From positions 9,721 through 73,720 of the forward strand of contig DATIID010000008.1 of NCBI GenBank assembly GCA_035480035.1: a stretch of DNA of 64,000 nt, written 5' to 3'. This DNA is from Candidatus Saccharimonadales bacterium. GTDB lineage: Bacteria > Patescibacteriota > Saccharimonadia > Saccharimonadales > OMJO01. This document shows positions 1 through 64,000 of the stretch, one piece after another. Below the pieces are notes generated by a model. The model was not told the origin of the DNA. It worked only from the letters and a program-made list of their open reading frames with translations, and searched no databases. Every line of letters begins with the position of its first letter. Positions within the stretch are counted from its first letter, which is position 1. A program made the position numbers and the translations under genes.

Positions 1-83
1 CTTTGCCCATTCGGTGTTTGTCTAAGTTCGGGATCCCGAGTCAAGTTTCCCATTAAAATTACTTGGTTAAAACTACGTGCCAT
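1..83 (-). CDS. ssb: single-stranded DNA-binding protein, N-terminal fragment (gene runs off the window)
   Basis: Not in the ORF track because it is too short. The reverse strand from the ATG at 83 reads MARSFNQVILMGNLTRDPELRQTPNGQ, the canonical SSB N-terminus. AAGGAGG lies 7 nt upstream. The gene sits directly after rpsF, as in the conserved rpsF-ssb operon. Confidence 0.8.
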   Translation of the reverse strand, partial: MARSFNQVILMGNLTRDPELRQTPNGQ

Positions 84-172
84 ATGGCATCCTCCTTGTA
101 GGAACTAGGTCCCATTAATTATTGTATTTCTAAGGTACTCTTGGGCCAGTTGGCCTGTCAAGCATGAGGATT

Positions 173-562
173 TTACTCTTCTTCTTCGGTCTTTTCGTCA
201 TCGTCTTCACGCGGTTCACCGCGCTCAGCCGCCTTTTTGGCCTTTTCTTCCTTCAGCTTTTCAGCTTTGGCAATGGCCTTAAGGTCCGGCCGGACGATTA
301 GATAACGAATAACTTCGTCAGCAATGTTCAGCTCGCGCTCAACTTTACGCACGTTAAGCGTTGGCATTTCTACGGTGTAAAACACGTAGATAGCATGTTC
401 TTGCTTAGCAATTGGATAAGCTAGCTTGCGCTTGCCCCAATTGTCAGTGCTGACAATTTTACCGTCGTTGCTAGTGACAATCTTAGTCACTTTTTCCTCG
501 GCTTTGGATAGATCGACTTCCAAGTCCGGGTGATACAAGACGGCAATCTCATATTGAGCCAT
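173..562 (-). CDS. rpsF: 30S ribosomal protein S6 with an acidic C-terminal tail
   Basis: Full-length S6-like sequence (MAQYEIAVLYHPDL...KRKLAYPI...YLIVRP). GGAAGGAG Shine-Dalgarno upstream. Confidence 0.95.
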   Translation of the reverse strand: MAQYEIAVLYHPDLEVDLSKAEEKVTKIVTSNDGKIVSTDNWGKRKLAYPIAKQEHAIYVFYTVEMPTLNVRKVERELNIADEVIRYLIVRPDLKAIAKAEKLKEEKAKKAAERGEPREDDDEKTEEEE

Positions 563-633
563 CTAAACTCCTTCCTTTGGTCTCGGGCTACTCGCACAAG
601 TGGCAGTAACCTGAATTAGTTTGTAACCAAGCT

Positions 634-662
634 AGTATACGCTAATCACCCCTGTTGGTCAA
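634..662 (-). promoter_or_regulatory. sigma-70-type promoter for rpsF-ssb (TTGACC-N17-TATACT)
   Basis: On the minus strand, TTGACC is at 662..657 and TATACT at 639..634, with a 17-nt spacer. It lies about 70 nt upstream of the rpsF ATG. Confidence 0.5.
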
Positions 663-806
663 CTATATGGGTAGATGGAACACGTATCTGACTATCGACA
701 TAACTATCAATGCCATTAGAGCAACATACATCAAGTTAATACCGCCAGAAATCCAATACTCGGCGTCGGTCATTTTTGGTTTGTCTTTTTTGTCTTTTTT
801 ACTCAT
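663..806 (-). CDS. possible 47-aa small membrane protein (below the ORF-track cutoff)
   Basis: ATG at 806, 5 nt after the ftsK stop. It translates to MSKKDKKDKPKMTDAEYWISGGINLMYVALMALIVMSIVRYVFHLPI: a Lys-rich N-terminus followed by one hydrophobic helix. No homology is recognised. Confidence 0.35.
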   Translation of the reverse strand: MSKKDKKDKPKMTDAEYWISGGINLMYVALMALIVMSIVRYVFHLPI

Positions 807-811
807 TCTCG

Positions 812-3016
812 TTAACTTTCTTCAGTTTCTTCCTCATCTGGCATATCGCTGTAAACGTCATCTTCAGGTTCATCTTGACTAGTTCCGCCGCCAAAGACTT
901 CGTCAACACTACTGACTAAGACTTCGCGTGGTCGGGAGCCGTCGGCTGGGCCTACAATACCCTGTTCTTCCATGTTTTCTATTAAACGGGCGGCTTTACC
1001 GTAGCCAATCCGCAAGCGACGCTGCAGTAGACTGGTGCTGGCTTTGCGGGCATCAACTACTACTTTAACAGCATCACGGAAAATTGGTTCGTCACTACTG
1101 TCAATTTCCGCCACGATACCACCGCGACCATTAAGTTGCACTGGTTGGCTGATAATTTCATCGTCATAATTCGGTCCGCGTTGCATGCGGAGGAAGTCAG
1201 TTACCTTCTGGATTTCACTAGTTTCAATTAAGGCACCCTGGACGCGCTTTGGTTTCGGCATATCGGCCTTAGAAAACAGCATGTCGCCCATGCCGAGCAG
1301 TTTTTCGGCGCCAATCTGGTCAATGATGGTACGTGAGTCTACTTGGCTAGTCGTTGTAAAGGCGATGCGGGCTGGCACGTTAGCTTTAATTAGACCAGTA
1401 ATAACATCGACACTCGGTCGCTGAGTAGCAATCACTAAGTGAATACCCACCGCTCGAGCCTTTTGAGCAATCCGGACAATCAGGGCTTCAACGTCGCGAG
1501 CGGCCATCATCATCAGATCAGCCAATTCATCGATTACGATTACGATAAATGGCATGCCCTCGTCTTGTTTCTTCTGATTATATTCGTGAATATTCCGGCT
1601 TTTAGCTTCGGCCAGCGTGCGATAACGACGTTCCATCTCAGCCACCGCCCACTTCAAGGCACTAATGCACTTTTCCGGTTCGTTGATTACTTCAGTCAGC
1701 AAATGCGGAATATCATTATAAGGCGCTAACTCAACATGTTTCGGGTCAACCAGGATTAACTTCAAATCGCTTGGACTGTTACGGAATAACAAACTGGTTA
1801 AAATCGAGTTAATCATTACCGATTTACCAGAGTTAGTCTGACCGGCCACCAGTAAGTGAGGCATTTTGTCGAGGCTCGCCATGACTGGTTTGCCAGCAAT
1901 GTCTTTGCCGATGGCAATTTCTAGCGGATCAGTTCTTTCTTCCCAATCATCGCTAGCGAAGATACTGGCCAGTCGAACTGTGGCTGGCTTAACATTCGGT
2001 ACTTCGATACCGACGGCTTTTTTGCCCGGAATTGGTGCTTCAATCCTGATTGATTCAGCCGCCAAATCAAGCTCTAGGTTTTTGTCTAGGGCAGCGATTT
2101 TGGTCAATTTAACACCGGCCGGTGGCTTAATGGTGTACTGTGTGACACGCGGACCGACATTAGCGCCTTCCATCTCAACTTTGTAGTTAAAATTGTCGAA
2201 AGTTTCGCGAATAATGTCGGCATTGGCCTCAACATCACCGGCGTTAGCCTTGTCTTGTTTCTGATTTAACAAATCTACAGTTGGAAATTTCCAGTCTGGA
2301 TCGCTGGCCGTCGTCAAGGCCTCGTGGTTTTCGGTGGCGGCAAGTTTTTGGGCTGTATTACGGAAACTGCTCAACCTAGCATTGTCACCGTGTTCGACTG
2401 GCACACCTTCGTTTAGTTTAAATCCACCGTTATCGCCGCCAGCTTTGGCTTTCAAGTCAGCTAAATCGGTGTCTGGTTCTCGAGTTGATTTAAGCATGTC
2501 AAGCAACTTCATAATAACTTTGGGTGAAATACCAAAGGTTAGGAAGAATAATAGTACAGTTAGCACAAAAAACAGTAGTGAAGCTGGAATTTTATCCAGC
2601 GCTTGAAGCACCAGGTTACCGGTTAAAGCACCGACTTGGCCACCGTGGCCACCAGTAATTTGATTACCATTCTTAGAAGCAAACGTCACATGAAACCAGT
2701 TGCTAACCACCAGTAAAAAGCCGAGCATGCCGACCAGTTTATCAAGAGGAATATTGCGGTCTTCACTTATGAATTTGTGGATTCCAAAAAAGACTAGAGC
2801 AAGCGGCGTAAGATAAGCCGCCCAACCGAGAGCCCAGTAAGCACCTTGGAATAAACTCTTTGGTAAACTGCCGCCAGTGCCAAAACCACCAAGCAGTAAA
2901 AAGACAGCTAACACTATCATCAAAATTGCACCGGCTAGCGGCCAAAAAGCCGATTTCTTGTTAGTTTCGGTTTCGGCTTTTTTGCGTGGTTTTGTTTGTT
3001 TTTTCTTCTTTGCCAT
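812..3016 (-). CDS. ftsK: DNA translocase FtsK/SpoIIIE
   Basis: N-terminal TM helices, Walker A (GQTNSGKS) and the FtsK motor and gamma-domain pattern (LLQRRLRIGYGKAARLIE). Confidence 0.95.
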   Translation of the reverse strand: MAKKKKQTKPRKKAETETNKKSAFWPLAGAILMIVLAVFLLLGGFGTGGSLPKSLFQGAYWALGWAAYLTPLALVFFGIHKFISEDRNIPLDKLVGMLGFLLVVSNWFHVTFASKNGNQITGGHGGQVGALTGNLVLQALDKIPASLLFFVLTVLLFFLTFGISPKVIMKLLDMLKSTREPDTDLADLKAKAGGDNGGFKLNEGVPVEHGDNARLSSFRNTAQKLAATENHEALTTASDPDWKFPTVDLLNQKQDKANAGDVEANADIIRETFDNFNYKVEMEGANVGPRVTQYTIKPPAGVKLTKIAALDKNLELDLAAESIRIEAPIPGKKAVGIEVPNVKPATVRLASIFASDDWEERTDPLEIAIGKDIAGKPVMASLDKMPHLLVAGQTNSGKSVMINSILTSLLFRNSPSDLKLILVDPKHVELAPYNDIPHLLTEVINEPEKCISALKWAVAEMERRYRTLAEAKSRNIHEYNQKKQDEGMPFIVIVIDELADLMMMAARDVEALIVRIAQKARAVGIHLVIATQRPSVDVITGLIKANVPARIAFTTTSQVDSRTIIDQIGAEKLLGMGDMLFSKADMPKPKRVQGALIETSEIQKVTDFLRMQRGPNYDDEIISQPVQLNGRGGIVAEIDSSDEPIFRDAVKVVVDARKASTSLLQRRLRIGYGKAARLIENMEEQGIVGPADGSRPREVLVSSVDEVFGGGTSQDEPEDDVYSDMPDEEETEES

Positions 3017-3032
3017 CGCTGTTTATATTATA

Positions 3033-3326
3033 TCATTGTCCGGATGATTCTGGGCTCCGAAGTTTGGCCCGGCCATACTCGTGAGTATCGCGCACCAGTT
3101 CATCTTCCAACAGTAAAAATTCGTCTAAACTAATCTCGCCGGTTGTGACTGCCACACCCAAGTAAAAGCTGCGAAGCCTTAAATCATAAGGTACTTGGTC
3201 GTTTTCTGAATCCTTTCGAATTGATGCTTCGGTAATGAACCATGGTTCATCCGTCGGTACTTCAATATCATCGAATAAATCAGCTTTGGGATCGTAAACG
3301 TGACTGTTATCTATGGTTTCATCCAT
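3033..3326 (-). CDS. hypothetical acidic protein (97 aa)
   Basis: ORF with a canonical promoter placed directly upstream. No recognisable domain. Confidence 0.6.
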   Translation of the reverse strand: MDETIDNSHVYDPKADLFDDIEVPTDEPWFITEASIRKDSENDQVPYDLRLRSFYLGVAVTTGEISLDEFLLLEDELVRDTHEYGRAKLRSPESSGQ

Positions 3327-3332
3327 AACAAT

Positions 3333-3361
3333 ACTATAGCAATTATTACAACATTTGTCAA
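3333..3361 (-). promoter_or_regulatory. TTGACA-N17-TATAGT promoter with the -10 box 6 nt from the ATG (leaderless geometry)
   Basis: On the minus strand, TTGACA is at 3361..3356, the spacer is 17 nt, TATAGT is at 3338..3333, then 6 nt (attgtt), then the ATG at 3326. Confidence 0.55.
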
Positions 3362-3382
3362 TGTCGTGATGTCAATAAAAAA

Positions 3383-3402
3383 AGACCACAAGTATGAGGT
3401 CT
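3383..3402 (-). terminator. short hairpin plus U-tract, probable intrinsic terminator of the 3418..3636 gene
   Basis: The minus-strand RNA reads GAGACC-N10-GGUCUU followed by UUUUUU, just downstream of the stop at 3418. The stem is only 5-6 bp. Confidence 0.45.
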
Positions 3403-3417
3403 CTTTTTAACAAAAAT

Positions 3418-3636
3418 CTAAAGATTTTCGGTTGGTGCTACCGGAGCTGCTGGGTCAACAGGCATGCTACCATCGGATGGTGCATCGCCTTCTGGAGCTG
3501 GGCTCGGAGCTGGATCAGCGGCTGGTGCCGGAGCTGGTGCATCACCACCTACAGGTGGCATACCTACTCCTGGGTCCGCTGTTGGTAGACCTGCATCAGC
3601 TGGTGGTGTACCTGCGCTGTTATCGGCTGGATCCAT
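3418..3636 (-). CDS. hypothetical Pro/Ala/Asp-rich low-complexity protein (72 aa)
   Basis: GAAAGG lies about 10 nt upstream of the ATG and a terminator lies downstream. The strand matches its neighbours. The region is open in four frames because of GC-rich low complexity, so strand assignment rests on these signals. Confidence 0.5.
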   Translation of the reverse strand: MDPADNSAGTPPADAGLPTADPGVGMPPVGGDAPAPAPAADPAPSPAPEGDAPSDGSMPVDPAAPVAPTENL

Positions 3637-3715
3637 AATTTATGTACCTTTCTTAATTAGTTTAACTTCTTTATTTAAACAACTACCTTAATATACCCAG
3701 GATTTGACAGTTTGT

Positions 3716-4063
3716 CTAGGCGCTCACTAGGCTATCGGGTTTATCTGGTGTGGCGACTTCAGGCAACATTAGAGTTGGGGCCTGAACGTGTTCAAGCGTA
3801 GTTTCCGGAGTCGGATGCATTAGTAATGAAACTGGGGTGGCATCAATCTGAACAGGCTCAGCATTAAGTCCAGCTTGGATCATTGCTTCTTTGCCTATAA
3901 CCCGTTTTATCATTTCACCTTGTTCGCGTGAATGAAATCTAGCTTCTGATATGTCGCGAGCTTCATCTCTATTTAGGCCTACGGCAGCAACAAAAATGGG
4001 GTCGTTTTTGGAATTTAACCCAGAAAGTTGATGCGCGTTTGGGAAACTGTTGGGATCTTTCAT
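3716..4063 (-). CDS. hypothetical protein (115 aa)
   Basis: GAAAGGAA Shine-Dalgarno and its own promoter. No recognisable domain. Confidence 0.6.
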   Translation of the reverse strand: MKDPNSFPNAHQLSGLNSKNDPIFVAAVGLNRDEARDISEARFHSREQGEMIKRVIGKEAMIQAGLNAEPVQIDATPVSLLMHPTPETTLEHVQAPTLMLPEVATPDKPDSLVSA

Positions 4064-4124
4064 AGTTCCTTTCTTACTTAACGTCCAAGAATTATAGTAC
4101 TTTTTGTTTTAGGACAATATGAAT

Positions 4125-4153
4125 ATTCTAACAAATTATTGCGCTTATGTCAA
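4125..4153 (-). promoter_or_regulatory. TTGACA-N17-TAGAAT promoter for the 3716..4063 gene
   Basis: On the minus strand, TTGACA is at 4153..4148 and TAGAAT at 4130..4125. The -35 box abuts the RNase J stop codon. Confidence 0.5.
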
Positions 4154-6202
4154 TTACTGGACTTTATTTTCTTGTCCGAGTAACTTAGCCCGCAGTTCTT
4201 GGAAACGACGTTGTTGATCAGCCGCTAGATCTTCTGGCGATGGTTGTTTAGGTGCAACCACTTGCCCGTTTTGAGCCCTTTGTTGACTATTTTGGTCATT
4301 GCCATTGCCATTTGGCTTGCCACCACCAACGACATTTACAACTGGGATAACAATCGGGCTACGGCCAGTTTGTTCAAACAAGAAATGAGTCATATGATCT
4401 TTTAATTCGGCCTTGAACCGATCCAGATCAATCCGTTTAAAGCGCTGGCCAACTGCCCGCCGTAATTCGGCTCGGAAGTTGTTCATTAACTCCTCATTGT
4501 CTCTTATATATATGAATCCGCGAGTGATGATATCTGGACTGGTCAATAACTGGCCGGTCTTTTTATCAAGTGTCAAAACCACAGCTACCAAACCTTCTTC
4601 AGCTAACATCAGGCGGTCTTTAACAACCACATTACTGACCACGGCACCGGTTTGATCAACTAACAGACTGCCGTGCGGCACTTGGCCAGCATGTTCAATC
4701 TTGTCGGCGGTCAACATCAAGCTATCACCATTATTGGCTAGAATAACGTGATCGCGCGTCCAACCTTCTTCAATGGCTAGCTCGGCATGGTATTTACGGC
4801 GCAGAAATCCAGCATGAACTGGTATCACAAATTTCGGTCGAATAAGCTTAAGCATGTCACGCATCTCATCGCGACGAGCATGGCCTGACACGTGCAACGG
4901 ACCGCAACCATCTAGCTCATAGGTCGGGTGTCGAAACAAATGCAGACCCATCTTTGATAGACTATTACTTATCAGGTCGTAGCGAACCTCGTTGCCAGGG
5001 ATTGGCGATGAGCTAATCACTACCGTATCACCAGCTTTTAGTTTGATGTGTTTGTGTTCACCTTCACTCATACGCTGCAAAGCGGCGCCCGGTTCGCCCT
5101 GGCCGCCGGTACACATTACTAGTACTTTTTCATCTGGGAAATTGGAGATGTCACGCATGGCAACCATTGTGCCCTTTGGTACTTTTAAAATACCTTGACG
5201 GACAGCGATCTCGGCATAGCTCATCATGCTGCGACCATCAAAGGCAACCTTGCGGCCAGCTGCTACTGCAGCGTCGATAATCATTTGAATACGGTTCATG
5301 TTGCTCGAAAAAACTGCACAGAAGATTCGGCCGTGCGATTTGGCGATGACATCATGAAATGATTGCAATAGGGTGTGTTCGGTTGGCGTACGGCCTTCCG
5401 AGTCTGCATAACTACTCTCTGTGAGTAGTAATAGAACACCTTCGTCACCAAGTTGTTTCAGTCTATTGGTATCACTTGGCAGGTGATCCAGTGGTTCGGG
5501 ATCAAGCCGAAAATCGCCGGTGAAAATGATTCGGCCAACTGGCGTATCAATGCTGACCGAAGTGGCGTCCGGAATCGAGTGCGTGATACGGATTAGTTCG
5601 ATCATAAACACACCGACTTTGAGTTTCTCGTGATTGTCCATGTTCATAATTACCAGCTTGGGCGTGTAATGTTCGGTGCCATTAGGTACATCTTCAAAGC
5701 TTTTTTCGACAATTCCCAGGCTAAAGCGTGAGCCGTAAATTGGCGCTGGAAACATCGGTACAATGTGTTTCAAACCACCAATATGGTCCAAGTGTCCGTG
5801 GGTAACCACGTAGCCTTTAATTTTGTGGCGAATGGCTTCTAAATAGGTTGGGTCAGCAATTTCATAATTGATGCCGGGAAGATCAACGCCCAAGTTGTTG
5901 CCGCAGTCGACAATAATGGCATCGTTTTCATATTCTAAAATAGCTGTGTTTTTCTCGCCGACGTCATCTAAACCACCGAGGAAAGTCAGTTTGAGTTTGT
6001 TAAAGTCATCAACGATTACGTTGGCACGTTTTAATTTCTTAGTCTCGGCGCTGGCATATTCATTGACCAGTTTCTGGGCCATTTCGGAAGTCCGTTTTTG
6101 GGCACGAATAGCTGCCCCACGGCTGGCCCGTGGCGCCGCATGTGCACCTGGATTGGTCGGTCGAGTTGGTCTTGACTGATTGTTAGGTTGTTTGGGATTC
6201 AT
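4154..6202 (-). CDS. rnj: ribonuclease J (metallo-beta-lactamase / beta-CASP family) with low-complexity N- and C-terminal extensions
   Basis: HGHLDHIGG motif and the RNase J domain order. Basic N-terminal and Gln/Asn-rich C-terminal extensions. Confidence 0.9.
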   Translation of the reverse strand: MNPKQPNNQSRPTRPTNPGAHAAPRASRGAAIRAQKRTSEMAQKLVNEYASAETKKLKRANVIVDDFNKLKLTFLGGLDDVGEKNTAILEYENDAIIVDCGNNLGVDLPGINYEIADPTYLEAIRHKIKGYVVTHGHLDHIGGLKHIVPMFPAPIYGSRFSLGIVEKSFEDVPNGTEHYTPKLVIMNMDNHEKLKVGVFMIELIRITHSIPDATSVSIDTPVGRIIFTGDFRLDPEPLDHLPSDTNRLKQLGDEGVLLLLTESSYADSEGRTPTEHTLLQSFHDVIAKSHGRIFCAVFSSNMNRIQMIIDAAVAAGRKVAFDGRSMMSYAEIAVRQGILKVPKGTMVAMRDISNFPDEKVLVMCTGGQGEPGAALQRMSEGEHKHIKLKAGDTVVISSSPIPGNEVRYDLISNSLSKMGLHLFRHPTYELDGCGPLHVSGHARRDEMRDMLKLIRPKFVIPVHAGFLRRKYHAELAIEEGWTRDHVILANNGDSLMLTADKIEHAGQVPHGSLLVDQTGAVVSNVVVKDRLMLAEEGLVAVVLTLDKKTGQLLTSPDIITRGFIYIRDNEELMNNFRAELRRAVGQRFKRIDLDRFKAELKDHMTHFLFEQTGRSPIVIPVVNVVGGGKPNGNGNDQNSQQRAQNGQVVAPKQPSPEDLAADQQRRFQELRAKLLGQENKVQ

Positions 6203-6227
6203 TAGTTCTCCTTAAATTAATATTGTT

Positions 6228-6809
6228 TTAGTTAGTTTCGATAAGTTTGATGATGGCCGGAATTTTGGCGAAATCATCGATTAAAGTTTGGCGCATAGCA
6301 CCGTTATACAGTGCGGCCGCCGGATGGAATAGTGGCAAGTAGACTTGGCCCTTTAAGCGTTTAGGCTGGCCATGTACCGCTGAAATCTGCAGCTCCGGCA
6401 GAAAGCAATTTAAGCTATGTCGGCCGAGCGTAATGACGATTTTCGGCTGAATTATATCCAACTGAGCCTGAAGATAAGGTAAGAAAACTTCCTTTTCCTC
6501 CGGTAACGGATCGCGATTATTCGGTGGCCGATACTTTACGATATTGGTAATGTACACGTCTGAGCGCTTCAGTCCGATGGACTCGAGCATCTCGTTCAAG
6601 AATTTGCCAGCGGCTCCGACGAACGGTTTGCCCTGCTCATCCTCATTCTTGCCTGGTGCTTCACCGATTAGTACGATGTCAGCATCTGGATCGCCATCAC
6701 CAAAAACTAGTTGAGTGGCGGTCTTGGCCAGGTCTGGGCAGATATTATTTTTGATGATATCTGCCTTAATCTGATCAAGTAGATCTTGCTTAGTTTGTTT
6801 ACTTGCCAT
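6228..6809 (-). CDS. udg: uracil-DNA glycosylase, family 4
   Basis: GEAPGKNEDEQGKPFVGAAG (motif A) and FHPAAALYN (motif B). Confidence 0.9.
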   Translation of the reverse strand: MASKQTKQDLLDQIKADIIKNNICPDLAKTATQLVFGDGDPDADIVLIGEAPGKNEDEQGKPFVGAAGKFLNEMLESIGLKRSDVYITNIVKYRPPNNRDPLPEEKEVFLPYLQAQLDIIQPKIVITLGRHSLNCFLPELQISAVHGQPKRLKGQVYLPLFHPAAALYNGAMRQTLIDDFAKIPAIIKLIETN

Positions 6810-7008
6810 TTCGCTTAATTTGCACAGCTTTTATCAGAAATCTAGTGCTCAGGATTAGTAATAGGATGACAATGCCGTATTGGAATAGACTGCCGGTGTC
6901 GACAGCCCGCGTGAACATTAAATAGGCCAAAATTATGCCAATCACACCAGTTACGATGAGCGTTTTGGGGTCATCAGCTACTTGTTTAGTTGACGACAGC
7001 TTCGTCAC
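6799..7008 (-). CDS. small two-TM membrane protein (about 69 aa from the GTG; the ORF track starts at 7029)
   Basis: AAGGAG lies 5 nt upstream of the GTG at 7008. Two hydrophobic helices. It overlaps the pnp 3' end and the udg start. Confidence 0.5.
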   Translation of the reverse strand: MTKLSSTKQVADDPKTLIVTGVIGIILAYLMFTRAVDTGSLFQYGIVILLLILSTRFLIKAVQIKRNGK

Positions 7009-9139
7009 GATGACTCCTTTCTCGTTCAACGGCTTTCATGCTGAGCTGTAACCGGCCGCGATCATCAATGGCAACTAGTTTAACGGTTACTCGATCGCCT
7101 TCTTTGACCACATCGCTGGGTTTTTCAACCCGTTCTTCCTTCATTTCACTAACGTGAACAAGGCCTTCTTTGCCCGGCATAATTTCCACAAAAGCACCAA
7201 AGTCCAGTACGCTCACTACCCGACAATTTTCGTAAATTTTGCCGACCTCTGGATCGTCCGTAATGTTTTTTATCCATTGGATAGCTCCGTCGATTGATTT
7301 CTTGTCAGGGCTAGCAATGAAGACCGTACCATCGTCTTTGATATCAATTTCAGCACCAGTTTCAGCAATGATTTTATTAATCATTTCGCCACCTTTGCCA
7401 ATAACTTCACGGATTTTGTCCGGATTAATACTGATAGACTCAACCCGTGGAGCATATTCGCTCATTTCCTTACGCGGTTCAGATAAGGTGTCGAGCATGC
7501 TTTTTAAGATGAAAGCGCGGCCTTCTTTGGCTCGCATCAAAGCTTCTTTAAGTACATCGACGCTTAGACCATGGACTTTCATGTCCATTTGAAGAGCGGT
7601 AATGCCCTTCTCGGTACCTGCTACCTTAAAGTCCATGTCACCGGCAAAATCTTCGGCGTCAGCAATGTCACTTAATATAAAGACTTTGTCGCCTTCCTTC
7701 ATTAGACCCATGGCAATACCACTGACTGGCCGTTTGAGCGGTACGCCAGCATCCATCAGCGCCAAACAGCTGGAACAAGTTGCTGCCATACTGGTGCTAC
7801 CATGTTGGCTCATGATTTCGGTGACACTACGAATGGCGTATGGAAACTCCACTTCAGTCGGTAAAACCGCTGAAATCGCCCGCTCAGCCAAATAACCATG
7901 ACCAATTTCGCGGCGACCGGGACTACCCAATCGTTTAATTTCACCAACGGTGTAACCAGGTGCATTGTAATGGTGGAAATAACGACGTTCGCCGTCTCTT
8001 TCCATGGTGTCAATCATTTGCGAATAGCTTAACGGCGCTAATGTAACGACGTTCATAGCTTGAGTCATGCCTCTCGTAAACAAACTTGAACCGTGTGCAC
8101 GAGGCAAAATACCGACTTCACTCGACAGTGGTCGAATCTCGTCTAATTTACGGCCATCCGGACGAACATTTTCTTCTAAAATACCATTACGAACATCTTT
8201 GTTAGCGGCCACAGCAAAGGCTTCTTGATAAGCATTTTTAACTTCAGCAAAACCGTCACCCAGTTTCTCCTCAAAGTGAGCCATTAGATCTTGGCGAAGC
8301 TCGTGCATTTTAGCGTGACGCTCAGCGTATGGAGCCCGAATGTTTTTACCAAGCTTGCCTTTAAAGTACTCATCAACCTCTTTTTGAATGTCGGCTGGTG
8401 GCAAATCAAGTTCGAACTCCTGAGCTGTAACACTAACTTTCTTAACCAGTTCTTGCTGTAACTTAATGGCTGGTTGGATAGCTTTGTGAGCAAACTCTAG
8501 GCCGGCTACTACTTCATCTTCGGTAGCTTCGTTGGCACCAGCTTCGACCATCATGATGGCTGATTCAGTACCGGCTACAAACAGATCTAATTTACTGTTA
8601 TCCAGCTCTTCCAGGCTCATAAAGGCAGTTGGGTTGCCGTCTTTTAGACCAACACGTACACCGGCGACTGGACCTTCAAATGGTGCGCCGGTTAGCATTA
8701 GTGCGGCGCTCATGGCAATCATGGCGATAGCATCTGGCCGAAAATTAGGATCCAGGCTCAAAACCGTAGCTACACCTTGAACTTCGTGTCGATAACCCTT
8801 TGGCCAGAGTGGTCGAATCGGTCGGTCAATTAACCTTCCAATCAGCACCGCATCGTCTGATGGTCGACCCTCACGCTTAATATAACGACTGCCGCTAATC
8901 TTGCCAGCCGCGTAAAATTTCTCTTCATAATCAATACTCAATGGAAAGTAGTCAAAACCTGCTAATGAGTTCTGACTAACTTCAGCTGTGCCGAGTACAA
9001 CGGCGTCGCCGTATTTAGCCATGACCATAGCTGTGGTTCGAAAACCAACACGGTTAACTTCTAGTGTCAGTGTCTTACCACAAAACTCAGTGGTTACACT
9101 GATTATTTCTTTACCTTCGGGATTTATGGTTTTTCCCAT
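6986..9139 (-). CDS. pnp: polyribonucleotide nucleotidyltransferase (PNPase)
   Basis: Two RNase PH domains plus KH and S1. I prefer the start at the ATG at 9139 (MGKTINPEG), which has GAAAGGAA upstream. The ORF track starts at 9160. Confidence 0.97.
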   Translation of the reverse strand: MGKTINPEGKEIISVTTEFCGKTLTLEVNRVGFRTTAMVMAKYGDAVVLGTAEVSQNSLAGFDYFPLSIDYEEKFYAAGKISGSRYIKREGRPSDDAVLIGRLIDRPIRPLWPKGYRHEVQGVATVLSLDPNFRPDAIAMIAMSAALMLTGAPFEGPVAGVRVGLKDGNPTAFMSLEELDNSKLDLFVAGTESAIMMVEAGANEATEDEVVAGLEFAHKAIQPAIKLQQELVKKVSVTAQEFELDLPPADIQKEVDEYFKGKLGKNIRAPYAERHAKMHELRQDLMAHFEEKLGDGFAEVKNAYQEAFAVAANKDVRNGILEENVRPDGRKLDEIRPLSSEVGILPRAHGSSLFTRGMTQAMNVVTLAPLSYSQMIDTMERDGERRYFHHYNAPGYTVGEIKRLGSPGRREIGHGYLAERAISAVLPTEVEFPYAIRSVTEIMSQHGSTSMAATCSSCLALMDAGVPLKRPVSGIAMGLMKEGDKVFILSDIADAEDFAGDMDFKVAGTEKGITALQMDMKVHGLSVDVLKEALMRAKEGRAFILKSMLDTLSEPRKEMSEYAPRVESISINPDKIREVIGKGGEMINKIIAETGAEIDIKDDGTVFIASPDKKSIDGAIQWIKNITDDPEVGKIYENCRVVSVLDFGAFVEIMPGKEGLVHVSEMKEERVEKPSDVVKEGDRVTVKLVAIDDRGRLQLSMKAVERERSHRDEAVVN

Positions 9140-9302
9140 AATGTTTCCTTTCTGGAGCATGCGCTACAGGGTGCAAATATAAGACTTTCGCTTGTGCTTC
9201 TATGACAAGTCATATATCTGGTCTCTGCAGCTCATACCCTATCTAAGCTTTAATGTGCACAAGCTTGGCGTCTCTATTCAAGAGAAGCGTGGTCTGTACA
9301 AA

Positions 9303-9569
9303 TTATTTCCGAAGTCCAAGTTTTTTGACGAGTTTCAAATAAGCTGTGCTATCTTCTTCGGCTAAGTATTTAAGCAGTTTTTTGCGCTTACCAACCATCT
9401 GAACCAAACCCCGTCGAGCCATGAAGTCATGCTTGTTGGTCTTCATATGAGCCGTAACTTCAGCAATACGTTTGGTCAAAATACCAACCTGCACCTGAGG
9501 CGAACCGGTGTCTTCCTTCTTGGTTGCCAAATCGGCAATAACTGCCTTTTTATTCTCACTCGTTATCAT
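9303..9569 (-). CDS. rpsO: 30S ribosomal protein S15
   Basis: Full-length S15 (GSPQVQVGILTKRI...HDFMARRGLVQMVGKRKKLLKYL). Conserved rpsO-pnp pair. Confidence 0.97.
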   Translation of the reverse strand: MITSENKKAVIADLATKKEDTGSPQVQVGILTKRIAEVTAHMKTNKHDFMARRGLVQMVGKRKKLLKYLAEEDSTAYLKLVKKLGLRK

Positions 9570-9613
9570 ACTTCAGCTACATTCTAGCATACTTCTATCT
9601 GTTAATCAAGTGT

Positions 9614-10318
9614 TTATTGGACTGGTTGCTCTGGGCTTTGAGTTGAGTTGACACTTCCCAAAAGTTCGCTGAAAGCATTTAACTTATCAGTTACCGCTCG
9701 GGTATCCTTAAAACCATAGCCAATATCCGTACCATTAACCCTTACGTCACGCAAAGTAAGATAGTTAAAGCCTGGCGAAGGATCATACCTGTATTTAATC
9801 GCTAGCTTTTCATGCCCTATAAAACTATCGTGCTTAATAAATGCATCGGCGACATACATAGCTGTCAACGGACCAGGTATAGGTGGAGGATCATCATGAT
9901 GATTACGATGTCCATGGTGTTTATTTCGCTGGTCGTACCTGAATCGATAAATTTGAAGTTTAGGCTGATCGTCAGTCGTCACCTCTGGCAATTGTGGCAC
10001 TTCAAGTGGCGTAACTAACTTCTCAACTACTACTCTAGAATCATTAAATTCAGCTCGGCCCATGAGATAAGGGCTAAGACTGGAAAAATTATAATGTTTG
10101 GTATGCTCATCAGTTTCTGAAAGATTAGGAAGTTTAACGAATTCCGTACTTACATTGCCAACCTGCATTTGATCAAATAGAATTCGGCCCATTTGACTTT
10201 GCACGCCAATGGCTTTTCGTCTCAAGCCTTCTGACTCTTCTCTTAGGCGTTCCGACTCAGCGACTTGGGTTTTAAATTCATCAACTGATTCTTGGAGGTT
10301 TTGAGCAATTCTTTCCAT
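9614..10318 (-). CDS. hypothetical protein with a His-rich patch (234 aa)
   Basis: AAAGGAG Shine-Dalgarno. N-terminal coiled-coil-like segment and an NKHHGHRNHHDDPPP patch. No recognised family. Confidence 0.6.
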   Translation of the reverse strand: MERIAQNLQESVDEFKTQVAESERLREESEGLRRKAIGVQSQMGRILFDQMQVGNVSTEFVKLPNLSETDEHTKHYNFSSLSPYLMGRAEFNDSRVVVEKLVTPLEVPQLPEVTTDDQPKLQIYRFRYDQRNKHHGHRNHHDDPPPIPGPLTAMYVADAFIKHDSFIGHEKLAIKYRYDPSPGFNYLTLRDVRVNGTDIGYGFKDTRAVTDKLNAFSELLGSVNSTQSPEQPVQ

Positions 10319-10364
10319 AAGTCTCCTTTATCTAAACTAATCTAAATCCTCAAACTCTTTTAAG

Positions 10365-11048
10365 TCAAGCAGTAGCAATTAGGTTATTTGAGATTTTTTC
10401 GGCAGAAATATTTTCAACTTCAACAGCGTTTTTTATTGTGAAATCTCCGACTTGGGTGCGGCGGAGGTCACTCATATAGGCACCCGCGCCGAGTTTTTGA
10501 CCGATATCTTCTACCAGACTACGAATATATGTGCCGCTGGAAACTTTAGTAGTAAACTTCACGATTGGATATTTATAATCGGTAATTTTTAAGGAGTAAA
10601 TTGTGACTTGGCGAGGTTCTAATTTAACTTCTTTACCCTGCCTTGCCAGTTTGTAGGCCCGTTGGCCATTAACTTTTATAGCTGAGTAGACCGGTGGAGT
10701 TTGCTCGATTTGTCCGATAAATTGTTCAACCATCTTTTGAACTTCAGCTGGAGTTGGCTGATGAGTACTTATTTGAGTCTTCTCGCCTTCATCATCGCCC
10801 GTAGTGCTGGTTTCACCCAACTTCATAGTGACTTCATAGACTTTATCGAGCTTTGATAATTCAGTGGCCTTTTTGGTGTAACTGCCGACTAAAATCACTA
10901 ATAAACCGGTCGCTAACGGGTCTAGTGTGCCAGTGTGGCCAACTTTTACCTTTGTGCCAGTTAACTGACGAATAATTGACCGAGTCTTGGCCACCACATC
11001 AAAACTCGTCCACCCTTTCGCCTTATCAACCAACAAAACACCGTTCAT
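10365..11048 (-). CDS. truB: tRNA pseudouridine(55) synthase
   Basis: GHTGTLDPLATGLLVILVG catalytic motif and TruB length. Confidence 0.95.
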   Translation of the reverse strand: MNGVLLVDKAKGWTSFDVVAKTRSIIRQLTGTKVKVGHTGTLDPLATGLLVILVGSYTKKATELSKLDKVYEVTMKLGETSTTGDDEGEKTQISTHQPTPAEVQKMVEQFIGQIEQTPPVYSAIKVNGQRAYKLARQGKEVKLEPRQVTIYSLKITDYKYPIVKFTTKVSSGTYIRSLVEDIGQKLGAGAYMSDLRRTQVGDFTIKNAVEVENISAEKISNNLIATA

Positions 11049-11075
11049 AGACTACTAATTATAGAGGAAAATTTA

Positions 11076-12929
11076 CTAAAGGATTGGTGGGGCGAAGGGT
11101 TTAAGATCGCCAGGGTCAGGATTGGTTGCGCTATTGGCACTTGGCGGCATCATTGGCGGCGGAACAGGTGGCGGTGCACCAGGCGGTCCAATAGGACTAT
11201 TTGGAGTCGGTGGCTCATCGGATTGATCAATTGGTTTTTCTGGTTCTTCTGGCGCGTTAAATTGCGGCACACCCGAGCTATCGACAGTCATGCTTGGCAG
11301 TTCCGGCTCAGCCGGCTTCTCTTCGGTAGTTATTGCTTCTCCATCATGGCCAAGATCGAGATTTAACGGATTGGCATTGAGAGCGTCAATCGGCGGCAAT
11401 GGTGGTTGATTGGCGGCATCGGGCATAATCGTTTGACCGGCTGGCGGAATAAACGGTGCTGTTGGCACATTTTGCTGTGGCGCTTGAGGCGGTGCTACAT
11501 TAGTCGGCGCCGGATAATCAGTCGGTTTAATTGAACTATTGGCCACATAGACAAATGGCGTTGGAATTACTGGTGAGACGGCGTCGGAATTTGTTTTGGC
11601 CGGTTTTGACTGCTGATGCGGACTTTTAACAAATTGTTCCAGCTCAGCAAGGGTTGGCGGAACGGCATCAGGGTCGATTGCCGGTGTACCCCCAGGTGCT
11701 ACGGGTATCGTTGAGCCATCAGGCGCTTGAGTGGTAAACATATTGGCCGTCGTCATATCGGCTCCGGGCTGATTGTGACTAAGCATTGGCAATCGTGATT
11801 GTGCCATGCCGGCCGTAGCTTCGCTAGGTTGACTTAAGTTATCAGGTGCTGGATTAGTGGTCGCTTGAATCTGATCTTGCCACGGTAATGGCCGAACTAG
11901 ATAAGGATTGGCAGTTGGACGTGGTTGAACTTGCGGTATGGCACCACGTGGTGGTGCCATTGGTAGTGGCGCTGGTCCGCGTGGCAATGGTTCGGCCAAG
12001 GGTTGTGGTGCTAGTGCTGGCATGCCTTGAATCGGCGTTGATGTGACGTTATTGCCGTGGTCAATTTTACCGTTGTTATCAGGTAGTTTCTGGTCATGGT
12101 CAATTTTGACTGAGTTGCCTTCCTCGCCAGATACAGCAATCGATGGCTTGCCGGCTACGACACCCTGGTTATTGTGTAATGAAACAGGTTCAAGTTTGTC
12201 GGCCACTAACTGCTGATTAGCACCGGCCGACATTAATTTACCGCTGATATTCATGGTCGCTGCGCCGGTCTTGGAGTTTCGGAAACGGTCGGTTTCGGCG
12301 ACAATTCCAGTCAAAAAGGCGGTAGCCATTTGAGCATCCAGAAGATCGGGCTTGTTCGATATCAAACCAGAGATAAATACCACTGTTTCACACAGACTAC
12401 TGGACTGCGCATCAACCAAATTCATAGTGCCGACATCGCTGCCGGTATCGAGGTTAATTGAAATAATCGTAGCGTCATGCAAAATTCGGCCGTGAGCGGT
12501 AATCGCTTGATCAAGCTCTTCTCGCCGTTTGACGCCAAGCGCTACCACAGCATCAACATTGAAATCGCCTTGACTGAACTGCAAATCCTTTTGGTCAATC
12601 GATGTTCGATAAGGGGTAATAAATATTTTGACTAGTTTATCTTCAACTTTATAACGCAATTTATCGGCTTTGGATTTATCTAGCGCAATAATGAAATCGC
12701 GCAGACTGTCGGTGGTTCGCTCCAGGGTTTTTTCGGGTTCTAGAAATTCAAGAATTGATGGCACTGCCCCGCTGAAAACAGCGGTCGAGTGTTTGCCGAG
12801 CTTATTCAAAAGCAAAGTTAAACCAATCGCCGCTGACAGTTGGTCAACCGACGGGTCGTTACTGACCGTCACGAGGACGTTGTTAGCCTTTTTGAGACTA
12901 TCTGCAATCTGTGTTTTTAGATTGTCCAT
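11076..12929 (-). CDS. DHH-family (NrnA-like) protein with degenerate catalytic motifs and a roughly 370-aa Pro-rich C-terminal region
   Basis: The N-terminal 250 aa or so follow the NrnA/DHH-DHHA1 layout (GLTLLLNKLGK, FIIALD, GIVAETDRFRN). DHH motif I reads SNDPSVDQLSA and motif III reads INLD instead of DHH. The remainder is Pro/Ala/Gln-rich low complexity. Confidence 0.6.
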   Translation of the reverse strand: MDNLKTQIADSLKKANNVLVTVSNDPSVDQLSAAIGLTLLLNKLGKHSTAVFSGAVPSILEFLEPEKTLERTTDSLRDFIIALDKSKADKLRYKVEDKLVKIFITPYRTSIDQKDLQFSQGDFNVDAVVALGVKRREELDQAITAHGRILHDATIISINLDTGSDVGTMNLVDAQSSSLCETVVFISGLISNKPDLLDAQMATAFLTGIVAETDRFRNSKTGAATMNISGKLMSAGANQQLVADKLEPVSLHNNQGVVAGKPSIAVSGEEGNSVKIDHDQKLPDNNGKIDHGNNVTSTPIQGMPALAPQPLAEPLPRGPAPLPMAPPRGAIPQVQPRPTANPYLVRPLPWQDQIQATTNPAPDNLSQPSEATAGMAQSRLPMLSHNQPGADMTTANMFTTQAPDGSTIPVAPGGTPAIDPDAVPPTLAELEQFVKSPHQQSKPAKTNSDAVSPVIPTPFVYVANSSIKPTDYPAPTNVAPPQAPQQNVPTAPFIPPAGQTIMPDAANQPPLPPIDALNANPLNLDLGHDGEAITTEEKPAEPELPSMTVDSSGVPQFNAPEEPEKPIDQSDEPPTPNSPIGPPGAPPPVPPPMMPPSANSATNPDPGDLKPFAPPIL

Positions 12930-13006
12930 TTTTGTTTTTAATCCTCAGGGGTGAGTTTAGCATAAAAAACATAAGCTTGTCTACTGTTGTCAACTATTTT
13001 TGCAAG

Positions 13007-13027
13007 TGGTCAAATTTTGATTGACCA
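13007..13027. promoter_or_regulatory. 7-bp perfect inverted repeat TGGTCAA-N7-TTGACCA in the divergent intergenic region
   Basis: Read directly from the sequence between the DHH-like gene (minus strand) and rpsT (plus strand). Function unknown. Confidence 0.3.
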
Positions 13028-13105
13028 TTAACTCTTTGCATTATCTGTAATTTTAGGGTATATTTAGTCCCAGCATTTTTTAGTAAATTTAACTAGAGGA
13101 ACTAA

Positions 13106-13459
13106 ATGCCGATAATCAAGTCAGCTAAGAAGCGTGTGCGAGTGTCTCGAAAAGCCACCGTGCGAAACGTCAAAACGAAGCGATCGATCAAGACCGCTTT
13201 GAAGGCTTTTCAAGCTAAATCAACTGATGACAACCGCCGCCAAGTCCAAAGTGCCCTAGATAAGGCTGGCAAGAAAAACGTTATGCACAAGAATAAGGTT
13301 GCTCGTAAACAACGCCAGTTAGCGGCTCAAGCCAAAGCCGCCGGTGTTAAAATCGGTAAAGTAGCTAAAAAACCAGTCTCCGCCAAGCCTAAACCATCTG
13401 TCAAGAAGACTACAATCAAAAAACCTGCCACCAAAAAAGCTCCAGCTAAGAAAAAATAA
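13106..13459 (+). CDS. rpsT: 30S ribosomal protein S20 with a Lys/Ala-rich C-terminal extension
   Basis: MPIIKSAKKRVRVSRKATVRN is the S20 N-terminus. GAGGA Shine-Dalgarno. KKPATKKAPAKKK tail. Confidence 0.9.
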   Translation: MPIIKSAKKRVRVSRKATVRNVKTKRSIKTALKAFQAKSTDDNRRQVQSALDKAGKKNVMHKNKVARKQRQLAAQAKAAGVKIGKVAKKPVSAKPKPSVKKTTIKKPATKKAPAKKK

Positions 13460-13462
13460 TAA

Positions 13463-14392
13463 TCATTTTGCAGGATTAGTTAAGTTAAATAATAAGTTTT
13501 TTAACGCTTCGTCGGGGTCGATGGCAGTGGTTTTGAGCTTCTCATCCAGTTCAGTAACTTCAGTGATTAACTTCTTGAGCTCGACATAACTCAGTTTTTT
13601 AGCAATTGTTTGGTTTTTTTGAACGACATACGGATTAATCTTGGCTTGGCTAGCAATTTCGGCAACTGAGCGCTGACCGGCTGTTTTAACCACCGCCAAT
13701 ATATGTAACTGCCAAGCCAGCATACCCATGATATTTAATGGCTCGACTTTGAGCCTTCTCTGTTCATCATAGAGTTTAAGTGCTCGCTTGGGGTTGCCGG
13801 CAAAAGCCGCGTCAATCAGTTGGAAAATTGTGCTTTGTGGAGTTTCTTCAGTTAAAAGATCGATGGTTTGACGAGTAATTTTAGGATTATATTCCAGTAG
13901 CTTTTGCAATTCATTGAATAGCATTTGCTGATTCAAACCAACTCGCTCTACCAGATAATAAGCGTCGTTTGGTGACAGCTGACCGTCACGCTTTTGTGCT
14001 TCTTTGGAAAGCCAATTAGCTAGCTGTCGGGCATCGAGTTCATTACATTCGATAAACTCGGTCTTGGACTTCAAAAATTTATAATAACTGAGGCGCTTGT
14101 CTAATTTAGGCTCCACAATAATCAAATCTGTTGAGTCAGCTTGCCGGTCAAAAGCCTGTTTAAATTTTTCGGTAAAGTCTTTGTTGGCACCCGGACTTCT
14201 TAAAACCACTAGCTTTTTTGAAGCTAGAAACGGCAAACTCTCTATACTGTTTTGAATCCGGTCAAAGCTTATCTCTTCCCCGTCCAGCCGCTCAAGCGCT
14301 AAATCGCCATGTTCATCGACAAATTTTTTAACTAGCTGTTTGAGCCTGTGTTGAATTTCGAAGCTATTTGGTCCGGTCAGTGTGGTAATCAT
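13463..14392 (-). CDS. holA: DNA polymerase III subunit delta
   Basis: Delta-subunit pattern (LTGPNSF...ERLDGEE...LPFLASKKLVVLR...QLIDA). Confidence 0.85.
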   Translation of the reverse strand: MITTLTGPNSFEIQHRLKQLVKKFVDEHGDLALERLDGEEISFDRIQNSIESLPFLASKKLVVLRSPGANKDFTEKFKQAFDRQADSTDLIIVEPKLDKRLSYYKFLKSKTEFIECNELDARQLANWLSKEAQKRDGQLSPNDAYYLVERVGLNQQMLFNELQKLLEYNPKITRQTIDLLTEETPQSTIFQLIDAAFAGNPKRALKLYDEQRRLKVEPLNIMGMLAWQLHILAVVKTAGQRSVAEIASQAKINPYVVQKNQTIAKKLSYVELKKLITEVTELDEKLKTTAIDPDEALKNLLFNLTNPAK

Positions 14393-15273
14393 GACTTAAC
14401 CTTCTGGCATTTGGGACATAGGTGGGTGCCGCGTCCAGCGACTCGGATTTTGATGATGGTTGTGTCGCAGCGTGGACAGCCTAAACCATTGCGTCGGAAG
14501 ACTTTGGCAAAGCTTAAATAGCTGCCACGTTTACCATCAGCGTCAACATAATTGCGATCCGTTGAGCCGCCTTTTTCGATTGCTAATTTCAGTACATAGC
14601 GAAGTTGTTCAAATAATGTGTTCAACTTGCGTGGACCGATGTTTTTAACTAAGGTTTTAGGATGAATTTTAGCTCCCCAGAGGCTTTCATCGGCATAAAT
14701 ATTGCCGACTCCGGCAATCACCGATTGGTCCAAAAGTGCGGCTTTAACAACCGAATTTGGTCGCCTTTTCAGCCGCTCGGCAAAGTCTTTAGCCGTGAAA
14801 TCATCGGCTAAAGGTTCAGGTCCGATTTTTTTGAAAAAATCGATATTTGGTACTTCAGCCGTAGGAAGCAACCGCACCCAACCAAACTTCCGTTGGTCGT
14901 TAAAAAACAATTTGGCGCTGTCCTGCCGTTTTGCCAAGCTCAAAATTACATGTGTGGTTTTGTCTGGCAAGTCGCCGACCAATGAATTGTTCGGATGACC
15001 GGCTCCCCAGCGGTCTTTTTCACTGCGATAAACTAGCTGTCCCGTCATTTTAAGGTGGATTACTAGTGAATATTTACTGCTTAGCTCTATTAACAGAACT
15101 TTAGCACGACGTTTAACTAAGACGATTTTGGCACCAATCAGAAACTGCTCAACAGCCTCATTAGAATTAGGAAAACTTTTGGGCCAATCAAACCAGACAT
15201 CGGTAATTTTTTGACCGATAATCCTATTCTCCAGCCCACGACGAACTGTCTCAACCTCAGGCAACTCTGGCAT
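14389..15273 (-). CDS. mutM: formamidopyrimidine-DNA glycosylase
   Basis: MPELPEVETVRRGL N-terminus, H2TH, and the C-terminal zinc finger CPRC...CPKC. Confidence 0.95.
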   Translation of the reverse strand: MPELPEVETVRRGLENRIIGQKITDVWFDWPKSFPNSNEAVEQFLIGAKIVLVKRRAKVLLIELSSKYSLVIHLKMTGQLVYRSEKDRWGAGHPNNSLVGDLPDKTTHVILSLAKRQDSAKLFFNDQRKFGWVRLLPTAEVPNIDFFKKIGPEPLADDFTAKDFAERLKRRPNSVVKAALLDQSVIAGVGNIYADESLWGAKIHPKTLVKNIGPRKLNTLFEQLRYVLKLAIEKGGSTDRNYVDADGKRGSYLSFAKVFRRNGLGCPRCDTTIIKIRVAGRGTHLCPKCQKVKS

Positions 15274-15370
15274 AACTCTATTTTACAGTAGTGATCGTAT
15301 GTAAAATTACCTACAAACTCAGCAACTTGATATACTATTAACATTAGTTCGATACAATAAACGTTAAGAT

Positions 15371-15712
15371 ATGGCTACATCCAAAAATAAGACTAAGGTC
15401 AATGCCAGCAAAATTAAGCTTTACGGCCCGATCCCACGCACCCTTGGCACTCTGTTAACAGTATTGGTTGTCACTTCAATGTTTGGCTTAGTTGGCTATC
15501 GACAATTGCAGTCATCACATGCCCAAACGCTTCCAGGCTATTCAAACCAAGGTTCAACTCAACCAGTAACTTATCACTATACAGCCACTGCTGATCAGAC
15601 ACCGACGGCAAAATCTAGTTATCCGTCTAATTTCCAAACCCGCCTAATCTTTTTCAGCGCCTTAATTGTCGGTACAATCATTTTGATTTTTCTACTGCGA
15701 CTATGGGGTTAA
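15371..15712 (+). CDS. hypothetical protein with N- and C-terminal TM helices (113 aa)
   Basis: ORF with two hydrophobic segments. No recognised family. Confidence 0.55.
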   Translation: MATSKNKTKVNASKIKLYGPIPRTLGTLLTVLVVTSMFGLVGYRQLQSSHAQTLPGYSNQGSTQPVTYHYTATADQTPTAKSSYPSNFQTRLIFFSALIVGTIILIFLLRLWG

Positions 15713-15739
15713 CCCGTCCAAATCTTTTATAATACTAAT

Positions 15740-15979
15740 ATGGAAAGTTTAGGCGGTCTGCTTGGCCAGCAAAAATTTGTTGAGCCACCCGAAATAGCGG
15801 CAATTAAAGATTACGTGCAGACCAAGTATAAGTCGCCTGTTAGTATTAAAATCGGCGATAAACAGATTACCATTATCACAAGTAGTGCGGCGCTAGCCGG
15901 CACATTACGCTTAGAACTCCACACTCTTCAAGAACAGCTAAAAACAGAGAAAAAATTAATTATTAGGATTGGCAGTTAA
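15740..15979 (+). CDS. small conserved protein, possibly DUF721-like (79 aa)
   Basis: The C-terminal pattern ITIITSSAALAGTLRLELHTLQEQL resembles DUF721. TATAAT at 15728..15733 lies 6 nt upstream of the ATG. Confidence 0.45.
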   Translation: MESLGGLLGQQKFVEPPEIAAIKDYVQTKYKSPVSIKIGDKQITIITSSAALAGTLRLELHTLQEQLKTEKKLIIRIGS

Positions 15980-16180
15980 GTCGGTCACATCTATAGTTAC
16001 ATGATGACTAGCTTGCTCTGCGCCAAGTAAAGCCACTTCCCCCAACGGTCGAACTATGGTGTGTGGATCGTGCTTAAACTCTTCCAGATCGACTGTAGCG
16101 TCGACAATCATTGGGAAAGCCAATGGATCTTCAAGTTCATGACTGTCTGAAATCTGTTCAAATCTAAAGGTTGTTGACAT
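15956..16180 (-). CDS. hypothetical acidic protein (74 aa)
   Basis: AAGGAAA Shine-Dalgarno. Its 3' end overlaps the convergent gene. No recognised family. Confidence 0.4.
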   Translation of the reverse strand: MSTTFRFEQISDSHELEDPLAFPMIVDATVDLEEFKHDPHTIVRPLGEVALLGAEQASHHVTIDVTDLTANPNN

Positions 16181-16242
16181 GTTTGTTTTCCTTGCTTAAG
16201 GGTTAACTACATTTTTAGTCTAGGCCTACTACCGAAACTTTG

Positions 16243-16644
16243 TCAACCCATAAGCGGTTCTAACTCATTTTTCATCTGCTCAAAGTCATGATAAACAATC
16301 ACCTGCATACCGACTGCTCGAGCACCATCAGCCAAAGACTTCATATCGTCAATGAAGACACATTCCGACGGTTCTACCCCTAACTTCTGGCAAACGATTT
16401 GGTAAGCTTCAGGATCAGGTTTAGTGTAGCCGATTTCACTACTAGCCGCGGCAAAGTCAAAATACTCATCCTTCGGATGAGATTTATTAAAAATTTTAGC
16501 TAAGAAATCACGATCTATATTTGATAACATCGCTGTCTTAAATTTTGGCCGCAGTTTTTTTATATAATCGAGTAATGATTCATCAATGGCGCCATCAACA
16601 TAAATCACGCCAAAACAATCGAAAATAACCGCTTTTATCACCAC
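16243..16644 (-). CDS. HAD-superfamily hydrolase, compact (133 aa), minimal cap
   Basis: Motif I is VIFDCFGVIY, with MLSN, KPDPEAY and FIDDM following. GTG start. Confidence 0.75.
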   Translation of the reverse strand: MVIKAVIFDCFGVIYVDGAIDESLLDYIKKLRPKFKTAMLSNIDRDFLAKIFNKSHPKDEYFDFAAASSEIGYTKPDPEAYQIVCQKLGVEPSECVFIDDMKSLADGARAVGMQVIVYHDFEQMKNELEPLMG

Positions 16645-16658
16645 CTCAGTCTAACAAA

Positions 16659-17240
16659 TTATTGATCAAACACGCCGCCAGTAAAGTCAGCGTAATCAGT
16701 CAATTGCATTTGCATTAGTTCACGTACGGCTGGACCACTACCAGCAAATGGACCAATCGCAGCATCACAACTGGTACTCCAGGTATCACTAACCAGCTGG
16801 CCAGTGTCATCATAAAGCTGGTAAATATAGATATTACCACCAGCACAAACACCACGGTAATCAGTAATCGCGCTTGGGCGCTTTAAAGTGAAGCCAGTGC
16901 CATTAAGCGCACGAATGAAGTAAGTAAAGGCTGTTTGGTTATTTTTATAGTGTTTCTCTTTCTCAACAGTCTGGTTATAGCCATCTAGAACTGACATGCT
17001 ACGATCATCGGCACTTATCGTCATATTAATAGCCCGACGCTTCTCGTCACCGACAATCGGGCCAAGAGTAGTCACTGAAACGCTAGCATCTTTGTCCTGA
17101 TAATCTAACAGACTAATAACCTTATTCTTGGCAGTAGTCTTTTTAGTAGATTTACCACCAGGATGCGACACAATTACAGCAACGGCCACACATGCTAAGA
17201 CAACAATACCTAGGGCAACTCCAAAATACTTCGAATTCAT
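16659..17240 (-). CDS. membrane-anchored hypothetical protein (ORF track starts at 17249)
   Basis: N-terminal TM helix followed by an extracytoplasmic domain with Cys residues. The TATAAT box abuts the first ATG, so the ATG at 17240 (MNSKYFG) is the more plausible start. Confidence 0.6.
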   Translation of the reverse strand: MNSKYFGVALGIVVLACVAVAVIVSHPGGKSTKKTTAKNKVISLLDYQDKDASVSVTTLGPIVGDEKRRAINMTISADDRSMSVLDGYNQTVEKEKHYKNNQTAFTYFIRALNGTGFTLKRPSAITDYRGVCAGGNIYIYQLYDDTGQLVSDTWSTSCDAAIGPFAGSGPAVRELMQMQLTDYADFTGGVFDQ

Positions 17241-17249
17241 AACCAGCAT

Positions 17250-17278
17250 ATTATAGCATTATGTTAATGCTTTTGCAA
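17250..17278 (-). promoter_or_regulatory. TTGCAA-N17-TATAAT promoter, 9 nt upstream of the ATG at 17240
   Basis: On the minus strand, TTGCAA is at 17278..17273, the spacer is 17 nt, and TATAAT is at 17255..17250. Confidence 0.55.
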
Positions 17279-17294
17279 GTATAAAACCATCCTG

Positions 17295-18041
17295 CTAGCC
17301 CTGCCCGTCATCTGTTACGTTCCAATTATTATAACTAACACCTGGAATCGGTTCATTTGGGCGATTGTTAGCTCGAAAAGTTAGTGATATCCGATCATCA
17401 ATCACATTATCGACACGATGTTCTGGTCTTAAATCATGATACCAACTGCCGTGCAAAAAACCGCCTCTCAGAATTATCATGTCACCTGGCCCGACATACA
17501 GTTTTTTAGGTTCTTCGGTCTCATACATTCGGTGATAAATTTCAGCTTGACCGGATATGCTGGCTGACACGATTAAGCCTTGGTGTCTTTCATTATCTTT
17601 ATGCCAGGTCAGGCCGGTTTCACCCTGGTCATAACGCTGAGCCACGGCTTCATCAACTTCCCAATTTGCCAGCATCGGAAAAATACCATCTAGTGAATGA
17701 ACTAGCGATTTGGCCCTTCTAGCTAAACTAATAATGCCAATCTCGGCCTCACTATCAACATCAGTAAGTTGACTCATTTTAAGTGCGTAAGTACTGAAGT
17801 TTTGGGTGACTTCAATCCCACGCTGATTAACAAACTTTTGCCGTGCATCCAGCCATTCCACCGAGGGATTAGTTAGTCGACTATATAACTCTTGGCATTC
17901 GTCTTTAGAAATAGCGTTTGGGATGTATAAGACACCGCTGCCCTCTGGCTCTAGCTCGTCTCGAACCCTATCCAAAAACTGGGTTACTTCCAGCATAGAT
18001 TCGCCGGCCACCCGGTCTAAAAATTTACTTTCTCCAGCCAC
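17295..18041 (-). CDS. AlkB-like Fe(II)/2-oxoglutarate dioxygenase
   Basis: The HxD motif (WHKD), the distal His (PEHRV) and the RISLTFR motif match the AlkB signature (RINLTFR in E. coli). The start is uncertain: GTG at 18041 or ATG at 17996. Confidence 0.7.
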   Translation of the reverse strand: MAGESKFLDRVAGESMLEVTQFLDRVRDELEPEGSGVLYIPNAISKDECQELYSRLTNPSVEWLDARQKFVNQRGIEVTQNFSTYALKMSQLTDVDSEAEIGIISLARRAKSLVHSLDGIFPMLANWEVDEAVAQRYDQGETGLTWHKDNERHQGLIVSASISGQAEIYHRMYETEEPKKLYVGPGDMIILRGGFLHGSWYHDLRPEHRVDNVIDDRISLTFRANNRPNEPIPGVSYNNWNVTDDGQG

Positions 18042-18103
18042 ACCATCATTTTAATATTTTTGCCACTATGATACTAGAGGTAAATGTGTATTATAGTGAA
18101 ATC

Positions 18104-18664
18104 ATGACCAAGATTGATTTGGCTTTTAAGGCTTTGAAGCGCGTTAATTTCTTACCACCAACAGCTAAACTGTTGGCTGGTTTTGATATGCCCTTGTCAA
18201 TTGGCCACAGCCAAACTAACAGTCAGCCAACTACGGTGCATCGAATGCTTGAATGGCTAGACCCTCAGTCTGGTGATAAAATCCTGGACATCGGTAGCGG
18301 CTCCGGCTGGACAACTGCTCTACTAGCTCATATTGTTGGCCCCAAGGGACAAATTTACGCTGTTGAGCGAGTACCAGAATTAGTTGAGTTTGGTCGCAAA
18401 AATGCTACTAAAGCCGGTGTTAAAAATGCTGAGTTTTCCCAGTCAGGTAAAAAGTTTGGTTTACCCGAATACGCGCCCTTTGACCGAATATTGGTCAGCG
18501 CCAGTGCTGATAAGTTCCCTGCTGAGTTACTTGACCAACTCAAACCTGGTGGCAAATTGGTCATACCTGTCCAAAGCTCAATTTTAGAAGTTACAAAATC
18601 TAAAAATGGCCAAATCAAAACTAATGAACACCCTGGTTTCATTTTCGTCCCACTAATAAAGTAA
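18104..18664 (+). CDS. pcm: protein-L-isoaspartate O-methyltransferase
   Basis: ILDIGSGSGWTTALLAHIVGPKGQIYAVE SAM-binding motif. I prefer the ATG at 18104 (TATAGT at 18092..18097 lies 6 nt upstream). The ORF track starts at 18068. Confidence 0.9.
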   Translation: MTKIDLAFKALKRVNFLPPTAKLLAGFDMPLSIGHSQTNSQPTTVHRMLEWLDPQSGDKILDIGSGSGWTTALLAHIVGPKGQIYAVERVPELVEFGRKNATKAGVKNAEFSQSGKKFGLPEYAPFDRILVSASADKFPAELLDQLKPGGKLVIPVQSSILEVTKSKNGQIKTNEHPGFIFVPLIK

Positions 18665-18671
18665 CAAACTC

Positions 18672-19172
18672 TTACTTTTTGTGGGATTTTTCGTAGTCGG
18701 CAATGGCTTTGGCCACTTGGCCGTCAGACTTCATGTTTTCCCAAAGAGTTATGTTTTTTCGTTCAATCACCATTTTATCTTCGGGTGAATGCAGTTCCTT
18801 GCCCAATTTCGTTAGCGCTATTTGGCCAGCAATCGTTCCGTCAGGGTTAATATTGCCACTTTTTAAGTAATAAATATCCTCAAGCGTTAGTGTACTGGCA
18901 TCAACGTGTGTAATTTTGCCGAAGTAAACCTGATTATTGTTCAAAAACACGGCCTGGAATTCATTTTTGTCGATTTGGGCGGCAAAATATTTATTGGGTT
19001 GTTCAAGTTTAGTAACTCGGCTGTCTAGATCGTTAGCTAGACTCTTTACGGAGGTTATTTCTTTGACTAAATAACCAGCCAACACTAAAGATGCTATTAA
19101 TATTGGCAAAATTAGCGACTGAAAGTTAAACTTTTTCGATTTAGTTGATGAATTGGATGATGGTTGATCCAT
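18672..19172 (-). CDS. membrane-anchored hypothetical protein (166 aa)
   Basis: GAAGGA Shine-Dalgarno. One TM helix followed by a soluble domain (FQAVFLNNNQVYFGKI...EDIYYLK). Confidence 0.6.
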   Translation of the reverse strand: MDQPSSNSSTKSKKFNFQSLILPILIASLVLAGYLVKEITSVKSLANDLDSRVTKLEQPNKYFAAQIDKNEFQAVFLNNNQVYFGKITHVDASTLTLEDIYYLKSGNINPDGTIAGQIALTKLGKELHSPEDKMVIERKNITLWENMKSDGQVAKAIADYEKSHKK

Positions 19173-19201
19173 AATTTATTCCTTCATTAGTTAAATTTAA
19201 A

Positions 19202-19519
19202 CTAGGTTGACTCTTCCACCCTTATCAGAAAAATCCGATCTTCAAAACCACCTCGGCTAACGGCCCTCTCTTGTCGAACAGATTCCAAATGTTCACTGTT
19301 AAATCCATAAGCTACACTGATAGCGCCTATAACCTCTTGGACATCAGCTAGTTCTAACATGTTAGGATTATCTTTAAACTCCCGACTTTCTTCTTCTAGC
19401 TTATCTAATAAAGCTTGCTTATATTCATCTTTATTAAGTACCCGAGTAACAGGAGTATGGCCATCCGCTTCAATAATTTCAGGTATTCTGTCTCGAACTA
19501 ATTTGCCGTATTCTGTCAT
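19202..19519 (-). CDS. MazG-superfamily house-cleaning NTP pyrophosphohydrolase-like protein
   Basis: KLVRDRIPEII N-terminus and the E-rich helix pair LEEESREF...ELADVQEV, typical of this small MazG-like family. Its start overlaps the upstream stop (ATGA). Confidence 0.75.
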   Translation of the reverse strand: MTEYGKLVRDRIPEIIEADGHTPVTRVLNKDEYKQALLDKLEEESREFKDNPNMLELADVQEVIGAISVAYGFNSEHLESVRQERAVSRGGFEDRIFLIRVEEST

Positions 19520-20043
19520 AACAAAAAGGCTTTGCCGGTGTCGATCTCTTCTTTGACGGTGTCCATCAGCAATTTATTATTGAGCTTTAATTCTTGCCCA
19601 CCGCCGTTGATAACAATGTTTATCCATTTGTGCCCGGGATTTTCCTGCATTTCATAGGGCACTTTTTTATCATCCAAAATCAGCCGCGCGGCATCAAAAT
19701 TTGGAAACAAAAATTCGGCGTGTTCGAAACCGACGACGTCTTTGCCAGCTTTTTCAGGCCGTGGTTCCATAATCTCGACCCAACTAACTTCGCCAAAGCG
19801 ACCAATGTTGATTGAGCCATTAATCTGGACACTAGCCAACCGGCGTTTGTTCATAATAACAGATGTGATCTGGAAAGAGTGCGGCCTGAAAAGCTCAATA
19901 AGTCGGGCGAAATCGGCGCCATCCTTGCCCTTAATAGCCACGTGATCGGGCTTGTTAAACCATTCTTCAGGCAATTGATGAAGAGCCACAAACTTATTTA
20001 GCGCCCCGACATAGCTTTTGATTTGTTCTAAAAACTGCTCCAC
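19516..20043 (-). CDS. VOC-fold YecM-like protein (paralog 1)
   Basis: PDHVAIK...WVEIMEPRPEKAGKDVVGFEHAEFLFP parallels E. coli YecM (DHISLR...VELPWPGEKRYPHEGWEHIEIVLP). Confidence 0.65.
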   Translation of the reverse strand: MEQFLEQIKSYVGALNKFVALHQLPEEWFNKPDHVAIKGKDGADFARLIELFRPHSFQITSVIMNKRRLASVQINGSINIGRFGEVSWVEIMEPRPEKAGKDVVGFEHAEFLFPNFDAARLILDDKKVPYEMQENPGHKWINIVINGGGQELKLNNKLLMDTVKEEIDTGKAFLL

Positions 20044-20051
20044 ATTTCCCT

Positions 20052-20573
20052 CTAAATTCTCGTTGCCTTACGCATCGCCATTTCGTCCCAAACAATATTT
20101 TGGGTGGCTCTACTTGTCAATTTTACCTCTCGATCGTTACCAAAGCCAACCTCAATATAACTGCCAAAATCATGCTTACGTTTAGTAAACGGTATTTCTT
20201 TTTCGGTTAATTCGTCTTTGGTTTTGTCATAATCAACTCGGTAAAAGCCGACGTGATCTAAACCAATGCGATCCTGCCCCTTTGACTTTGGTTTTGGCTC
20301 TGAAATCCTCACCCAATCAATTGGGCCGAATGGCGGCAGAGCTATAGTGCCGAGCAATTCAGCTGTGGCAACCAATCGATCGTCACGTCTGACGGCGGTT
20401 ATCTCGTGTGACATCGGCCGAAATTTCTCAATTAACTTATTGAAATCATCTTCATCGGCCGCTTTTAAGGCAAGGTAATCCGGCATACGGTTGAAAACTT
20501 TTAGGCCAGTCTGGTGGCGAAAATCATTCAGTTCTTGAGCATAATCACCTAATTGTAGCTCTAGCTCTTTCAT
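20052..20573 (-). CDS. VOC-fold YecM-like protein (paralog 2; ORF track starts at the TTG at 20612)
   Basis: PDYLALK...WVRISEPKPKSKGQDRIGLDHVGFY aligns residue for residue with paralog 1. The ATG at 20573 gives the same N-terminal length. Confidence 0.65.
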   Translation of the reverse strand: MKELELQLGDYAQELNDFRHQTGLKVFNRMPDYLALKAADEDDFNKLIEKFRPMSHEITAVRRDDRLVATAELLGTIALPPFGPIDWVRISEPKPKSKGQDRIGLDHVGFYRVDYDKTKDELTEKEIPFTKRKHDFGSYIEVGFGNDREVKLTSRATQNIVWDEMAMRKATRI

Positions 20574-20618
20574 AGTTAACTCATAATAACACCTGTAAAA
20601 CCGACTAACCAAAAGCGC

Positions 20619-21185
20619 TTATTTGAAAATTTCTTCAAGTAGTTCCGGAAATTCCGGCGTTTTCATAGTACCAATTGTAAAATGGCCGTAATCGTGAAAA
20701 ATTCGGACATCCAAATTCGGTATTTCGGCTTTTAACTTTTTAAGCGAAGTCTGCATCTCTTCTTTGTCATTATCGGAGTGAAAAACAATTAAACTTTGAG
20801 TGCGTTTAACAAAGTCGGGGTCAATTTTAAAGTCAAAGAAATCTTTATCGCTTCTTTCGACATCAATCCAGGGAGCTACCAGCACAACTTTGCCAACCTT
20901 TAGTTTGGGATGTTCACTGAGATAGCGTACCCAGAAACCGCCGCCGCAACTGTGCCCTACTAAAATGGTTTCGGGCCCAATTTCAAACCGCTCGACTTCT
21001 TTAACCCACTCTTTCCAAACCGGTTGAAACGAAAACGGCACTTCGGGCGTAACCGCTGCAATGTCATGTTTAAGTAATTGGCTTTGTAGCCATGGCAGCC
21101 AGTGTGAGTTGCTCATACTCGGCCGATCCGGGTTGTAATATTCGGCTTTGCTTGGCCGCCCATGTAAAATAATCGCGTTTTTCAT
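20619..21185 (-). CDS. alpha/beta serine hydrolase, YdeN/RBBP9-like
   Basis: ILHGRP...WLPWL...LVGHSCGGGF nucleophile elbow, with the C-terminal His in HDYGHF. Confidence 0.75.
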   Translation of the reverse strand: MKNAIILHGRPSKAEYYNPDRPSMSNSHWLPWLQSQLLKHDIAAVTPEVPFSFQPVWKEWVKEVERFEIGPETILVGHSCGGGFWVRYLSEHPKLKVGKVVLVAPWIDVERSDKDFFDFKIDPDFVKRTQSLIVFHSDNDKEEMQTSLKKLKAEIPNLDVRIFHDYGHFTIGTMKTPEFPELLEEIFK

Positions 21186-21195
21186 TTCGCATTCA

Positions 21196-21771
21196 TCATA
21201 GCACTCTAATAATCTTATGGCGTGATAATAAAACTACAGTAAATATAAGATTTATGACGATTAAATATAAGGGGCTTGCTATAGCTGTAATTCTTGTACT
21301 AGTTGCTGCAAAAGACGCAAACACTGCACCTAGACCGGATAACGCAAATGTAATCCATGTTTCTTCATATGGTCTTTGCCAGGCATGTTTTAGTGTTGGC
21401 ATTGAGCCGATTAAGTCGATTGTTATACTAGCTAGCACAGCAATGGCTGGTGAGTTGAAAATGAACCACAAAATTAGACCAACTATTGCACCAAATTGAC
21501 ATGCAATATCAAACAACGCAAATTCTTTATTGCCGTATTTCAGACCCAAAATCACAACTGCTAGGCACTCAACGCTAGCTGATAAAGACAAAATTCCAGC
21601 TGCATATTGATGATCGCTTAAAGATGCTGCAGCTGAAATTCCACCTAATAAAGCCCAAGTAAACCACGAAACCACACGCGGTTTCGTCTTTCTTTTCAAA
21701 ATATCAACAATGTAAGGTAAAGTGGCCGAAATAGTAATAATACTACTGAGAATAATTAGAATTTGTCTCAT
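21196..21771 (-). CDS. polytopic membrane protein (about 6 TM), unknown function
   Basis: Hydrophobicity pattern only. The N-terminal LPYIVDILKRK is faintly PQ-loop-like. Confidence 0.6.
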   Translation of the reverse strand: MRQILIILSSIITISATLPYIVDILKRKTKPRVVSWFTWALLGGISAAASLSDHQYAAGILSLSASVECLAVVILGLKYGNKEFALFDIACQFGAIVGLILWFIFNSPAIAVLASITIDLIGSMPTLKHAWQRPYEETWITFALSGLGAVFASFAATSTRITAIASPLYLIVINLIFTVVLLSRHKIIRVL

Positions 21772-21794
21772 ATCGGACTAATCATAGCACTGGG

Positions 21795-22238
21795 TTAATT
21801 AAGCGCCCAGATGTTGTCGACGGCAAACACCGGCACAAGTAGCGGCATATCAAGCTGGCCTTCGTCAGGGTCATCGGGCTCAACCGGACGTAAAACTGTT
21901 ACATCAAATAAATCCAAACATAGTGAATTCAATGCCCGGCCAATGTGAACATAACGAACGGTCGAAAAGTGCCCTTTAACATCCATCTCACCAAATTGAA
22001 GACCGTCATAAACTTGCTCCTCAATCGTTAAGCCACGATTGAGGACAAAAGCGCTTGCGGTACGCAGTGCTACCCTGTTCATCCTGTAAGTTTCTTTCGG
22101 ATCGCCAAGTATATCAAGTGCATTTTGGGCAATTTCTTTGGCCATATCCGGTGGAGCGATAGTAATCGTTCTTTGGAGTTCCTGAGCCGTTCTTAAAACA
22201 TCATTAGCGATAAACAGTTTTGTTTCATCCACGTCCAT
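21795..22238 (-). CDS. hypothetical protein (147 aa)
   Basis: ORF with TATGAT 9 nt upstream of the ATG. No recognised family. Confidence 0.55.
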   Translation of the reverse strand: MDVDETKLFIANDVLRTAQELQRTITIAPPDMAKEIAQNALDILGDPKETYRMNRVALRTASAFVLNRGLTIEEQVYDGLQFGEMDVKGHFSTVRYVHIGRALNSLCLDLFDVTVLRPVEPDDPDEGQLDMPLLVPVFAVDNIWALN

Positions 22239-22253
22239 TTGCTCTTAATCATA

Positions 22254-22940
22254 TCAGAATAAGATTTGTAGAATTTGGGTATCGGGAGTTTGCTGATTGG
22301 CTAAATCATAAACAGTATTGACGTATCTATAGCCATTATTGACCATTTGACCGAACATGTAGCCTCTGTCGAGGCTCAAAGTCTCTGGGTTAATCGGATT
22401 CAATGCTTGCGGCTTATCACTGGGGTGACGGTACATCAATAGCCCAGCCAGTGCCACTTCTCGGTCACTCGTTAAAATAGCACTGACATGCCCGGGATTT
22501 GCCTCATTAATATTCTGGTATAACATCATGTCGCCCAAAGACGGTACTAAATGGCGCCTGTGCATGTGCCTAAATGGACCTTGACGCTTCTCAAAGACTT
22601 GATAGGTTTCAAAATCAACCAGAGCTTCGTCTGGAGCTTGATCCTCTGAGCTTTCCGGATGTGAGTGAAGCGTAAAAAGTATATCATCACGCATATGGTC
22701 GTCTTGATCATGAATGATTGTCTTCATTTCAAGTCTCTTAACCAGTTCACCGTCAAAATCTCCCCAATAATCACCGTATACTAATTCTGAAATTCTAAAA
22801 CCTAAACCCAATGAATAAACTGCAAAACCAGCCTCCATTTCGGCCTCTATGGTATGGTTAGCCACTTTGTGTAAGCTATCACCAAATTCTGGTGATTCAA
22901 CCAACTCAATAAGTAACTCTGGGTTCTCAAAGCTCGACAT
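22254..22940 (-). CDS. hypothetical protein, possibly a JAB/MPN-like metalloprotease fold with an insertion
   Basis: EAEMEAGFAVY, then LHSHPE, then VPSLGDMMLY, resembling E...HSHP...PSxxD but with about 37 aa inserted. TATAAT lies 8 nt upstream of the ATG. Confidence 0.55.
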   Translation of the reverse strand: MSSFENPELLIELVESPEFGDSLHKVANHTIEAEMEAGFAVYSLGLGFRISELVYGDYWGDFDGELVKRLEMKTIIHDQDDHMRDDILFTLHSHPESSEDQAPDEALVDFETYQVFEKRQGPFRHMHRRHLVPSLGDMMLYQNINEANPGHVSAILTSDREVALAGLLMYRHPSDKPQALNPINPETLSLDRGYMFGQMVNNGYRYVNTVYDLANQQTPDTQILQILF

Positions 22941-22992
22941 TAATGTATATTATAACATCTTAATGTTAATTGGTCAGGCCTCAATCATAGAA

Positions 22993-23970
22993 TCACTTAA
23001 TCCCGAGATTCCGGCGAATTCTGTCATGAATGGAGCGTGAACGACTTGGTCGAAAAGTCTTCCCTGTTAATCGTTCGTAAACTTGAACGTAACGCCGAGA
23101 CATTTCCTCGATAACATCAGGAGGAGGTTCGGGCATAGTTTCATCATTGTATGGGTCTGAGTGCTCCTGATACCACAATCTTAAAAATTCTTTGTCGTAA
23201 TATTCTTGTTCTGCTCCCTGTTCAAACTTATTGTGGTAATCCTCAGCTAGCCAATAGCGCGATGAGTCGGGAGTGTGTATTTCATCGATTGAAACAATTT
23301 TATCGTCCGGTCGACGGCCAAATTCATATTTAGTATCGACCAAAATCAAACCGCTACGCCGGGCCACTACATGACCAACGGCGTATAGTGCTCGAGCAAC
23401 ATCTTCAAGATATGTATATGTATTTTGGTCGGCTAAGCCAGTGCTAATTATTTCATCAGCCGTTAATGGGCGATCGTGCTCTTCAAATTTTGTAGTAGGT
23501 GTCACGACCGGTGCCGACAGCCGTTCGTTTTTTTGTAGACCATCGGGTAATAAAAAAGTACCAAAATCCCGTTCGCCGGCTTCATATTGCGGCCAAAGCG
23601 ACGTATTGGTGACACCAGTTATATAGCCCCGTACTACCATTTCTATTGGCAGCACTTCGAATTCTTTAGCTACCATGACATTTGGATCTGGATAACTAAC
23701 TGTTGCATCCTCAATAATCAACCTTGAATGAGTTTGCCAAAATTTAGTCAGCCGATTCACAATTTCACCCTTGTAAGGCACTTCGGTCAAATTGCGATCA
23801 AAGGCCGAGTAGCGGTCGGTGGTAATAAACGTCGCTAAACCATCTTTTTTATAAATATCCCTGACTTTGCCGACTGTTTTCTCGCCTAATTCTGGAAAAT
23901 CCGTTGATTCAAGGATAACAGCCGGATTAGAGCCCAAAAATTCTCTAGCACACGGCTCCGACTCACTCAT
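22993..23970 (-). CDS. purC: phosphoribosylaminoimidazole-succinocarboxamide (SAICAR) synthase, long form
   Basis: GKVRDIY...TTDRYSAFDR...PYKGEIVNRLTKFW...VDTKYEFG. Confidence 0.9.
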   Translation of the reverse strand: MSESEPCAREFLGSNPAVILESTDFPELGEKTVGKVRDIYKKDGLATFITTDRYSAFDRNLTEVPYKGEIVNRLTKFWQTHSRLIIEDATVSYPDPNVMVAKEFEVLPIEMVVRGYITGVTNTSLWPQYEAGERDFGTFLLPDGLQKNERLSAPVVTPTTKFEEHDRPLTADEIISTGLADQNTYTYLEDVARALYAVGHVVARRSGLILVDTKYEFGRRPDDKIVSIDEIHTPDSSRYWLAEDYHNKFEQGAEQEYYDKEFLRLWYQEHSDPYNDETMPEPPPDVIEEMSRRYVQVYERLTGKTFRPSRSRSIHDRIRRNLGIK

Positions 23971-23994
23971 CTCACTTTAATATAGCACCTTATC

Positions 23995-24813
23995 TCATGG
24001 TACGTAGGTTGGATCCCAACTAGAATGATAATTATCATCTAGCTGAGCTAGTGTCGTCCTGTCTATGTCGTCCAGTCTAAAATCAAAAATCTGAATGTTT
24101 TCCTTTATCCGACCCGGATTGCTGGACTTTGGCAAAACGACTAGGTCTTGCTCAACACACCACCTTAACATTATTTGAGCTGTAGATTTATTGTGTTTTT
24201 TGGCAATTGCCATTAGTGTTTCGTTGTTCATACTACGACCATGCACTAGCGGTGAGTAGGCCTCCACGACAATATCATTCTGCTTACAATAATCCAGCAG
24301 TTTTGGTTGCTGTAAAAACACGTGTATTTCAACTTGGTTTACAGCCGGTTTAACTTCACATTCATTTAACAACTTCTTAAGGTGGCGAATTGTGTAATTG
24401 CTAACCCCAATCGATTTTGCCCTACCAGAGCGATGAATTTCTTCCAGTTTTTTCCAGGCAGTATGCCGCAATTTCGTCACTGGAAAGTGTAAAAGCAGTA
24501 AGTCGACATAGTCAGTCTGGAGCTTCTCTAAAGATTTTTCAAAACTTGGGATAACTCGCGATGGTAGAAAATTATCAATTGAGATTTTGGTGGTTATAAA
24601 AATATCTTGGCGCTTTATATTGCTTTCTTTTATGGCCACGCCAACAAATTGCTCGTTAGCGTAGTACTGGGCAGTGTCAAAGTGCCGATAACCTGCTTCA
24701 AGCGCTACTTTAATAGCTTTCTTACACTCGGACTCGTCTTTAATTAGCCAAGTCCCCAACCCGATTTGTGGAATTTGTTGCCCGTTATTGAGTTTAAGAT
24801 TAGTCACTGCCAT
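23995..24813 (-). CDS. aldo/keto reductase (2,5-diketo-D-gluconate reductase-like)
   Basis: LGTW...GYRHFDTAQYY...HFP...IGVSNY...NQVE pattern. Confidence 0.9.
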   Translation of the reverse strand: MAVTNLKLNNGQQIPQIGLGTWLIKDESECKKAIKVALEAGYRHFDTAQYYANEQFVGVAIKESNIKRQDIFITTKISIDNFLPSRVIPSFEKSLEKLQTDYVDLLLLHFPVTKLRHTAWKKLEEIHRSGRAKSIGVSNYTIRHLKKLLNECEVKPAVNQVEIHVFLQQPKLLDYCKQNDIVVEAYSPLVHGRSMNNETLMAIAKKHNKSTAQIMLRWCVEQDLVVLPKSSNPGRIKENIQIFDFRLDDIDRTTLAQLDDNYHSSWDPTYVP

Positions 24814-24835
24814 TAAACTTCCTGATTCTCGTTAA

Positions 24836-27484
24836 TCAAAGTTCGCCCCAGTTTTTGCCAGTTGAGGCGTCGACGTCGAGTTTGACTGGTAGTTTATAGA
24901 CGGCTTCCATAGTTTCTTTCAGCATTTTTGCGGTATCTTCGGCCTTATCTTCTGGGCATTCGACAATTAAAGAGTCGTGGATTTGCAGTAAAATCTTGCA
25001 ATCATCACTCTGTAACTTTTTATAAACATCAATCATCGCCATTTTCATCAGGTCGGCTTCGGTACCTTGAATCGGCATATTTATTGCTTGGCGGTAAGCG
25101 GCCTCGCGAACCATGAAGTTGGACGAGTGAATGTCCGGGGTTGGCCGACGACGACCAAACAAAGTCTCGACATAGCCATCCTTTTCGGCCTTTTCACGCA
25201 AATGCTTCATGTAGTCAAGCAAAGGTTTACGCAGTTCAAAATATTTATCAATAAAAGCTTTAGCGGCAGCCATGGTCATGCCAGTCGCCACACTCAAACC
25301 ATGCGGGCTCATGCCATAAATTACGCCAAAATTAATCACCTTGGCGTCGCGGCGCATCTGTTTGGTAACTTCGTCTGGGTCACGATTGTAAACCTGGGCC
25401 GCTGTCATAGTGTGGACATCTACCCCGTCATTAAACATCTTGATTAACTCTTCGTCGTTAGCCAAATAAGCCGCTAAGCGTAGTTCGAACTGGTTGTAGT
25501 CAGCGCTGACTAGCATCTTGCCAGGGCTAGCCACAAAAGCCGTACGGATTTGCTTGCCAAGTTCAGTGCGCACCGGAATGTTTTGCAGGTTCGGATCATT
25601 ACTGCTTAACCGGCCTGTTGGCGCCACGGCAATATCGTAAGTGGTGTGCACCCTGGAATTTTCGTCAATCTGTTGTGGCAAAGTATCGACATAGGTGTTT
25701 TTGAGTTTGGTGTATTCGCGATATTCGGTAATCAAATTAATAATCGGGTGGGATTCCCGTAGTTTATCCAGCTCAGTGGCCGCTGTTGAGTAACCAGTTT
25801 TGCCTTTTTTAATCGACTTGGTATCAAGGTTTAGTTTGTTAAACAAAATATCAGCCAACTGGACTGGACTGCTGATGTTGAATTCTTGATTAGCATGCCC
25901 ATAAACCTTCTGTTCGATATCGCTGATTTGGTCAGCCAGCTGTTCACCCATAATCTCGAGATAACCACCGTCCAATCGAATGCCCTCTTTTTCCATGTCG
26001 GCAATTACTGGAATAACCGGCCATTCAATGTCTTTGGCTAATTTAGCCAGCTTAGGGATGACTTTAAGCTCTTCAGTTTGTTTCTTATATAAAGAATTAA
26101 TGACGGAGATAATTTCTGGTTCGAGGCCAATTAACTCAGTGCCGTCAAGTTCTTCAAAGCCAGCACCCTCGTAGCCAATTTCGACTTGGGCAAGTTCAGT
26201 TAAATTCTGCTCCCGGCGTAGTGAATTAAGTAGAAACGAGCCAATTTGAACATCATGTTCGACTGGCGGCATGTCCAAATCAAGCTCAATAAACAATTGA
26301 AGCGTTGATTTGACATCATAGCCGATTAACGACTTGTCTTTTAATGCAGTCTTTAGCGTTTGAGCAGCCGCCTGGTGGTCGATACTGGCTAGATCAATTA
26401 TAAAAACCCGCTTTTTCGGCTCGACGCTTAACGCAATTACCAGCGGATCTTTGCCGTGTTTACCAGCCGTGCGGCTATGGACAAAAACTTTGTCAGAGCC
26501 CGATAAGTCTAGTTGCTTGAGTTTATCAGCGGAATTTATATAAACGTTTTGGCCTAGATTATCAGGTTTAAATGAACTGTGATCGTCGGCTGGTTCCTGA
26601 ACTTTCATGATTTCAGGAAGTTGTCGTACAAGGCTACGAAATTCCAGTCGCTGTAATATATCGCGGATTTCTTCGGGGTTAGCTTTGCTGCCATCAACTT
26701 CCTTGAGATTAAGTTTGATCGGCGCGTCAGTCCAAATAGCACCTAGTTTTTTACTTAAATAAGCCAGGTCTTTGCCGGCCTCGAGTTTCTTGCGAGTAGA
26801 TTCTTTAGTCAATTCAAGATTGTCATAGACACCATCAAGAGTTTTGAACTCTTTTAGTAGTTCAATGGCGCCTTTTTCGCCAATGCCGGGTACGCCTGGA
26901 ATGTTATCTGAGCTGTCACCTTTTAAAGCTTTCAGGTCTAGAAATTGTTCTGGCGTAATGCCATATTTCAGGATAAAAGTTTCCGGACGAAACAGCTCGA
27001 TGTTGCTCAAACCCTTTTTCAGTGCATAGACGTGAACAAGTGGGTGAACTAGTTGCAGCATGTCTAAATCAGAGGTGACTAGTTGAGTCTCGATGCCCTT
27101 TTTTGTAGCTTGTAGTGCGAGTGTGCCCATAATGTCGTCGGCCTCATAATCGTCCAGCTCATAGAGTGGCCAGCCAAACGCTTGAAGCAATTCATGTAAA
27201 ATTGGCACTTGCTCGTAAAAGTCTGGTGGCGCCGGCTTGCGTCCAGCTTTATATTCCGGATAGAGCTTGAGTCGCTTGCGAATATTGGTTTTCGGTTTGT
27301 CCCAGGCTACACACACGTAATCCGGCTTTAGCCGTCGAAGTACTTCCAACGCCATGGTCGCAAAACCAAACACGCCGCCGGTTGGCTTGCCATCATTTGT
27401 ACTCAAATTGGGCATGGCATAATAGCCACGGTAAAAGACTGATTTTCCGTCGATAATAGCTAGTTTTTTATGCTCCGCCATCAC
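24836..27484 (-). CDS. polA: DNA polymerase I
   Basis: 5'-nuclease domain, then a 3'-5' exonuclease-like domain, then the family A polymerase motifs (DYNQFELR, RRDAKVINFGVIYG, QIHDSLIVE). Confidence 0.97.
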   Translation of the reverse strand: MMAEHKKLAIIDGKSVFYRGYYAMPNLSTNDGKPTGGVFGFATMALEVLRRLKPDYVCVAWDKPKTNIRKRLKLYPEYKAGRKPAPPDFYEQVPILHELLQAFGWPLYELDDYEADDIMGTLALQATKKGIETQLVTSDLDMLQLVHPLVHVYALKKGLSNIELFRPETFILKYGITPEQFLDLKALKGDSSDNIPGVPGIGEKGAIELLKEFKTLDGVYDNLELTKESTRKKLEAGKDLAYLSKKLGAIWTDAPIKLNLKEVDGSKANPEEIRDILQRLEFRSLVRQLPEIMKVQEPADDHSSFKPDNLGQNVYINSADKLKQLDLSGSDKVFVHSRTAGKHGKDPLVIALSVEPKKRVFIIDLASIDHQAAAQTLKTALKDKSLIGYDVKSTLQLFIELDLDMPPVEHDVQIGSFLLNSLRREQNLTELAQVEIGYEGAGFEELDGTELIGLEPEIISVINSLYKKQTEELKVIPKLAKLAKDIEWPVIPVIADMEKEGIRLDGGYLEIMGEQLADQISDIEQKVYGHANQEFNISSPVQLADILFNKLNLDTKSIKKGKTGYSTAATELDKLRESHPIINLITEYREYTKLKNTYVDTLPQQIDENSRVHTTYDIAVAPTGRLSSNDPNLQNIPVRTELGKQIRTAFVASPGKMLVSADYNQFELRLAAYLANDEELIKMFNDGVDVHTMTAAQVYNRDPDEVTKQMRRDAKVINFGVIYGMSPHGLSVATGMTMAAAKAFIDKYFELRKPLLDYMKHLREKAEKDGYVETLFGRRRPTPDIHSSNFMVREAAYRQAINMPIQGTEADLMKMAMIDVYKKLQSDDCKILLQIHDSLIVECPEDKAEDTAKMLKETMEAVYKLPVKLDVDASTGKNWGEL

Positions 27485-27565
27485 CTTTAATTATAGCGCT
27501 AACAGAGAAAATATGATATTCGGGTTTATTTGCTAACTTCGGTGACTGTTATACTGGAGTTATTC

Positions 27566-30379
27566 ATGGGTGAAGAACAAAAACAGCTAGCATATTACCG
27601 AATCGATCCTTCGACGGCTCTAAGTCAGCTTCAAAGCACCAAAGATGGGCTTGACCAGCAAGTAGTTACCGAGCGACAGGCGCAATATGGGTTCAATCGT
27701 CTTGTTGCTGGGCATAAAGAAACGTTTTTGCACAAATACTTGCGCCAGTACAAAGACTTGATGATTGTCCTGTTGATTGGCTGTGCTGTTTTGTCATTCG
27801 GTACCGGTGATTCACGGACTGGCATCGTCTTAATTGCAATAGTGTTATTTAACACGATCATCGGTTTTACGCAGGAGTTTAAGGCCGAAAAGCTGATGGA
27901 AAGTCTGGAGAAATTGGTTGTACCGGTTACCAAAGTGCTACGAAGCGGCAATTTGCAAGAAATCGCTTCGACCGAGTTAGTACCAGGTGACATTGTTTAT
28001 ATTGAAGCTGGTGATTCAGTGCCGGCTGACCTCCGTTTAATCGACGAGAGCGAGTTGGCGACCAATGACTTCGCTTTAACCGGTGAAAGTAACCCTAGCC
28101 GCAAATTCACACACGCTATTGAATCAGACGTCGAACTAGCCAACCGTCACAACTTAGTCTTTATGGGCACAACCGTGGCTATCGGCCAAGCCCACGGTTT
28201 AGTTATTGCCACTGGCATGCAGACCGAGCTCGGTCGAATTGCTAGCCTAAGCGAAGACACTGTCACCGACATTAGCCCGTTGCAACGTGAGATGAACAAC
28301 ATTGCCACACGTGTTACTCAAGGCACAGTGCTGTTGTGCGCCATTTTATTGCCAGTCGCTATGCGCTATGGCAATCTGCCGTTCAAGGGTGCTTTGCTTT
28401 TTGCTATCGGCATTGCTAGCTCAATTATTCCCCAAGGTTTGCCAGCTGAAATTAACACTGCCCTGGCCCAAGCGGCTAACAAGCTAGCCAAAGCTCGAGC
28501 CCTAGTTAAGAAGTTATCGGCTGTCGAAACGCTTGGCTCAACCACTATTATTTGTACTGACAAAACCGGCACACTAACTAAGAACCAAATGACTGTCGAG
28601 TCTCTGATGATTGGCTCCAATGTTTACTCGGTCAGCGGCAGCGGTTATGAGGCTAATGGTAAAATCAGTTTTAAAGATCAGCAAATTGGGCATGACCAGC
28701 TGAAAAAACTAGAATTATTTTTTGCTAACGGTGTATTTGCTAGCAACGCTCAAGTCAGTCCGCCGGACCACGAGCATTCGGTTTGGTATTGTCTAGGCGA
28801 TCCGACCGAAGGCGCGCTGATTACTCTAGCTAACAAGGCTGGACTCAACGCAAAAGAACTCGACGCTAGCCACGCAGAAATCAAAGAATTTCCGTTTGAC
28901 TCGGCTCGTAAACGTATGACCTCGATTCGAGAATATGACGGCAAACTATATGCTTTTATGAAAGGCGCTCCAGAAAACGTGCTTGAACGCAGCAGTCATA
29001 TTTGGGACCAAGGTAAAGTTAGCCCCCTCAAAAAAACCGACCATGAACAGATTATGGAGCAGCACAGCGACTGGGCCAATAACGCTATGCGCAATTTGGC
29101 TTACGCTTATAAAATTCTGCCGACTGACACAGATGTAAAGAAATTAAAGATGGATGAGCTCGAGCATGATATGATTTTTCTCGGTCTTGTTAGTATGATT
29201 GACCCGGTCCGTGAAGAAGTAGCCGAAGCTATGACTGCCGCTCATAAGGCACACATCAAAGTTTCGATTGTTACTGGCGATTTTGCACCGACGGCTCGAG
29301 CTATCGCAGCTAAAGCCGGTTTAGCGGAGAGAAAACAAGACATCGTCGTGGTTAGCGGCACTGAATTACGTACACTCGATGATGCGCGAGTTTTACAGTT
29401 GGTTCTTAGGGGCAGCATTATCTTTAGCCGAGTTAGCCCAGAGGATAAATTACGTATTGTTGAATTAGTAAAAAACAGCGGCCATGTTGTAGCCGTAACG
29501 GGCGATGGCATTAATGATGCACCGGCTCTAAAACGAGCCGATATCGGCGTGGCCATGGGTAAAACCGGTACCGACGTGGCTAAACAATCAGCTGACATTA
29601 TTTTGTTAGACGACAGTTTCCATACTTTAGTTGGCGCTGTCCAGCAGGGCCGAGTTATATTTCAAAACATTAAGAAAGGTACGCTGAGTTGTTTCACCAG
29701 TAACGGCGCCGAGTTGATCGTAAACTTGACCAGCCTGTTAACAGTGGTGGCCTTTCGTATCCCGCTTGCCCTAACAGTTATGGAAATTTTGGCGATCGAC
29801 TTAATTGCTGAATTATTTCCGATTGCCGCACTGGGTTGGGACCCAGCTGATAGCGAAGTCATGAGTGATTATCCACGCGATCCACATGATCATATTCTGA
29901 ACAAACGTTCGATATTGGATTTACTGTGGTGCGGCATCATTATCGGGGGCTTTGCTTTTACCAACTATTTATTGTTCTTCCGGCGGCACGGTGTAGCGGC
30001 TGGCAGCGTTGTTGCTGGTTCACAGCTACATATGAAGGCCACCGCTCTGACCTATCTAACTATCGTGTTGTGTCAGTTGCTCAACATTTTACAGCGCCGT
30101 AGTACCAATGGCTTGTTTACTCGTTACCAGTTTCATAATAAGCAGCTGGGCTTTGCCTTTTTAGCTTCCCTAACATGTGTCGGTTTTATTATTTATAATC
30201 CAGTGATTGCGCCGTACTTTGGTGCCGGGCCATTAGCACTAGTCGATTGGGCTTATGCGTTGGGTGCTGCAGCTTTATTCGTATTAATCCGTGAAGTCCA
30301 GCGAAATATAAACGTTAATCGTCCAAAAACTCACCCTCAAGAAAGTCGCCTAACCTCTGATACAATAGTCCAGGTATGA
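27566..30379 (+). CDS. cation-transporting P-type ATPase (type II, Ca2+/Mg2+-ATPase-like)
   Basis: ICTDKTGTLT phosphorylation site and VTGDGINDAPALKRADIGVAMG, with 10 predicted TM helices. I prefer the ATG at 27566 with GGAG upstream. The ORF track starts at the TTG at 27530. Confidence 0.95.
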   Translation: MGEEQKQLAYYRIDPSTALSQLQSTKDGLDQQVVTERQAQYGFNRLVAGHKETFLHKYLRQYKDLMIVLLIGCAVLSFGTGDSRTGIVLIAIVLFNTIIGFTQEFKAEKLMESLEKLVVPVTKVLRSGNLQEIASTELVPGDIVYIEAGDSVPADLRLIDESELATNDFALTGESNPSRKFTHAIESDVELANRHNLVFMGTTVAIGQAHGLVIATGMQTELGRIASLSEDTVTDISPLQREMNNIATRVTQGTVLLCAILLPVAMRYGNLPFKGALLFAIGIASSIIPQGLPAEINTALAQAANKLAKARALVKKLSAVETLGSTTIICTDKTGTLTKNQMTVESLMIGSNVYSVSGSGYEANGKISFKDQQIGHDQLKKLELFFANGVFASNAQVSPPDHEHSVWYCLGDPTEGALITLANKAGLNAKELDASHAEIKEFPFDSARKRMTSIREYDGKLYAFMKGAPENVLERSSHIWDQGKVSPLKKTDHEQIMEQHSDWANNAMRNLAYAYKILPTDTDVKKLKMDELEHDMIFLGLVSMIDPVREEVAEAMTAAHKAHIKVSIVTGDFAPTARAIAAKAGLAERKQDIVVVSGTELRTLDDARVLQLVLRGSIIFSRVSPEDKLRIVELVKNSGHVVAVTGDGINDAPALKRADIGVAMGKTGTDVAKQSADIILLDDSFHTLVGAVQQGRVIFQNIKKGTLSCFTSNGAELIVNLTSLLTVVAFRIPLALTVMEILAIDLIAELFPIAALGWDPADSEVMSDYPRDPHDHILNKRSILDLLWCGIIIGGFAFTNYLLFFRRHGVAAGSVVAGSQLHMKATALTYLTIVLCQLLNILQRRSTNGLFTRYQFHNKQLGFAFLASLTCVGFIIYNPVIAPYFGAGPLALVDWAYALGAAALFVLIREVQRNINVNRPKTHPQESRLTSDTIVQV

Positions 30380-30930
30380 AAAGAGTGATCGCCTTTGTTG
30401 GCATGCCAGGTTCTGGTAAAGGTACTTGCGCCAACTATTTGCACGAAAAATACGGTTGGCCCATGCTGCACTTCGGCAACATGGTTTACGACGAAGTCCA
30501 GCGCCGCGGACTAGATAACGTCAAAGATGAGGTGTTTGTACGTGAAGATATGCGCAATAAAGAAGGTAGGGCCGTGCTAGCCAAGCATATTGCCCGAAAA
30601 GCTTCTGAGTATTTTGATAAAGGGCCGGAAACCGTCGTCCTTGATGGGCTTTATAGTTGGTCGGAATACAAATACTTAGCCGAAACTTTTGGTGATCAGC
30701 TAACTGTCATTGCTATTGCCGCGCCCAAACAAGTTCGACGCCAGAGGGTATTTGATCGCAAAGATACTCATCGCAAATACACTATGCATCAGCTCGTGAC
30801 TCGTGAAATTGATGAGATAGAAACATTAGAAAAAGGTGGACCAATTGCCTATGCTGACTATACTATCGTTAACGACAGTAGTCCTGAAACCATGCTCGAT
30901 AAACTTGACTTAGTTTTAAAACTTTTCTAG
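30376..30930 (+). CDS. P-loop nucleotide kinase, archaeal UPF0200 / dephospho-CoA-kinase-like
   Basis: Walker A motif VGMPGSGKGT. The overall pattern follows archaeal UPF0200 proteins (...DGLYSWSEYKYL...IAIAAP...R...ADYTIVNDSS). ATGA overlap with the ATPase stop. Confidence 0.65.
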   Translation: MKRVIAFVGMPGSGKGTCANYLHEKYGWPMLHFGNMVYDEVQRRGLDNVKDEVFVREDMRNKEGRAVLAKHIARKASEYFDKGPETVVLDGLYSWSEYKYLAETFGDQLTVIAIAAPKQVRRQRVFDRKDTHRKYTMHQLVTREIDEIETLEKGGPIAYADYTIVNDSSPETMLDKLDLVLKLF

Positions 30931-31353
30931 CTCCTTGGCTGCAATTCGGGCAATCGCGCCGCCCAACGCTTTGGCACGGTCGGGACTACGGCTAATTCGC
31001 GTATACTCACTACCGTCAGAGTGTTGTCCATGAATTTCAACACTAGTACGAAGGTCACTATCACCGTCAGAGAAATGCGTTTTAGTAATTTTAGAAATGT
31101 AAGTTTTGTCAGTTTCGCCAATTGTTTTCTTTGCTTGGGCATTAATCCGTAAACGGTCGACATCCGGTTCAAAATCACTGATTAAGGTTATAGATGGGTA
31201 TCGGTCTTTGCCAATTCGTTCAATTTTATCACCGGTCGCTGGGTCAATATTTACCGCTAAGGCATGAGGCACCCCTTCAGCAACCTCTCGGGCTTCAACT
31301 ACTGGTTGAAGTTCAGGTTCATCGTGGACGGCTTCGTGGAGTAGATCTGACAT
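30916..31353 (-). CDS. hypothetical protein (145 aa)
   Basis: ORF only. No recognised family. Confidence 0.5.
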   Translation of the reverse strand: MSDLLHEAVHDEPELQPVVEAREVAEGVPHALAVNIDPATGDKIERIGKDRYPSITLISDFEPDVDRLRINAQAKKTIGETDKTYISKITKTHFSDGDSDLRTSVEIHGQHSDGSEYTRISRSPDRAKALGGAIARIAAKELEKF

Positions 31354-31423
31354 GATGTTTGTTTTAGATTAACACTTAGATACTATCATGCTTATGTATT
31401 TTTGTCAATTTTGTGGTTTTAGT

Positions 31424-31861
31424 TTATTGCATGGTTTGGGCTCGGGTTTCAGCCTTGACGGTCAGAAACGATACATGATCACGGTTGCGTTCAACCCGCC
31501 GCTGTTCCCGTCTAAGTCCAATTGATTTCCTAAACTCGTTTAGAGCCAATCCGCCAACTGCTATCGCTCCAAAATTACCCATTATTCTGGTCGGTGCTTC
31601 AATTGGCAGTTTAGTAAATACTTCCGCAGTAAGAGCTGCTGCCTCACCGACCACCAGGACAACTGCAAAATTAGCTACTTTACTAACAGACTGTCCGAAC
31701 TGAAATTGACGAAAATCACTAATGGCCTCGATTGAACGATCATATTTTTCGCCTTCGCCTCGTAAATATTCAATGTTATCGGCCAATATTTCCGGATGAG
31801 TTTGTTCAGCCATTCTGTCTAAGCGCTCATAGTAGTCTTTTTCACTGGTGGCATCGAGCAT
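31424..31861 (-). CDS. hypothetical protein with two central TM helices (145 aa)
   Basis: AGGAGA Shine-Dalgarno. Hydrophobic hairpin (ANFAVVLVVGEAAAL...FGAIAVGGLAL). Confidence 0.55.
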   Translation of the reverse strand: MLDATSEKDYYERLDRMAEQTHPEILADNIEYLRGEGEKYDRSIEAISDFRQFQFGQSVSKVANFAVVLVVGEAAALTAEVFTKLPIEAPTRIMGNFGAIAVGGLALNEFRKSIGLRREQRRVERNRDHVSFLTVKAETRAQTMQ

Positions 31862-31872
31862 TATCGTCTCTC

Positions 31873-33000
31873 CTATTTAATATAGTCATGCAGTTTTTTA
31901 GCGTCTTTGTGCTTACGCAGTTTGGCCAAAGCTTTGGCTTCAATCTGACGAATACGCTCTCGGGTGACGCTAAATTCTTGTCCCACCTCTTCTAGTGTAT
32001 GGCTTTTGCCATCTTCCAAGCCAAAACGTAGTTTCAAAATCTTCTGTTCCCTTTCAGTTAGGGCACCCAACATATCTTTAACGTGCTCTTTCAACAGTTG
32101 TCCGGTCGCCGATTCTTCCGGACTAATGGTGTCCTCGTCTTCGATAAAGTCAGCTAGCACTGAATCTTCGTCGTCATCGCGAACGCTGGCATCAAGGCTG
32201 GAAATATCCTGCTTAATTTTCATGATGTGCTCGACTTTATCGACGTCGATTTCCATAGCTTGGGCGATTTCTTCGTTGGTTGGTTCACGGTTAAGTTCTT
32301 GAGTTAGTCGACGTTGGGTTCGGAGCAATTTGTTAATTGTTTCAACCATGTGCACTGGAATACGAATAGTGCGGGCTTGGTCAGCAATAGCCCGGGTAAT
32401 TGCTTGGCGAATCCACCAAGTGGCGTAAGTACTAAACTTAAAGCCCTTGTCTGGATCAAACTTCTCAACGGCACGTAGTAAACCGGTATTACCTTCCTGA
32501 ATTAGATCAAGCAGGTCTAATCCACGGCCAACGTAACGTTTAGCAATCGAGACAACCAGGCGCATGTTGGCTTCGGCCATTTGATCTTTGGCTTTTTTAT
32601 CGCCAGCCACAACACGTTGTGCCAGTGCTAGCTCTTCCGCTGCAGTTAATAATGGAATTTTGCCAATTTCACGCAAGTACAAACGAACCGAGTCATCAGA
32701 AATGTCATCCAAATAAACCGGCACTTCTGGGACTTCTTCCTCTTCAGCTTCCTGGGCCCACTCGTCAGTAAATGACTCAGCATTTGGTTCGGTAAAACCA
32801 GAAATTTCAAGATTTAGATCGGCCAGCTCAGTATAGAGTTGGTCCAAAATATCAATATTTTCCGAGGTATCCGGAATTTCTTTAAAAATATCGCGTTGGT
32901 CAATCTTGCCGTCTTTTTTAGCTTTGACGACCAAATCATTCTTAGCTTGGACTAAAGCTGGATCAATATCATCATGAGTGGTGTTGTCTTCATCTGCCAT
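31873..33000 (-). CDS. rpoD: RNA polymerase primary sigma factor
   Basis: Regions 1.2 to 4.2 ([54 protein letters not shown]). Confidence 0.97.
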
Positions 33001-33009
33001 GATTTCCTC

Positions 33010-34749
33010 CTAATTATGAACTTTTAATAATTCATCGAGACTTTTAGCTTGCTCTAATAATTTGGCTGATTCGGTTTCATTAGAATCACGCAAAGCCTCG
33101 GTAATAGCTTTCTTTTTGGTTTTGACATAACTCTCTATCAAGCGAATCTGCAGTCGGGTGGCCTCGTTACGAAGCTCTAGTAGCCCGAGATCCTGATAGA
33201 GTTCCTCATACTGTAATCCTAAGATTTTAACATAATCCGCCAATGGTTTCAACTCTTTAGCCGGTTCACTAATCTTAAAGTCAGGATTGTTATGCAAATA
33301 TTCCAGCAAGGCTATGGCCTCCTCATCAGACATCATTTCGGCGGTTAGTTGGTTCAAATGATATCTTAGCGGTGGTTGAAATATGGAGATGGCTAATAAG
33401 TGATCTTGAGCCCTTTTATTCTCTAGGCGAGTTTTATTAATACTATTTTCGGTGACTTGGCGGGTTCTGTAGGTGGTACGGCCTTCTTTGATGGCCTTTA
33501 ATTCGTCCTTGATGGCATCTTCGCTATAGCCTAAAATCTTGGCGACTTTGGCAGCATACAAACCTTGTTCGCCGGCGTTTTCCAGCCGTTTTACCGAAGA
33601 CAACACGGCTTGCTTGAATTGGTCGCGGCCACTATAGGTCGAAAGGTCAGCTCGCTTTTCGTACTGGGCAATCAGCCAATCTTGAGCATCTTGGTTCTGG
33701 GTAATCGCACGGCTCCATAAGCTTGGATCTTTTTTGATCAATTCGTCAGGATCTTTACCTTCAACAATATCAATAATGCTTAAGTGAACACCAGTTTTAT
33801 GGGCAATTGGGATGGCCCGTTCGGTCGCCGCCAAACCAGCATCATCTTGGTCAAATGCCAAGCGAATATCATGGGCGAAGCGGCTGAGTGCCTTGAGGTG
33901 CATTTCAGTTATGGCGGTACCAGCAGTGGCTACAACCTCAGTTATACCAACCTGGTGACTAGCAATCACATCCAGATTGCCTTCGACGATAACAGCAAAT
34001 TTATTCTTACGAATGGCGTCTTTAGCCAGATGCAAACCAAATACGTGCCGACCCTTGTCGTACAGAAGCGTCTGTGGTGTGTTCAAGTATTTTGGTGCAT
34101 CAGGATTGTCTTCCAGCAGGCGGCCAGTAAAGCCAATCACTCTTCCCTGCGGATCCATTAGCGGAATCATAATTCGACCGCGAAACATATCGCCGCCGCG
34201 GTAACGATTGGTTACCAAGCCGGCCTTTTGCAACTCTTCATCCTTATAACCCTGCTTCTTAAGAAAATTAAGCAGAGCTACGCCAGTATTTGGGGCGTAG
34301 CCGATCTGGAAAGCCAAGGCCACTTCTTTGGAAAATTGACGCTTTTTAAGGATATATTCGAGAGCTTGGCGGTTTTTCGAAAAATGTGCCTGATAAAATT
34401 TGGCGCTTAGTTCATTAGCGCTATAAAGCCGTTCTTTTAATTTAGTATTGGACGAGCTGCGATTTTGATACTGGTCTAGGTCAACACCAGCTTTGCGCGC
34501 CAGAATTTCCAGAGCGCCACGAAAGTCGACGCCTTCCATTTCCATCACGAAACTAAACATGTTGCCACCATTGCCACTACTGAAATCGTGCCAAATTTGC
34601 TTGGCCGGACTAACCATTAGGCTTGGCGTCTTTTCATTGGTAAAGGGGCTTAGGCCGCGCATATTACTACCAGCACGCTTGAGCTGGACGTATTCAGCCA
34701 CGACGTCCTCAACACTCAACCGACCCTTAATATCCTCTACTGCATCCAT
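33010..34749 (-). CDS. dnaG: DNA primase
   Basis: N-terminal region, RNA-polymerase core and TOPRIM (VIVEGNLDVI). dnaG-rpoD pair as in the MMS operon. The N-terminal zinc-ribbon Cys residues are not obvious (SPFTNEKTPS). Confidence 0.93.
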   Translation of the reverse strand: MDAVEDIKGRLSVEDVVAEYVQLKRAGSNMRGLSPFTNEKTPSLMVSPAKQIWHDFSSGNGGNMFSFVMEMEGVDFRGALEILARKAGVDLDQYQNRSSSNTKLKERLYSANELSAKFYQAHFSKNRQALEYILKKRQFSKEVALAFQIGYAPNTGVALLNFLKKQGYKDEELQKAGLVTNRYRGGDMFRGRIMIPLMDPQGRVIGFTGRLLEDNPDAPKYLNTPQTLLYDKGRHVFGLHLAKDAIRKNKFAVIVEGNLDVIASHQVGITEVVATAGTAITEMHLKALSRFAHDIRLAFDQDDAGLAATERAIPIAHKTGVHLSIIDIVEGKDPDELIKKDPSLWSRAITQNQDAQDWLIAQYEKRADLSTYSGRDQFKQAVLSSVKRLENAGEQGLYAAKVAKILGYSEDAIKDELKAIKEGRTTYRTRQVTENSINKTRLENKRAQDHLLAISIFQPPLRYHLNQLTAEMMSDEEAIALLEYLHNNPDFKISEPAKELKPLADYVKILGLQYEELYQDLGLLELRNEATRLQIRLIESYVKTKKKAITEALRDSNETESAKLLEQAKSLDELLKVHN

Positions 34750-34837
34750 AGCTATAGCTTAAAGCTTTTGGTCATTGTGTCATAGCATAAGCAAGTCCGG
34801 CTTCAGCTAACTTTGGTCAACTGTTACAATAATGCTT

Positions 34838-35488
34838 ATGCCAGCAAATCAACCACCCCCCGCCCCACCGCCAGTCAGTGGTGGTCCAGCTAAACCACTT
34901 GATCCTTATGGCTTTTTAGCGCAACAGCCAGCAAAGAAAAAGGGTGGCATCGGGCCGAATTTACCATCTGGTAACTCCGTCGGGCAACGAGTTTTGGTAG
35001 TTTTGGGTATTATCGTTTTTCTAGTTGTTGCGGTCCTAATTTTCCTTAGTATTTTGAGTAGTGCTGGCAAGGAAAGCACAGCTGCCCTACTTGATGTTGT
35101 TAAAAAGCAAACCGAACTTATTCGAGTAGCCGACCTAGGTACACAAAAGGCCTCGCAAGACTCGACACAAAATTTAGCTTTTACTGTTAAGTATAGTCTG
35201 GAATCAGATCAGCCAGATTTGATTAGCGCCATAAAGGGCGCCGGGACCAAAGTTACTGAAGGTATTCTGAATTCCGGCCACCAAGCGAGCACCGATGCGA
35301 CATTGGATCAAGCCGAGCAAGATAACAATTACGACGCAGTCTTTATTAGGCTTTTAAACACGCAGCTACGCGACTATCAAGCGGCACTTAAGAAAGCTTA
35401 TGGTATTGCCAAAAGCCAAAAACTGAAAGCTTCAATCAACTCCGATTACGGTCACATCAACATCATTATCGGCGAACCGGCTAAGTAA
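34838..35488 (+). CDS. membrane-anchored hypothetical protein with a Pro-rich N-terminus (ORF track starts at 34832)
   Basis: PANQPPPAPPP, then a TM helix, then a soluble domain. TACAAT at 34825..34830 lies 7 nt upstream of the ATG at 34838. Confidence 0.6.
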   Translation: MPANQPPPAPPPVSGGPAKPLDPYGFLAQQPAKKKGGIGPNLPSGNSVGQRVLVVLGIIVFLVVAVLIFLSILSSAGKESTAALLDVVKKQTELIRVADLGTQKASQDSTQNLAFTVKYSLESDQPDLISAIKGAGTKVTEGILNSGHQASTDATLDQAEQDNNYDAVFIRLLNTQLRDYQAALKKAYGIAKSQKLKASINSDYGHINIIIGEPAK

Positions 35489-35490
35489 AA

Positions 35491-35835
35491 TTAGTCAAAA
35501 GTGGGGATGGCGTTCTTGTTGCCGACCACTAGGTCATAGCTGTGGCGAATCAAACCCTGGATTTCTTCCCAAGGTAATTGGCCGCTCAAAATGACAGTGT
35601 TCCAATGTTTTTTGTTCAAATGATAGCCTTCCATAACGGTCTCGTACTTATCGCGCAAAATTTTTGACAACAACGGGTCACACTTGAGGCTGATGCGCAC
35701 CGGATCGGTCTTTTCGGGAATTAAGGCAAACATCTTGTCTTTAACTTTATAAACTGCCACATCCTCGCCAAATGGATAATCCAGTTTGGCGTTCGGCATA
35801 CTCAAAACGTATTCTTCTACCTTTTTATGATTCAT
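35491..35835 (-). CDS. MmcQ/YjbR family protein
   Basis: YPFGEDVAVYKVKDKMFALI...HLNKKHWNTV is the YjbR-family signature. Confidence 0.8.
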   Translation of the reverse strand: MNHKKVEEYVLSMPNAKLDYPFGEDVAVYKVKDKMFALIPEKTDPVRISLKCDPLLSKILRDKYETVMEGYHLNKKHWNTVILSGQLPWEEIQGLIRHSYDLVVGNKNAIPTFD

Positions 35836-35843
35836 CAATTTGT

Positions 35844-36260
35844 TTAGAATCCTCCACCATCAAGTTCATCCAAAAAATTACTTACTTTAACTAATCCACT
35901 CAACTCAGTAACCATTTCACCTGCCACTCTCCCTAACTCGTGTCTTTGTATAAATGAAGAGTTTTGAAACGCGGGTATGGTTTCTAACTGCTTATTAACT
36001 ACATTCATAGTTTGCTCATGAAATTTTATTAGTCCATCAAGTAACGTGTGATTTATGGTTTCCTTACCGAATTTAACGGTCTTGCTGCCTCTTTCGAGTA
36101 TGCCGCATAAGTCCCTATCAAATTCAAGAGGTTCATTGCCTAATCTAATCCGATTTTCACTGCGTTCTCGGGATGCTCCTAATACGACATTGACCTCGTT
36201 CTCATTGACCAAAGTTACAATGTACCTCGAATTATCTTCGGGATCATCCTTAAGTTCCAT
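35844..36260 (-). CDS. hypothetical protein (138 aa), visibly AT-richer than its neighbours
   Basis: ORF with its own canonical promoter placed for a leaderless start. No recognised family. Ends in ...DELDGGGF. Confidence 0.6.
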   Translation of the reverse strand: MELKDDPEDNSRYIVTLVNENEVNVVLGASRERSENRIRLGNEPLEFDRDLCGILERGSKTVKFGKETINHTLLDGLIKFHEQTMNVVNKQLETIPAFQNSSFIQRHELGRVAGEMVTELSGLVKVSNFLDELDGGGF

Positions 36261-36267
36261 TAATAAT

Positions 36268-36296
36268 ATTCTAAAATTTTGTGGCTAAGCTGTCAA
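36268..36296 (-). promoter_or_regulatory. TTGACA-N17-TAGAAT promoter, 7 nt upstream of the ATG at 36260 (leaderless geometry)
   Basis: On the minus strand, TTGACA is at 36296..36291, the spacer is 17 nt, TAGAAT is at 36273..36268, then 7 nt, then the ATG. Confidence 0.6.
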
Positions 36297-36300
36297 AATA

Positions 36301-36957
36301 TTAGCAACGACCGCCCCAGGGTTGGTTGCCCCGTTCCTCATATAAATCAGTAGCCATTTTGTCCTGATCGGTCGGGGAAACCTGCGCCGGGTCTTGACCG
36401 ACCAAATCTGGCCGCCCATTGTTGGCGGCCACACTGTTCCAAGTTGATTGGTCAAACTGATAGGCGCCATGATAAACTCCGTCCGGCGAAACCGCTTGAT
36501 AGCCGCCAGCTGTATCAGATTCATGACCTCGCGTGCATGCCAAAAAGGCCTCAACATTGCCATTATAAGATGGGGTGCTAACGGAAGAACTGCTGTTCGA
36601 CGGTGGAACATAACTTTGATGGCTTTCATTAGCTTTAGCCGCAAAGACGGCTATGGCAAAACTAAACTTTAGACCATTTTCGACAGCTTCATCATAGACA
36701 TGCTTAAACCATTTAGCTTCGAGATTCTCTTTTTTAATCATGGCCAGTTTTTGCCAATGATCATAAAACTCCTGTGTCATTGCCGGGGCTTTATGAATCG
36801 GACTATTGTCTGATTCTGTCGTCGCCACACCCGCAACAGCACCCGCACTTAACAGTGTTGCAACCGTTGCCACACCAAGCTTTTTCCAGCGTTTGGGTTT
36901 GTTTGGCGGTTGTGATTCGATCGCCTCCGCCATCGGCGATGGGTAGATGTAATCCAT
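36301..36957 (-). CDS. secreted transglycosylase-like (resuscitation-promoting-factor-type) cell-wall hydrolase
   Basis: TM or signal segment followed by the C-terminal domain CTRGHES...GAYQFDQSTWNSV...PTDQDKMATDLYEERGNQPWGGRC. GGGAGG Shine-Dalgarno. Confidence 0.8.
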   Translation of the reverse strand: MDYIYPSPMAEAIESQPPNKPKRWKKLGVATVATLLSAGAVAGVATTESDNSPIHKAPAMTQEFYDHWQKLAMIKKENLEAKWFKHVYDEAVENGLKFSFAIAVFAAKANESHQSYVPPSNSSSSVSTPSYNGNVEAFLACTRGHESDTAGGYQAVSPDGVYHGAYQFDQSTWNSVAANNGRPDLVGQDPAQVSPTDQDKMATDLYEERGNQPWGGRC

Positions 36958-37147
36958 ACTCTACCTCCCATTTGCCAGCAATAGCAAAGCTGACCAGTTG
37001 ATGATAGAGATTCAAACCAATTGCGCATTTGCATGGGTTAGAACCCACTTTTGTAAGTGCTCCAATTTTCTTGAATATGCCACTCTGACTCGCACAGGTG
37101 ACGCTAATAGTTTAATTTAGACGGCTAATTTTATGCTGTGAGATATG

Positions 37148-37708
37148 TCACAGCTCGGTTTTACCCTTGAAATATTCGAGATAATGCTGCAGTTCGGCAA
37201 TCGACGCTTGGATATCGTCAAAAGCCCGATGAACCTCTTTTTTCTCAAAAACTTCACCGTATTTTCCCTGCATAAAGATTTTCCAAGCACTGACGTCGAG
37301 CATCCGGTAATGCAATCTTAAATCCAGGTTTTGCATCCATTGTTTGATAAATAAACGGTCGTTATAGATTGAGTTACCGGCCAGCACCGCCATTTCTTCA
37401 CCAAACTGTTCGCTAACCAATTTGACTAATTCCTGTTCGACCTCACTTAGCGGTTTACCACTATCGAGTTTGTCCAAAAACTCGTCGCGGTTTGATGGAA
37501 AATCGCGCCACCAGATGTTTTTTTGCATGCGCTCCAACACAACTTCCCTTTTTTGTTTGATACGTGATTCGTAACTGGCCAGAGTTTTGAAGTTAAAATC
37601 GGTAATCTCGACAGCTATTTCCAAAATGACGTCTTTGGCTGCTTCCAAACCGGTCATCTCTAGATCTACCCAGAGTAACTTGGTGGGCACAGTATTTTTA
37701 TCAAGCAT
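37148..37708 (-). CDS. orn: oligoribonuclease (DEDDh)
   Basis: LLWVDLEMTGL...ILEIAV...AGNSIYNDRLFI...HRAFDDIQASI. Confidence 0.9.
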   Translation of the reverse strand: MLDKNTVPTKLLWVDLEMTGLEAAKDVILEIAVEITDFNFKTLASYESRIKQKREVVLERMQKNIWWRDFPSNRDEFLDKLDSGKPLSEVEQELVKLVSEQFGEEMAVLAGNSIYNDRLFIKQWMQNLDLRLHYRMLDVSAWKIFMQGKYGEVFEKKEVHRAFDDIQASIAELQHYLEYFKGKTEL

Positions 37709-37715
37709 TGCCGCT

Positions 37716-37740
37716 AGTATATCAGCTAATGAGCTATAAT
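37716..37740. promoter_or_regulatory. back-to-back -10 boxes in the 38-bp divergent spacer (TATACT for orn, TATAAT for the M15 peptidase)
   Basis: Minus-strand TATACT at 37721..37716 lies 7 nt from the orn ATG at 37708. Plus-strand TATAAT at 37735..37740 lies 6 nt from the GTG at 37747. Confidence 0.5.
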
Positions 37741-37746
37741 TAACTC

Positions 37747-38463
37747 GTGAAAAAAGTCTATATTTTCGTCGCGCTGGTAGTCATTCTAATCTTTGCGGTT
37801 GGCTGGCGGGCGTACGCGCCGGGCTCATCAAATAGTTCAATTTTTGGCAATAAATCCAAATCTACCAAAACTACTACCAAAAAAATTTCACCGTCATTCA
37901 ATAAGAATAAACATTCGATTAGCGACCCTAGGAGTATCTGGATAGTTGTTAACAAACAGCGACCACTTAAACCAATTGATTACACACCGCTTGATTTAAC
38001 ACCGGTTGGCAACGGTCAACTTATGCGTAAAGAAGCGGCGGCGGCATTAGCTAATCTGATTGCGGCGGCGGCTGGACAAGGCTTAAAAATTACGGCGGAT
38101 AGCGGCTATCGGTCTTATGCCATTCAGGTAAGCGTTTATAACAATGAGGTTAGGCAGCACGGTCAGGCTGTGGCCGACAGCGAGAGTGCCAAACCAGGTT
38201 ATAGCGAACATCAGACCGGTTTCGCCGTTGATGTCGGGGGTGGTGGTTGCAACATCGAGGATTGTTTCGCCAATACCAAAGAGGGTAAATGGGTTGCTGA
38301 GCATGCCTATGAATACGGTTTTATCCTGCGCTACACGGCTGACAAACAATCAGTGACTGGCTACCGTTACGAACCCTGGCACATCCGTTATGTTGGCACC
38401 GAATTGTCCACTGAGATGAACAATGATGGCATCACTACGCTAGAGGAATTCTTCGGGCTTTAA
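37747..38463 (+). CDS. D-alanyl-D-alanine carboxypeptidase, M15B/VanY family
   Basis: SGYRSY...SEHQTGFAVDV...EPWHIRYVG zinc-binding and catalytic motifs. N-terminal TM anchor. Confidence 0.9.
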   Translation: MKKVYIFVALVVILIFAVGWRAYAPGSSNSSIFGNKSKSTKTTTKKISPSFNKNKHSISDPRSIWIVVNKQRPLKPIDYTPLDLTPVGNGQLMRKEAAAALANLIAAAAGQGLKITADSGYRSYAIQVSVYNNEVRQHGQAVADSESAKPGYSEHQTGFAVDVGGGGCNIEDCFANTKEGKWVAEHAYEYGFILRYTADKQSVTGYRYEPWHIRYVGTELSTEMNNDGITTLEEFFGL

Positions 38464-39047
38464 GCCTTACTGCGAGCGGCTGACAGCGCGTTTGAATACC
38501 AAGTTAGCTCATCAAGCAAATGCTCAATCGTGACATGTGGTCCATGTTCCTGACTAGTGATTGTTTTGCTCAAGTTTCCATCGTCATCAAAATTCTCACT
38601 GACTCGGTGAGTAAAAGCTATATTTGTCGAGATAGCCATACCTCTGACTTCAGAAATAATGTGCTTCAAATGCCCAGCTGCCCTGGCTCCACCGGCACCA
38701 CCGTGACTAACAATCGCGAATGGCTTTTTTTGAACTTGCCAGTCTAGATAGTCAAAGGCGTTTTTAAGAACTCCGGGAATCGAGTGGTTATACTCAGGTG
38801 TAACCACAATATAAGCATCCTGGTCCTGTAGTTTGTCCAGCCACTTTTTGGGGACACCGCTGAGGTTGCGGTTCGGATTAAACTTAGGTGAAATCGGTTC
38901 ATTGAAAAACGGTAACGGATATTCTCTGAGATCCAAATATTCTACTTCAAGGTCCTGGCGCTGTCTAGCAGTCTTAACGACCCACTCAGCCAGCCTTTCA
39001 GTTGCTCGGCCTTCTCGTATAGAACCTAAAATTATGCCTACTTTCAT
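38460..39047 (-). CDS. NAD(P)H-dependent FMN reductase family oxidoreductase
   Basis: MKVGIILGSIREGR...VVTPEYNHSIPGVLKNAFDYL. AGGAGA Shine-Dalgarno before the ATG at 39047. The ORF track starts at 39101. Confidence 0.85.
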   Translation of the reverse strand: MKVGIILGSIREGRATERLAEWVVKTARQRQDLEVEYLDLREYPLPFFNEPISPKFNPNRNLSGVPKKWLDKLQDQDAYIVVTPEYNHSIPGVLKNAFDYLDWQVQKKPFAIVSHGGAGGARAAGHLKHIISEVRGMAISTNIAFTHRVSENFDDDGNLSKTITSQEHGPHVTIEHLLDELTWYSNALSAARSKA

Positions 39048-39071
39048 ATTTTCTCCTAATCTTTTTGATGG

Positions 39072-39117
39072 TATACTTTGTATAGTATTGATAATACGCA
39101 CAATACTATACTTTGTA
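39072..39117. promoter_or_regulatory. probable HxlR operator: a 10-bp perfect inverted repeat flanked by an 11-bp direct repeat
   Basis: TATAGTATTG (39081..39090), then N10, then CAATACTATA (39101..39110). TATACTTTGTA occurs at 39072..39082 and again at 39107..39117. Located between the divergent FMN reductase and hxlR-like genes. Confidence 0.55.
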
Positions 39118-39121
39118 AAGC

Positions 39122-39457
39122 ATGAAAAAATTACTCTCGAATTCCACGGTTACTGAAGAAAAAGAAGGTTGTATTGCTAATTGCTTGTTGATTCTAGGTA
39201 ATAAGTGGACTGCCCTGATTCTGACAGAGCTGACCTCAGGCACAAAGCGTTTTACCGAAATCGAAAGACAGCTTGATGGTATCAGCCCACGTACCTTATC
39301 TCAACGGCTCGAAGATTTAGTTGGGCACAAGATAATTACTAAACAAAGCTTCGCCGAAGTACCGCCACGAACTGAATATGCCCTAACCCCTAAGGGTCGT
39401 GACTTTATACCAATTTTGCAGCAAATGGCTGATTGGGGCACCAAGTATACTGGTTAA
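39122..39457 (+). CDS. HxlR-family winged-helix transcriptional regulator
   Basis: [40 protein letters not shown]...EYALTPKG. Confidence 0.9.
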
Positions 39458-39852
39458 GGCTTAATCTCAGGCTTAAAATCTAAACAAACTGAGTTGATGC
39501 AATAGCGTTGGCCGGTCTTATCGGCTGGACCATCATCAAAGACATGACCAAGGTGGGCGCCACATTTAGAACAAACTACTTCAGTGCGGCTCATCCTCAG
39601 ACTATTGTCGGTCTCTAATTTTACGGCTCCAGTTTTGGCAACATCGTAAAAGCTTGGCCAGCCGCTGCCGCTGTCGAATTTGGTGTCCGAGCTAAACAAT
39701 TCCTGACCACAGTTAATGCAGGTATACATCCCATTGTCTTTGTTATGCAAGAATTTGCCAGTAAATGGTTGCTCCGTAGCTTTATCAAATAACACCCGCT
39801 TTTGTTCGTCGGTTAAATCAGTGTTTAGTTGTTTCGGTTTGTCAGAGCTCAT
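39454..39852 (-). CDS. msrB: peptide-methionine (R)-S-oxide reductase
   Basis: CINCGQELF...GWPSF...[16 protein letters not shown]...RYCINS. Confidence 0.95.
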
Positions 39853-40241
39853 TTTTTGGTCTTATCGAGTCGGTCTAATTTAAGCCGTTTAACCACAAAA
39901 TATACTATTGCCAAGATGATGATGAAGTTAATCAGGGCGTTCAGAAATGAACCGTAACTCAATGGGTTGGTGCATTTAGTACCAACTGATTTCAAGCACC
40001 ATGTTTTTTCAGCCAACTGACCACCGCCATACAGCATACCAGCCAGCGGATTAACCACATTTTGGACGAACGAATCGACTAAGCTCTTGGCCGCCAAACC
40101 AACGGTTAAACCAATGGCTATGCCAACCACCCCTTGCTCGCGGACAAAATTAACGAATCCCTGCAGCCACTTTGGCGCTTGAATCGCTGGTAAAACTACT
40201 ACTACTTGTCGACTTTCTGGTCTGCTCTTCTCTTCAGCCAT
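39849..40241 (-). CDS. mscL: large-conductance mechanosensitive channel
   Basis: [22 protein letters not shown]...VNPL pattern and size. Its stop overlaps the msrB start. Confidence 0.88.
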
Positions 40242-40300
40242 TGCTAAATACCTCTTAATCCACCATAAATAATGTTCTTATTTTACCACTTTGCTGTTAA

Positions 40301-41959
40301 TTACATTTTTTCTGGGGCATTAATGCTTAATAAGCCTAGGCCGTTTTTCAAAACATCGGCGTAAGATTTTACTAGTTTGATTCGAATCGTTTGCCGCTTG
40401 TCGTCAATTACCCGATTTTTTTCGTAAAAATGATTGAAAGTTTGGGCTAGTTCATACAAATAGGTGCAGATGTGGTGCGGCATTAATTCATCAACGGCTT
40501 TGTCGACAACTTCGGTAAATTCGCTAATTTTACGAGTCAAACTACGTTCGTCAGCCTGCAAATCGGTTGCTTTAGCTTCACCCGCTTTGGCCTTAGCTAA
40601 AATCGAACAAGCTCGGGCGTGAGCGTACTGCAAATATGGCCCGCTATTTCCCTGTAAACTAACCGATTCGTCGGGATCGTAGATAATATCAGCGCCCATA
40701 CGTTGCTTTAAAAAGGCGTATTTGACGGCGCCGAGTTCTACAGCTTCATCAGATTGCTCGCGAACTTTTTGGTTGGCTTTAGCCGCCGCGTCTAATAGGT
40801 CTTGAGCCTTCAAAACATTGCCTTTGCGGCTACTCATCTTAGTACCGCCAGCCAGTTTAATCATACCGTGGGTTAAATGAATCGTATTTTGGACCAGTTC
40901 GGGTTCAAATTGTTCAATACTTTTAAGTACCACTTTCATGTATTCAACAATGTCATTGCCAGTAATAACCACTGATTTATCAAAGTGGTAATCTTGCCAC
41001 TTGGCCATGATTAGGCCAACATCTTTAGCTTCATAAGTCGGCAAGCCTTCGGAATTGATGAAAACTCGGGTGTGCAAATCATAGCGTTCACCATCGAACA
41101 CTACCGCGCCGTCACTTTGCTTGTAGACACCGCGTTTAAGCTGTTGTTTAACGACCTTCAGACCAATTGGCGCCGTCTCGCTCTCGGGGTAATACTTCTC
41201 AAATTTAGTTCCTAGCTGTTCATAAAATTCATTGAAATAATCATAACTCCACTGTCGACAGGTCCAGTAAATTTTGGCAAAGTCCGAAGTTTTATCGTGA
41301 CTATCAAACAAGTCGTAAACTCGTTTATTGATCGATACGATGGCCCGTCGGGCATCGTCATTGTCTTCGTAGACGTCGTTGCCCTCGACATAACGCTGGC
41401 TGAGCCAATCGGCCCGCTCAATACTGCTGACTTTGGCCAGCTCATTTGGATTTTCGCCACCCAGTTTTTGAATAATCGCCCACATCGACTTAGCCACGTG
41501 CAGGCCAACGTCACCGCCAAAGTTAACGCGGTGGACTTCGGCACCAGCCGTTTCGAGCAAATTGGCAATGGCATCACCAACTACACTTGTATACAAATGG
41601 CCGGCATGGAGAACCTTAAACGGGTTTGGATCGGAATATTCTGCTACAGCAACCTGGCCTTTAAGCGACTGAGCAATTTTTTGGTCTAAAGATTTAAGTA
41701 GTGACTCATCACTCAGCCAAATATTAATAAAACCGGGTCCGGCGACCTCTGTTTTTTTGATAGCTGGGGATTTAATCGAAGCCGATAATTTCTCAGCAAT
41801 GATGCGAGGGTTTTGGCCCAATTTTTGGCCAAGCTGGAGTGCAACGTTGGTAGCATAATCGCCAAATTGTTCATCCGGACGCGTTAGGACTGGTTCGATT
41901 TTGATATCGAACAAATCTTGGCAAGCCCGCGCAATCGCCTGTTCAATCTCTGTCTTCAC
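40301..41959 (-). CDS. argS: arginine--tRNA ligase
   Basis: Class I HIGH-type motif (NPFKVLHAGHLY), anticodon-binding DALR domain, terminal M. Confidence 0.97.
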   Translation of the reverse strand: MKTEIEQAIARACQDLFDIKIEPVLTRPDEQFGDYATNVALQLGQKLGQNPRIIAEKLSASIKSPAIKKTEVAGPGFINIWLSDESLLKSLDQKIAQSLKGQVAVAEYSDPNPFKVLHAGHLYTSVVGDAIANLLETAGAEVHRVNFGGDVGLHVAKSMWAIIQKLGGENPNELAKVSSIERADWLSQRYVEGNDVYEDNDDARRAIVSINKRVYDLFDSHDKTSDFAKIYWTCRQWSYDYFNEFYEQLGTKFEKYYPESETAPIGLKVVKQQLKRGVYKQSDGAVVFDGERYDLHTRVFINSEGLPTYEAKDVGLIMAKWQDYHFDKSVVITGNDIVEYMKVVLKSIEQFEPELVQNTIHLTHGMIKLAGGTKMSSRKGNVLKAQDLLDAAAKANQKVREQSDEAVELGAVKYAFLKQRMGADIIYDPDESVSLQGNSGPYLQYAHARACSILAKAKAGEAKATDLQADERSLTRKISEFTEVVDKAVDELMPHHICTYLYELAQTFNHFYEKNRVIDDKRQTIRIKLVKSYADVLKNGLGLLSINAPEKM

Positions 41960-41983
41960 TGTTTAAAGTATAACAAAAGGAGC

Positions 41984-42664
41984 TTAATCGCTTTTGATAG
42001 CTCGGACAAATTGCCAGGCCACCAAATAAACACTACCGATTAGCGCAAAAAAGGTAGCGGTGGTGACAAACGCTTGTGGATGGGCGCCTGGGTTAATGAT
42101 GCGATCCGATACATCAAACAAAATACCGGCTGGATTAACAATCACATCCCAGGTATTCCAACGTAAATAACGGCCTAAATAAATGGCAAAGCTCGAGGCA
42201 AACAAAGTTAGCCCAATCAATACGTAGGCAGTTCTGGCTTTGAGCCGCTTAACCAGCTGTTTATGAACCACAAACACGCTCGCCAAGCCGCTAACAAAGC
42301 CATTGAAGCTGAATGACAATAGCATAACCACGTCATATAGCACGGTAGCTTGACTTGATAATGGTAAGTGAATTAAATCAGTCGCCAGGTAAAAACTATT
42401 TGGTAAAAAACCTAACCATACGACAGTTAGCAGCATGGCTTGCCAGCTTAACCACGAATGATCGTTCAAATAAGTTTTTAAAATCATGGCAAAAAACAGT
42501 GCCAACCATGCTAAGAACAAATTCCAAACCAAAAAGCCAAAATCAGTTGAACTGTTGGCGACCATTTTTATTAGCAATAAGCCAATGCTAACAGCGTTAC
42601 TGATAATCAGAGCTGTCAGAATTCCACTGTATCGCCCATTCAATTTGGCGAATGCGCGCCCCAT
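41984..42664 (-). CDS. DUF1361-family integral membrane protein
   Basis: WNLFLAWLA and LGFLPNSFYLATDLIHL match the DUF1361 signature as I recall it. Confidence 0.65.
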   Translation of the reverse strand: MGRAFAKLNGRYSGILTALIISNAVSIGLLLIKMVANSSTDFGFLVWNLFLAWLALFFAMILKTYLNDHSWLSWQAMLLTVVWLGFLPNSFYLATDLIHLPLSSQATVLYDVVMLLSFSFNGFVSGLASVFVVHKQLVKRLKARTAYVLIGLTLFASSFAIYLGRYLRWNTWDVIVNPAGILFDVSDRIINPGAHPQAFVTTATFFALIGSVYLVAWQFVRAIKSD

Positions 42665-42707
42665 AACCGCTTAAGTATAGCATCTAACAGATTAGGCCAT
42701 AACATCG

Positions 42708-42713
42708 TATAAT
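42708..42713 (+). promoter_or_regulatory. TATAAT -10 box 6 nt upstream of the ATG at 42720 (leaderless geometry)
   Basis: cgTATAATataggcATG read directly. The -35 region is weak. Confidence 0.45.
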
Positions 42714-42719
42714 ATAGGC

Positions 42720-43346
42720 ATGCAAATACTGGATTCGATTCGTGATCTGGTCCGATCAGTTATGAAAAGCCTGGCTAAGGCTTTGAATAGTTTAACGGGT
42801 GGCAGTTTAAGCCCCAACACCGTAACGATTGTCGGGTTGTTGGCTCATTTACCGATTGCCTACTTGATAGCGACCCGGCATAATCTGCGAGCCGCTGTTC
42901 TATTGGTCATTTTTGGATTGTTTGATACTTTGGACGGCGAACTGGCACGTCTTCAGAAGCGTGATAGCGCTGCCGGCATGCTACTAGACGCCACGACTGA
43001 TCGATTCAAAGAAGTCATGCTCTACACTGGTGCCGCCTACGCCATTGCTGGCAGCGGTCGACCATTGATGGCCGGTTGGGCAGTGGTAGCTTGCGGGGCT
43101 AGCCTGTGCGTCAGTTACGTTAAGGCTAAGGGTGAAACCGCAGTTGCTAAAAGTCATTTGAGCGTTAGCGAAATCAACCGACTGTTTGCTGATGGCTTAA
43201 TGCGCTTTGAAGTGCGGATGACCATTTTGGTCATCGGCCTACTTAGTAATCGCATTATTTTAGCTATCGTAGTAATCGCTGTGTTTTCATCGCTCACTGC
43301 AATTAATCGCCTGGTAAATATAAGCACCAAGCTCAAAGATGTTTAA
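42720..43346 (+). CDS. CDP-alcohol phosphatidyltransferase family protein
   Basis: Complete D-x2-DG-x2-AR-x8-G-x3-D-x3-D motif (DTLDGELARLQKRDSAAGMLLDATTD). Multi-TM. Confidence 0.9.
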   Translation: MQILDSIRDLVRSVMKSLAKALNSLTGGSLSPNTVTIVGLLAHLPIAYLIATRHNLRAAVLLVIFGLFDTLDGELARLQKRDSAAGMLLDATTDRFKEVMLYTGAAYAIAGSGRPLMAGWAVVACGASLCVSYVKAKGETAVAKSHLSVSEINRLFADGLMRFEVRMTILVIGLLSNRIILAIVVIAVFSSLTAINRLVNISTKLKDV

Positions 43347-43992
43347 AGTCGACTTGCACACTCACTCCACGGCTTCGCCGGACGGTGGTATTTCAATTGA
43401 TCATTATCAAAAAGCGATTGACGAAAAATTACTCGATGTGGTCGCCATAACTGATCATAACCAGATAGAATTTGCGTTAAAGATTAAGAAACTACTGGGC
43501 GACCACGCGATTGTCGGTGAAGAAATTATGACAACCGAAGGTGAAATTATCGGCCTTTTCTTAAGTCAAATCATCCCGCCTGGCCTTAGCCCTCAGGAAA
43601 CAGTTCAGCAGATTAAGGCTCAAAAAGGCTTAGTTTATATTCCTCACCCATTCGAAACAATACGCCATGGTTTGCATCCGGAAATTATTGAAAGTTTAGT
43701 CGAGCAGATTGATATAATCGAAATTTATAATGGTCGGGCCTTCGCTCAAGACCGTAGTTCGCAAGCTGTGGTTTTTGCTAAACTCAACCAATTAATCGGC
43801 GTGGCCAGCAGTGACGCTCATGGTTATTTGGGTCTGGGCAAGACTTATACAGGGGTCAGCCATATGCCTGACAATGTTAATTTGCTTGAGCTCTTATCAA
43901 GTGGTACGCCAATTGTTAGCAACCCTGGTCTCCGCGAACTACTTTATCCAAAGTTTCATCGTCTAAGAAAAAGGATTAAAAAAGACAGATGA
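43339..43992 (+). CDS. PHP-domain metal-dependent phosphoesterase
   Basis: DLHTHS, ITDHN, GEEI, IPHPF and SSDAHG, the full set of PHP metal ligands. It overlaps the upstream stop by 8 nt. Confidence 0.85.
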   Translation: MFKVDLHTHSTASPDGGISIDHYQKAIDEKLLDVVAITDHNQIEFALKIKKLLGDHAIVGEEIMTTEGEIIGLFLSQIIPPGLSPQETVQQIKAQKGLVYIPHPFETIRHGLHPEIIESLVEQIDIIEIYNGRAFAQDRSSQAVVFAKLNQLIGVASSDAHGYLGLGKTYTGVSHMPDNVNLLELLSSGTPIVSNPGLRELLYPKFHRLRKRIKKDR

Positions 43993-44531
43993 ATAGTCTA
44001 TGGTCAGACATATTTTGGGCGTTTTGGTTTTTCTTGCCAGCCGGGGTGGCCAACATGACACCACCAATCGCAAACAAAATTCCCTTATTAGCCAAGTGGA
44101 ATACACCGATGGATTTTGGTAGATCATTTCGCGGCAAACGCATTTTTGGCGACAACAAACGGTGGCGCGGGCTAGTTTTCGGCACGCTCATGGCAGGTTT
44201 GGTCGGTGGTTTTGAATACTCGTACTTAGTGGCACTCGATGCCGGCCATTTAATCGCTACCTTCGTACTTTTAGGCATATTAATGGGGCTGGGTGCATTA
44301 ACAGGCGATGCTATCGCTAGCTTTTTTAAACGACAACTTAAGATTGATTCCGGTAAAAGCTGGTTCCCGTTTGATCAAACCGATTATATTATCGGTGGCA
44401 TTTTGTTTAGTTATCCGGTATTCCACTACACCGTCCGACAAATGGTACTTATTCTAAGTATTTATTTTGGCCTACATCTGTTAATTGCCTATATCGGCTA
44501 TTTGCTAAAGTTCAAAGACCGTCCGATTTAA
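43989..44531 (+). CDS. CDP-archaeol synthase (CarS, DUF46) family membrane cytidylyltransferase homolog
   Basis: TPMDFGRSFRGKRIFGDNKRWRG and GDAIASFFKRQL follow the CarS/DUF46 pattern, with about 5 TM helices. ATGA overlap with the PHP gene. Confidence 0.75.
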   Translation: MNSLWSDIFWAFWFFLPAGVANMTPPIANKIPLLAKWNTPMDFGRSFRGKRIFGDNKRWRGLVFGTLMAGLVGGFEYSYLVALDAGHLIATFVLLGILMGLGALTGDAIASFFKRQLKIDSGKSWFPFDQTDYIIGGILFSYPVFHYTVRQMVLILSIYFGLHLLIAYIGYLLKFKDRPI

Positions 44532-44974
44532 CAAATTTGCTTAGCTGGATGCTCGACGTAGCTTGGAACACCTTCTTCACTGCAAGCTTCGCTTAAGCGA
44601 GCGCCGTCAAAAGTTAGAACCAAGCTATTAGGATCATTTGGATCTTTTTGGCATTCCATCTCGCCCAGTTTGTTAACGCTGTCATCATTGTACAAATCAG
44701 GACTGGAATGATCGCGAATACCTAAACCTCTAGCGGCAAGTTTTTGATATTCCAGCAATTTGTAGGGATCGGTAGCAGATCGATAGTTAGGGCTAGAAGG
44801 ATCCGTGGTAACAGTGATGTCGCTGGCTAAACCATTACAAACCGTAACTTTGTTACCGCGACCACTACCAAAAGTAGTACAAGCCGTGGCGCCTAAACTC
44901 AAAAGGCCAACCATTGTCAACGCTTTGACTTTTTTCGCTACATTAGGGTTATCACTAAAAATTTCTGAATGCAT
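44528..44974 (-). CDS. probable secreted protein or lipoprotein (148 aa)
   Basis: GAGGTG Shine-Dalgarno. The signal-like segment ends in LGATAC, a possible lipobox. Four further Cys residues. Confidence 0.55.
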   Translation of the reverse strand: MHSEIFSDNPNVAKKVKALTMVGLLSLGATACTTFGSGRGNKVTVCNGLASDITVTTDPSSPNYRSATDPYKLLEYQKLAARGLGIRDHSSPDLYNDDSVNKLGEMECQKDPNDPNSLVLTFDGARLSEACSEEGVPSYVEHPAKQIC

Positions 44975-45027
44975 AACACCTCAGTTATAAAGTTTATTAT
45001 ATACTATCTGCACTCTTTTTTCAATGA

Positions 45028-45759
45028 TTATTTTGATTCGGCTTTCACAAAACACTCTAGGCACAACATTGATTTCAGCATGTCGTCTGGCGTGTTTTTA
45101 ATCATGGCTTCAGTCTGTGACGGCATGGCTTTTAGGGCTTGGTATTTTTGGTCAATTACCCGCTCTGGCAAATCATAGGCAATATCACAATCTTTGGCCT
45201 TGCGGGTTGGTGGTTTGTCGATATTGAAGTAAATATCAAATTTCTTGTCGGCTTCGATCATGTATTTTTGGTAATGGTCTTCTTCTTCGATAGTGTGGTA
45301 CACCTTGATATCTTTGCCTTCTGTCGCTAAGTCCACCCATTTAGAGACAGTTTGGTGATCAGTATGGCCGGTAATGCCGTCTGGCCCAAAAGTCAATATG
45401 CTGTCGGGCTGATATTTTTCAATTAAGTCTTTGATTTTGGCGACAGCTTCCCTGGTCTGCACACAATTACATAAACCATCTTGGTAATTTAGCCAGTAAT
45501 GATCTGTAATACCAATCTTCTTCAAAGCAGCTTGCATTTCTTTAGCGCGAATTTCGCCAAGTTTGGCGGCTGGCCAACGGCTTTCGTCCTGCACGCCAGC
45601 CTCGCCTTTAGTGGCTGTGATACAGACAACCTGTTGGCCATTTTTAACAGCAGTGGCCATGATACCGGCCGATGTGAATGATTCGTCGTCCGGATGAGCC
45701 CAGACCGACATAATTGTGCCCAATTGTTTAATGTCGTCTGGCGAGGTAATGCGGGCCAT
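45028..45759 (-). CDS. PIG-L/LmbE family N-acetylglucosaminyl deacetylase
   Basis: VWAHPDDESF and GHTDH motifs. Confidence 0.85.
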   Translation of the reverse strand: MARITSPDDIKQLGTIMSVWAHPDDESFTSAGIMATAVKNGQQVVCITATKGEAGVQDESRWPAAKLGEIRAKEMQAALKKIGITDHYWLNYQDGLCNCVQTREAVAKIKDLIEKYQPDSILTFGPDGITGHTDHQTVSKWVDLATEGKDIKVYHTIEEEDHYQKYMIEADKKFDIYFNIDKPPTRKAKDCDIAYDLPERVIDQKYQALKAMPSQTEAMIKNTPDDMLKSMLCLECFVKAESK

Positions 45760-45762
45760 GAT

Positions 45763-46326
45763 CTAGCCAGCCTTCCGCCCTACCAATGCTAAAAATTTAG
45801 TTTGGAGTGTGGCCGATTCTGGTACATCAACGGGTTTGCCAAACAGTCCGCTTTTGGCAAACCGGTCTTTTCGTGGCAAGACATAATCGTACATGGTCTT
45901 TAATACTTCAGGTTCAAAAATCAGATTGCAATTAATACTTTGCCCAACGTCCCAACCATGAATCATCATGTCGCGAGCCATTTCATCGATATAGTCAAAC
46001 ATTGACACATCGCCATAAGACAAATGGGCAGTTGCTTTGGAATCAGCTTTTTCAACTGCCGCTAAAGCATTATGACTAGCCCGGTCCCAAGCGGCTTGAA
46101 TATCTTTGCCAAGTAAATCGCCGTCAAAACGGTCGCCAACTTCTTTTACAGTTTTACCTTCAGCAATTTCTGGTAGCCACATCAGTTCATAAACCATATG
46201 GCCAACCAGATCGTGCAAGTTCCAATCAGTGCACGGCGTGTCATTAGTTAATTGGTCGTCTTGCACCAGCCGAACGCAATGTTCGGCCTGTGATAATGAG
46301 TGACGAAATAACTCTTTGGGGTCCAT
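45763..46326 (-). CDS. DinB-fold, mycothiol-dependent maleylpyruvate-isomerase-N-terminal-domain family protein (TIGR03086-like)
   Basis: TPCTDWNLHDLVGHMV signature. Size and C-terminal pattern fit the actinobacterial TIGR03083/03086 group as I recall it. Confidence 0.7.
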   Translation of the reverse strand: MDPKELFRHSLSQAEHCVRLVQDDQLTNDTPCTDWNLHDLVGHMVYELMWLPEIAEGKTVKEVGDRFDGDLLGKDIQAAWDRASHNALAAVEKADSKATAHLSYGDVSMFDYIDEMARDMMIHGWDVGQSINCNLIFEPEVLKTMYDYVLPRKDRFAKSGLFGKPVDVPESATLQTKFLALVGRKAG

Positions 46327-46385
46327 AAATAAACTCCTAAACTAATTACATCATACCACCTCTGTCGAGAAGTGTAACCGTTTGG

Positions 46386-47417
46386 TTAGTTGTTAAGTTC
46401 TTTTTTGAATTTCTCAACCAGTTCGACTGGTGTTGGGTCAACGTTTTCGAGTAGCCCTAAGTAAATACTGGTAAAGTCACCGAGTACCGAAGTCCACAAG
46501 ACTTGTTCAAGTGGCGTTTTGCCCTCGGCATTCACCACTTCCGGATCAGGCCGTAGGCCAGATAGCATCCGTCCGGTTATGTCGAATCGCTTGGCAACAC
46601 GCGGATTATCGAGGCTGCTTCTTAGGTCAACTGTGCAATACGGCTTATCGAGCGGTTGTGAGCTCCAGCCGATGAACTCATTGTGGCTGATCTCTGGGAA
46701 TTGATTCCACCAAGCAATGTGCTTGGCATTTTCGTTAATACAAATTTTCCACTTCAATGCTACTGGGGCTAACAGTGGACCGGCGTAAACGACCACACTT
46801 TTAGCGACCATTTCCCTGGCCAGTTGCTTGGCTTGATTTTTGGAAGAGGGTACCGTCGCCAGCCAGTTTTTGATTTCGCCGCTTAGCCAATGGCCGGCTT
46901 CAATTAAAATTGATTGGCTGTTATGCGGAATCAAGCCCAATCGTTCGAACAATTGAATATAAGCTGCTAAGAAATAAAATGTCGCCATTCTGGGCTGTGA
47001 AGCTGCGGGTATAACAAATAAGGCATGGCTGTGTTTCTTGGCTAATTCGCTTAATTTGCCGCCATTACTCATCACCGTAATCTGGGCACCACGTTTCTCG
47101 GCTTCAGCTAGAGCGGCTAGAGTTTCTTCGGTATTACCAGAGTAGCTGGAGGCAATGAACAAGGTATTTGGACCGACGTATTTTGGCAGTTCGTAATTGC
47201 TGACTACTTCAAATGGCAAACTTAGCCCAGGCCAACTTTTTAGATATAAAGCTGGCCAGCCAGAACCGCCCATGCCACCGACAACAATATTGCTGATATC
47301 GTCCTTTTGTTCAAAAACTGCATCAAAATTATGATTCAGCTGAGCTGGTTGTTTTTCAGCAACACCCAAAGCGTCGCTGAGGTCGTGGTTGTGGATGTAT
47401 TTTAAATCGTCTAGCAA
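46386..47417 (-). CDS. bifunctional phosphoglucose/phosphomannose isomerase (SIS, archaeal/CPR type)
   Basis: Two SIS-like halves and SYSGNTEET. TTG start with a GGAGGG Shine-Dalgarno. Confidence 0.85.
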   Translation of the reverse strand: MLDDLKYIHNHDLSDALGVAEKQPAQLNHNFDAVFEQKDDISNIVVGGMGGSGWPALYLKSWPGLSLPFEVVSNYELPKYVGPNTLFIASSYSGNTEETLAALAEAEKRGAQITVMSNGGKLSELAKKHSHALFVIPAASQPRMATFYFLAAYIQLFERLGLIPHNSQSILIEAGHWLSGEIKNWLATVPSSKNQAKQLAREMVAKSVVVYAGPLLAPVALKWKICINENAKHIAWWNQFPEISHNEFIGWSSQPLDKPYCTVDLRSSLDNPRVAKRFDITGRMLSGLRPDPEVVNAEGKTPLEQVLWTSVLGDFTSIYLGLLENVDPTPVELVEKFKKELNN

Positions 47418-47499
47418 AATTACCCTCCAAAAAACGTTTATGTTTTTCGTGACATATCATATACTATAAACGAAATACCATTAAAGGGGGTGAAAATAA

Positions 47500-47973
47500 A
47501 TGTTTGGCAAAGATGATGATAGCCAAGACCAGCCGGCTACCCAAGATTCGGTGCAGCCTTCATTTGGGCAAACCATAACAATGCCGGCACCAACAACCGA
47601 TAATTCTGCCGCCACCGACGAAGTTGCAACCAGTCCAACAGTGCCTGCAGACGATAACAATGAAAATGTAACGACGGAGGACAATGTGGCAGACGACGCT
47701 TCAAAAGCCGCTGCAGCCAGTGGCAATGATGATTTACTAAAGATTAAACAATCGGCTCTTCAAAACCTAGCACCGCTAGTTGGCCAATTAGATCAAACCC
47801 CTGAAGAAAAATTTAAAACAACCATGATGATGATTCAGGCTGGTGATGACGCCACGCTAATTCAGACGGCTTACGATACGGCTAATCAAATTACCGACGA
47901 AAAAATCCGGGCTCAAGCCTTACTCGATATTGTCAACGAGATCAATTACTTCACTCAGCAGCACAACAGCTAG
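47500..47973 (+). CDS. hypothetical acidic protein with a disordered N-terminal half (157 aa)
   Basis: AGGGGG Shine-Dalgarno. C-terminal helical domain (EEKFKTTMMMIQAGDD...RAQALLDIVNEINYF). Confidence 0.6.
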   Translation: MFGKDDDSQDQPATQDSVQPSFGQTITMPAPTTDNSAATDEVATSPTVPADDNNENVTTEDNVADDASKAAAASGNDDLLKIKQSALQNLAPLVGQLDQTPEEKFKTTMMMIQAGDDATLIQTAYDTANQITDEKIRAQALLDIVNEINYFTQQHNS

Positions 47974-47977
47974 TTAG

Positions 47978-48409
47978 CTAGTCGTTGCCTTGAGGACCGG
48001 TGTCAACCAGACTTGGATTAGTGGTAGTGATTGGAGCTGGAGTAGGTTTTGGTTTGGGAGTTGGTTTAGTTGTGTTAGCCGCTTGCTGACTGACTTGGCC
48101 GTTATTAGAATTCGATGGTTCACTTGTGTCACTTGTAGAGTTGCTTGAATTACTTGCGGAAGATTGGGTCTCGGTCTTAGTTTGATTTTTGGTTGCGACT
48201 TGCGGAGTTTGATTTTTCTTATGATGTGAGCGGTAGATACCTCGACCACCAAAGAACGCACCCAGAGCCACACCAACGGTAATAACTAAAGTAGCAAAAG
48301 CTAGCAGCCAGGCAATGCCAACCCGTTCACGATGCTCGGCTTGATAATATTGATGCACCTCTGGCGGCATGCCAGTTTCATCGACTTCATTGTTTTGTAA
48401 TGGTGACAT
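47978..48409 (-). CDS. membrane-anchored hypothetical protein with a Ser/Thr/Asn/Pro-rich ectodomain (143 aa)
   Basis: Promoter and Shine-Dalgarno upstream. One TM helix. Confidence 0.55.
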   Translation of the reverse strand: MSPLQNNEVDETGMPPEVHQYYQAEHRERVGIAWLLAFATLVITVGVALGAFFGGRGIYRSHHKKNQTPQVATKNQTKTETQSSASNSSNSTSDTSEPSNSNNGQVSQQAANTTKPTPKPKPTPAPITTTNPSLVDTGPQGND

Positions 48410-48427
48410 AAACTCCGCAATTCTCCA

Positions 48428-48471
48428 CCTTTATGTAAAGGTATAATAGTATATTATGAGCTTTTTTGCAA
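48428..48471 (-). promoter_or_regulatory. TTGCAA-N17-TATTAT promoter followed by the 14-bp palindrome CCTTTATGTAAAGG
   Basis: On the minus strand, TTGCAA is at 48471..48466 and TATTAT at 48448..48443. The palindrome at 48428..48441 covers the predicted transcription start. Confidence 0.45.
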
Positions 48472-48485
48472 GCTTACAAACCATG

Positions 48486-48908
48486 TTAACCTTCGGGTAG
48501 AGCGTCAAACTTTAAGTTTAGCTGATCGGTAACTCCACATATCTCAAGGGTACGTTTTAAAGTTGGATCTAGATTTCTAACGCTAAAATCGACGCCCATA
48601 CTTTTACATAAATTAGTTGTGTCTAAGAGCAGTTTTACAGTTCGGCTATCAACAAAAGTTAGTGCACAAGCTTCGAGCTCAAGGCTGTCGCCAGGCTGAC
48701 TATAAAGATGGAATCGATCGAGATAGTGGCTTAACGTTTGAGCTGACTCCAAATTTAATGCACCATAAACCATAAAAGTCGTCCGGTCTGGTTCGACTGA
48801 AATAAACAGTTCGGAATCTTCCCGACTCTCTGTTAAAGCTATAGATTCATTTGGCCCAGTCGATCTGAGTGGACTATCTTCAAAATTTTCACCAAATTCT
48901 GTCATCAA
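48486..48908 (-). CDS. STAS-domain protein (anti-sigma-factor-antagonist-like)
   Basis: The C-terminal 100 aa show the SpoIIAA/STAS pattern (LELEACALTFVDSRTVKLLLD...LKRTLEICGV). No partner kinase or phosphatase is nearby. Confidence 0.6.
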   Translation of the reverse strand: MMTEFGENFEDSPLRSTGPNESIALTESREDSELFISVEPDRTTFMVYGALNLESAQTLSHYLDRFHLYSQPGDSLELEACALTFVDSRTVKLLLDTTNLCKSMGVDFSVRNLDPTLKRTLEICGVTDQLNLKFDALPEG

Positions 48909-48954
48909 GCAAATAATACAACAATATTAAAATTTTGCAAGGTGTGCTAGAGTA

Positions 48955-49863
48955 GTGATGATTACTATGTCAGAAACTTTAGATCAATCGGCGTTCGCCG
49001 ACGAACTTAGACCAGCAGTAGAAAGATTGTACGATAGACATCTAGAAGTTGCCCGCCCATGGTCAGCTTACGATGTTATTGATTGGAGCCAAGCTGAAGG
49101 GTTTGGCGACAAGCCTTGGTCACCAAGTGACTATCCCTTAAATGAAGCTGCGCGAAGTTCTGTTGTTGTCAATCTATTAACTGAAGACAATGCTCCTTAT
49201 TACACCCATCTTATAAAGTCCGTAACCCCCAAAGACCATCCTCTCCAAACCTGGAATAATCAGTGGACGATGGAAGAAGGACAACACTCATACGCTATTA
49301 GAACATGGGCGCATTTATCACGAGCCGTTGATCCTGACGAATTGGAAGCTGGACGCAGAACTCAAATGGCAGGAGGTGTCGTCCCCCAACCTGAAACATT
49401 AGCCGATATGCTTGCTTACGTGCCCTTCCAAGAGAAAGCTACTCAAATAGCCCACAGTAACACTGGTAGCCATCTTCCTAGAGAAGATAAAACCGGTCGA
49501 AAGGTATTGGCATTGGTGGCGGGTGATGAAACGAAACACTACAATTTTTACCGCGATGTGGCAGGCTCAGCTATAGAAGTAGATCCTTCGGCTATGGTAA
49601 TCGCTATCTCCAGTCAAGTCAGGGGTTTCGCTATGCCCGGTACTGGCATCCCGGGATTCAAAGAGCATGCCGATAAAATTGCCAAGGCTGGCATTTACAA
49701 CTTGAGCCATTTCAAAGAAAAAGTTGTCGAACCGACCCTTGAAGCTTGGGACATAAAAAATGTCGAGGGGCTGAACGATGAAGCTGAAGTTGCGCGCGAT
49801 AAATTATTTGCGTTTGTCGAAAAAGTAGGCAGAGTTGCCACTCGACTGGGCCATACGTCTTAA
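48955..49863 (+). CDS. soluble acyl-ACP desaturase family di-iron protein (DesA-like)
   Basis: LLTEDNAPYY, MEEGQH (ExxH) and GDETKHYNFY (ExxH), the di-iron ligand pattern of PF03405. The start could instead be the ATG at 48958 or 48967. Confidence 0.85.
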   Translation: MMITMSETLDQSAFADELRPAVERLYDRHLEVARPWSAYDVIDWSQAEGFGDKPWSPSDYPLNEAARSSVVVNLLTEDNAPYYTHLIKSVTPKDHPLQTWNNQWTMEEGQHSYAIRTWAHLSRAVDPDELEAGRRTQMAGGVVPQPETLADMLAYVPFQEKATQIAHSNTGSHLPREDKTGRKVLALVAGDETKHYNFYRDVAGSAIEVDPSAMVIAISSQVRGFAMPGTGIPGFKEHADKIAKAGIYNLSHFKEKVVEPTLEAWDIKNVEGLNDEAEVARDKLFAFVEKVGRVATRLGHTS

Positions 49864-49945
49864 AAACTAGTAGTAGTTGAACATTTGACAATATGCCAAT
49901 TTGCTAAGGCAGTGCTAAACTAGAATTCAAACGTGGAGGGTAACC

Positions 49946-50998
49946 ATGGACAATCAGCCTACCCTTTGGGGTAATGAAAACGCTGAAGATTTCAGACGAT
50001 CACTCGAATTACAAAACTTTGGGCTGATCAGGCATGGGCTTAGCTTGGACGAAATTGACGAAGCTGCTGCTGCTTACGCAAACTTTACCGATAATTTACC
50101 TGATCCACCGCTAGAACTCGTCGAAGCCATGATACCTAGAGGAGATGATCCAAAAGTAGTTGGTGATCTTCTCGATAATCTTGACTACGATCAAGACGAT
50201 CCCGATAAATATGAGTGGCACAAATACCGTACCAACTACCCGGAATTTGCCAAACCTGGTGGATATACTAATCGTTCTCTGCAAACCGAGGCACTATACA
50301 AAGTTCGTGGTATTACAGTAATAGATGACCCAAAGGAGTTTTACCATTTTCACCCAACTAGTACAGTTAGCATGAATGAGATCCACCGAGAGCGCGGCTG
50401 GGGATCATTACCGCCCGAAGTTGACCAGTTACACGCTAAGTTAATGCGTATTCACAACGCCGGTGCTGACGCAACTCGATTTGCTTATCAAGCACTTGAG
50501 GACACTCACCCAGAAATTCTACCCAAACACTTCGGCCCTAAAGATGTCCATAGCAGTCCGCTGAGGGTTTTACTTTATCATCGCGATCTGAGCGAGCCGC
50601 TCTTAAGCACCAAAAAAGATGATCAACCGCTAGCCGGAGCGCATACCGACAAAGCCGCTTTTACTATCCAGGTCGCTGAAAGCCACCTAGGGCTATGGCT
50701 CAACGATGAAAGCCAGTTTATTGATCGTGAACCTGAATTTGCCGTAGGATTTGCCGGCAAAACTTTAAACCGCCCTAGTGCTTACCCTGAAAGCACAGTT
50801 AACCCAGGTTGGCACGGTGTTAAAAACAAACCAGAAGCTTCACGCGGTCGTCAGCTCCATGGTCAAAATGCAGCTCGAACAGCCATAATATTTTTTGCTA
50901 ATTCTTTGTTAGCCGGTACGGTTTTGGATAAAGCTGAAACTCATACTAGGCCCGATGAATTAGTTGATAACCTTTTGCCTGACGAAGCTGTCGCTTAA
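49946..50998 (+). CDS. 2OG-Fe(II) oxygenase superfamily protein (IPNS-like core)
   Basis: AHTDKAAFTIQ...GLWL (HxD), then GWHGV (distal His), then RTAIIFF (Arg). GGAGGG Shine-Dalgarno. Confidence 0.6.
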   Translation: MDNQPTLWGNENAEDFRRSLELQNFGLIRHGLSLDEIDEAAAAYANFTDNLPDPPLELVEAMIPRGDDPKVVGDLLDNLDYDQDDPDKYEWHKYRTNYPEFAKPGGYTNRSLQTEALYKVRGITVIDDPKEFYHFHPTSTVSMNEIHRERGWGSLPPEVDQLHAKLMRIHNAGADATRFAYQALEDTHPEILPKHFGPKDVHSSPLRVLLYHRDLSEPLLSTKKDDQPLAGAHTDKAAFTIQVAESHLGLWLNDESQFIDREPEFAVGFAGKTLNRPSAYPESTVNPGWHGVKNKPEASRGRQLHGQNAARTAIIFFANSLLAGTVLDKAETHTRPDELVDNLLPDEAVA

Positions 50999-50999
50999 T

Positions 51000-51200
51000 C
51001 TAGGAGCTGCTGCCGATTAAACGGCCAAGCTGCTTAGCGGTTTGTTCACGACGTAGATATTCATCCAGCTCAACGATTTCGTAGCTAGAAAAATGTCTTC
51101 GCGTTTCCAGTGAACCGTCTGACGGCATTACCAAACTTACATTTTCGTTCGAAGGAGCCAATTCATCAATTGGCTTTTGGTCTTGTTCAAATTCACCCAT
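51000..51200 (-). CDS. hypothetical small protein (66 aa), weakly supported
   Basis: ORF only, downstream of groEL. No Shine-Dalgarno or promoter recognised. Confidence 0.3.
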   Translation of the reverse strand: MGEFEQDQKPIDELAPSNENVSLVMPSDGSLETRRHFSSYEIVELDEYLRREQTAKQLGRLIGSSS

Positions 51201-51238
51201 GTTTATGCTTACGTTTAATATTTTGTATATTACACCGA

Positions 51239-52885
51239 CTACATGCCCATGTCCATGCCGCCCATGCCACCACCTGGCATAGCCGAACTAGAAGCTTTTT
51301 CAGGTACATCAACTACCAACGCACCCATAGTCATCGAAGTACCGGCAATTGAGACGGCATTTTGAATTGCTTCACGCGTTACCCGCACTGGGTCAACAAT
51401 ACCATTGGCTTTAAGGTCGACTAATTTGGTTGGGTTAGTAACATCGATGCCGTGACCGATTTTAGCCTTCTTAACTTGGGGTAACCACTCATCGGCATTC
51501 TCACCAGAGTTTTCCATTAAAATTCGAAACGGTTGTTCTAGAGCCTTTTGCAGTAGAGTACCGCCAGTCGAGAGTGAATCTTGGCCTTTTAGCTTAAGGT
51601 TGGCTAAGTTGACTAGTGTCACCCCGCCACCCGGTACAATACCTTCATCGAGAGCAGCTTTAACGGCCGCCACCGCGTCATCAACACGGAATTTCTTCTC
51701 TTCAATTTCAGTTTCGGTGGCTCCACCAACTTTAATTACTGCAACTTTGCCATTCAGAGCAGCTCGTCGCTTCTCCAGATTTTCGCGGTCATATTCGCTA
51801 GATGCGGCGTCGATTTGAGCATTGATTTGCTTAACTCGGGCGGCCACAGCTGAAGCTTTACCACCACCTTCAATAATGGTGGTTTCGTCTTTGTTGACAA
51901 TTACCTTTCGAGCACTACCTATCGCATCTAGGTCGGCTTCTTCAAAACTAGCACCAGTGTCTTCGCTGATAACGATTCCGCCTGTCAAAATAGCAATATC
52001 TTCCAATATTTCTTTGCGTCGGTCGCCAAAAGCTGGAGCTTTGATGGCAATGGTATTAAATACGCCTTTCAGACGGTTCAAAATAAGTGTACCTAGAGCT
52101 TCCCCGTCAACGTCTTCAGCAATTAACACCAAATCCTTTTTACCAGCTTGGGCTAATTTTTCCAATATTGGTAAAAACTCTTGCACCGAACTTATTTTTT
52201 TGTCGGTGATTAATATGGCAGGTTTGTTGTAAACTGCTTCCATACGAGTAGTGTCAGTCACCATGTATGGGCTGACAAAGCCACGATCAAAAGTAAAGCC
52301 TTCGACAACTTCACTTTCCATAAGGAGGCCTTGGCCTTCTTCGACTGTGACTACGCCTTCTTTGCCAACTTTATCGATAACATCAGCGATTAAATCGCCA
52401 ATTTCCTTATCACCAGCTGAAATGGTGGCTACTTCAGCGACTCGCTTTTTGTTGCTCTTAATGTCTTCACTCATGCCCGACAGTTTGGCAATCACATCTG
52501 CAGCGGCCGTTTCCAAACCCTTACGCAACTGTATTGGGTCGTGGCCAGCAGCGATCAATTTATTGGCTTCGTTCAAAATGTGGTAGGTCAAAACTGTGAC
52601 AGTAGTGGTACCATCGCCAGCGACGTCGTTCATTTTGTTAGCGGCTTGTTTGATCAGTTCAGCACCGACGCTATAGCCAAGTGTTTCGTCATCAACGTCT
52701 TCAATTTCAACGCCTTTGGCCACCGTTACGCCGTCGTGAGTAATCGTTGGTGAACCATAACTCTTGCTGATAATAGCGTTGCGGCCCTTTGGACCCATAG
52801 TCGTTTTAACAGCATCATATAAAATTTGCGCCCCACCCAAAACCCGCTTGCGGGCATCATCATCATAAAAAACTTTTTTAGCCAT
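51239..52885 (-). CDS. groL: chaperonin GroEL
   Basis: Full-length Cpn60 with a GGM-rich C-terminus. Confidence 0.98.
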   Translation of the reverse strand: MAKKVFYDDDARKRVLGGAQILYDAVKTTMGPKGRNAIISKSYGSPTITHDGVTVAKGVEIEDVDDETLGYSVGAELIKQAANKMNDVAGDGTTTVTVLTYHILNEANKLIAAGHDPIQLRKGLETAAADVIAKLSGMSEDIKSNKKRVAEVATISAGDKEIGDLIADVIDKVGKEGVVTVEEGQGLLMESEVVEGFTFDRGFVSPYMVTDTTRMEAVYNKPAILITDKKISSVQEFLPILEKLAQAGKKDLVLIAEDVDGEALGTLILNRLKGVFNTIAIKAPAFGDRRKEILEDIAILTGGIVISEDTGASFEEADLDAIGSARKVIVNKDETTIIEGGGKASAVAARVKQINAQIDAASSEYDRENLEKRRAALNGKVAVIKVGGATETEIEEKKFRVDDAVAAVKAALDEGIVPGGGVTLVNLANLKLKGQDSLSTGGTLLQKALEQPFRILMENSGENADEWLPQVKKAKIGHGIDVTNPTKLVDLKANGIVDPVRVTREAIQNAVSIAGTSMTMGALVVDVPEKASSSAMPGGGMGGMDMGM

Positions 52886-52904
52886 GTGTCATTCTCTCCT
52901 TGTT

Positions 52905-53168
52905 TCAGACCACTTTGAAATAAACTTCTTCTTCTTTCATGTAAACATATTCGGCATTGTCGATTTTGACTGGTGACGAATAGTTGGAATAGAAGATTTG
53001 ATCGCGTACTTTGACCTCTTTAACGTCTTTGCCAACCGCTACAACCTCAGCCATTTTGACATCTTCTTTGGCTGACTCAGGCAGATAAAAACCGCTGGCA
53101 GTTTTGGCTGTTGATTCAATTTTTTTGGCGACAATTTTATCACCAAAGGCACTTATTTTCTTGGCCAT
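52905..53168 (-). CDS. groS: co-chaperonin GroES
   Basis: Cpn10 pattern. I prefer the ATG at 53168 (MAKKISAFGDKIV) with GGAGG upstream. The ORF track starts at 53195. Confidence 0.95.
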   Translation of the reverse strand: MAKKISAFGDKIVAKKIESTAKTASGFYLPESAKEDVKMAEVVAVGKDVKEVKVRDQIFYSNYSSPVKIDNAEYVYMKEEEVYFKVV

Positions 53169-53234
53169 TGTTTCCTCCGAATTTAACTTTCCCAAGTAAG
53201 CGAATTAATGGTCCTCGCAACTACCATCAATCCA

Positions 53235-53261
53235 TTAGCACTCAATGTAGCAGAGTGCCAG
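53235..53261. promoter_or_regulatory. CIRCE element (HrcA operator) upstream of groES
   Basis: TTAGCACTC-N9-GAGTGCCAG against the consensus TTAGCACTC-N9-GAGTGCTAA. The left arm is perfect and the right arm matches 7 of 9. Confidence 0.8.
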
Positions 53262-53322
53262 CGTTCAGTCAAGATAGTTGCTTAGGTGTGCTACAATTTA
53301 GGATGAGAAAATTTAAATAAAT

Positions 53323-54231
53323 ATGGTTACGATTAACAAAACAGTCATGATGTCCGGCGCCGATTATTTCAGTGACGAGTTTGCTATAAATGCTTACATG
53401 AACAGTCGCGTCAAGATTGATGTCGACAAAGCCAAGGCCGAGCACGCCGCGATCAAACAAGCCATGATTGATGCTGGCATAAATGTTATTCAAGTACCAC
53501 CGCCGCAGGGGTGTCAAGACGGTGTTTACACCGCTAACTGGGCGCTTTGCCGTGGCGATAAAGCTGTAATGTCTGCCTTACCCAACAAACGCCAAGCCGA
53601 ATCTCCTTATGCCGAAGCTGCTCTCAAAAACCAGGGCAAAACGATTATTCGGTTGCCGGTGGATGCTCGCTTTAGTGGCCAGGGCGATGCCTTACCCTTT
53701 GGTAAATTCTTATTTGCTGGGACTAATTACCGCACCGATTTTTCAGTTCATGCCTACCTTCAACACCATCTGGAGTACAAAGTTATCAGCTTGCAAACCA
53801 TTCCTAAGCGTAAATGGTTTGGCTATGGTGCCCGCATCGTAAACAGCGTAACTGGCTGGCCCGACAGCTATTTCTACGATATTGATCTGGCTATCGGTGT
53901 TCTAGACGACAATACAATCGCCTATTGTCCGGAGGCTTTTGTGCCGTTTAGCCGTCGTTTGCTGGCCGATTTGCCAGTCCGTAAAATCATCGTCTCACGG
54001 GGTGAAGCGACCAAAGGTTTTGCTTGCAATCTAGTCTCGACAGGTGAAACGGTCATCATGAGTGCTCATGCGCCAAAACTCAAAGCCGAAATTGAAAAAC
54101 TGGGCTATAAGACTATCACTCCAGCCGTAACTGAGCTTGGCAAGGGCGGCGGCTACATCCGCTGCACAACCTTAACCTTAGACAACGCCATTGCAGACAC
54201 AGCCACCGCCACTGCCACGGCTACTACTTAG
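53323..54231 (+). CDS. amidinotransferase-fold enzyme (DDAH / arginine-deiminase-related family)
   Basis: C-terminal GKGGGYIRCTTL contains the catalytic Cys motif of the guanidino-group-modifying superfamily. Ends in a TATATATATT low-complexity tail. Confidence 0.75.
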   Translation: MVTINKTVMMSGADYFSDEFAINAYMNSRVKIDVDKAKAEHAAIKQAMIDAGINVIQVPPPQGCQDGVYTANWALCRGDKAVMSALPNKRQAESPYAEAALKNQGKTIIRLPVDARFSGQGDALPFGKFLFAGTNYRTDFSVHAYLQHHLEYKVISLQTIPKRKWFGYGARIVNSVTGWPDSYFYDIDLAIGVLDDNTIAYCPEAFVPFSRRLLADLPVRKIIVSRGEATKGFACNLVSTGETVIMSAHAPKLKAEIEKLGYKTITPAVTELGKGGGYIRCTTLTLDNAIADTATATATATT

Positions 54232-55256
54232 CGTGGTCGTCTTGGATCTTCTTTAGGTGGTGTAAGTTGTCTTTTAGCAAGCTTAAATTCATCAAAGTCA
54301 TCAAAACCATTTAAGCGTACAGCTCTTGAATCAAAATCTTTCTCATCACGTTTAATCGAAGGTACGACTAAAACTTTGTGTTCACGAACATCTTGACCAA
54401 GTTGGACCATCTCTTTTCTAAGTTGTGCGCTTTTAGGGTCAAAACCCGGCAGAGTTGTACTTAAAAACCAAGCACCCAGACGTTGTCGGGCACTGTTTGA
54501 TTGGCGAGAGCGTCGTTCATCACGATTAGCGACTCCACGGCCCAGCTGACTGTTTTCTTGATACCAGACTGGTAAATCAGCGTTGCCGGTAGCACTACCC
54601 TTCTGAATAACGCCTTTCATCCAGTGGCTTGTAGCAATATCGGCCCTGGGGAAAGCTCTTTTCATAAATTTCTCTGCGATTGTCAACGTACGACCAGATG
54701 AATAAACTTCATCGACCACTAGAACGGTTTTATCATCAAGTTCGGTTGGTCGACGGTCAATTTCTGGAGTTAAACCATGGGTTAATTCTTTACCATCAAC
54801 AAAGATTGAACGTAAACTTCTAATGATACTTTGGTCAACATGGTCAATGTCAACAGCACCTTGACCGTGTGGGTCAATTGTATTAATCCACTGTTCACGA
54901 TCTATGTTTAGAAATCGAAATTCCGGTAGTTCTGGTACATTACCGTCTTCATCTGCGGCTAAAGTTGGCCACAATTCCTTCGTCAACCAAGATACTGGCC
55001 GAGCCGACTTATCCAACCAAATAACATAGTCTGGCTTTTTAACTTCTTCTTCACCGGTTTCATGATTTGTAACTCTAACACCCTCGGTCATTTGACGTAT
55101 TAATTCGTCAGTTAGTGAAACATATTGAGTGTGTAACTCTTCGCTGCTTTTCATGCTCCCATCGGTCCGACGATGGGCCACTAGGAGTTCATAGTCACTG
55201 TGTGGTTGTGGCTCAATTTCAGGACTCGACTGAGGTGAAAATGCTGTTTCGGGCAT
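54228..55256 (-). CDS. hypothetical protein with a phosphoribosyltransferase-type PRPP-binding motif
   Basis: VLVVDEVYSSGRTL matches the PRTase PRPP loop. The rest is unrecognised. Confidence 0.55.
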   Translation of the reverse strand: MPETAFSPQSSPEIEPQPHSDYELLVAHRRTDGSMKSSEELHTQYVSLTDELIRQMTEGVRVTNHETGEEEVKKPDYVIWLDKSARPVSWLTKELWPTLAADEDGNVPELPEFRFLNIDREQWINTIDPHGQGAVDIDHVDQSIIRSLRSIFVDGKELTHGLTPEIDRRPTELDDKTVLVVDEVYSSGRTLTIAEKFMKRAFPRADIATSHWMKGVIQKGSATGNADLPVWYQENSQLGRGVANRDERRSRQSNSARQRLGAWFLSTTLPGFDPKSAQLRKEMVQLGQDVREHKVLVVPSIKRDEKDFDSRAVRLNGFDDFDEFKLAKRQLTPPKEDPRRPR

Positions 55257-55303
55257 ATCCTTATTTTAGCATAAATTCTTATGTTTTACAATATTATTGC
55301 TTA

Positions 55304-56626
55304 CTAGTTAACTAGAGTACGTGAACGAAGCGCTTGGTGGGCTTGTTCGATTTCATTCCATGGGTGTTCACCATCAGCATGTTCAATAGTTTTTTCGTGA
55401 CCCTTTCCCAATAATAACACCGTGTCGCCAGTTTTGGCACGGTTGATGGCAAATTGAATTGCTTGTGGTCGATCGTGAACCAAGAACAGGTCTTTGTCTT
55501 GGACTTTGCCGGATCTCTCTGCCCCGACGGTAATATCTTTCATAATGTCGGCTGGATTTTCTTGGCGATCGTCCTCTTCGCAAACAATCACTTCATCGGC
55601 GTATTTGCCCGCAATTTCACCCTGCAAGGGTCGCTTGGTTATATCGCCACCACCTAGACTGCCAAAAAGCGCAATAATTTTACCTGTGGTCATCGGTTTC
55701 ATATCTTTAAATAACTTCTCAAAACTGTCAGGAGTGTGGGCATAGTCAACTATCACTTTGAAATCCTGACCTTCGTCAATTGGTGTCATCCGGCCTTCCA
55801 CTTCTTTTAAGCTCGCAATGCCCTGCTCAATTTGGTGGCGGCTAAGGCCAATTACCACACCAACAGCAGCGGCAGCCAAAGAGTTTTCGATATTGAAACT
55901 ACCGGGCAAATTGCACTTAATTCGGAGCTCTTGCGGTTCCGCCTTGGGTTGTACCAACATCGCCCGATATTCACTGCCAGTCGGTGTTTGATGAATATCA
56001 GTGGCTCTTAAATCACCACTGTTAATTCCGTAAGTAATGGCTCTCTCAATATCGTTTTTGAATAGTCCAGCACTGGGATCATCGGCGTTAATCACACCAA
56101 CGCGTAAGCCATTACGGTTTTTGTTAGCCAGCTTGAATAATTTACGCTTGGCATCGCGATATTTCTCAAAAGTACCGTGATAGGCGATATGTTCGTGCGT
56201 AACATTGGTCATGACCGCGACGGAAAATGGCACGCCCCAGGTGCGGTGCTGGGCTAAGCCTTGAGAGGTTGTTTCCAAAACTACCCAGTCGACCCCCTGC
56301 TCTTTCATCCACTTCAAACGCCGCATCAGTTCGGGCATCGGCTGACTGGTCATGTGGTGCACTTGCTGATGAATGTCCTCGTTAACACCGTAGGCAACCG
56401 TGGTCATCAAGCCGCTTTTAAGCCCAGCTGACCTGAGCATCTGATGAATCATAAAACAAGTTGAGGTTTTGCCGTTGGTGCCAGTAACACCAATAACTTT
56501 TAAGCCCTTGCCCGGGAAACCGCTGATGGCATTGTACAAAATCCCCTCACCCATGTGACCATATGGCTCAATCACCGGAAAAACACTTTTGGGAATAACT
56601 TTTTTAACGACTGTTCTGACGCCCAT
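55304..56626 (-). CDS. murE: UDP-N-acetylmuramoyl-L-alanyl-D-glutamate--diamino-acid ligase (MurE)
   Basis: GVTGTNGKTST P-loop and the Mur ligase middle and C-terminal domains. The canonical DNPR motif is replaced by EDDRQENP, so substrate specificity is unclear. I prefer the ATG at 56626. The ORF-track start at 56719 would overlap tsaD. Confidence 0.88.
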   Translation of the reverse strand: MGVRTVVKKVIPKSVFPVIEPYGHMGEGILYNAISGFPGKGLKVIGVTGTNGKTSTCFMIHQMLRSAGLKSGLMTTVAYGVNEDIHQQVHHMTSQPMPELMRRLKWMKEQGVDWVVLETTSQGLAQHRTWGVPFSVAVMTNVTHEHIAYHGTFEKYRDAKRKLFKLANKNRNGLRVGVINADDPSAGLFKNDIERAITYGINSGDLRATDIHQTPTGSEYRAMLVQPKAEPQELRIKCNLPGSFNIENSLAAAAVGVVIGLSRHQIEQGIASLKEVEGRMTPIDEGQDFKVIVDYAHTPDSFEKLFKDMKPMTTGKIIALFGSLGGGDITKRPLQGEIAGKYADEVIVCEEDDRQENPADIMKDITVGAERSGKVQDKDLFLVHDRPQAIQFAINRAKTGDTVLLLGKGHEKTIEHADGEHPWNEIEQAHQALRSRTLVN

Positions 56627-56638
56627 ATCTAGAGATAC

Positions 56639-56646
56639 AGTATACT
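56639..56646. promoter_or_regulatory. palindromic AGTATACT giving a TATACT -10 box on both strands in the 27-bp murE/tsaD spacer
   Basis: Plus-strand TATACT at 56641..56646 lies 7 nt from the tsaD GTG at 56654. Minus-strand TATACT at 56644..56639 lies 12 nt from the murE ATG at 56626. Confidence 0.4.
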
Positions 56647-56653
56647 TGGTTTT

Positions 56654-57715
56654 GTGAAAATATTGGGAATTGAAACTAGTTGTGATGAAACTGCTGCCGC
56701 TGTGATTGAAGACGGCCACAAATTACTATCCAATGTTGTGGCCAGTTCAATGGATTTGCACGCCATTTACGGTGGTGTAGTGCCGGAAATTGCGGCGCGT
56801 AGTCATATTGAATCAATCATGCCGGTTATTGAAGAAGCTCTCCAAACTGCCAAATGCCAGTGGTCAGACATTGATGGGATTGCCGTCACTCAAGGTGCTG
56901 GATTAGGTGGTTCCCTGTTAATTGGCGTTTTAACGGCTCGAACTCTAGCCATTATCAAAAATAAGCCGCTTTACGCTATCAACCACGTTGAGGGTCACCT
57001 CTACGCTAACTTCTTAACCAAAACGGCTCTAAAGGGCTATAAATTGCCAACGGACGCACCGAAATTCCCCCTGCTTGGCCTAATTGTTAGCGGTGGTCAT
57101 AGCCAACTGGCTTATTTCAGAAACCACTTTGACTATGATCTGCTCGGGCAAACTGGCGACGATGCAATCGGTGAAGCTTTTGATAAGGTCGCTAAAATTC
57201 TGGGCCTGCCCTACCCTGGCGGCCCAAGCATCGGCCAAAAAGCCCTCGATGGTAATCCTCATAAATATCTGTTGCCAAAAGCCAAGATGACCGAAAAGTA
57301 CGACTTCAGCTTTAGTGGCTTAAAAACCGCTGTTTTAAGGCTGGCTCAAGCCGAATGCGGCAAATCATATGATTTCCCCTCGTCTAAGCTATCTGATCTG
57401 TTATCTGAGGCTCAGAAAGCCGACATTGCGGCTAGCTTTCAATACACTGCAATTGAAACGGTAGTTGATAAAACTGTTAAAGCTTTTGAAGAATTTAAAC
57501 CTAAAAGTGTCATCATCGGCGGCGGCGTAGCTAGTAGCCCAGAATTACGTCGTCAATTATCGCTTCGACTCTCCTTGCCTATCAGTTACACTGACCCCAA
57601 ACTGTGCACTGACAACGGTGCCATGATCGCCACTCTTGGCTGTTTTAAAATGAAACTCAAACAACCCACAGCCGACCCTCACAAACTCGATATCGCTCCT
57701 AACCTATCTATGTAA
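56654..57715 (+). CDS. tsaD: tRNA N6-adenosine threonylcarbamoyltransferase
   Basis: KILGIETSCDETAAAV N-terminus, HVEGHL, SGGHS. GTG start. Confidence 0.95.
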   Translation: MKILGIETSCDETAAAVIEDGHKLLSNVVASSMDLHAIYGGVVPEIAARSHIESIMPVIEEALQTAKCQWSDIDGIAVTQGAGLGGSLLIGVLTARTLAIIKNKPLYAINHVEGHLYANFLTKTALKGYKLPTDAPKFPLLGLIVSGGHSQLAYFRNHFDYDLLGQTGDDAIGEAFDKVAKILGLPYPGGPSIGQKALDGNPHKYLLPKAKMTEKYDFSFSGLKTAVLRLAQAECGKSYDFPSSKLSDLLSEAQKADIAASFQYTAIETVVDKTVKAFEEFKPKSVIIGGGVASSPELRRQLSLRLSLPISYTDPKLCTDNGAMIATLGCFKMKLKQPTADPHKLDIAPNLSM

Positions 57716-57851
57716 TGTTTACTACTATTGTCAATATTGACCTCTGTTGTATCTCTGTTATGCTTATAGGGTAACACAAACATTGGGCAACATATCCGGC
57801 GGGACGGATCGTACTTCCAAACAAAAGTGTCAGTAACAGGGAAGCGCAGAG

Positions 57852-57889
57852 GGTTTTCACACGAAAACCTTGTGTGTTTTTGTGTTTTT
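57852..57889 (+). terminator. hairpin GGTTTTC-ACAC-GAAAACC followed by a T-rich tract (terminator of tsaD or of an sRNA, or an attenuator of valS)
   Basis: 7-bp stem at 57852..57869, followed by TTGTGTGTTTTTGTGTTTTT. Confidence 0.5.
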
Positions 57890-57967
57890 CATGTGAAAAG
57901 AGAACAGATTAGAATTCAAGCCTCAAAGGTGATATGCTGGGGCTATTGTTGAGGCAATATAACAGAT

Positions 57968-60526
57968 ATGAAGTTACCTAAAGTTTATCAATCAGAACAA
58001 TACGAGTCAGACATTTACAAGAAGTGGGAAGAATCCGGTGCTTTTGAGCCAACTAACAGAGGCAACGATGGCATCTACAGTATTGTCATGCCACCGCCGA
58101 ACGCTAATGGCGACCTGCATATTGGCTATGAATTAACAGCTGCGTTAGAAGATATTGCCATTCGCTATCACCGGATGAAAGGCGAGAAAACACTACTAAT
58201 ACCTGGAGCCGATCATGCTGGTTTTGAAACTCAGGTAGTGTACGAAAAACATTTGGCCAAGCAGGGCAAAAGCCGGTTTGATTACAGTAGGGAAGAGCTA
58301 TACCAGCAAATTTGGGATTTCGTGGCCAAAAACAGAGGTAATTTTGAATCACAGATGCGTAAAATGGGTGTCAGCTCGGATTGGTCACGCTTCACCTTCA
58401 CGCTTGATGAAAAGATCATTAAAACGGCCTATAGAACATTCAAGAAAATGTGGGATGAGGATTTAATCTACAGAGGCGAACGGTTAGTCAACTTCTGCAC
58501 ATTTCATGGCACCTCTTTCTCAGATATTGAGGTGGTTTACCGCGAAGTTGCTGGCCATCTTTGGTACATTAAATATCCGCTAACTGATGGCAGCGGTCAC
58601 CTTGCAGTTGCCACTACCAGGCCGGAAACCATGCTTGGCGACACGGCGGTAGCTGTTAATCCCAAGGACGTACGTTATACCAAATTTGTTGGCAAAACTA
58701 TCAAACTACCCCTGACACACCGCGAAATTCCGATTATTGCTGACGAGTTTGTGGACAAAGATTTTGGCACTGGCGCTGTAAAAGTCACACCGGCTCACGA
58801 CCCGAACGATTATGACATGGGCATGCGCCATGACTTGCCGTTTATTTCCGTAATCGATTACGAAGGCAAGATGACGGCCCATGTACCGGAAGTCTACCGC
58901 GGTTTAGATGTTAAAGAGGCCCGGCATAAAGTTGTCGAAGACTTGAAAGAGCAGGGCTTTTTGGAGAAAGTTGAAGACCATCAGCACAGCGTTGGCCACT
59001 GTTACAAGTGCGATACGGTGATTGAACCACTACTTAAAGATCAGTGGTTTGTCAGCATGAAACCGCTGGCCGAACAGGCTATCAAAGCATTGAAAGCCGA
59101 CAAAATTGAATTTTATCCCAGGACCAAGCTTCAACAATCAATTACATACCTAGAACAAATCCGCGACTGGAATATAAGCCGTCAAATCGCTTGGGGTATC
59201 CCAATTCCAGCTTTTCAAAATGTCGATAACCCCGACGATTGGATTTACGACGAACGGGTTGACCAAGAAACAATTGAAGTCGATGGCAAGACTTACCGCC
59301 GTGATCCCGACGTGTTTGATACTTGGTTTAGTAGTGGTTCCTGGCCCTATTCGACGCTCGACTTTCCAGACGGCACTGACTTCAAAGAATTTTACCCGCT
59401 GAGCCTCATGGAAACTGGCGGTGAAATTTTGTATCAGTGGGTCTGCCGCATGATTATGCTGGGTCTATATAACACTGGTGATGTACCATTTAAAGCAGTT
59501 TATATTCATGGCTATGTCATGGCTGAAGACGGCTCCAAAATGAGCAAGTCGATCGGCAATGTCGTTGATCCAATGCCAGTGATTGAACAATACGGCTCGG
59601 ACGCTTTGCGCATGGGTATTGTTGCCGGACGCTCAGCGGCAGTGAACCGCGGTTATGATTCGCGAAAGGTTGAAGAAGCCCGCAATTTCGCCAACAAGTT
59701 GTGGAACATAGCGCGTTTTATTGAAGGCAAAGTCGACAATTTAAAATTCGGCATAGAACCACAACCTAAAACGATTGCTGATGACTGGATATTGCATAAA
59801 TTACAACAATTAACAGAGGTGGTGGGTGAATATTTAGACAGTTATCGGTTTGCTGAAGCTTACAAGGTTTTGTACCACACGGTTTGGGATGATTTAGCTG
59901 ACTGGTACATTGAAGCTTCTAAAACCAAGACTAATAGCAGTATTATAGCTTTTGCTTTAGAGACGGTTTTGAAAGTCGCTCATCCATTTGCACCATTTGT
60001 AACTGAAACAATTTGGCAACAACTTGGCGGCGATAGTTTGTTGATAGTTAGTCCTTGGCCAAAAGTTGAGTTCGTCAAGTCAGCTGGGGTTAAAGATTTT
60101 GAAGAGGTTAAAACTATTGTTGAAGAAATTCGTTATATCACAACTAGCATGAAACTAGCTGGTGTCAGCCTGCATTACAATGATGAGCAGTTTATCGCTG
60201 ACAATGCAGATCTTATAAAATTATTGGCCAATTTAAAGAGTGTAACAGAGGTAAAAGAGGGTAGGGGGTTAAACTTAACCAGCACTTCGCACAGTGTTTG
60301 GCTGGACATTGATGAGCAAACGGCTAAAGCTTTCGTGGCCCAACTTGCCGATAAAAAAGCCGAGCAGGGCAGGGTGGTTAAAATGCTCGAGGACAGACTC
60401 AAGAATAACAGCTATGTCCAAAACGCACCCAAAAATATTGTTGATCAAACCAAAGCCCAGCTAAAAGAAGCTGAGGAGTTATTAGCCAAAATCAGTGCCG
60501 AGCACGAGCGCTTCGCTAAGCACTAA
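57968..60526 (+). CDS. valS: valine--tRNA ligase
   Basis: PPPNANGDLHIGY (HIGH) and KMSKSIGN (KMSKS), editing domain, C-terminal coiled coil. Confidence 0.97.
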   Translation: MKLPKVYQSEQYESDIYKKWEESGAFEPTNRGNDGIYSIVMPPPNANGDLHIGYELTAALEDIAIRYHRMKGEKTLLIPGADHAGFETQVVYEKHLAKQGKSRFDYSREELYQQIWDFVAKNRGNFESQMRKMGVSSDWSRFTFTLDEKIIKTAYRTFKKMWDEDLIYRGERLVNFCTFHGTSFSDIEVVYREVAGHLWYIKYPLTDGSGHLAVATTRPETMLGDTAVAVNPKDVRYTKFVGKTIKLPLTHREIPIIADEFVDKDFGTGAVKVTPAHDPNDYDMGMRHDLPFISVIDYEGKMTAHVPEVYRGLDVKEARHKVVEDLKEQGFLEKVEDHQHSVGHCYKCDTVIEPLLKDQWFVSMKPLAEQAIKALKADKIEFYPRTKLQQSITYLEQIRDWNISRQIAWGIPIPAFQNVDNPDDWIYDERVDQETIEVDGKTYRRDPDVFDTWFSSGSWPYSTLDFPDGTDFKEFYPLSLMETGGEILYQWVCRMIMLGLYNTGDVPFKAVYIHGYVMAEDGSKMSKSIGNVVDPMPVIEQYGSDALRMGIVAGRSAAVNRGYDSRKVEEARNFANKLWNIARFIEGKVDNLKFGIEPQPKTIADDWILHKLQQLTEVVGEYLDSYRFAEAYKVLYHTVWDDLADWYIEASKTKTNSSIIAFALETVLKVAHPFAPFVTETIWQQLGGDSLLIVSPWPKVEFVKSAGVKDFEEVKTIVEEIRYITTSMKLAGVSLHYNDEQFIADNADLIKLLANLKSVTEVKEGRGLNLTSTSHSVWLDIDEQTAKAFVAQLADKKAEQGRVVKMLEDRLKNNSYVQNAPKNIVDQTKAQLKEAEELLAKISAEHERFAKH

Positions 60527-61374
60527 TCTTCTAGCTCTAACGCGCTACGGACCCGATCAGTTGATTCACCTACCCGATAATCATCAAACCATAGCACGTG
60601 CCAGCCCATTTTTTCAGCAGCCATTAAATTAGCCCGCGAATCGTCAACCAGCAAGATTTCGTCTGCCGGAACACCGGCCTTTTTCTGGGCAATTTCATAG
60701 ATTTCTGGCTCCGGTTTAATGGCTCCTACCTCTGAGGAATCAACAATTACGGTGTAGCTCACGTTTGGTAATTTCTCTCGGGCAAACAAGGCACTTATGA
60801 AGCCGGGCATAATGTTGCTTAACAGGCCAACATGGTAATTTTCGGCCGCCCAAGCTACCAAAGGCTGCATTTCATCAATGGCATCGACAGCATCCAGGTA
60901 ATAGGCCTGCCAATCAATGGTTTTGATACCCAATCGCTCGGCGAAAGCCTTATCAAATTCATCAACACTCATTTTGCCACGGCAAACCGCGTCGTTGTTG
61001 TGCCAAAAAGTTGATTCAATCACGTCAGCCGGGGCGCCAGTATCTTCGGCCAATCTGGTAAAAGCTCGGTGGAAAAAGCGTACCAAACAGCCATTGATAT
61101 CAAAATAGATGAAGCGAATGCCGCTTTTAGAGCGCTTTTTGAGTGAGCTGGCAGAATTAGTCGGTTCGCCCATTAACTCGCTTAGACTCACCCCTAAAGC
61201 GCTGGCGATACTTTGAATTGTAAAAATAGACGGTGATTTAATGGCGCCACGTTCAATCTTGGCCAAAGTTGAGTAGCTGAGACCAGCCTTTTGACAGAGC
61301 TGCTGCTGAGTTAAGCCAGCCTTTTTTCGGGCATTTTGTAGACCACGACCTAAACTGACTTCGTCTATACTCAT
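60523..61374 (-). CDS. fusion protein: XRE-family HTH domain plus HAD-superfamily hydrolase domain
   Basis: N-terminal LTQQQLCQKAGLSYSTLAKIERG (HTH_3), then the HAD motifs FDINGCL, LLSN, KPEPEIY and LVDDS. I prefer the ATG at 61374. The ORF track starts at the TTG at 61410. Confidence 0.75.
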   Translation of the reverse strand: MSIDEVSLGRGLQNARKKAGLTQQQLCQKAGLSYSTLAKIERGAIKSPSIFTIQSIASALGVSLSELMGEPTNSASSLKKRSKSGIRFIYFDINGCLVRFFHRAFTRLAEDTGAPADVIESTFWHNNDAVCRGKMSVDEFDKAFAERLGIKTIDWQAYYLDAVDAIDEMQPLVAWAAENYHVGLLSNIMPGFISALFAREKLPNVSYTVIVDSSEVGAIKPEPEIYEIAQKKAGVPADEILLVDDSRANLMAAEKMGWHVLWFDDYRVGESTDRVRSALELED

Positions 61375-61454
61375 TAACCCTATGATACTAATTAAACAGG
61401 TTAAATCCAAGCAAAACTAGCACTAAACGGCTAGTTTGGTTATTTTGGTTTTGC

Positions 61455-61649
61455 TTATTTATTCCACCACTCAGGCAGCAGGGCTAGGATGCCAAGGATC
61501 AATAGGTAGCAAACAACGAACGAAACCCCAGCAATGGTACCGGCAGTTCTAACATCTGATGATGTTGAACGCATCATTTTGGTGTACATCCATGTAGAAA
61601 AGCCAAAGCTTATAATCCCGCCGATTGTTAAATTCTGACTGCTAAACAT
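61455..61649 (-). CDS. small two-TM membrane protein (64 aa)
   Basis: TATGAT at 61661..61656 lies 6 nt upstream of the ATG at 61649. Two hydrophobic helices. Confidence 0.5.
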   Translation of the reverse strand: MFSSQNLTIGGIISFGFSTWMYTKMMRSTSSDVRTAGTIAGVSFVVCYLLILGILALLPEWWNK

Positions 61650-61672
61650 AAGCTCATCATAACATTAAGTGG

Positions 61673-62065
61673 CTAAAATGCTAATCGTTTGGCAATCTCG
61701 GCCAGAGCAGGGTGATCCGGTTCGGCCGTCATATCAACAATCGTTCGGTATTGTTGAAGTGTATCGAAGGGAAAAACGTGAATATGAGCATGTGGCACAT
61801 CGAGTCCAATCACATGAATACCAACTCGTTTGCGACCAAGAACGGCTTTTTGGCGCTTCGCAACCTTTTGAACAGCTGCCCAAACTGCGACATAGTCTTC
61901 ATCTTTTAGATCTTGAAATTCATCAACTTGAGCTTTGGGCACCACTAAAACGTGGCCGGGTTGGATCGGATGAATATCTAGGAAGGCGATGGTCTTATCG
62001 TCTTCATAAACTTTGTGAGCTGGAATTTCACCTTTGATAATCTTAGTGAACACGCTATCTTCCAT
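61673..62065 (-). CDS. HIT-family (histidine triad) nucleotide hydrolase
   Basis: FTKIIKGEIP...VPHAHIHVFP (HxHxHxx). Confidence 0.9.
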   Translation of the reverse strand: MEDSVFTKIIKGEIPAHKVYEDDKTIAFLDIHPIQPGHVLVVPKAQVDEFQDLKDEDYVAVWAAVQKVAKRQKAVLGRKRVGIHVIGLDVPHAHIHVFPFDTLQQYRTIVDMTAEPDHPALAEIAKRLAF

Positions 62066-62131
62066 AATTTTAGTCTGTCATTCGATTAAATTTGTTGCAA
62101 GTTTTTGCAGGCCATGCTTTACAATACGCTT

Positions 62132-63244
62132 ATGCACATTCTGCGCAAAATTACGCTCTGGTTTACTAGTGCAGTTTTTCGCTTCTTCCTCCTGACGACT
62201 GCCATTGTCGGCACGATAGTTATGTTATTTGGGACACCTATTCACATCAAACAAATCCTTAAAGATAACGATGTTTACAGTAACTTCGTTGACGGCATTA
62301 TCGCTGATGCTCGCAAAAGCCCAGACGCCAAATCAAACGATTCGTTCCCAATCAACGACCCAGTGTTCCAAAAAGCCATCAAAAGTTCATTTACACCGGA
62401 GTTTTTGCAAACCAGTACCGAAAATGTAGTCGATGGCACTTACCATTGGCTAAACGGCAAGACAGCCGAGCCGGACTTTAGGATCGATGTTTCTGGGCCA
62501 AAGAAGAAATTTGCCAATGCAATTGGTGATTATGCAGTTACGAAATTAAGTGCTTTGCCTATTTGCAATCGGCAACAGCTGCGCCAACTACAGTTGGCCG
62601 GCGGTACAATTGATCCCTTTAGCGCAACTTGCCGCCCGCCCGGTTTTAATGTAGCTGACCAGAAAGCCAAAGTAGTAAGTAAAATCCTGAGCGACAAAGA
62701 TTTCCTAAATAAAAGTGTCATTACAGCTAATTCTCTGAAGAAAGATCAGGGTGACCAGAACTTTTTCGAAGACAAAAGAATTATTCCAAAAGTATACGGT
62801 TGGATAAATATTTCGCCATTTATCATGGGTGTAATCTTGTTACTGCTGGCTACGGCTATTGTATTTCTTCACGAAACCAAGCGAAAGGGTTTACGAAGTG
62901 TGGGCCTTCGGTTAACTGAAACCGGGGTATTTCTAGGAGTTGTCGGCTTAATAACAGCAATTCTTTACCGAAATGCCAGCAAACCGGATGGTCCAATTGG
63001 CAAAGCAATTGGTAGTAACAGTTTCCAGCAAACGATTTCTAAAGTATTGACTGCTTTTGTACAGCTATTCAACGCTCGACTGGTAGTCTTTGGCCTAATA
63101 TATATCGTCATCGGTTCAATTATTTTGGTTTATCTGTATCTTAGTCGAGATAAAAATCCGACAGCATCAAAACCAACATCTACTTCTAAGCCACCAACTC
63201 CACCACTAACATCAACTAAACCGACCAAGGTTAAAGTTCAATAA
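62132..63244 (+). CDS. membrane protein, unknown function (ORF track starts at the TTG at 62105)
   Basis: An N-terminal TM helix, a large loop and three C-terminal TM helices, with a Pro/Thr/Lys-rich tail. TACAAT at 62120..62125 lies 6 nt upstream of the ATG at 62132. Confidence 0.6.
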   Translation: MHILRKITLWFTSAVFRFFLLTTAIVGTIVMLFGTPIHIKQILKDNDVYSNFVDGIIADARKSPDAKSNDSFPINDPVFQKAIKSSFTPEFLQTSTENVVDGTYHWLNGKTAEPDFRIDVSGPKKKFANAIGDYAVTKLSALPICNRQQLRQLQLAGGTIDPFSATCRPPGFNVADQKAKVVSKILSDKDFLNKSVITANSLKKDQGDQNFFEDKRIIPKVYGWINISPFIMGVILLLLATAIVFLHETKRKGLRSVGLRLTETGVFLGVVGLITAILYRNASKPDGPIGKAIGSNSFQQTISKVLTAFVQLFNARLVVFGLIYIVIGSIILVYLYLSRDKNPTASKPTSTSKPPTPPLTSTKPTKVKVQ

Positions 63245-63624
63245 TTTGGCCGGGGCAAGCGTTTGTAGCCAAATCTTTGCTTGCTCCGACGACGACTAGA
63301 GGCACCAGCGTTTAGGCGAAGAGCTCTAGCGAGCGCTTCTGATTCACGAATGCTGACTCCTTCTTCATCGAGTGGTCGGCTGACTACCGCACGTTTGTCT
63401 ACTTTATCTGACTTGTCTACATCATCTGTTAGAGCAATTTTCCCTATGATAATAATTGACTCGTCAGCGTCAAATGCTTCTGCATCAACGATTTCTGATA
63501 GTTCGCGCTGATGTTCAAGTGCTTCGACTTCAGGCATAATTTCATCATATAAATCGGCAGGCACTGCTTCACCAGGAAACCTAATTTCAATGCCATTAGT
63601 AAACTGTGGACCTTGTTCGGCCAT
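63238..63624 (-). CDS. hypothetical acidic protein with a basic C-terminus (128 aa)
   Basis: AAGGAG Shine-Dalgarno 9 nt upstream. No recognised family. Confidence 0.55.
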   Translation of the reverse strand: MAEQGPQFTNGIEIRFPGEAVPADLYDEIMPEVEALEHQRELSEIVDAEAFDADESIIIIGKIALTDDVDKSDKVDKRAVVSRPLDEEGVSIRESEALARALRLNAGASSRRRSKQRFGYKRLPRPNY

Positions 63625-63688
63625 AATATAAATCTCCTTACTTGAACGGATTATAACAAACGAGAAATGCTTACGTTTTCAGAATAAT

Positions 63689-63778
<90 letters not shown>

Positions 63779-63832
63779 GCATAACGGTTTTTAGTTTACA
63801 GCTTGCCCTGTTATTCCCCAAGAAAAAAACTC

Positions 63833-63861
63833 TTGACGTAGTATACATCCTGTAGTATACT
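63833..63861 (+). promoter_or_regulatory. TTGACG-N17-TATACT promoter containing a 9-bp direct repeat GTAGTATAC
   Basis: TTGACG at 63833..63838 and TATACT at 63856..63861. GTAGTATAC occurs at 63838..63846 and 63852..63860. A second TATAAT lies at 63867..63872. Confidence 0.45.
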
Positions 63862-63875
63862 GCGGGTATAATACT

Positions 63876-64000
63876 ATGATTTTAGACAAGTATGAACAAA
63901 CTTTACTTAACGGCTGGGAGGATACCCATAAGCAAAGCCAGCTGACTCTATGGATCATGTTGGCACTTAAGCATGGGCCCAAGCACATGAATGCAATCAA
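63876..64000 (+). CDS. N-terminal fragment of a possible PadR-like winged-helix regulator (runs off the window)
   Basis: Not in the ORF track. From the ATG at 63876 it reads MILDKYEQTLLNGWEDTHKQSQLTLWIMLALKHGPKHMNAI. The L-x-L-x-I-L-x-L-x3-P-x-H/Y pattern resembles PadR N-termini. Confidence 0.35.
   Translation, partial: MILDKYEQTLLNGWEDTHKQSQLTLWIMLALKHGPKHMNAI

Follow-up and report, generated by a model that had tools for sequence, protein, structure and literature searches.

A conserved candidate small RNA with its own predicted promoter and terminator lies upstream of valS in Saccharibacteria

The 252-nt spacer between tsaD and valS in a Candidatus Saccharimonadales genome raises the question of whether its many signal-like sequences specify an independent small RNA or belong to a regulatory leader of valS. 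Both possibilities had been put forward in a sequence-only reading of the window, by which we mean the whole stretch of 64,000 nucleotides analysed here (contig DATIID010000008.1, positions 9,721 to 73,720). All the motifs listed in that reading are present where it had placed them, and its assignment of the flanking genes to tsaD and valS agrees with Pfam; the ValS of the window matches, at 100% identity, a protein of a Candidatus Saccharimonadales MAG that is named valine--tRNA ligase in the database. Its description of the spacer as the longest non-coding stretch of the window holds only roughly, as on a crude map of ORFs of at least 90 aa the interval 61411-61672 (262 nt) is about equal and three larger gaps harbour ORFs of 74-88 aa. 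Within the spacer itself, the ORFs of 41 and 50 aa have no Pfam match. On the + strand the whole spacer folds with z = -3.3, and comparison with about 90 related Saccharibacteria loci divides it into two modules, whose features and neighbours are as follows (positions in the window).

56654..57715, + strand: tsaD (tRNA t6A37 threonylcarbamoyltransferase; Pfam PF00814, E = 1.3e-83)
57737-57889, + strand: module 1, a predicted self-contained transcription unit of promoter P1, an RNA of about 115 nt and an intrinsic terminator
57728..57742, both strands: palindrome TTGTCAATATTGACC, read as two back-to-back -35 boxes, TTGACA (- strand) and TTGACC (+ strand)
57737-57742, + strand: predicted -35 box of P1, TTGACC
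57756..57764, + strand: predicted extended -10 box of P1, TGTTATGCT
57771..57889, + strand: putative small RNA, about 115-119 nt, bounded by the predicted P1 start and the U-tract end (fold and covariance model)
57773..57781, + strand: A-rich 5' motif, AACACAAAC in the window and AAAACAAAAA as family consensus, conserved in relatives
57794..57809, + strand: hairpin H1, ATCCG-GCGGGA-CGGAT, from covariation
57817..57827, + strand: second A-rich linker motif CCAAACAAAAG, conserved between H1 and the terminator
57835..57889, + strand: predicted intrinsic terminator H2, U-run through about 57889 (fold, terminator scan and relatives)
57850-57871, + strand: core stem of H2, AGGGTTTTC / GAAAACCTT
57886-57967: module 2, a conserved palindrome followed about 40 bp downstream by a second extended -10 box
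57886..57899, no strand: palindrome TTTTCATGTGAAAA (consensus TTCACGTGAA; window TTCATGTGAA), candidate DNA operator of P2
57930..57938, + strand: P2, predicted valS promoter, extended -10 box TGATATGCT, conserved in relatives
57945..57967, + strand: putative short valS leader; its GAGG (57951-57954) precedes the ATG by 13 nt
57968..60526, + strand: valS (valine-tRNA ligase; Pfam tRNA-synt_1, Anticodon_1, Val_tRNA-synt_C)

We favour the reading as an independent small RNA, consider the attenuator reading weak and reject the T-box reading. The specific proposal of two separate transcription units in the spacer, with a discrete small RNA made from P1 and valS transcribed from P2, has in our judgement an even chance of being correct.

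Both P1 and P2 bear the sequence signature of sigma-70 type extended -10 promoters, defined here as TGnTAnnnT with an optional TTGnnn 16-18 bp upstream and a fixed distance to the conserved 5' end of the transcript; like the terminator, they are predicted from consensus and conservation. The P1 elements TTGACC (57737-42), N16 and TATGCT (57759-64) had been proposed before and were also recovered by a simple scan, plus a TG before the -10. In the alignment A1 of nine upstream regions, the invariant columns are exactly TA...T of P1 (the T, A and final T of its hexamer) and TG.TA...T of P2 (TG, TA and final T), and the GTCAAT of the -35 palindrome is invariant as well. A TGnTAnnnT box, a gap of 7-9 nt and the 5' motif AAAACAAA were found in this order upstream of valS in 35 of 78 species-level relatives; in the window, transcription from P1 would start near 57771. 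Leaderless genes of the host genome have the same type of extended -10 box, located 5-10 nt before many start codons. The element GTCAATATTGAC consists of two back-to-back -35 boxes, a point that the sequence-only reading missed. In L001 and L129 the - strand reads TTGACA, 17 nt, TATGAT/TATTAT, 8 or 9 nt and the ATG of a leaderless gene in divergent orientation; in the window the corresponding - strand -10 is degenerate and the divergent gene is missing.

Downstream of P1, the segment 57771-57889 has a minimum free energy of -40.4 kcal/mol (z = -4.2), with none of 200 shuffles as good. The covariance model matches 57770-57890 with 82.8-84.6 bits, the window itself being a seed sequence, and detects no second copy in the 64 kb. 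From 5' to 3', the predicted RNA would comprise an unpaired A-rich 5' end, an optional covarying hairpin, an A-rich linker and the terminator stem-loop. The 5' motif is predicted to be single-stranded in most family members, and the distant L073 and L074 carry the same variant of it as the window; the linker is kept as (A)ACAAAAG in most members. The canonical subfamily retains the single-stranded motifs GGUA, loop CCA, GCAC, ACAAAAG and YGGU, with ValS proteins 52-75% identical to that of the window. H1 in the window alone is within chance (z = -1.0), and we count it as real because of its covariation in relatives, with compensatory double changes in six of the seven stem pairs and 92% of cells paired, which bears out the hairpin first noticed in the window. 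The two-helix covariation score of H1 and H2 was reached by none of 500 shuffles, slid controls collapse, and the result also holds on a structure-blind MAFFT alignment. The H1 loop is RNNCCA in the canonical subfamily and differs in the window, L129 and L131, while L130 and L132 have no H1; because of this loss and the unconserved loop of the window sublineage, the structured part may be dispensable.

With -27.2 kcal/mol and z = -6.05, followed by UUUUUGUGUUUUU, H2 (57835-57889) has the form of an intrinsic terminator, at which termination is presumably efficient. The hairpin GGTTTTC-ACAC-GAAAACC (57852-57869) with its T-rich tract, noted before, forms part of it, and the stem is extended by an upstream A/G-rich arm paired with part of the U-tract. 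In the alignment 89.5% of the H2 cells are paired, with double changes at three pairs and many G-U pairs, which fit the + strand only and thus identify it as the RNA strand. A hairpin of -8 kcal/mol or better, then at least 5 U in 8, was found in 41 of 47 family loci, and six relatives have a second hairpin and T-run ahead of P2. Neither sequence reading nor the terminator scan found a terminator between the tsaD stop codon and P1. In many relatives, among them L001, L129, L130 and L131, tsaD and P1 are separated by a divergent gene, so the terminator there can serve P1 transcripts only. The divergent genes of L001, L129 and L131, the three compared, are mutually unrelated and have no Pfam domain, and we rejected such minus-strand genes beside P1 as partners of the RNA. 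Some relatives keep the RNA unit with tsaD more than 600 nt off, behind a convergent gene.

The RNA is tightly linked to valS. A valS-independent metagenome search recovered seven true copies, all seven directly upstream of valS at a distance of 170-290 nt, and a gene is inserted between the RNA and valS in only one of 36 loci, compared with 16 inserts on the tsaD side. Such linkage hints at a cis role. In L022, P1 and H1 are intact though the RNA is parted from valS by a gene. The RNA is missing from about half of the related species, and a second covariance-model round added only L132 and L022 at E < 0.001.

In module 2, 54 of 78 loci have the palindrome, with no more than one mismatch, in the 400 nt preceding valS, and 66 of its 112 matches in 615 kb lie between -300 and -1; the sole other match in the window, at 3923-3932, is inside an ORF. 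It is conserved in sequence and does not covary. The hairpin TTTTC-ATGT-GAAAA that the sequence-only reading saw at 57886-57899 is indeed present; as RNA it is within chance (only -1.9 kcal/mol, z = -1.35), and it behaves as a DNA palindrome, a nature which that reading missed together with the valS promoter at 57930-57938. The distance from the palindrome centre to the next extended -10 box measures 40 bp in the window and 37-44 bp in 26 of the 53 loci, and about half of the carriers have a second copy embedded in the RNA terminator. The convergent HTH_3-HAD gene after valS was considered as a source of the protein that binds the palindrome and rejected, being present in 63 of 69 loci regardless of the palindrome and absent from L074-L080, which carry the palindrome.

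Nearly all relatives have a TGnTAnnnT box upstream of valS. In 18 loci only 7-13 nt separate its end from the start codon, so valS should be leaderless in those relatives, and a read-through RNA there would have an internal AUG without a nearby Shine-Dalgarno sequence. In the window, P2 would start transcription near 57945, and the spacing from GAGG to ATG is longer than in the other Shine-Dalgarno-led genes of the genome. A separate P2 is not evident in the L072-L080 clade, so the transcript there may run into valS. Several elements on which a folding leader had been built did not persist in relatives. The TAGAAT box (57910-15) is present and not conserved, and the same applies to the stem GCCTCAA/TTGAGGC (57920-26 and 57949-55) enclosing GAGG, which is within chance (z = -1.7) and has its 5' arm upstream of the putative P2 start. 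The competing pairing CACAC/GTGTG is not conserved, and AACACAAA/TTTGTGTT, complementary at 8 of 8 positions in the window, fails in relatives with other terminator sequences. Measured against chance, the RNA at 57771-57889 and its terminator stand out, and H1 alone, the 57886-57899 hairpin and the last stem do not.

The favoured model combines these elements as follows. P1 would start a non-coding RNA near 57771 that ends at the intrinsic terminator, with its hairpin at 57835-57886 and U-run to about 57889. This RNA would act as a discrete short RNA, by base-pairing or protein-binding through its A-rich segments, and not as a valS 5' leader; its build is the usual one of bacterial small RNAs that work through a free 5' end. 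The putative seed at this end is of low complexity and has 17 complementary matches in the 64-kb window versus 22 expected, which is no enrichment. The valS gene would be transcribed from P2 (57930-38), which a dimeric DNA-binding protein probably controls from the palindrome 40 bp upstream. The earlier proposal of an independent RNA, some 120 nt long and with a promoter and terminator of its own, fits the comparative data in its P1 -10, 5' motif, H1 and hairpin with U-run.

One rival is a cis attenuator, in which valS mRNA would come, under regulation, from P1, with conditional bypass of the 57835-57889 terminator through a protein, tRNA or metabolite, and P2 would be basal. The RNA is co-oriented with valS and directly upstream of it in 7/7 anchor-free matches and 35/36 loci, and aminoacyl-tRNA synthetase genes are classic targets of attenuation, as in T-box and leader-peptide systems. 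The single-stranded motifs of the canonical subfamily also persist despite the divergence of ValS, and no separate P2 is visible in the L073/L074-type clade. Against this, no antiterminator is conserved: CACAC/GTGTG, AACACAAA/TTTGTGTT and GAAAAC:GUUUUC all fail in relatives, the last of them, a pyrG-like pairing of 5' GAAAAC with the GUUUUC arm, doing so with other terminator sequences in L012, L024, L017 and L025. Transcription reaches the complementary second palindrome only past the U-tract, too late for it to prevent termination. Between terminator and valS stand a conserved P2 and a candidate operator at fixed distance, valS appears to be leaderless from P2 in many relatives, tandem terminators occur in several, and H1 seems dispensable. 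We consider an attenuator rather unlikely, and the valS leader with alternative folds suggested earlier is thus not borne out.

The spacer could also hold DNA-level signals only, namely a tsaD terminator and a promoter/operator cluster (a divergent relic, P1 and P2), with the P1 transcript as a functionless by-product. The back-to-back -35 boxes would then belong to a divergent promoter that in the window lacks its gene, the 57886-57899 palindrome does behave as a DNA site, H2 in the window would also terminate tsaD because no other terminator follows 57715, and about half of the related species do without the RNA. However, the compensation seen in H1 and the helices rich in G-U pairs point to selection for pairing in the RNA, the 5' motif is fixed 7-9 nt after the -10 and conserved though ValS is only 52-75% identical to that of the window, and the unit is still there in relatives whose tsaD is >600 nt distant, with a convergent gene in between. 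This makes a purely DNA-level function improbable. Very unlikely, in our estimate, is a protein-sequestering or autoregulatory RNA whose ACAAAA motifs or hairpins bind a protein such as an Hfq/Crc-like factor or ValRS, as CrcZ-type sponges or the thrS operator do. Two AAnAAnAA-like copies (57773-81 and 57817-27) with a hairpin between them and the tight linkage to an aminoacyl-tRNA synthetase gene are in its favour; the Val anticodon (NAC) occurs in only about 5 of 11 distinct H1 loops, and no candidate target or partner protein for the RNA was identified. Such a role overlaps the favoured small-RNA model and does not exclude it.

A miniature or degenerate T-box riboswitch for tRNA-Val was considered for its position upstream of valS and for UGGUACC or UGGUACU just 5' of H1 in several relatives, which we take to resemble the T-box bulge UGGNACC, with N = U presumably expected for discriminator A73. 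The first U of UGGN is found in about 60% of members, the window having GGGC, so that the string is variable. No Stem I or specifier loop was seen; ahead of the terminator the RNA has a single simple hairpin of 5-7 bp. H1, beside the UGGN-like string, is separated from the downstream terminator arm by about 25-40 nt, does not overlap it and is absent in L130/L132, and P2 and the palindrome intervene between the terminator and valS. Rfam 15 at the gathering threshold detected tRNAs only in the window and 17 relatives, with no family for the spacer RNA, and at E <= 10 nothing meaningful and no T-box in the window spacer and L025; this agrees with the earlier impression that T-box, SRP, 6S and tmRNA signatures are missing. 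We regard a T-box here as scarcely credible.

Other readings of the RNA were tried and rejected. A leader peptide or leaderless small ORF from ATGAAAACAAAA has an ATG before the 5' motif in seven loci only, and as a small protein it would stop at 5-38 codons, with indels that are not multiples of 3 and H1 deleted in some loci. The minority share of NAC among H1 loops leaves no consistent mimic of the tRNA-Val anticodon in the H1 loop or the CACGTG palindrome. An H-type pseudoknot between loop NCCA and downstream UGGN, whose fourth pair seemed to covary in five sequences, is unproven: L032, L084 and L098 have CCCA versus UGGU, L100 has CGGC opposite a loop identical to that of L085, and the pairing is absent from the window sublineage. 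For a closing helix P0 around H1, no pairing proved consistent.

A further possibility, which we hold to be distinctly unlikely, is a T-box-independent class of riboregulators linked to aminoacyl-tRNA synthetases in Saccharibacteria/CPR, in which a short terminated transcript senses valine, tRNA-Val or translational status. Sensing would proceed via GGUA, loop NCCA, GCAC, ACAAAAG and YGGU, possibly with a loop-to-tail pseudoknot, and valS would be adjusted by conditional read-through or via the adjacent promoter and operator. Our literature search found no report of this RNA, no transcriptome data for this lineage and no described sRNA system or regulatory RNAs for Saccharibacteria / CPR. CPR organisms have tiny genomes, and the control of their core translation genes is almost undescribed, so a valS-linked RNA provides a testable entry point. 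The RNA, the fixed-distance palindrome and the widespread leaderless genes bear on promoter architecture, termination and aminoacyl-tRNA synthetase regulation in the phylum. Should the RNA prove to be a T-box-free sensor of tRNA or amino-acid status, it would represent a new class of aminoacyl-tRNA synthetase regulator; even as an ordinary sRNA, it would enlarge covariance-model libraries by a so far unannotated family.

Several known systems share parts of this architecture. T-box leaders (RF00230) are likewise located upstream of valS, co-oriented and equipped with an intrinsic terminator, with a UGGUACC-like string by a hairpin in some members of the present family; they differ in length (200-300 nt versus about 115 nt here), and the RNA here has a separate downstream valS promoter and no Stem I/specifier, conserved T-box sequence, terminator-overlapping antiterminator or covariance-model match. 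The E. coli alaS gene is said to be autoregulated through a palindrome at its own promoter, a finding attributed to Putney and Schimmel (1981). As with alaS and dimeric operators, a conserved perfect palindrome stands here at a fixed distance from an aminoacyl-tRNA synthetase promoter, but in the clade of the window its position of about -52 would fit an activator better than a repressor. CrcZ/CrcY sponges also have repeated, single-stranded AAnAAnAA-like motifs in a small terminated RNA; only two such motifs occur here. HMP2_2419 is a 126-bp candidate structured RNA from an unclassifiable taxon, located near valS, leuS and ileS (PMC8040213). Compared by description only, it is similar in size, valS association and poorly classified host, and unlike the present RNA it is also near leuS and ileS. 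From the trans-acting sRNAs of the RybB/OmrA type the present RNA differs in being a sequence-based prediction, in its low-complexity A-rich putative seed and in a valS linkage tighter than synteny alone requires, and it resembles them in a predicted promoter of its own, a length of about 100 nt, an unpaired 5' end that is the most conserved part, an internal stem-loop that varies, a strong U-tailed terminator hairpin and stable synteny with one neighbour gene.

The fragment is compact, with a G+C content of 44%. One database entry, from a Candidatus Saccharimonadales MAG, matches its ValS at 100% identity, and the next closest entry shows only 75%. The 252-nt spacer between tsaD and valS (57716-57967) had been described in a sequence-only reading as the longest non-coding stretch; it does rank among the longest stretches free of ORFs of at least 90 aa, but the gap at 61411-61672 is about as long, and ORFs of 74-88 aa lie in three gaps that are larger still. 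All motif positions given in that reading were correct on re-reading the sequence, and its list was incomplete in omitting a conserved second box, TGATATGCT, at 57930-57938. The elements of the locus are as follows.

56654-57715 (+): tsaD (Pfam)
57728-57742: GTCAATATTGAC palindrome with a predicted divergent -35 box; counterparts at 2740-2790 (-) in L001 and 2300-2350 (-) in L129, two related Saccharibacteria valS loci
57737-57742 and 57756-57764 (+): P1, putative small-RNA promoter (TTGACC and extended -10 box)
57771-57889 (+): predicted small RNA
57794-57809 (+): hairpin H1
57835-57889 (+): putative intrinsic terminator
57886-57899: palindrome
57930-57938 (+): P2, second extended -10 box, candidate valS promoter
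57968-60526 (+): valS (Pfam)
57741-57748, 57752-57758, 57846-57853, 57903-57908, 57961-57966, 58055-58062: copies of AACAGAGG(TG) or its complement CCTCTGTT
3016, 3326, 21185, 21771, 22238, 22940, 23970, 27484, 37708, 41959, 42664 (-) and 37747, 42720, 56654 (+): example gene starts with an extended -10 box and no Shine-Dalgarno sequence

The plus strand of the spacer folds better than its shuffles (z = -3.3), as do the segment from the predicted start to the U-tract (57771-57889; -40.4 kcal/mol, z = -4.2) and the extended terminator (57835-57889; -27.2 kcal/mol, z = -6.05). Taken alone in the window sequence, H1, the hairpin at 57886-57899 (-1.9 kcal/mol) and the GCCTCAA/TTGAGGC stem gave no significant fold. 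The spacer lacked any Rfam match even at E <= 10, and a tRNA-Ser (CGA) gene (63689-63778, -) was the sole Rfam or ARAGORN match in the 64 kb. The sequence-only reading had recognised no T-box, SRP, 6S or tmRNA signature, which agrees with the Rfam result; some members do have a UGGUACC-like string, but a T-box reading failed on each defining feature that was testable. Inconsistent starts, stops and indels rule out a coding role.

A ValS-anchored scan with one genome per species yielded 80 Saccharibacteria loci, most of them with tsaD upstream of valS and a gap of 16 nt to more than 2.6 kb. When the window was aligned with eight relatives that resemble it at the nucleotide level, the spacer proved modular. 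Its invariant columns are, in P2, the TG, TA and final T and, in the TATGCT box of P1, the T, A and final T; GTCAAT upstream of the P1 box does not vary either, nor do parts of the A-rich stretch that follows it. Many genes in the window lack a Shine-Dalgarno sequence and have a TGnTAnnnT box whose end lies 5-10 nt ahead of the start codon; in others a normal AGGAG sits at -8 to -14. Leaderless mRNAs thus seem very common in this Saccharibacterium, and extended -10 promoters with leaderless mRNAs look like the local norm, into which both spacer boxes fit; we found no literature description of widespread leaderless genes in the phylum. Another instance of the ACAGAGGTGGTATGAT form of the P2 box, at 46350-46363 (-), precedes by 24 nt a gene with its own Shine-Dalgarno sequence, which marks this form as a promoter feature rather than a ribosome-binding site. 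Around promoters, both in the window and in many relatives, AACAGAGG(TG) or its complement recurs. It is found within the P1 spacer, directly 5' of the divergent -35 box, 3' of the palindrome and ahead of the valS ATG (as TAACAGAT); in relatives it is also fused to the P2 box (ACAGAGGTGnTATGAT).

In 35 of 78 loci, (G)AAAACAAAAA stands 7-9 nt after a -10 box and 100-375 nt before valS; the window's variant, AACACAAAC, also occurs in the distant L073 and L074. H1, a second A-rich motif (ACAAAAG) and a long hairpin plus U-run come after this 5' motif. From 8 sequences a covariance model was built; it detected a single copy in the 64 kb, that of the spacer, and further copies in relatives, and a second model left this picture unchanged. 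The sequence-only reading had proposed covariation as a check, and both stems did covary: in a model-guided alignment of 19 sequences, six of the seven H1 pairs had compensatory double changes (92% of cells paired), as had three of the nine terminator pairs (89.5%). The score was reached by none of 500 shuffles, the signal was lost when partners were slid by 1-3 columns, and a structure-blind MAFFT alignment of 8 sequences confirmed the result. G-U pairs are frequent (12 of 19 at one terminator pair) and would be A-C mismatches on the opposite strand, which assigns the RNA to the valS strand. Of the 47 P1-carrying loci, 41 have, by a crude scan, a hairpin at -8 kcal/mol or better with a U-run immediately 3' of it. 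Among the closest relatives, fetched via their ValS proteins, H1 stems read ATCCAG/CTGGAT in L129 and ATCCGG/CCGGAT in L131 (ATCCG/CGGAT in the window), with unrelated loops (ACTG, TCGTG and GCGGGA, respectively); in the larger canonical subfamily the loop stays RNNCCA, with YGCAC after it. L130 and L132 lack H1 and retain the 5' motif and terminator alone, about 75 nt, so the family constants are P1, a free A-rich 5' end and the terminator, with H1 as an optional module.

The window terminator would also stop tsaD transcripts. In L001, L129, L130, L131 and others, a minus-strand gene separates tsaD from P1, so that P1 would be the one promoter for which the terminator could act there. In L001, L129 and L131 these genes are mutually unrelated, and those of L001 and L129 had no Pfam domain; this slot is a hot spot for differing minus-strand genes, the compared ones mostly domain-less. 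On the minus strand of L001 and L129, TTGACA is followed by 17 nt, TATGAT or TATTAT, 8-9 nt and ATG, so the conserved GTCAATATTGAC palindrome would represent the -35 boxes, set back to back, of two divergent promoters; the divergent gene is apparently leaderless and driven from this TTGACA box. The window keeps the box, with no divergent gene and only a degenerate minus-strand -10.

The sequence-only reading had taken 57886-57899 as a second hairpin. The palindrome, TTCACGTGAA, allowing up to one mismatch, is present in the 400 nt ahead of valS in 54 of 78 loci; of 112 matches in 615 kb, 66 lie between -300 and -1, a second cluster within valS corresponds, in our codon reading, to a conserved S/T-R-E-E peptide region, and the only other window match (3923-3932) lies inside an ORF. 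It is conserved in sequence without covarying, varying mainly at the central CG, and it persists where the tsaD-valS gap is about 60 nt and the RNA is absent (L042, L044, L045, L052, L053). The next TGnTAnnnT box lies 37-44 bp from the palindrome centre in 26 of 53 loci (40 bp in the window); we read the palindrome as a candidate DNA site, at about -52, for a protein acting on P2, rather than as a hairpin in RNA. In 18 loci the valS start codon follows the end of P2 by 7-13 nt, which would imply a leaderless valS mRNA there; in the window 29 nt separate them, and a GAGG stands 13 nt before the ATG. The stem said to enclose this GAGG is unconserved in relatives, and its 5' arm lies upstream of the predicted P2 start.

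Several variants of this region were observed. Six relatives carry an extra hairpin and T-run between palindrome and P2. In L010, L023, L027, L037, L038, L041, L019 and L051 the P2 box lies 85-145 nt from valS, the stretch holding G+C-rich hairpins (e.g., GTGTGGCAGTACGCCACAC in L010) that may be further leader elements or small ORFs. In the more distant L072 and L076-L080, a pair of TTCACGTGAA palindromes with a spacing of 31-37 bp flanks the pre-ATG region, some 25-65 nt ahead of valS, and no separate TGnTAnnnT-type P2 was found; the pair may lie on either side of the core promoter, as a repressor's sites would, or belong to the 5' UTR. In the window, the stretch 3' of the palindrome resembles the valS start region, with a direct repeat (57898-57914, AAGAGAACAGATTAGAA; 57956-57972, AATATAACAGATATGAA) that may be left over from an earlier layout with less distance between palindrome and ATG, as in L072-L080.

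Among the flanking genes, a Mur-ligase gene divergent from tsaD (longest ORF 55304-56719, -) overlaps the tsaD start (56654, +) by 66 nt, so one start is probably over-called, and tsaD itself looks leaderless (TATACT, 7 nt, GTG). A fusion of an XRE-type HTH and a HAD hydrolase domain (60523-61410, -) is convergent to valS with a 4-nt overlap; it adjoins valS in 63 of 69 related loci, among which its presence did not track with the TTCACGTGAA palindrome.

A degenerate RNA-only pattern (5' motif, GGKA, loop CCA, GCAC) scanned against a metagenome collection gave 48 exact matches, of which seven scored 48-114 bits with the model, exactly those with valS 170-290 nt downstream; the remainder, below 29 bits, looked like chance matches in coding DNA. 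Among 36 loci with both distances measurable, 16 had a tsaD-RNA insert of more than 300 nt and only L022 had a gene between RNA and valS, its RNA retaining P1, the 5' motif, the covarying H1 and the palindrome. Linkage to valS therefore appears strong, not absolute, and its tightness suggests a functional connection; the asymmetry of inserts may partly come from the need to preserve the upstream signals of valS itself.

Combined, the conserved P1, the covarying stems and a terminator independent of tsaD in relatives favour a self-contained small-RNA gene, one of the two readings first offered, with an independent promoter for valS after it. The other, a valS leader attenuated by alternative terminator and antiterminator folds, is less likely, because no alternative fold is conserved in relatives, a promoter and candidate operator sit between terminator and valS, read-through RNA would often present the valS AUG without a ribosome-binding site, and some lineages have added a second terminator. 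In about half of the carriers the terminator loop region holds a second copy of the palindrome, which accounts for the 93% complementarity of the two 14-mers in the window; as the downstream copy is transcribed after the U-tract, pairing between them could not prevent termination. As to the small-RNA gene, the build of the RNA suggests that it could act through its A-rich single strands, by pairing or protein binding.

We found no description of this tsaD-valS RNA in the literature; a 126-bp candidate RNA from human-microbiome data, HMP2_2419, is described near valS, leuS and ileS (PMC8040213). The tsaD-valS element is a real, conserved, unannotated RNA element, a predicted small RNA or leader-like transcript with promoter and terminator, of an ordinary kind in a poorly studied phylum.
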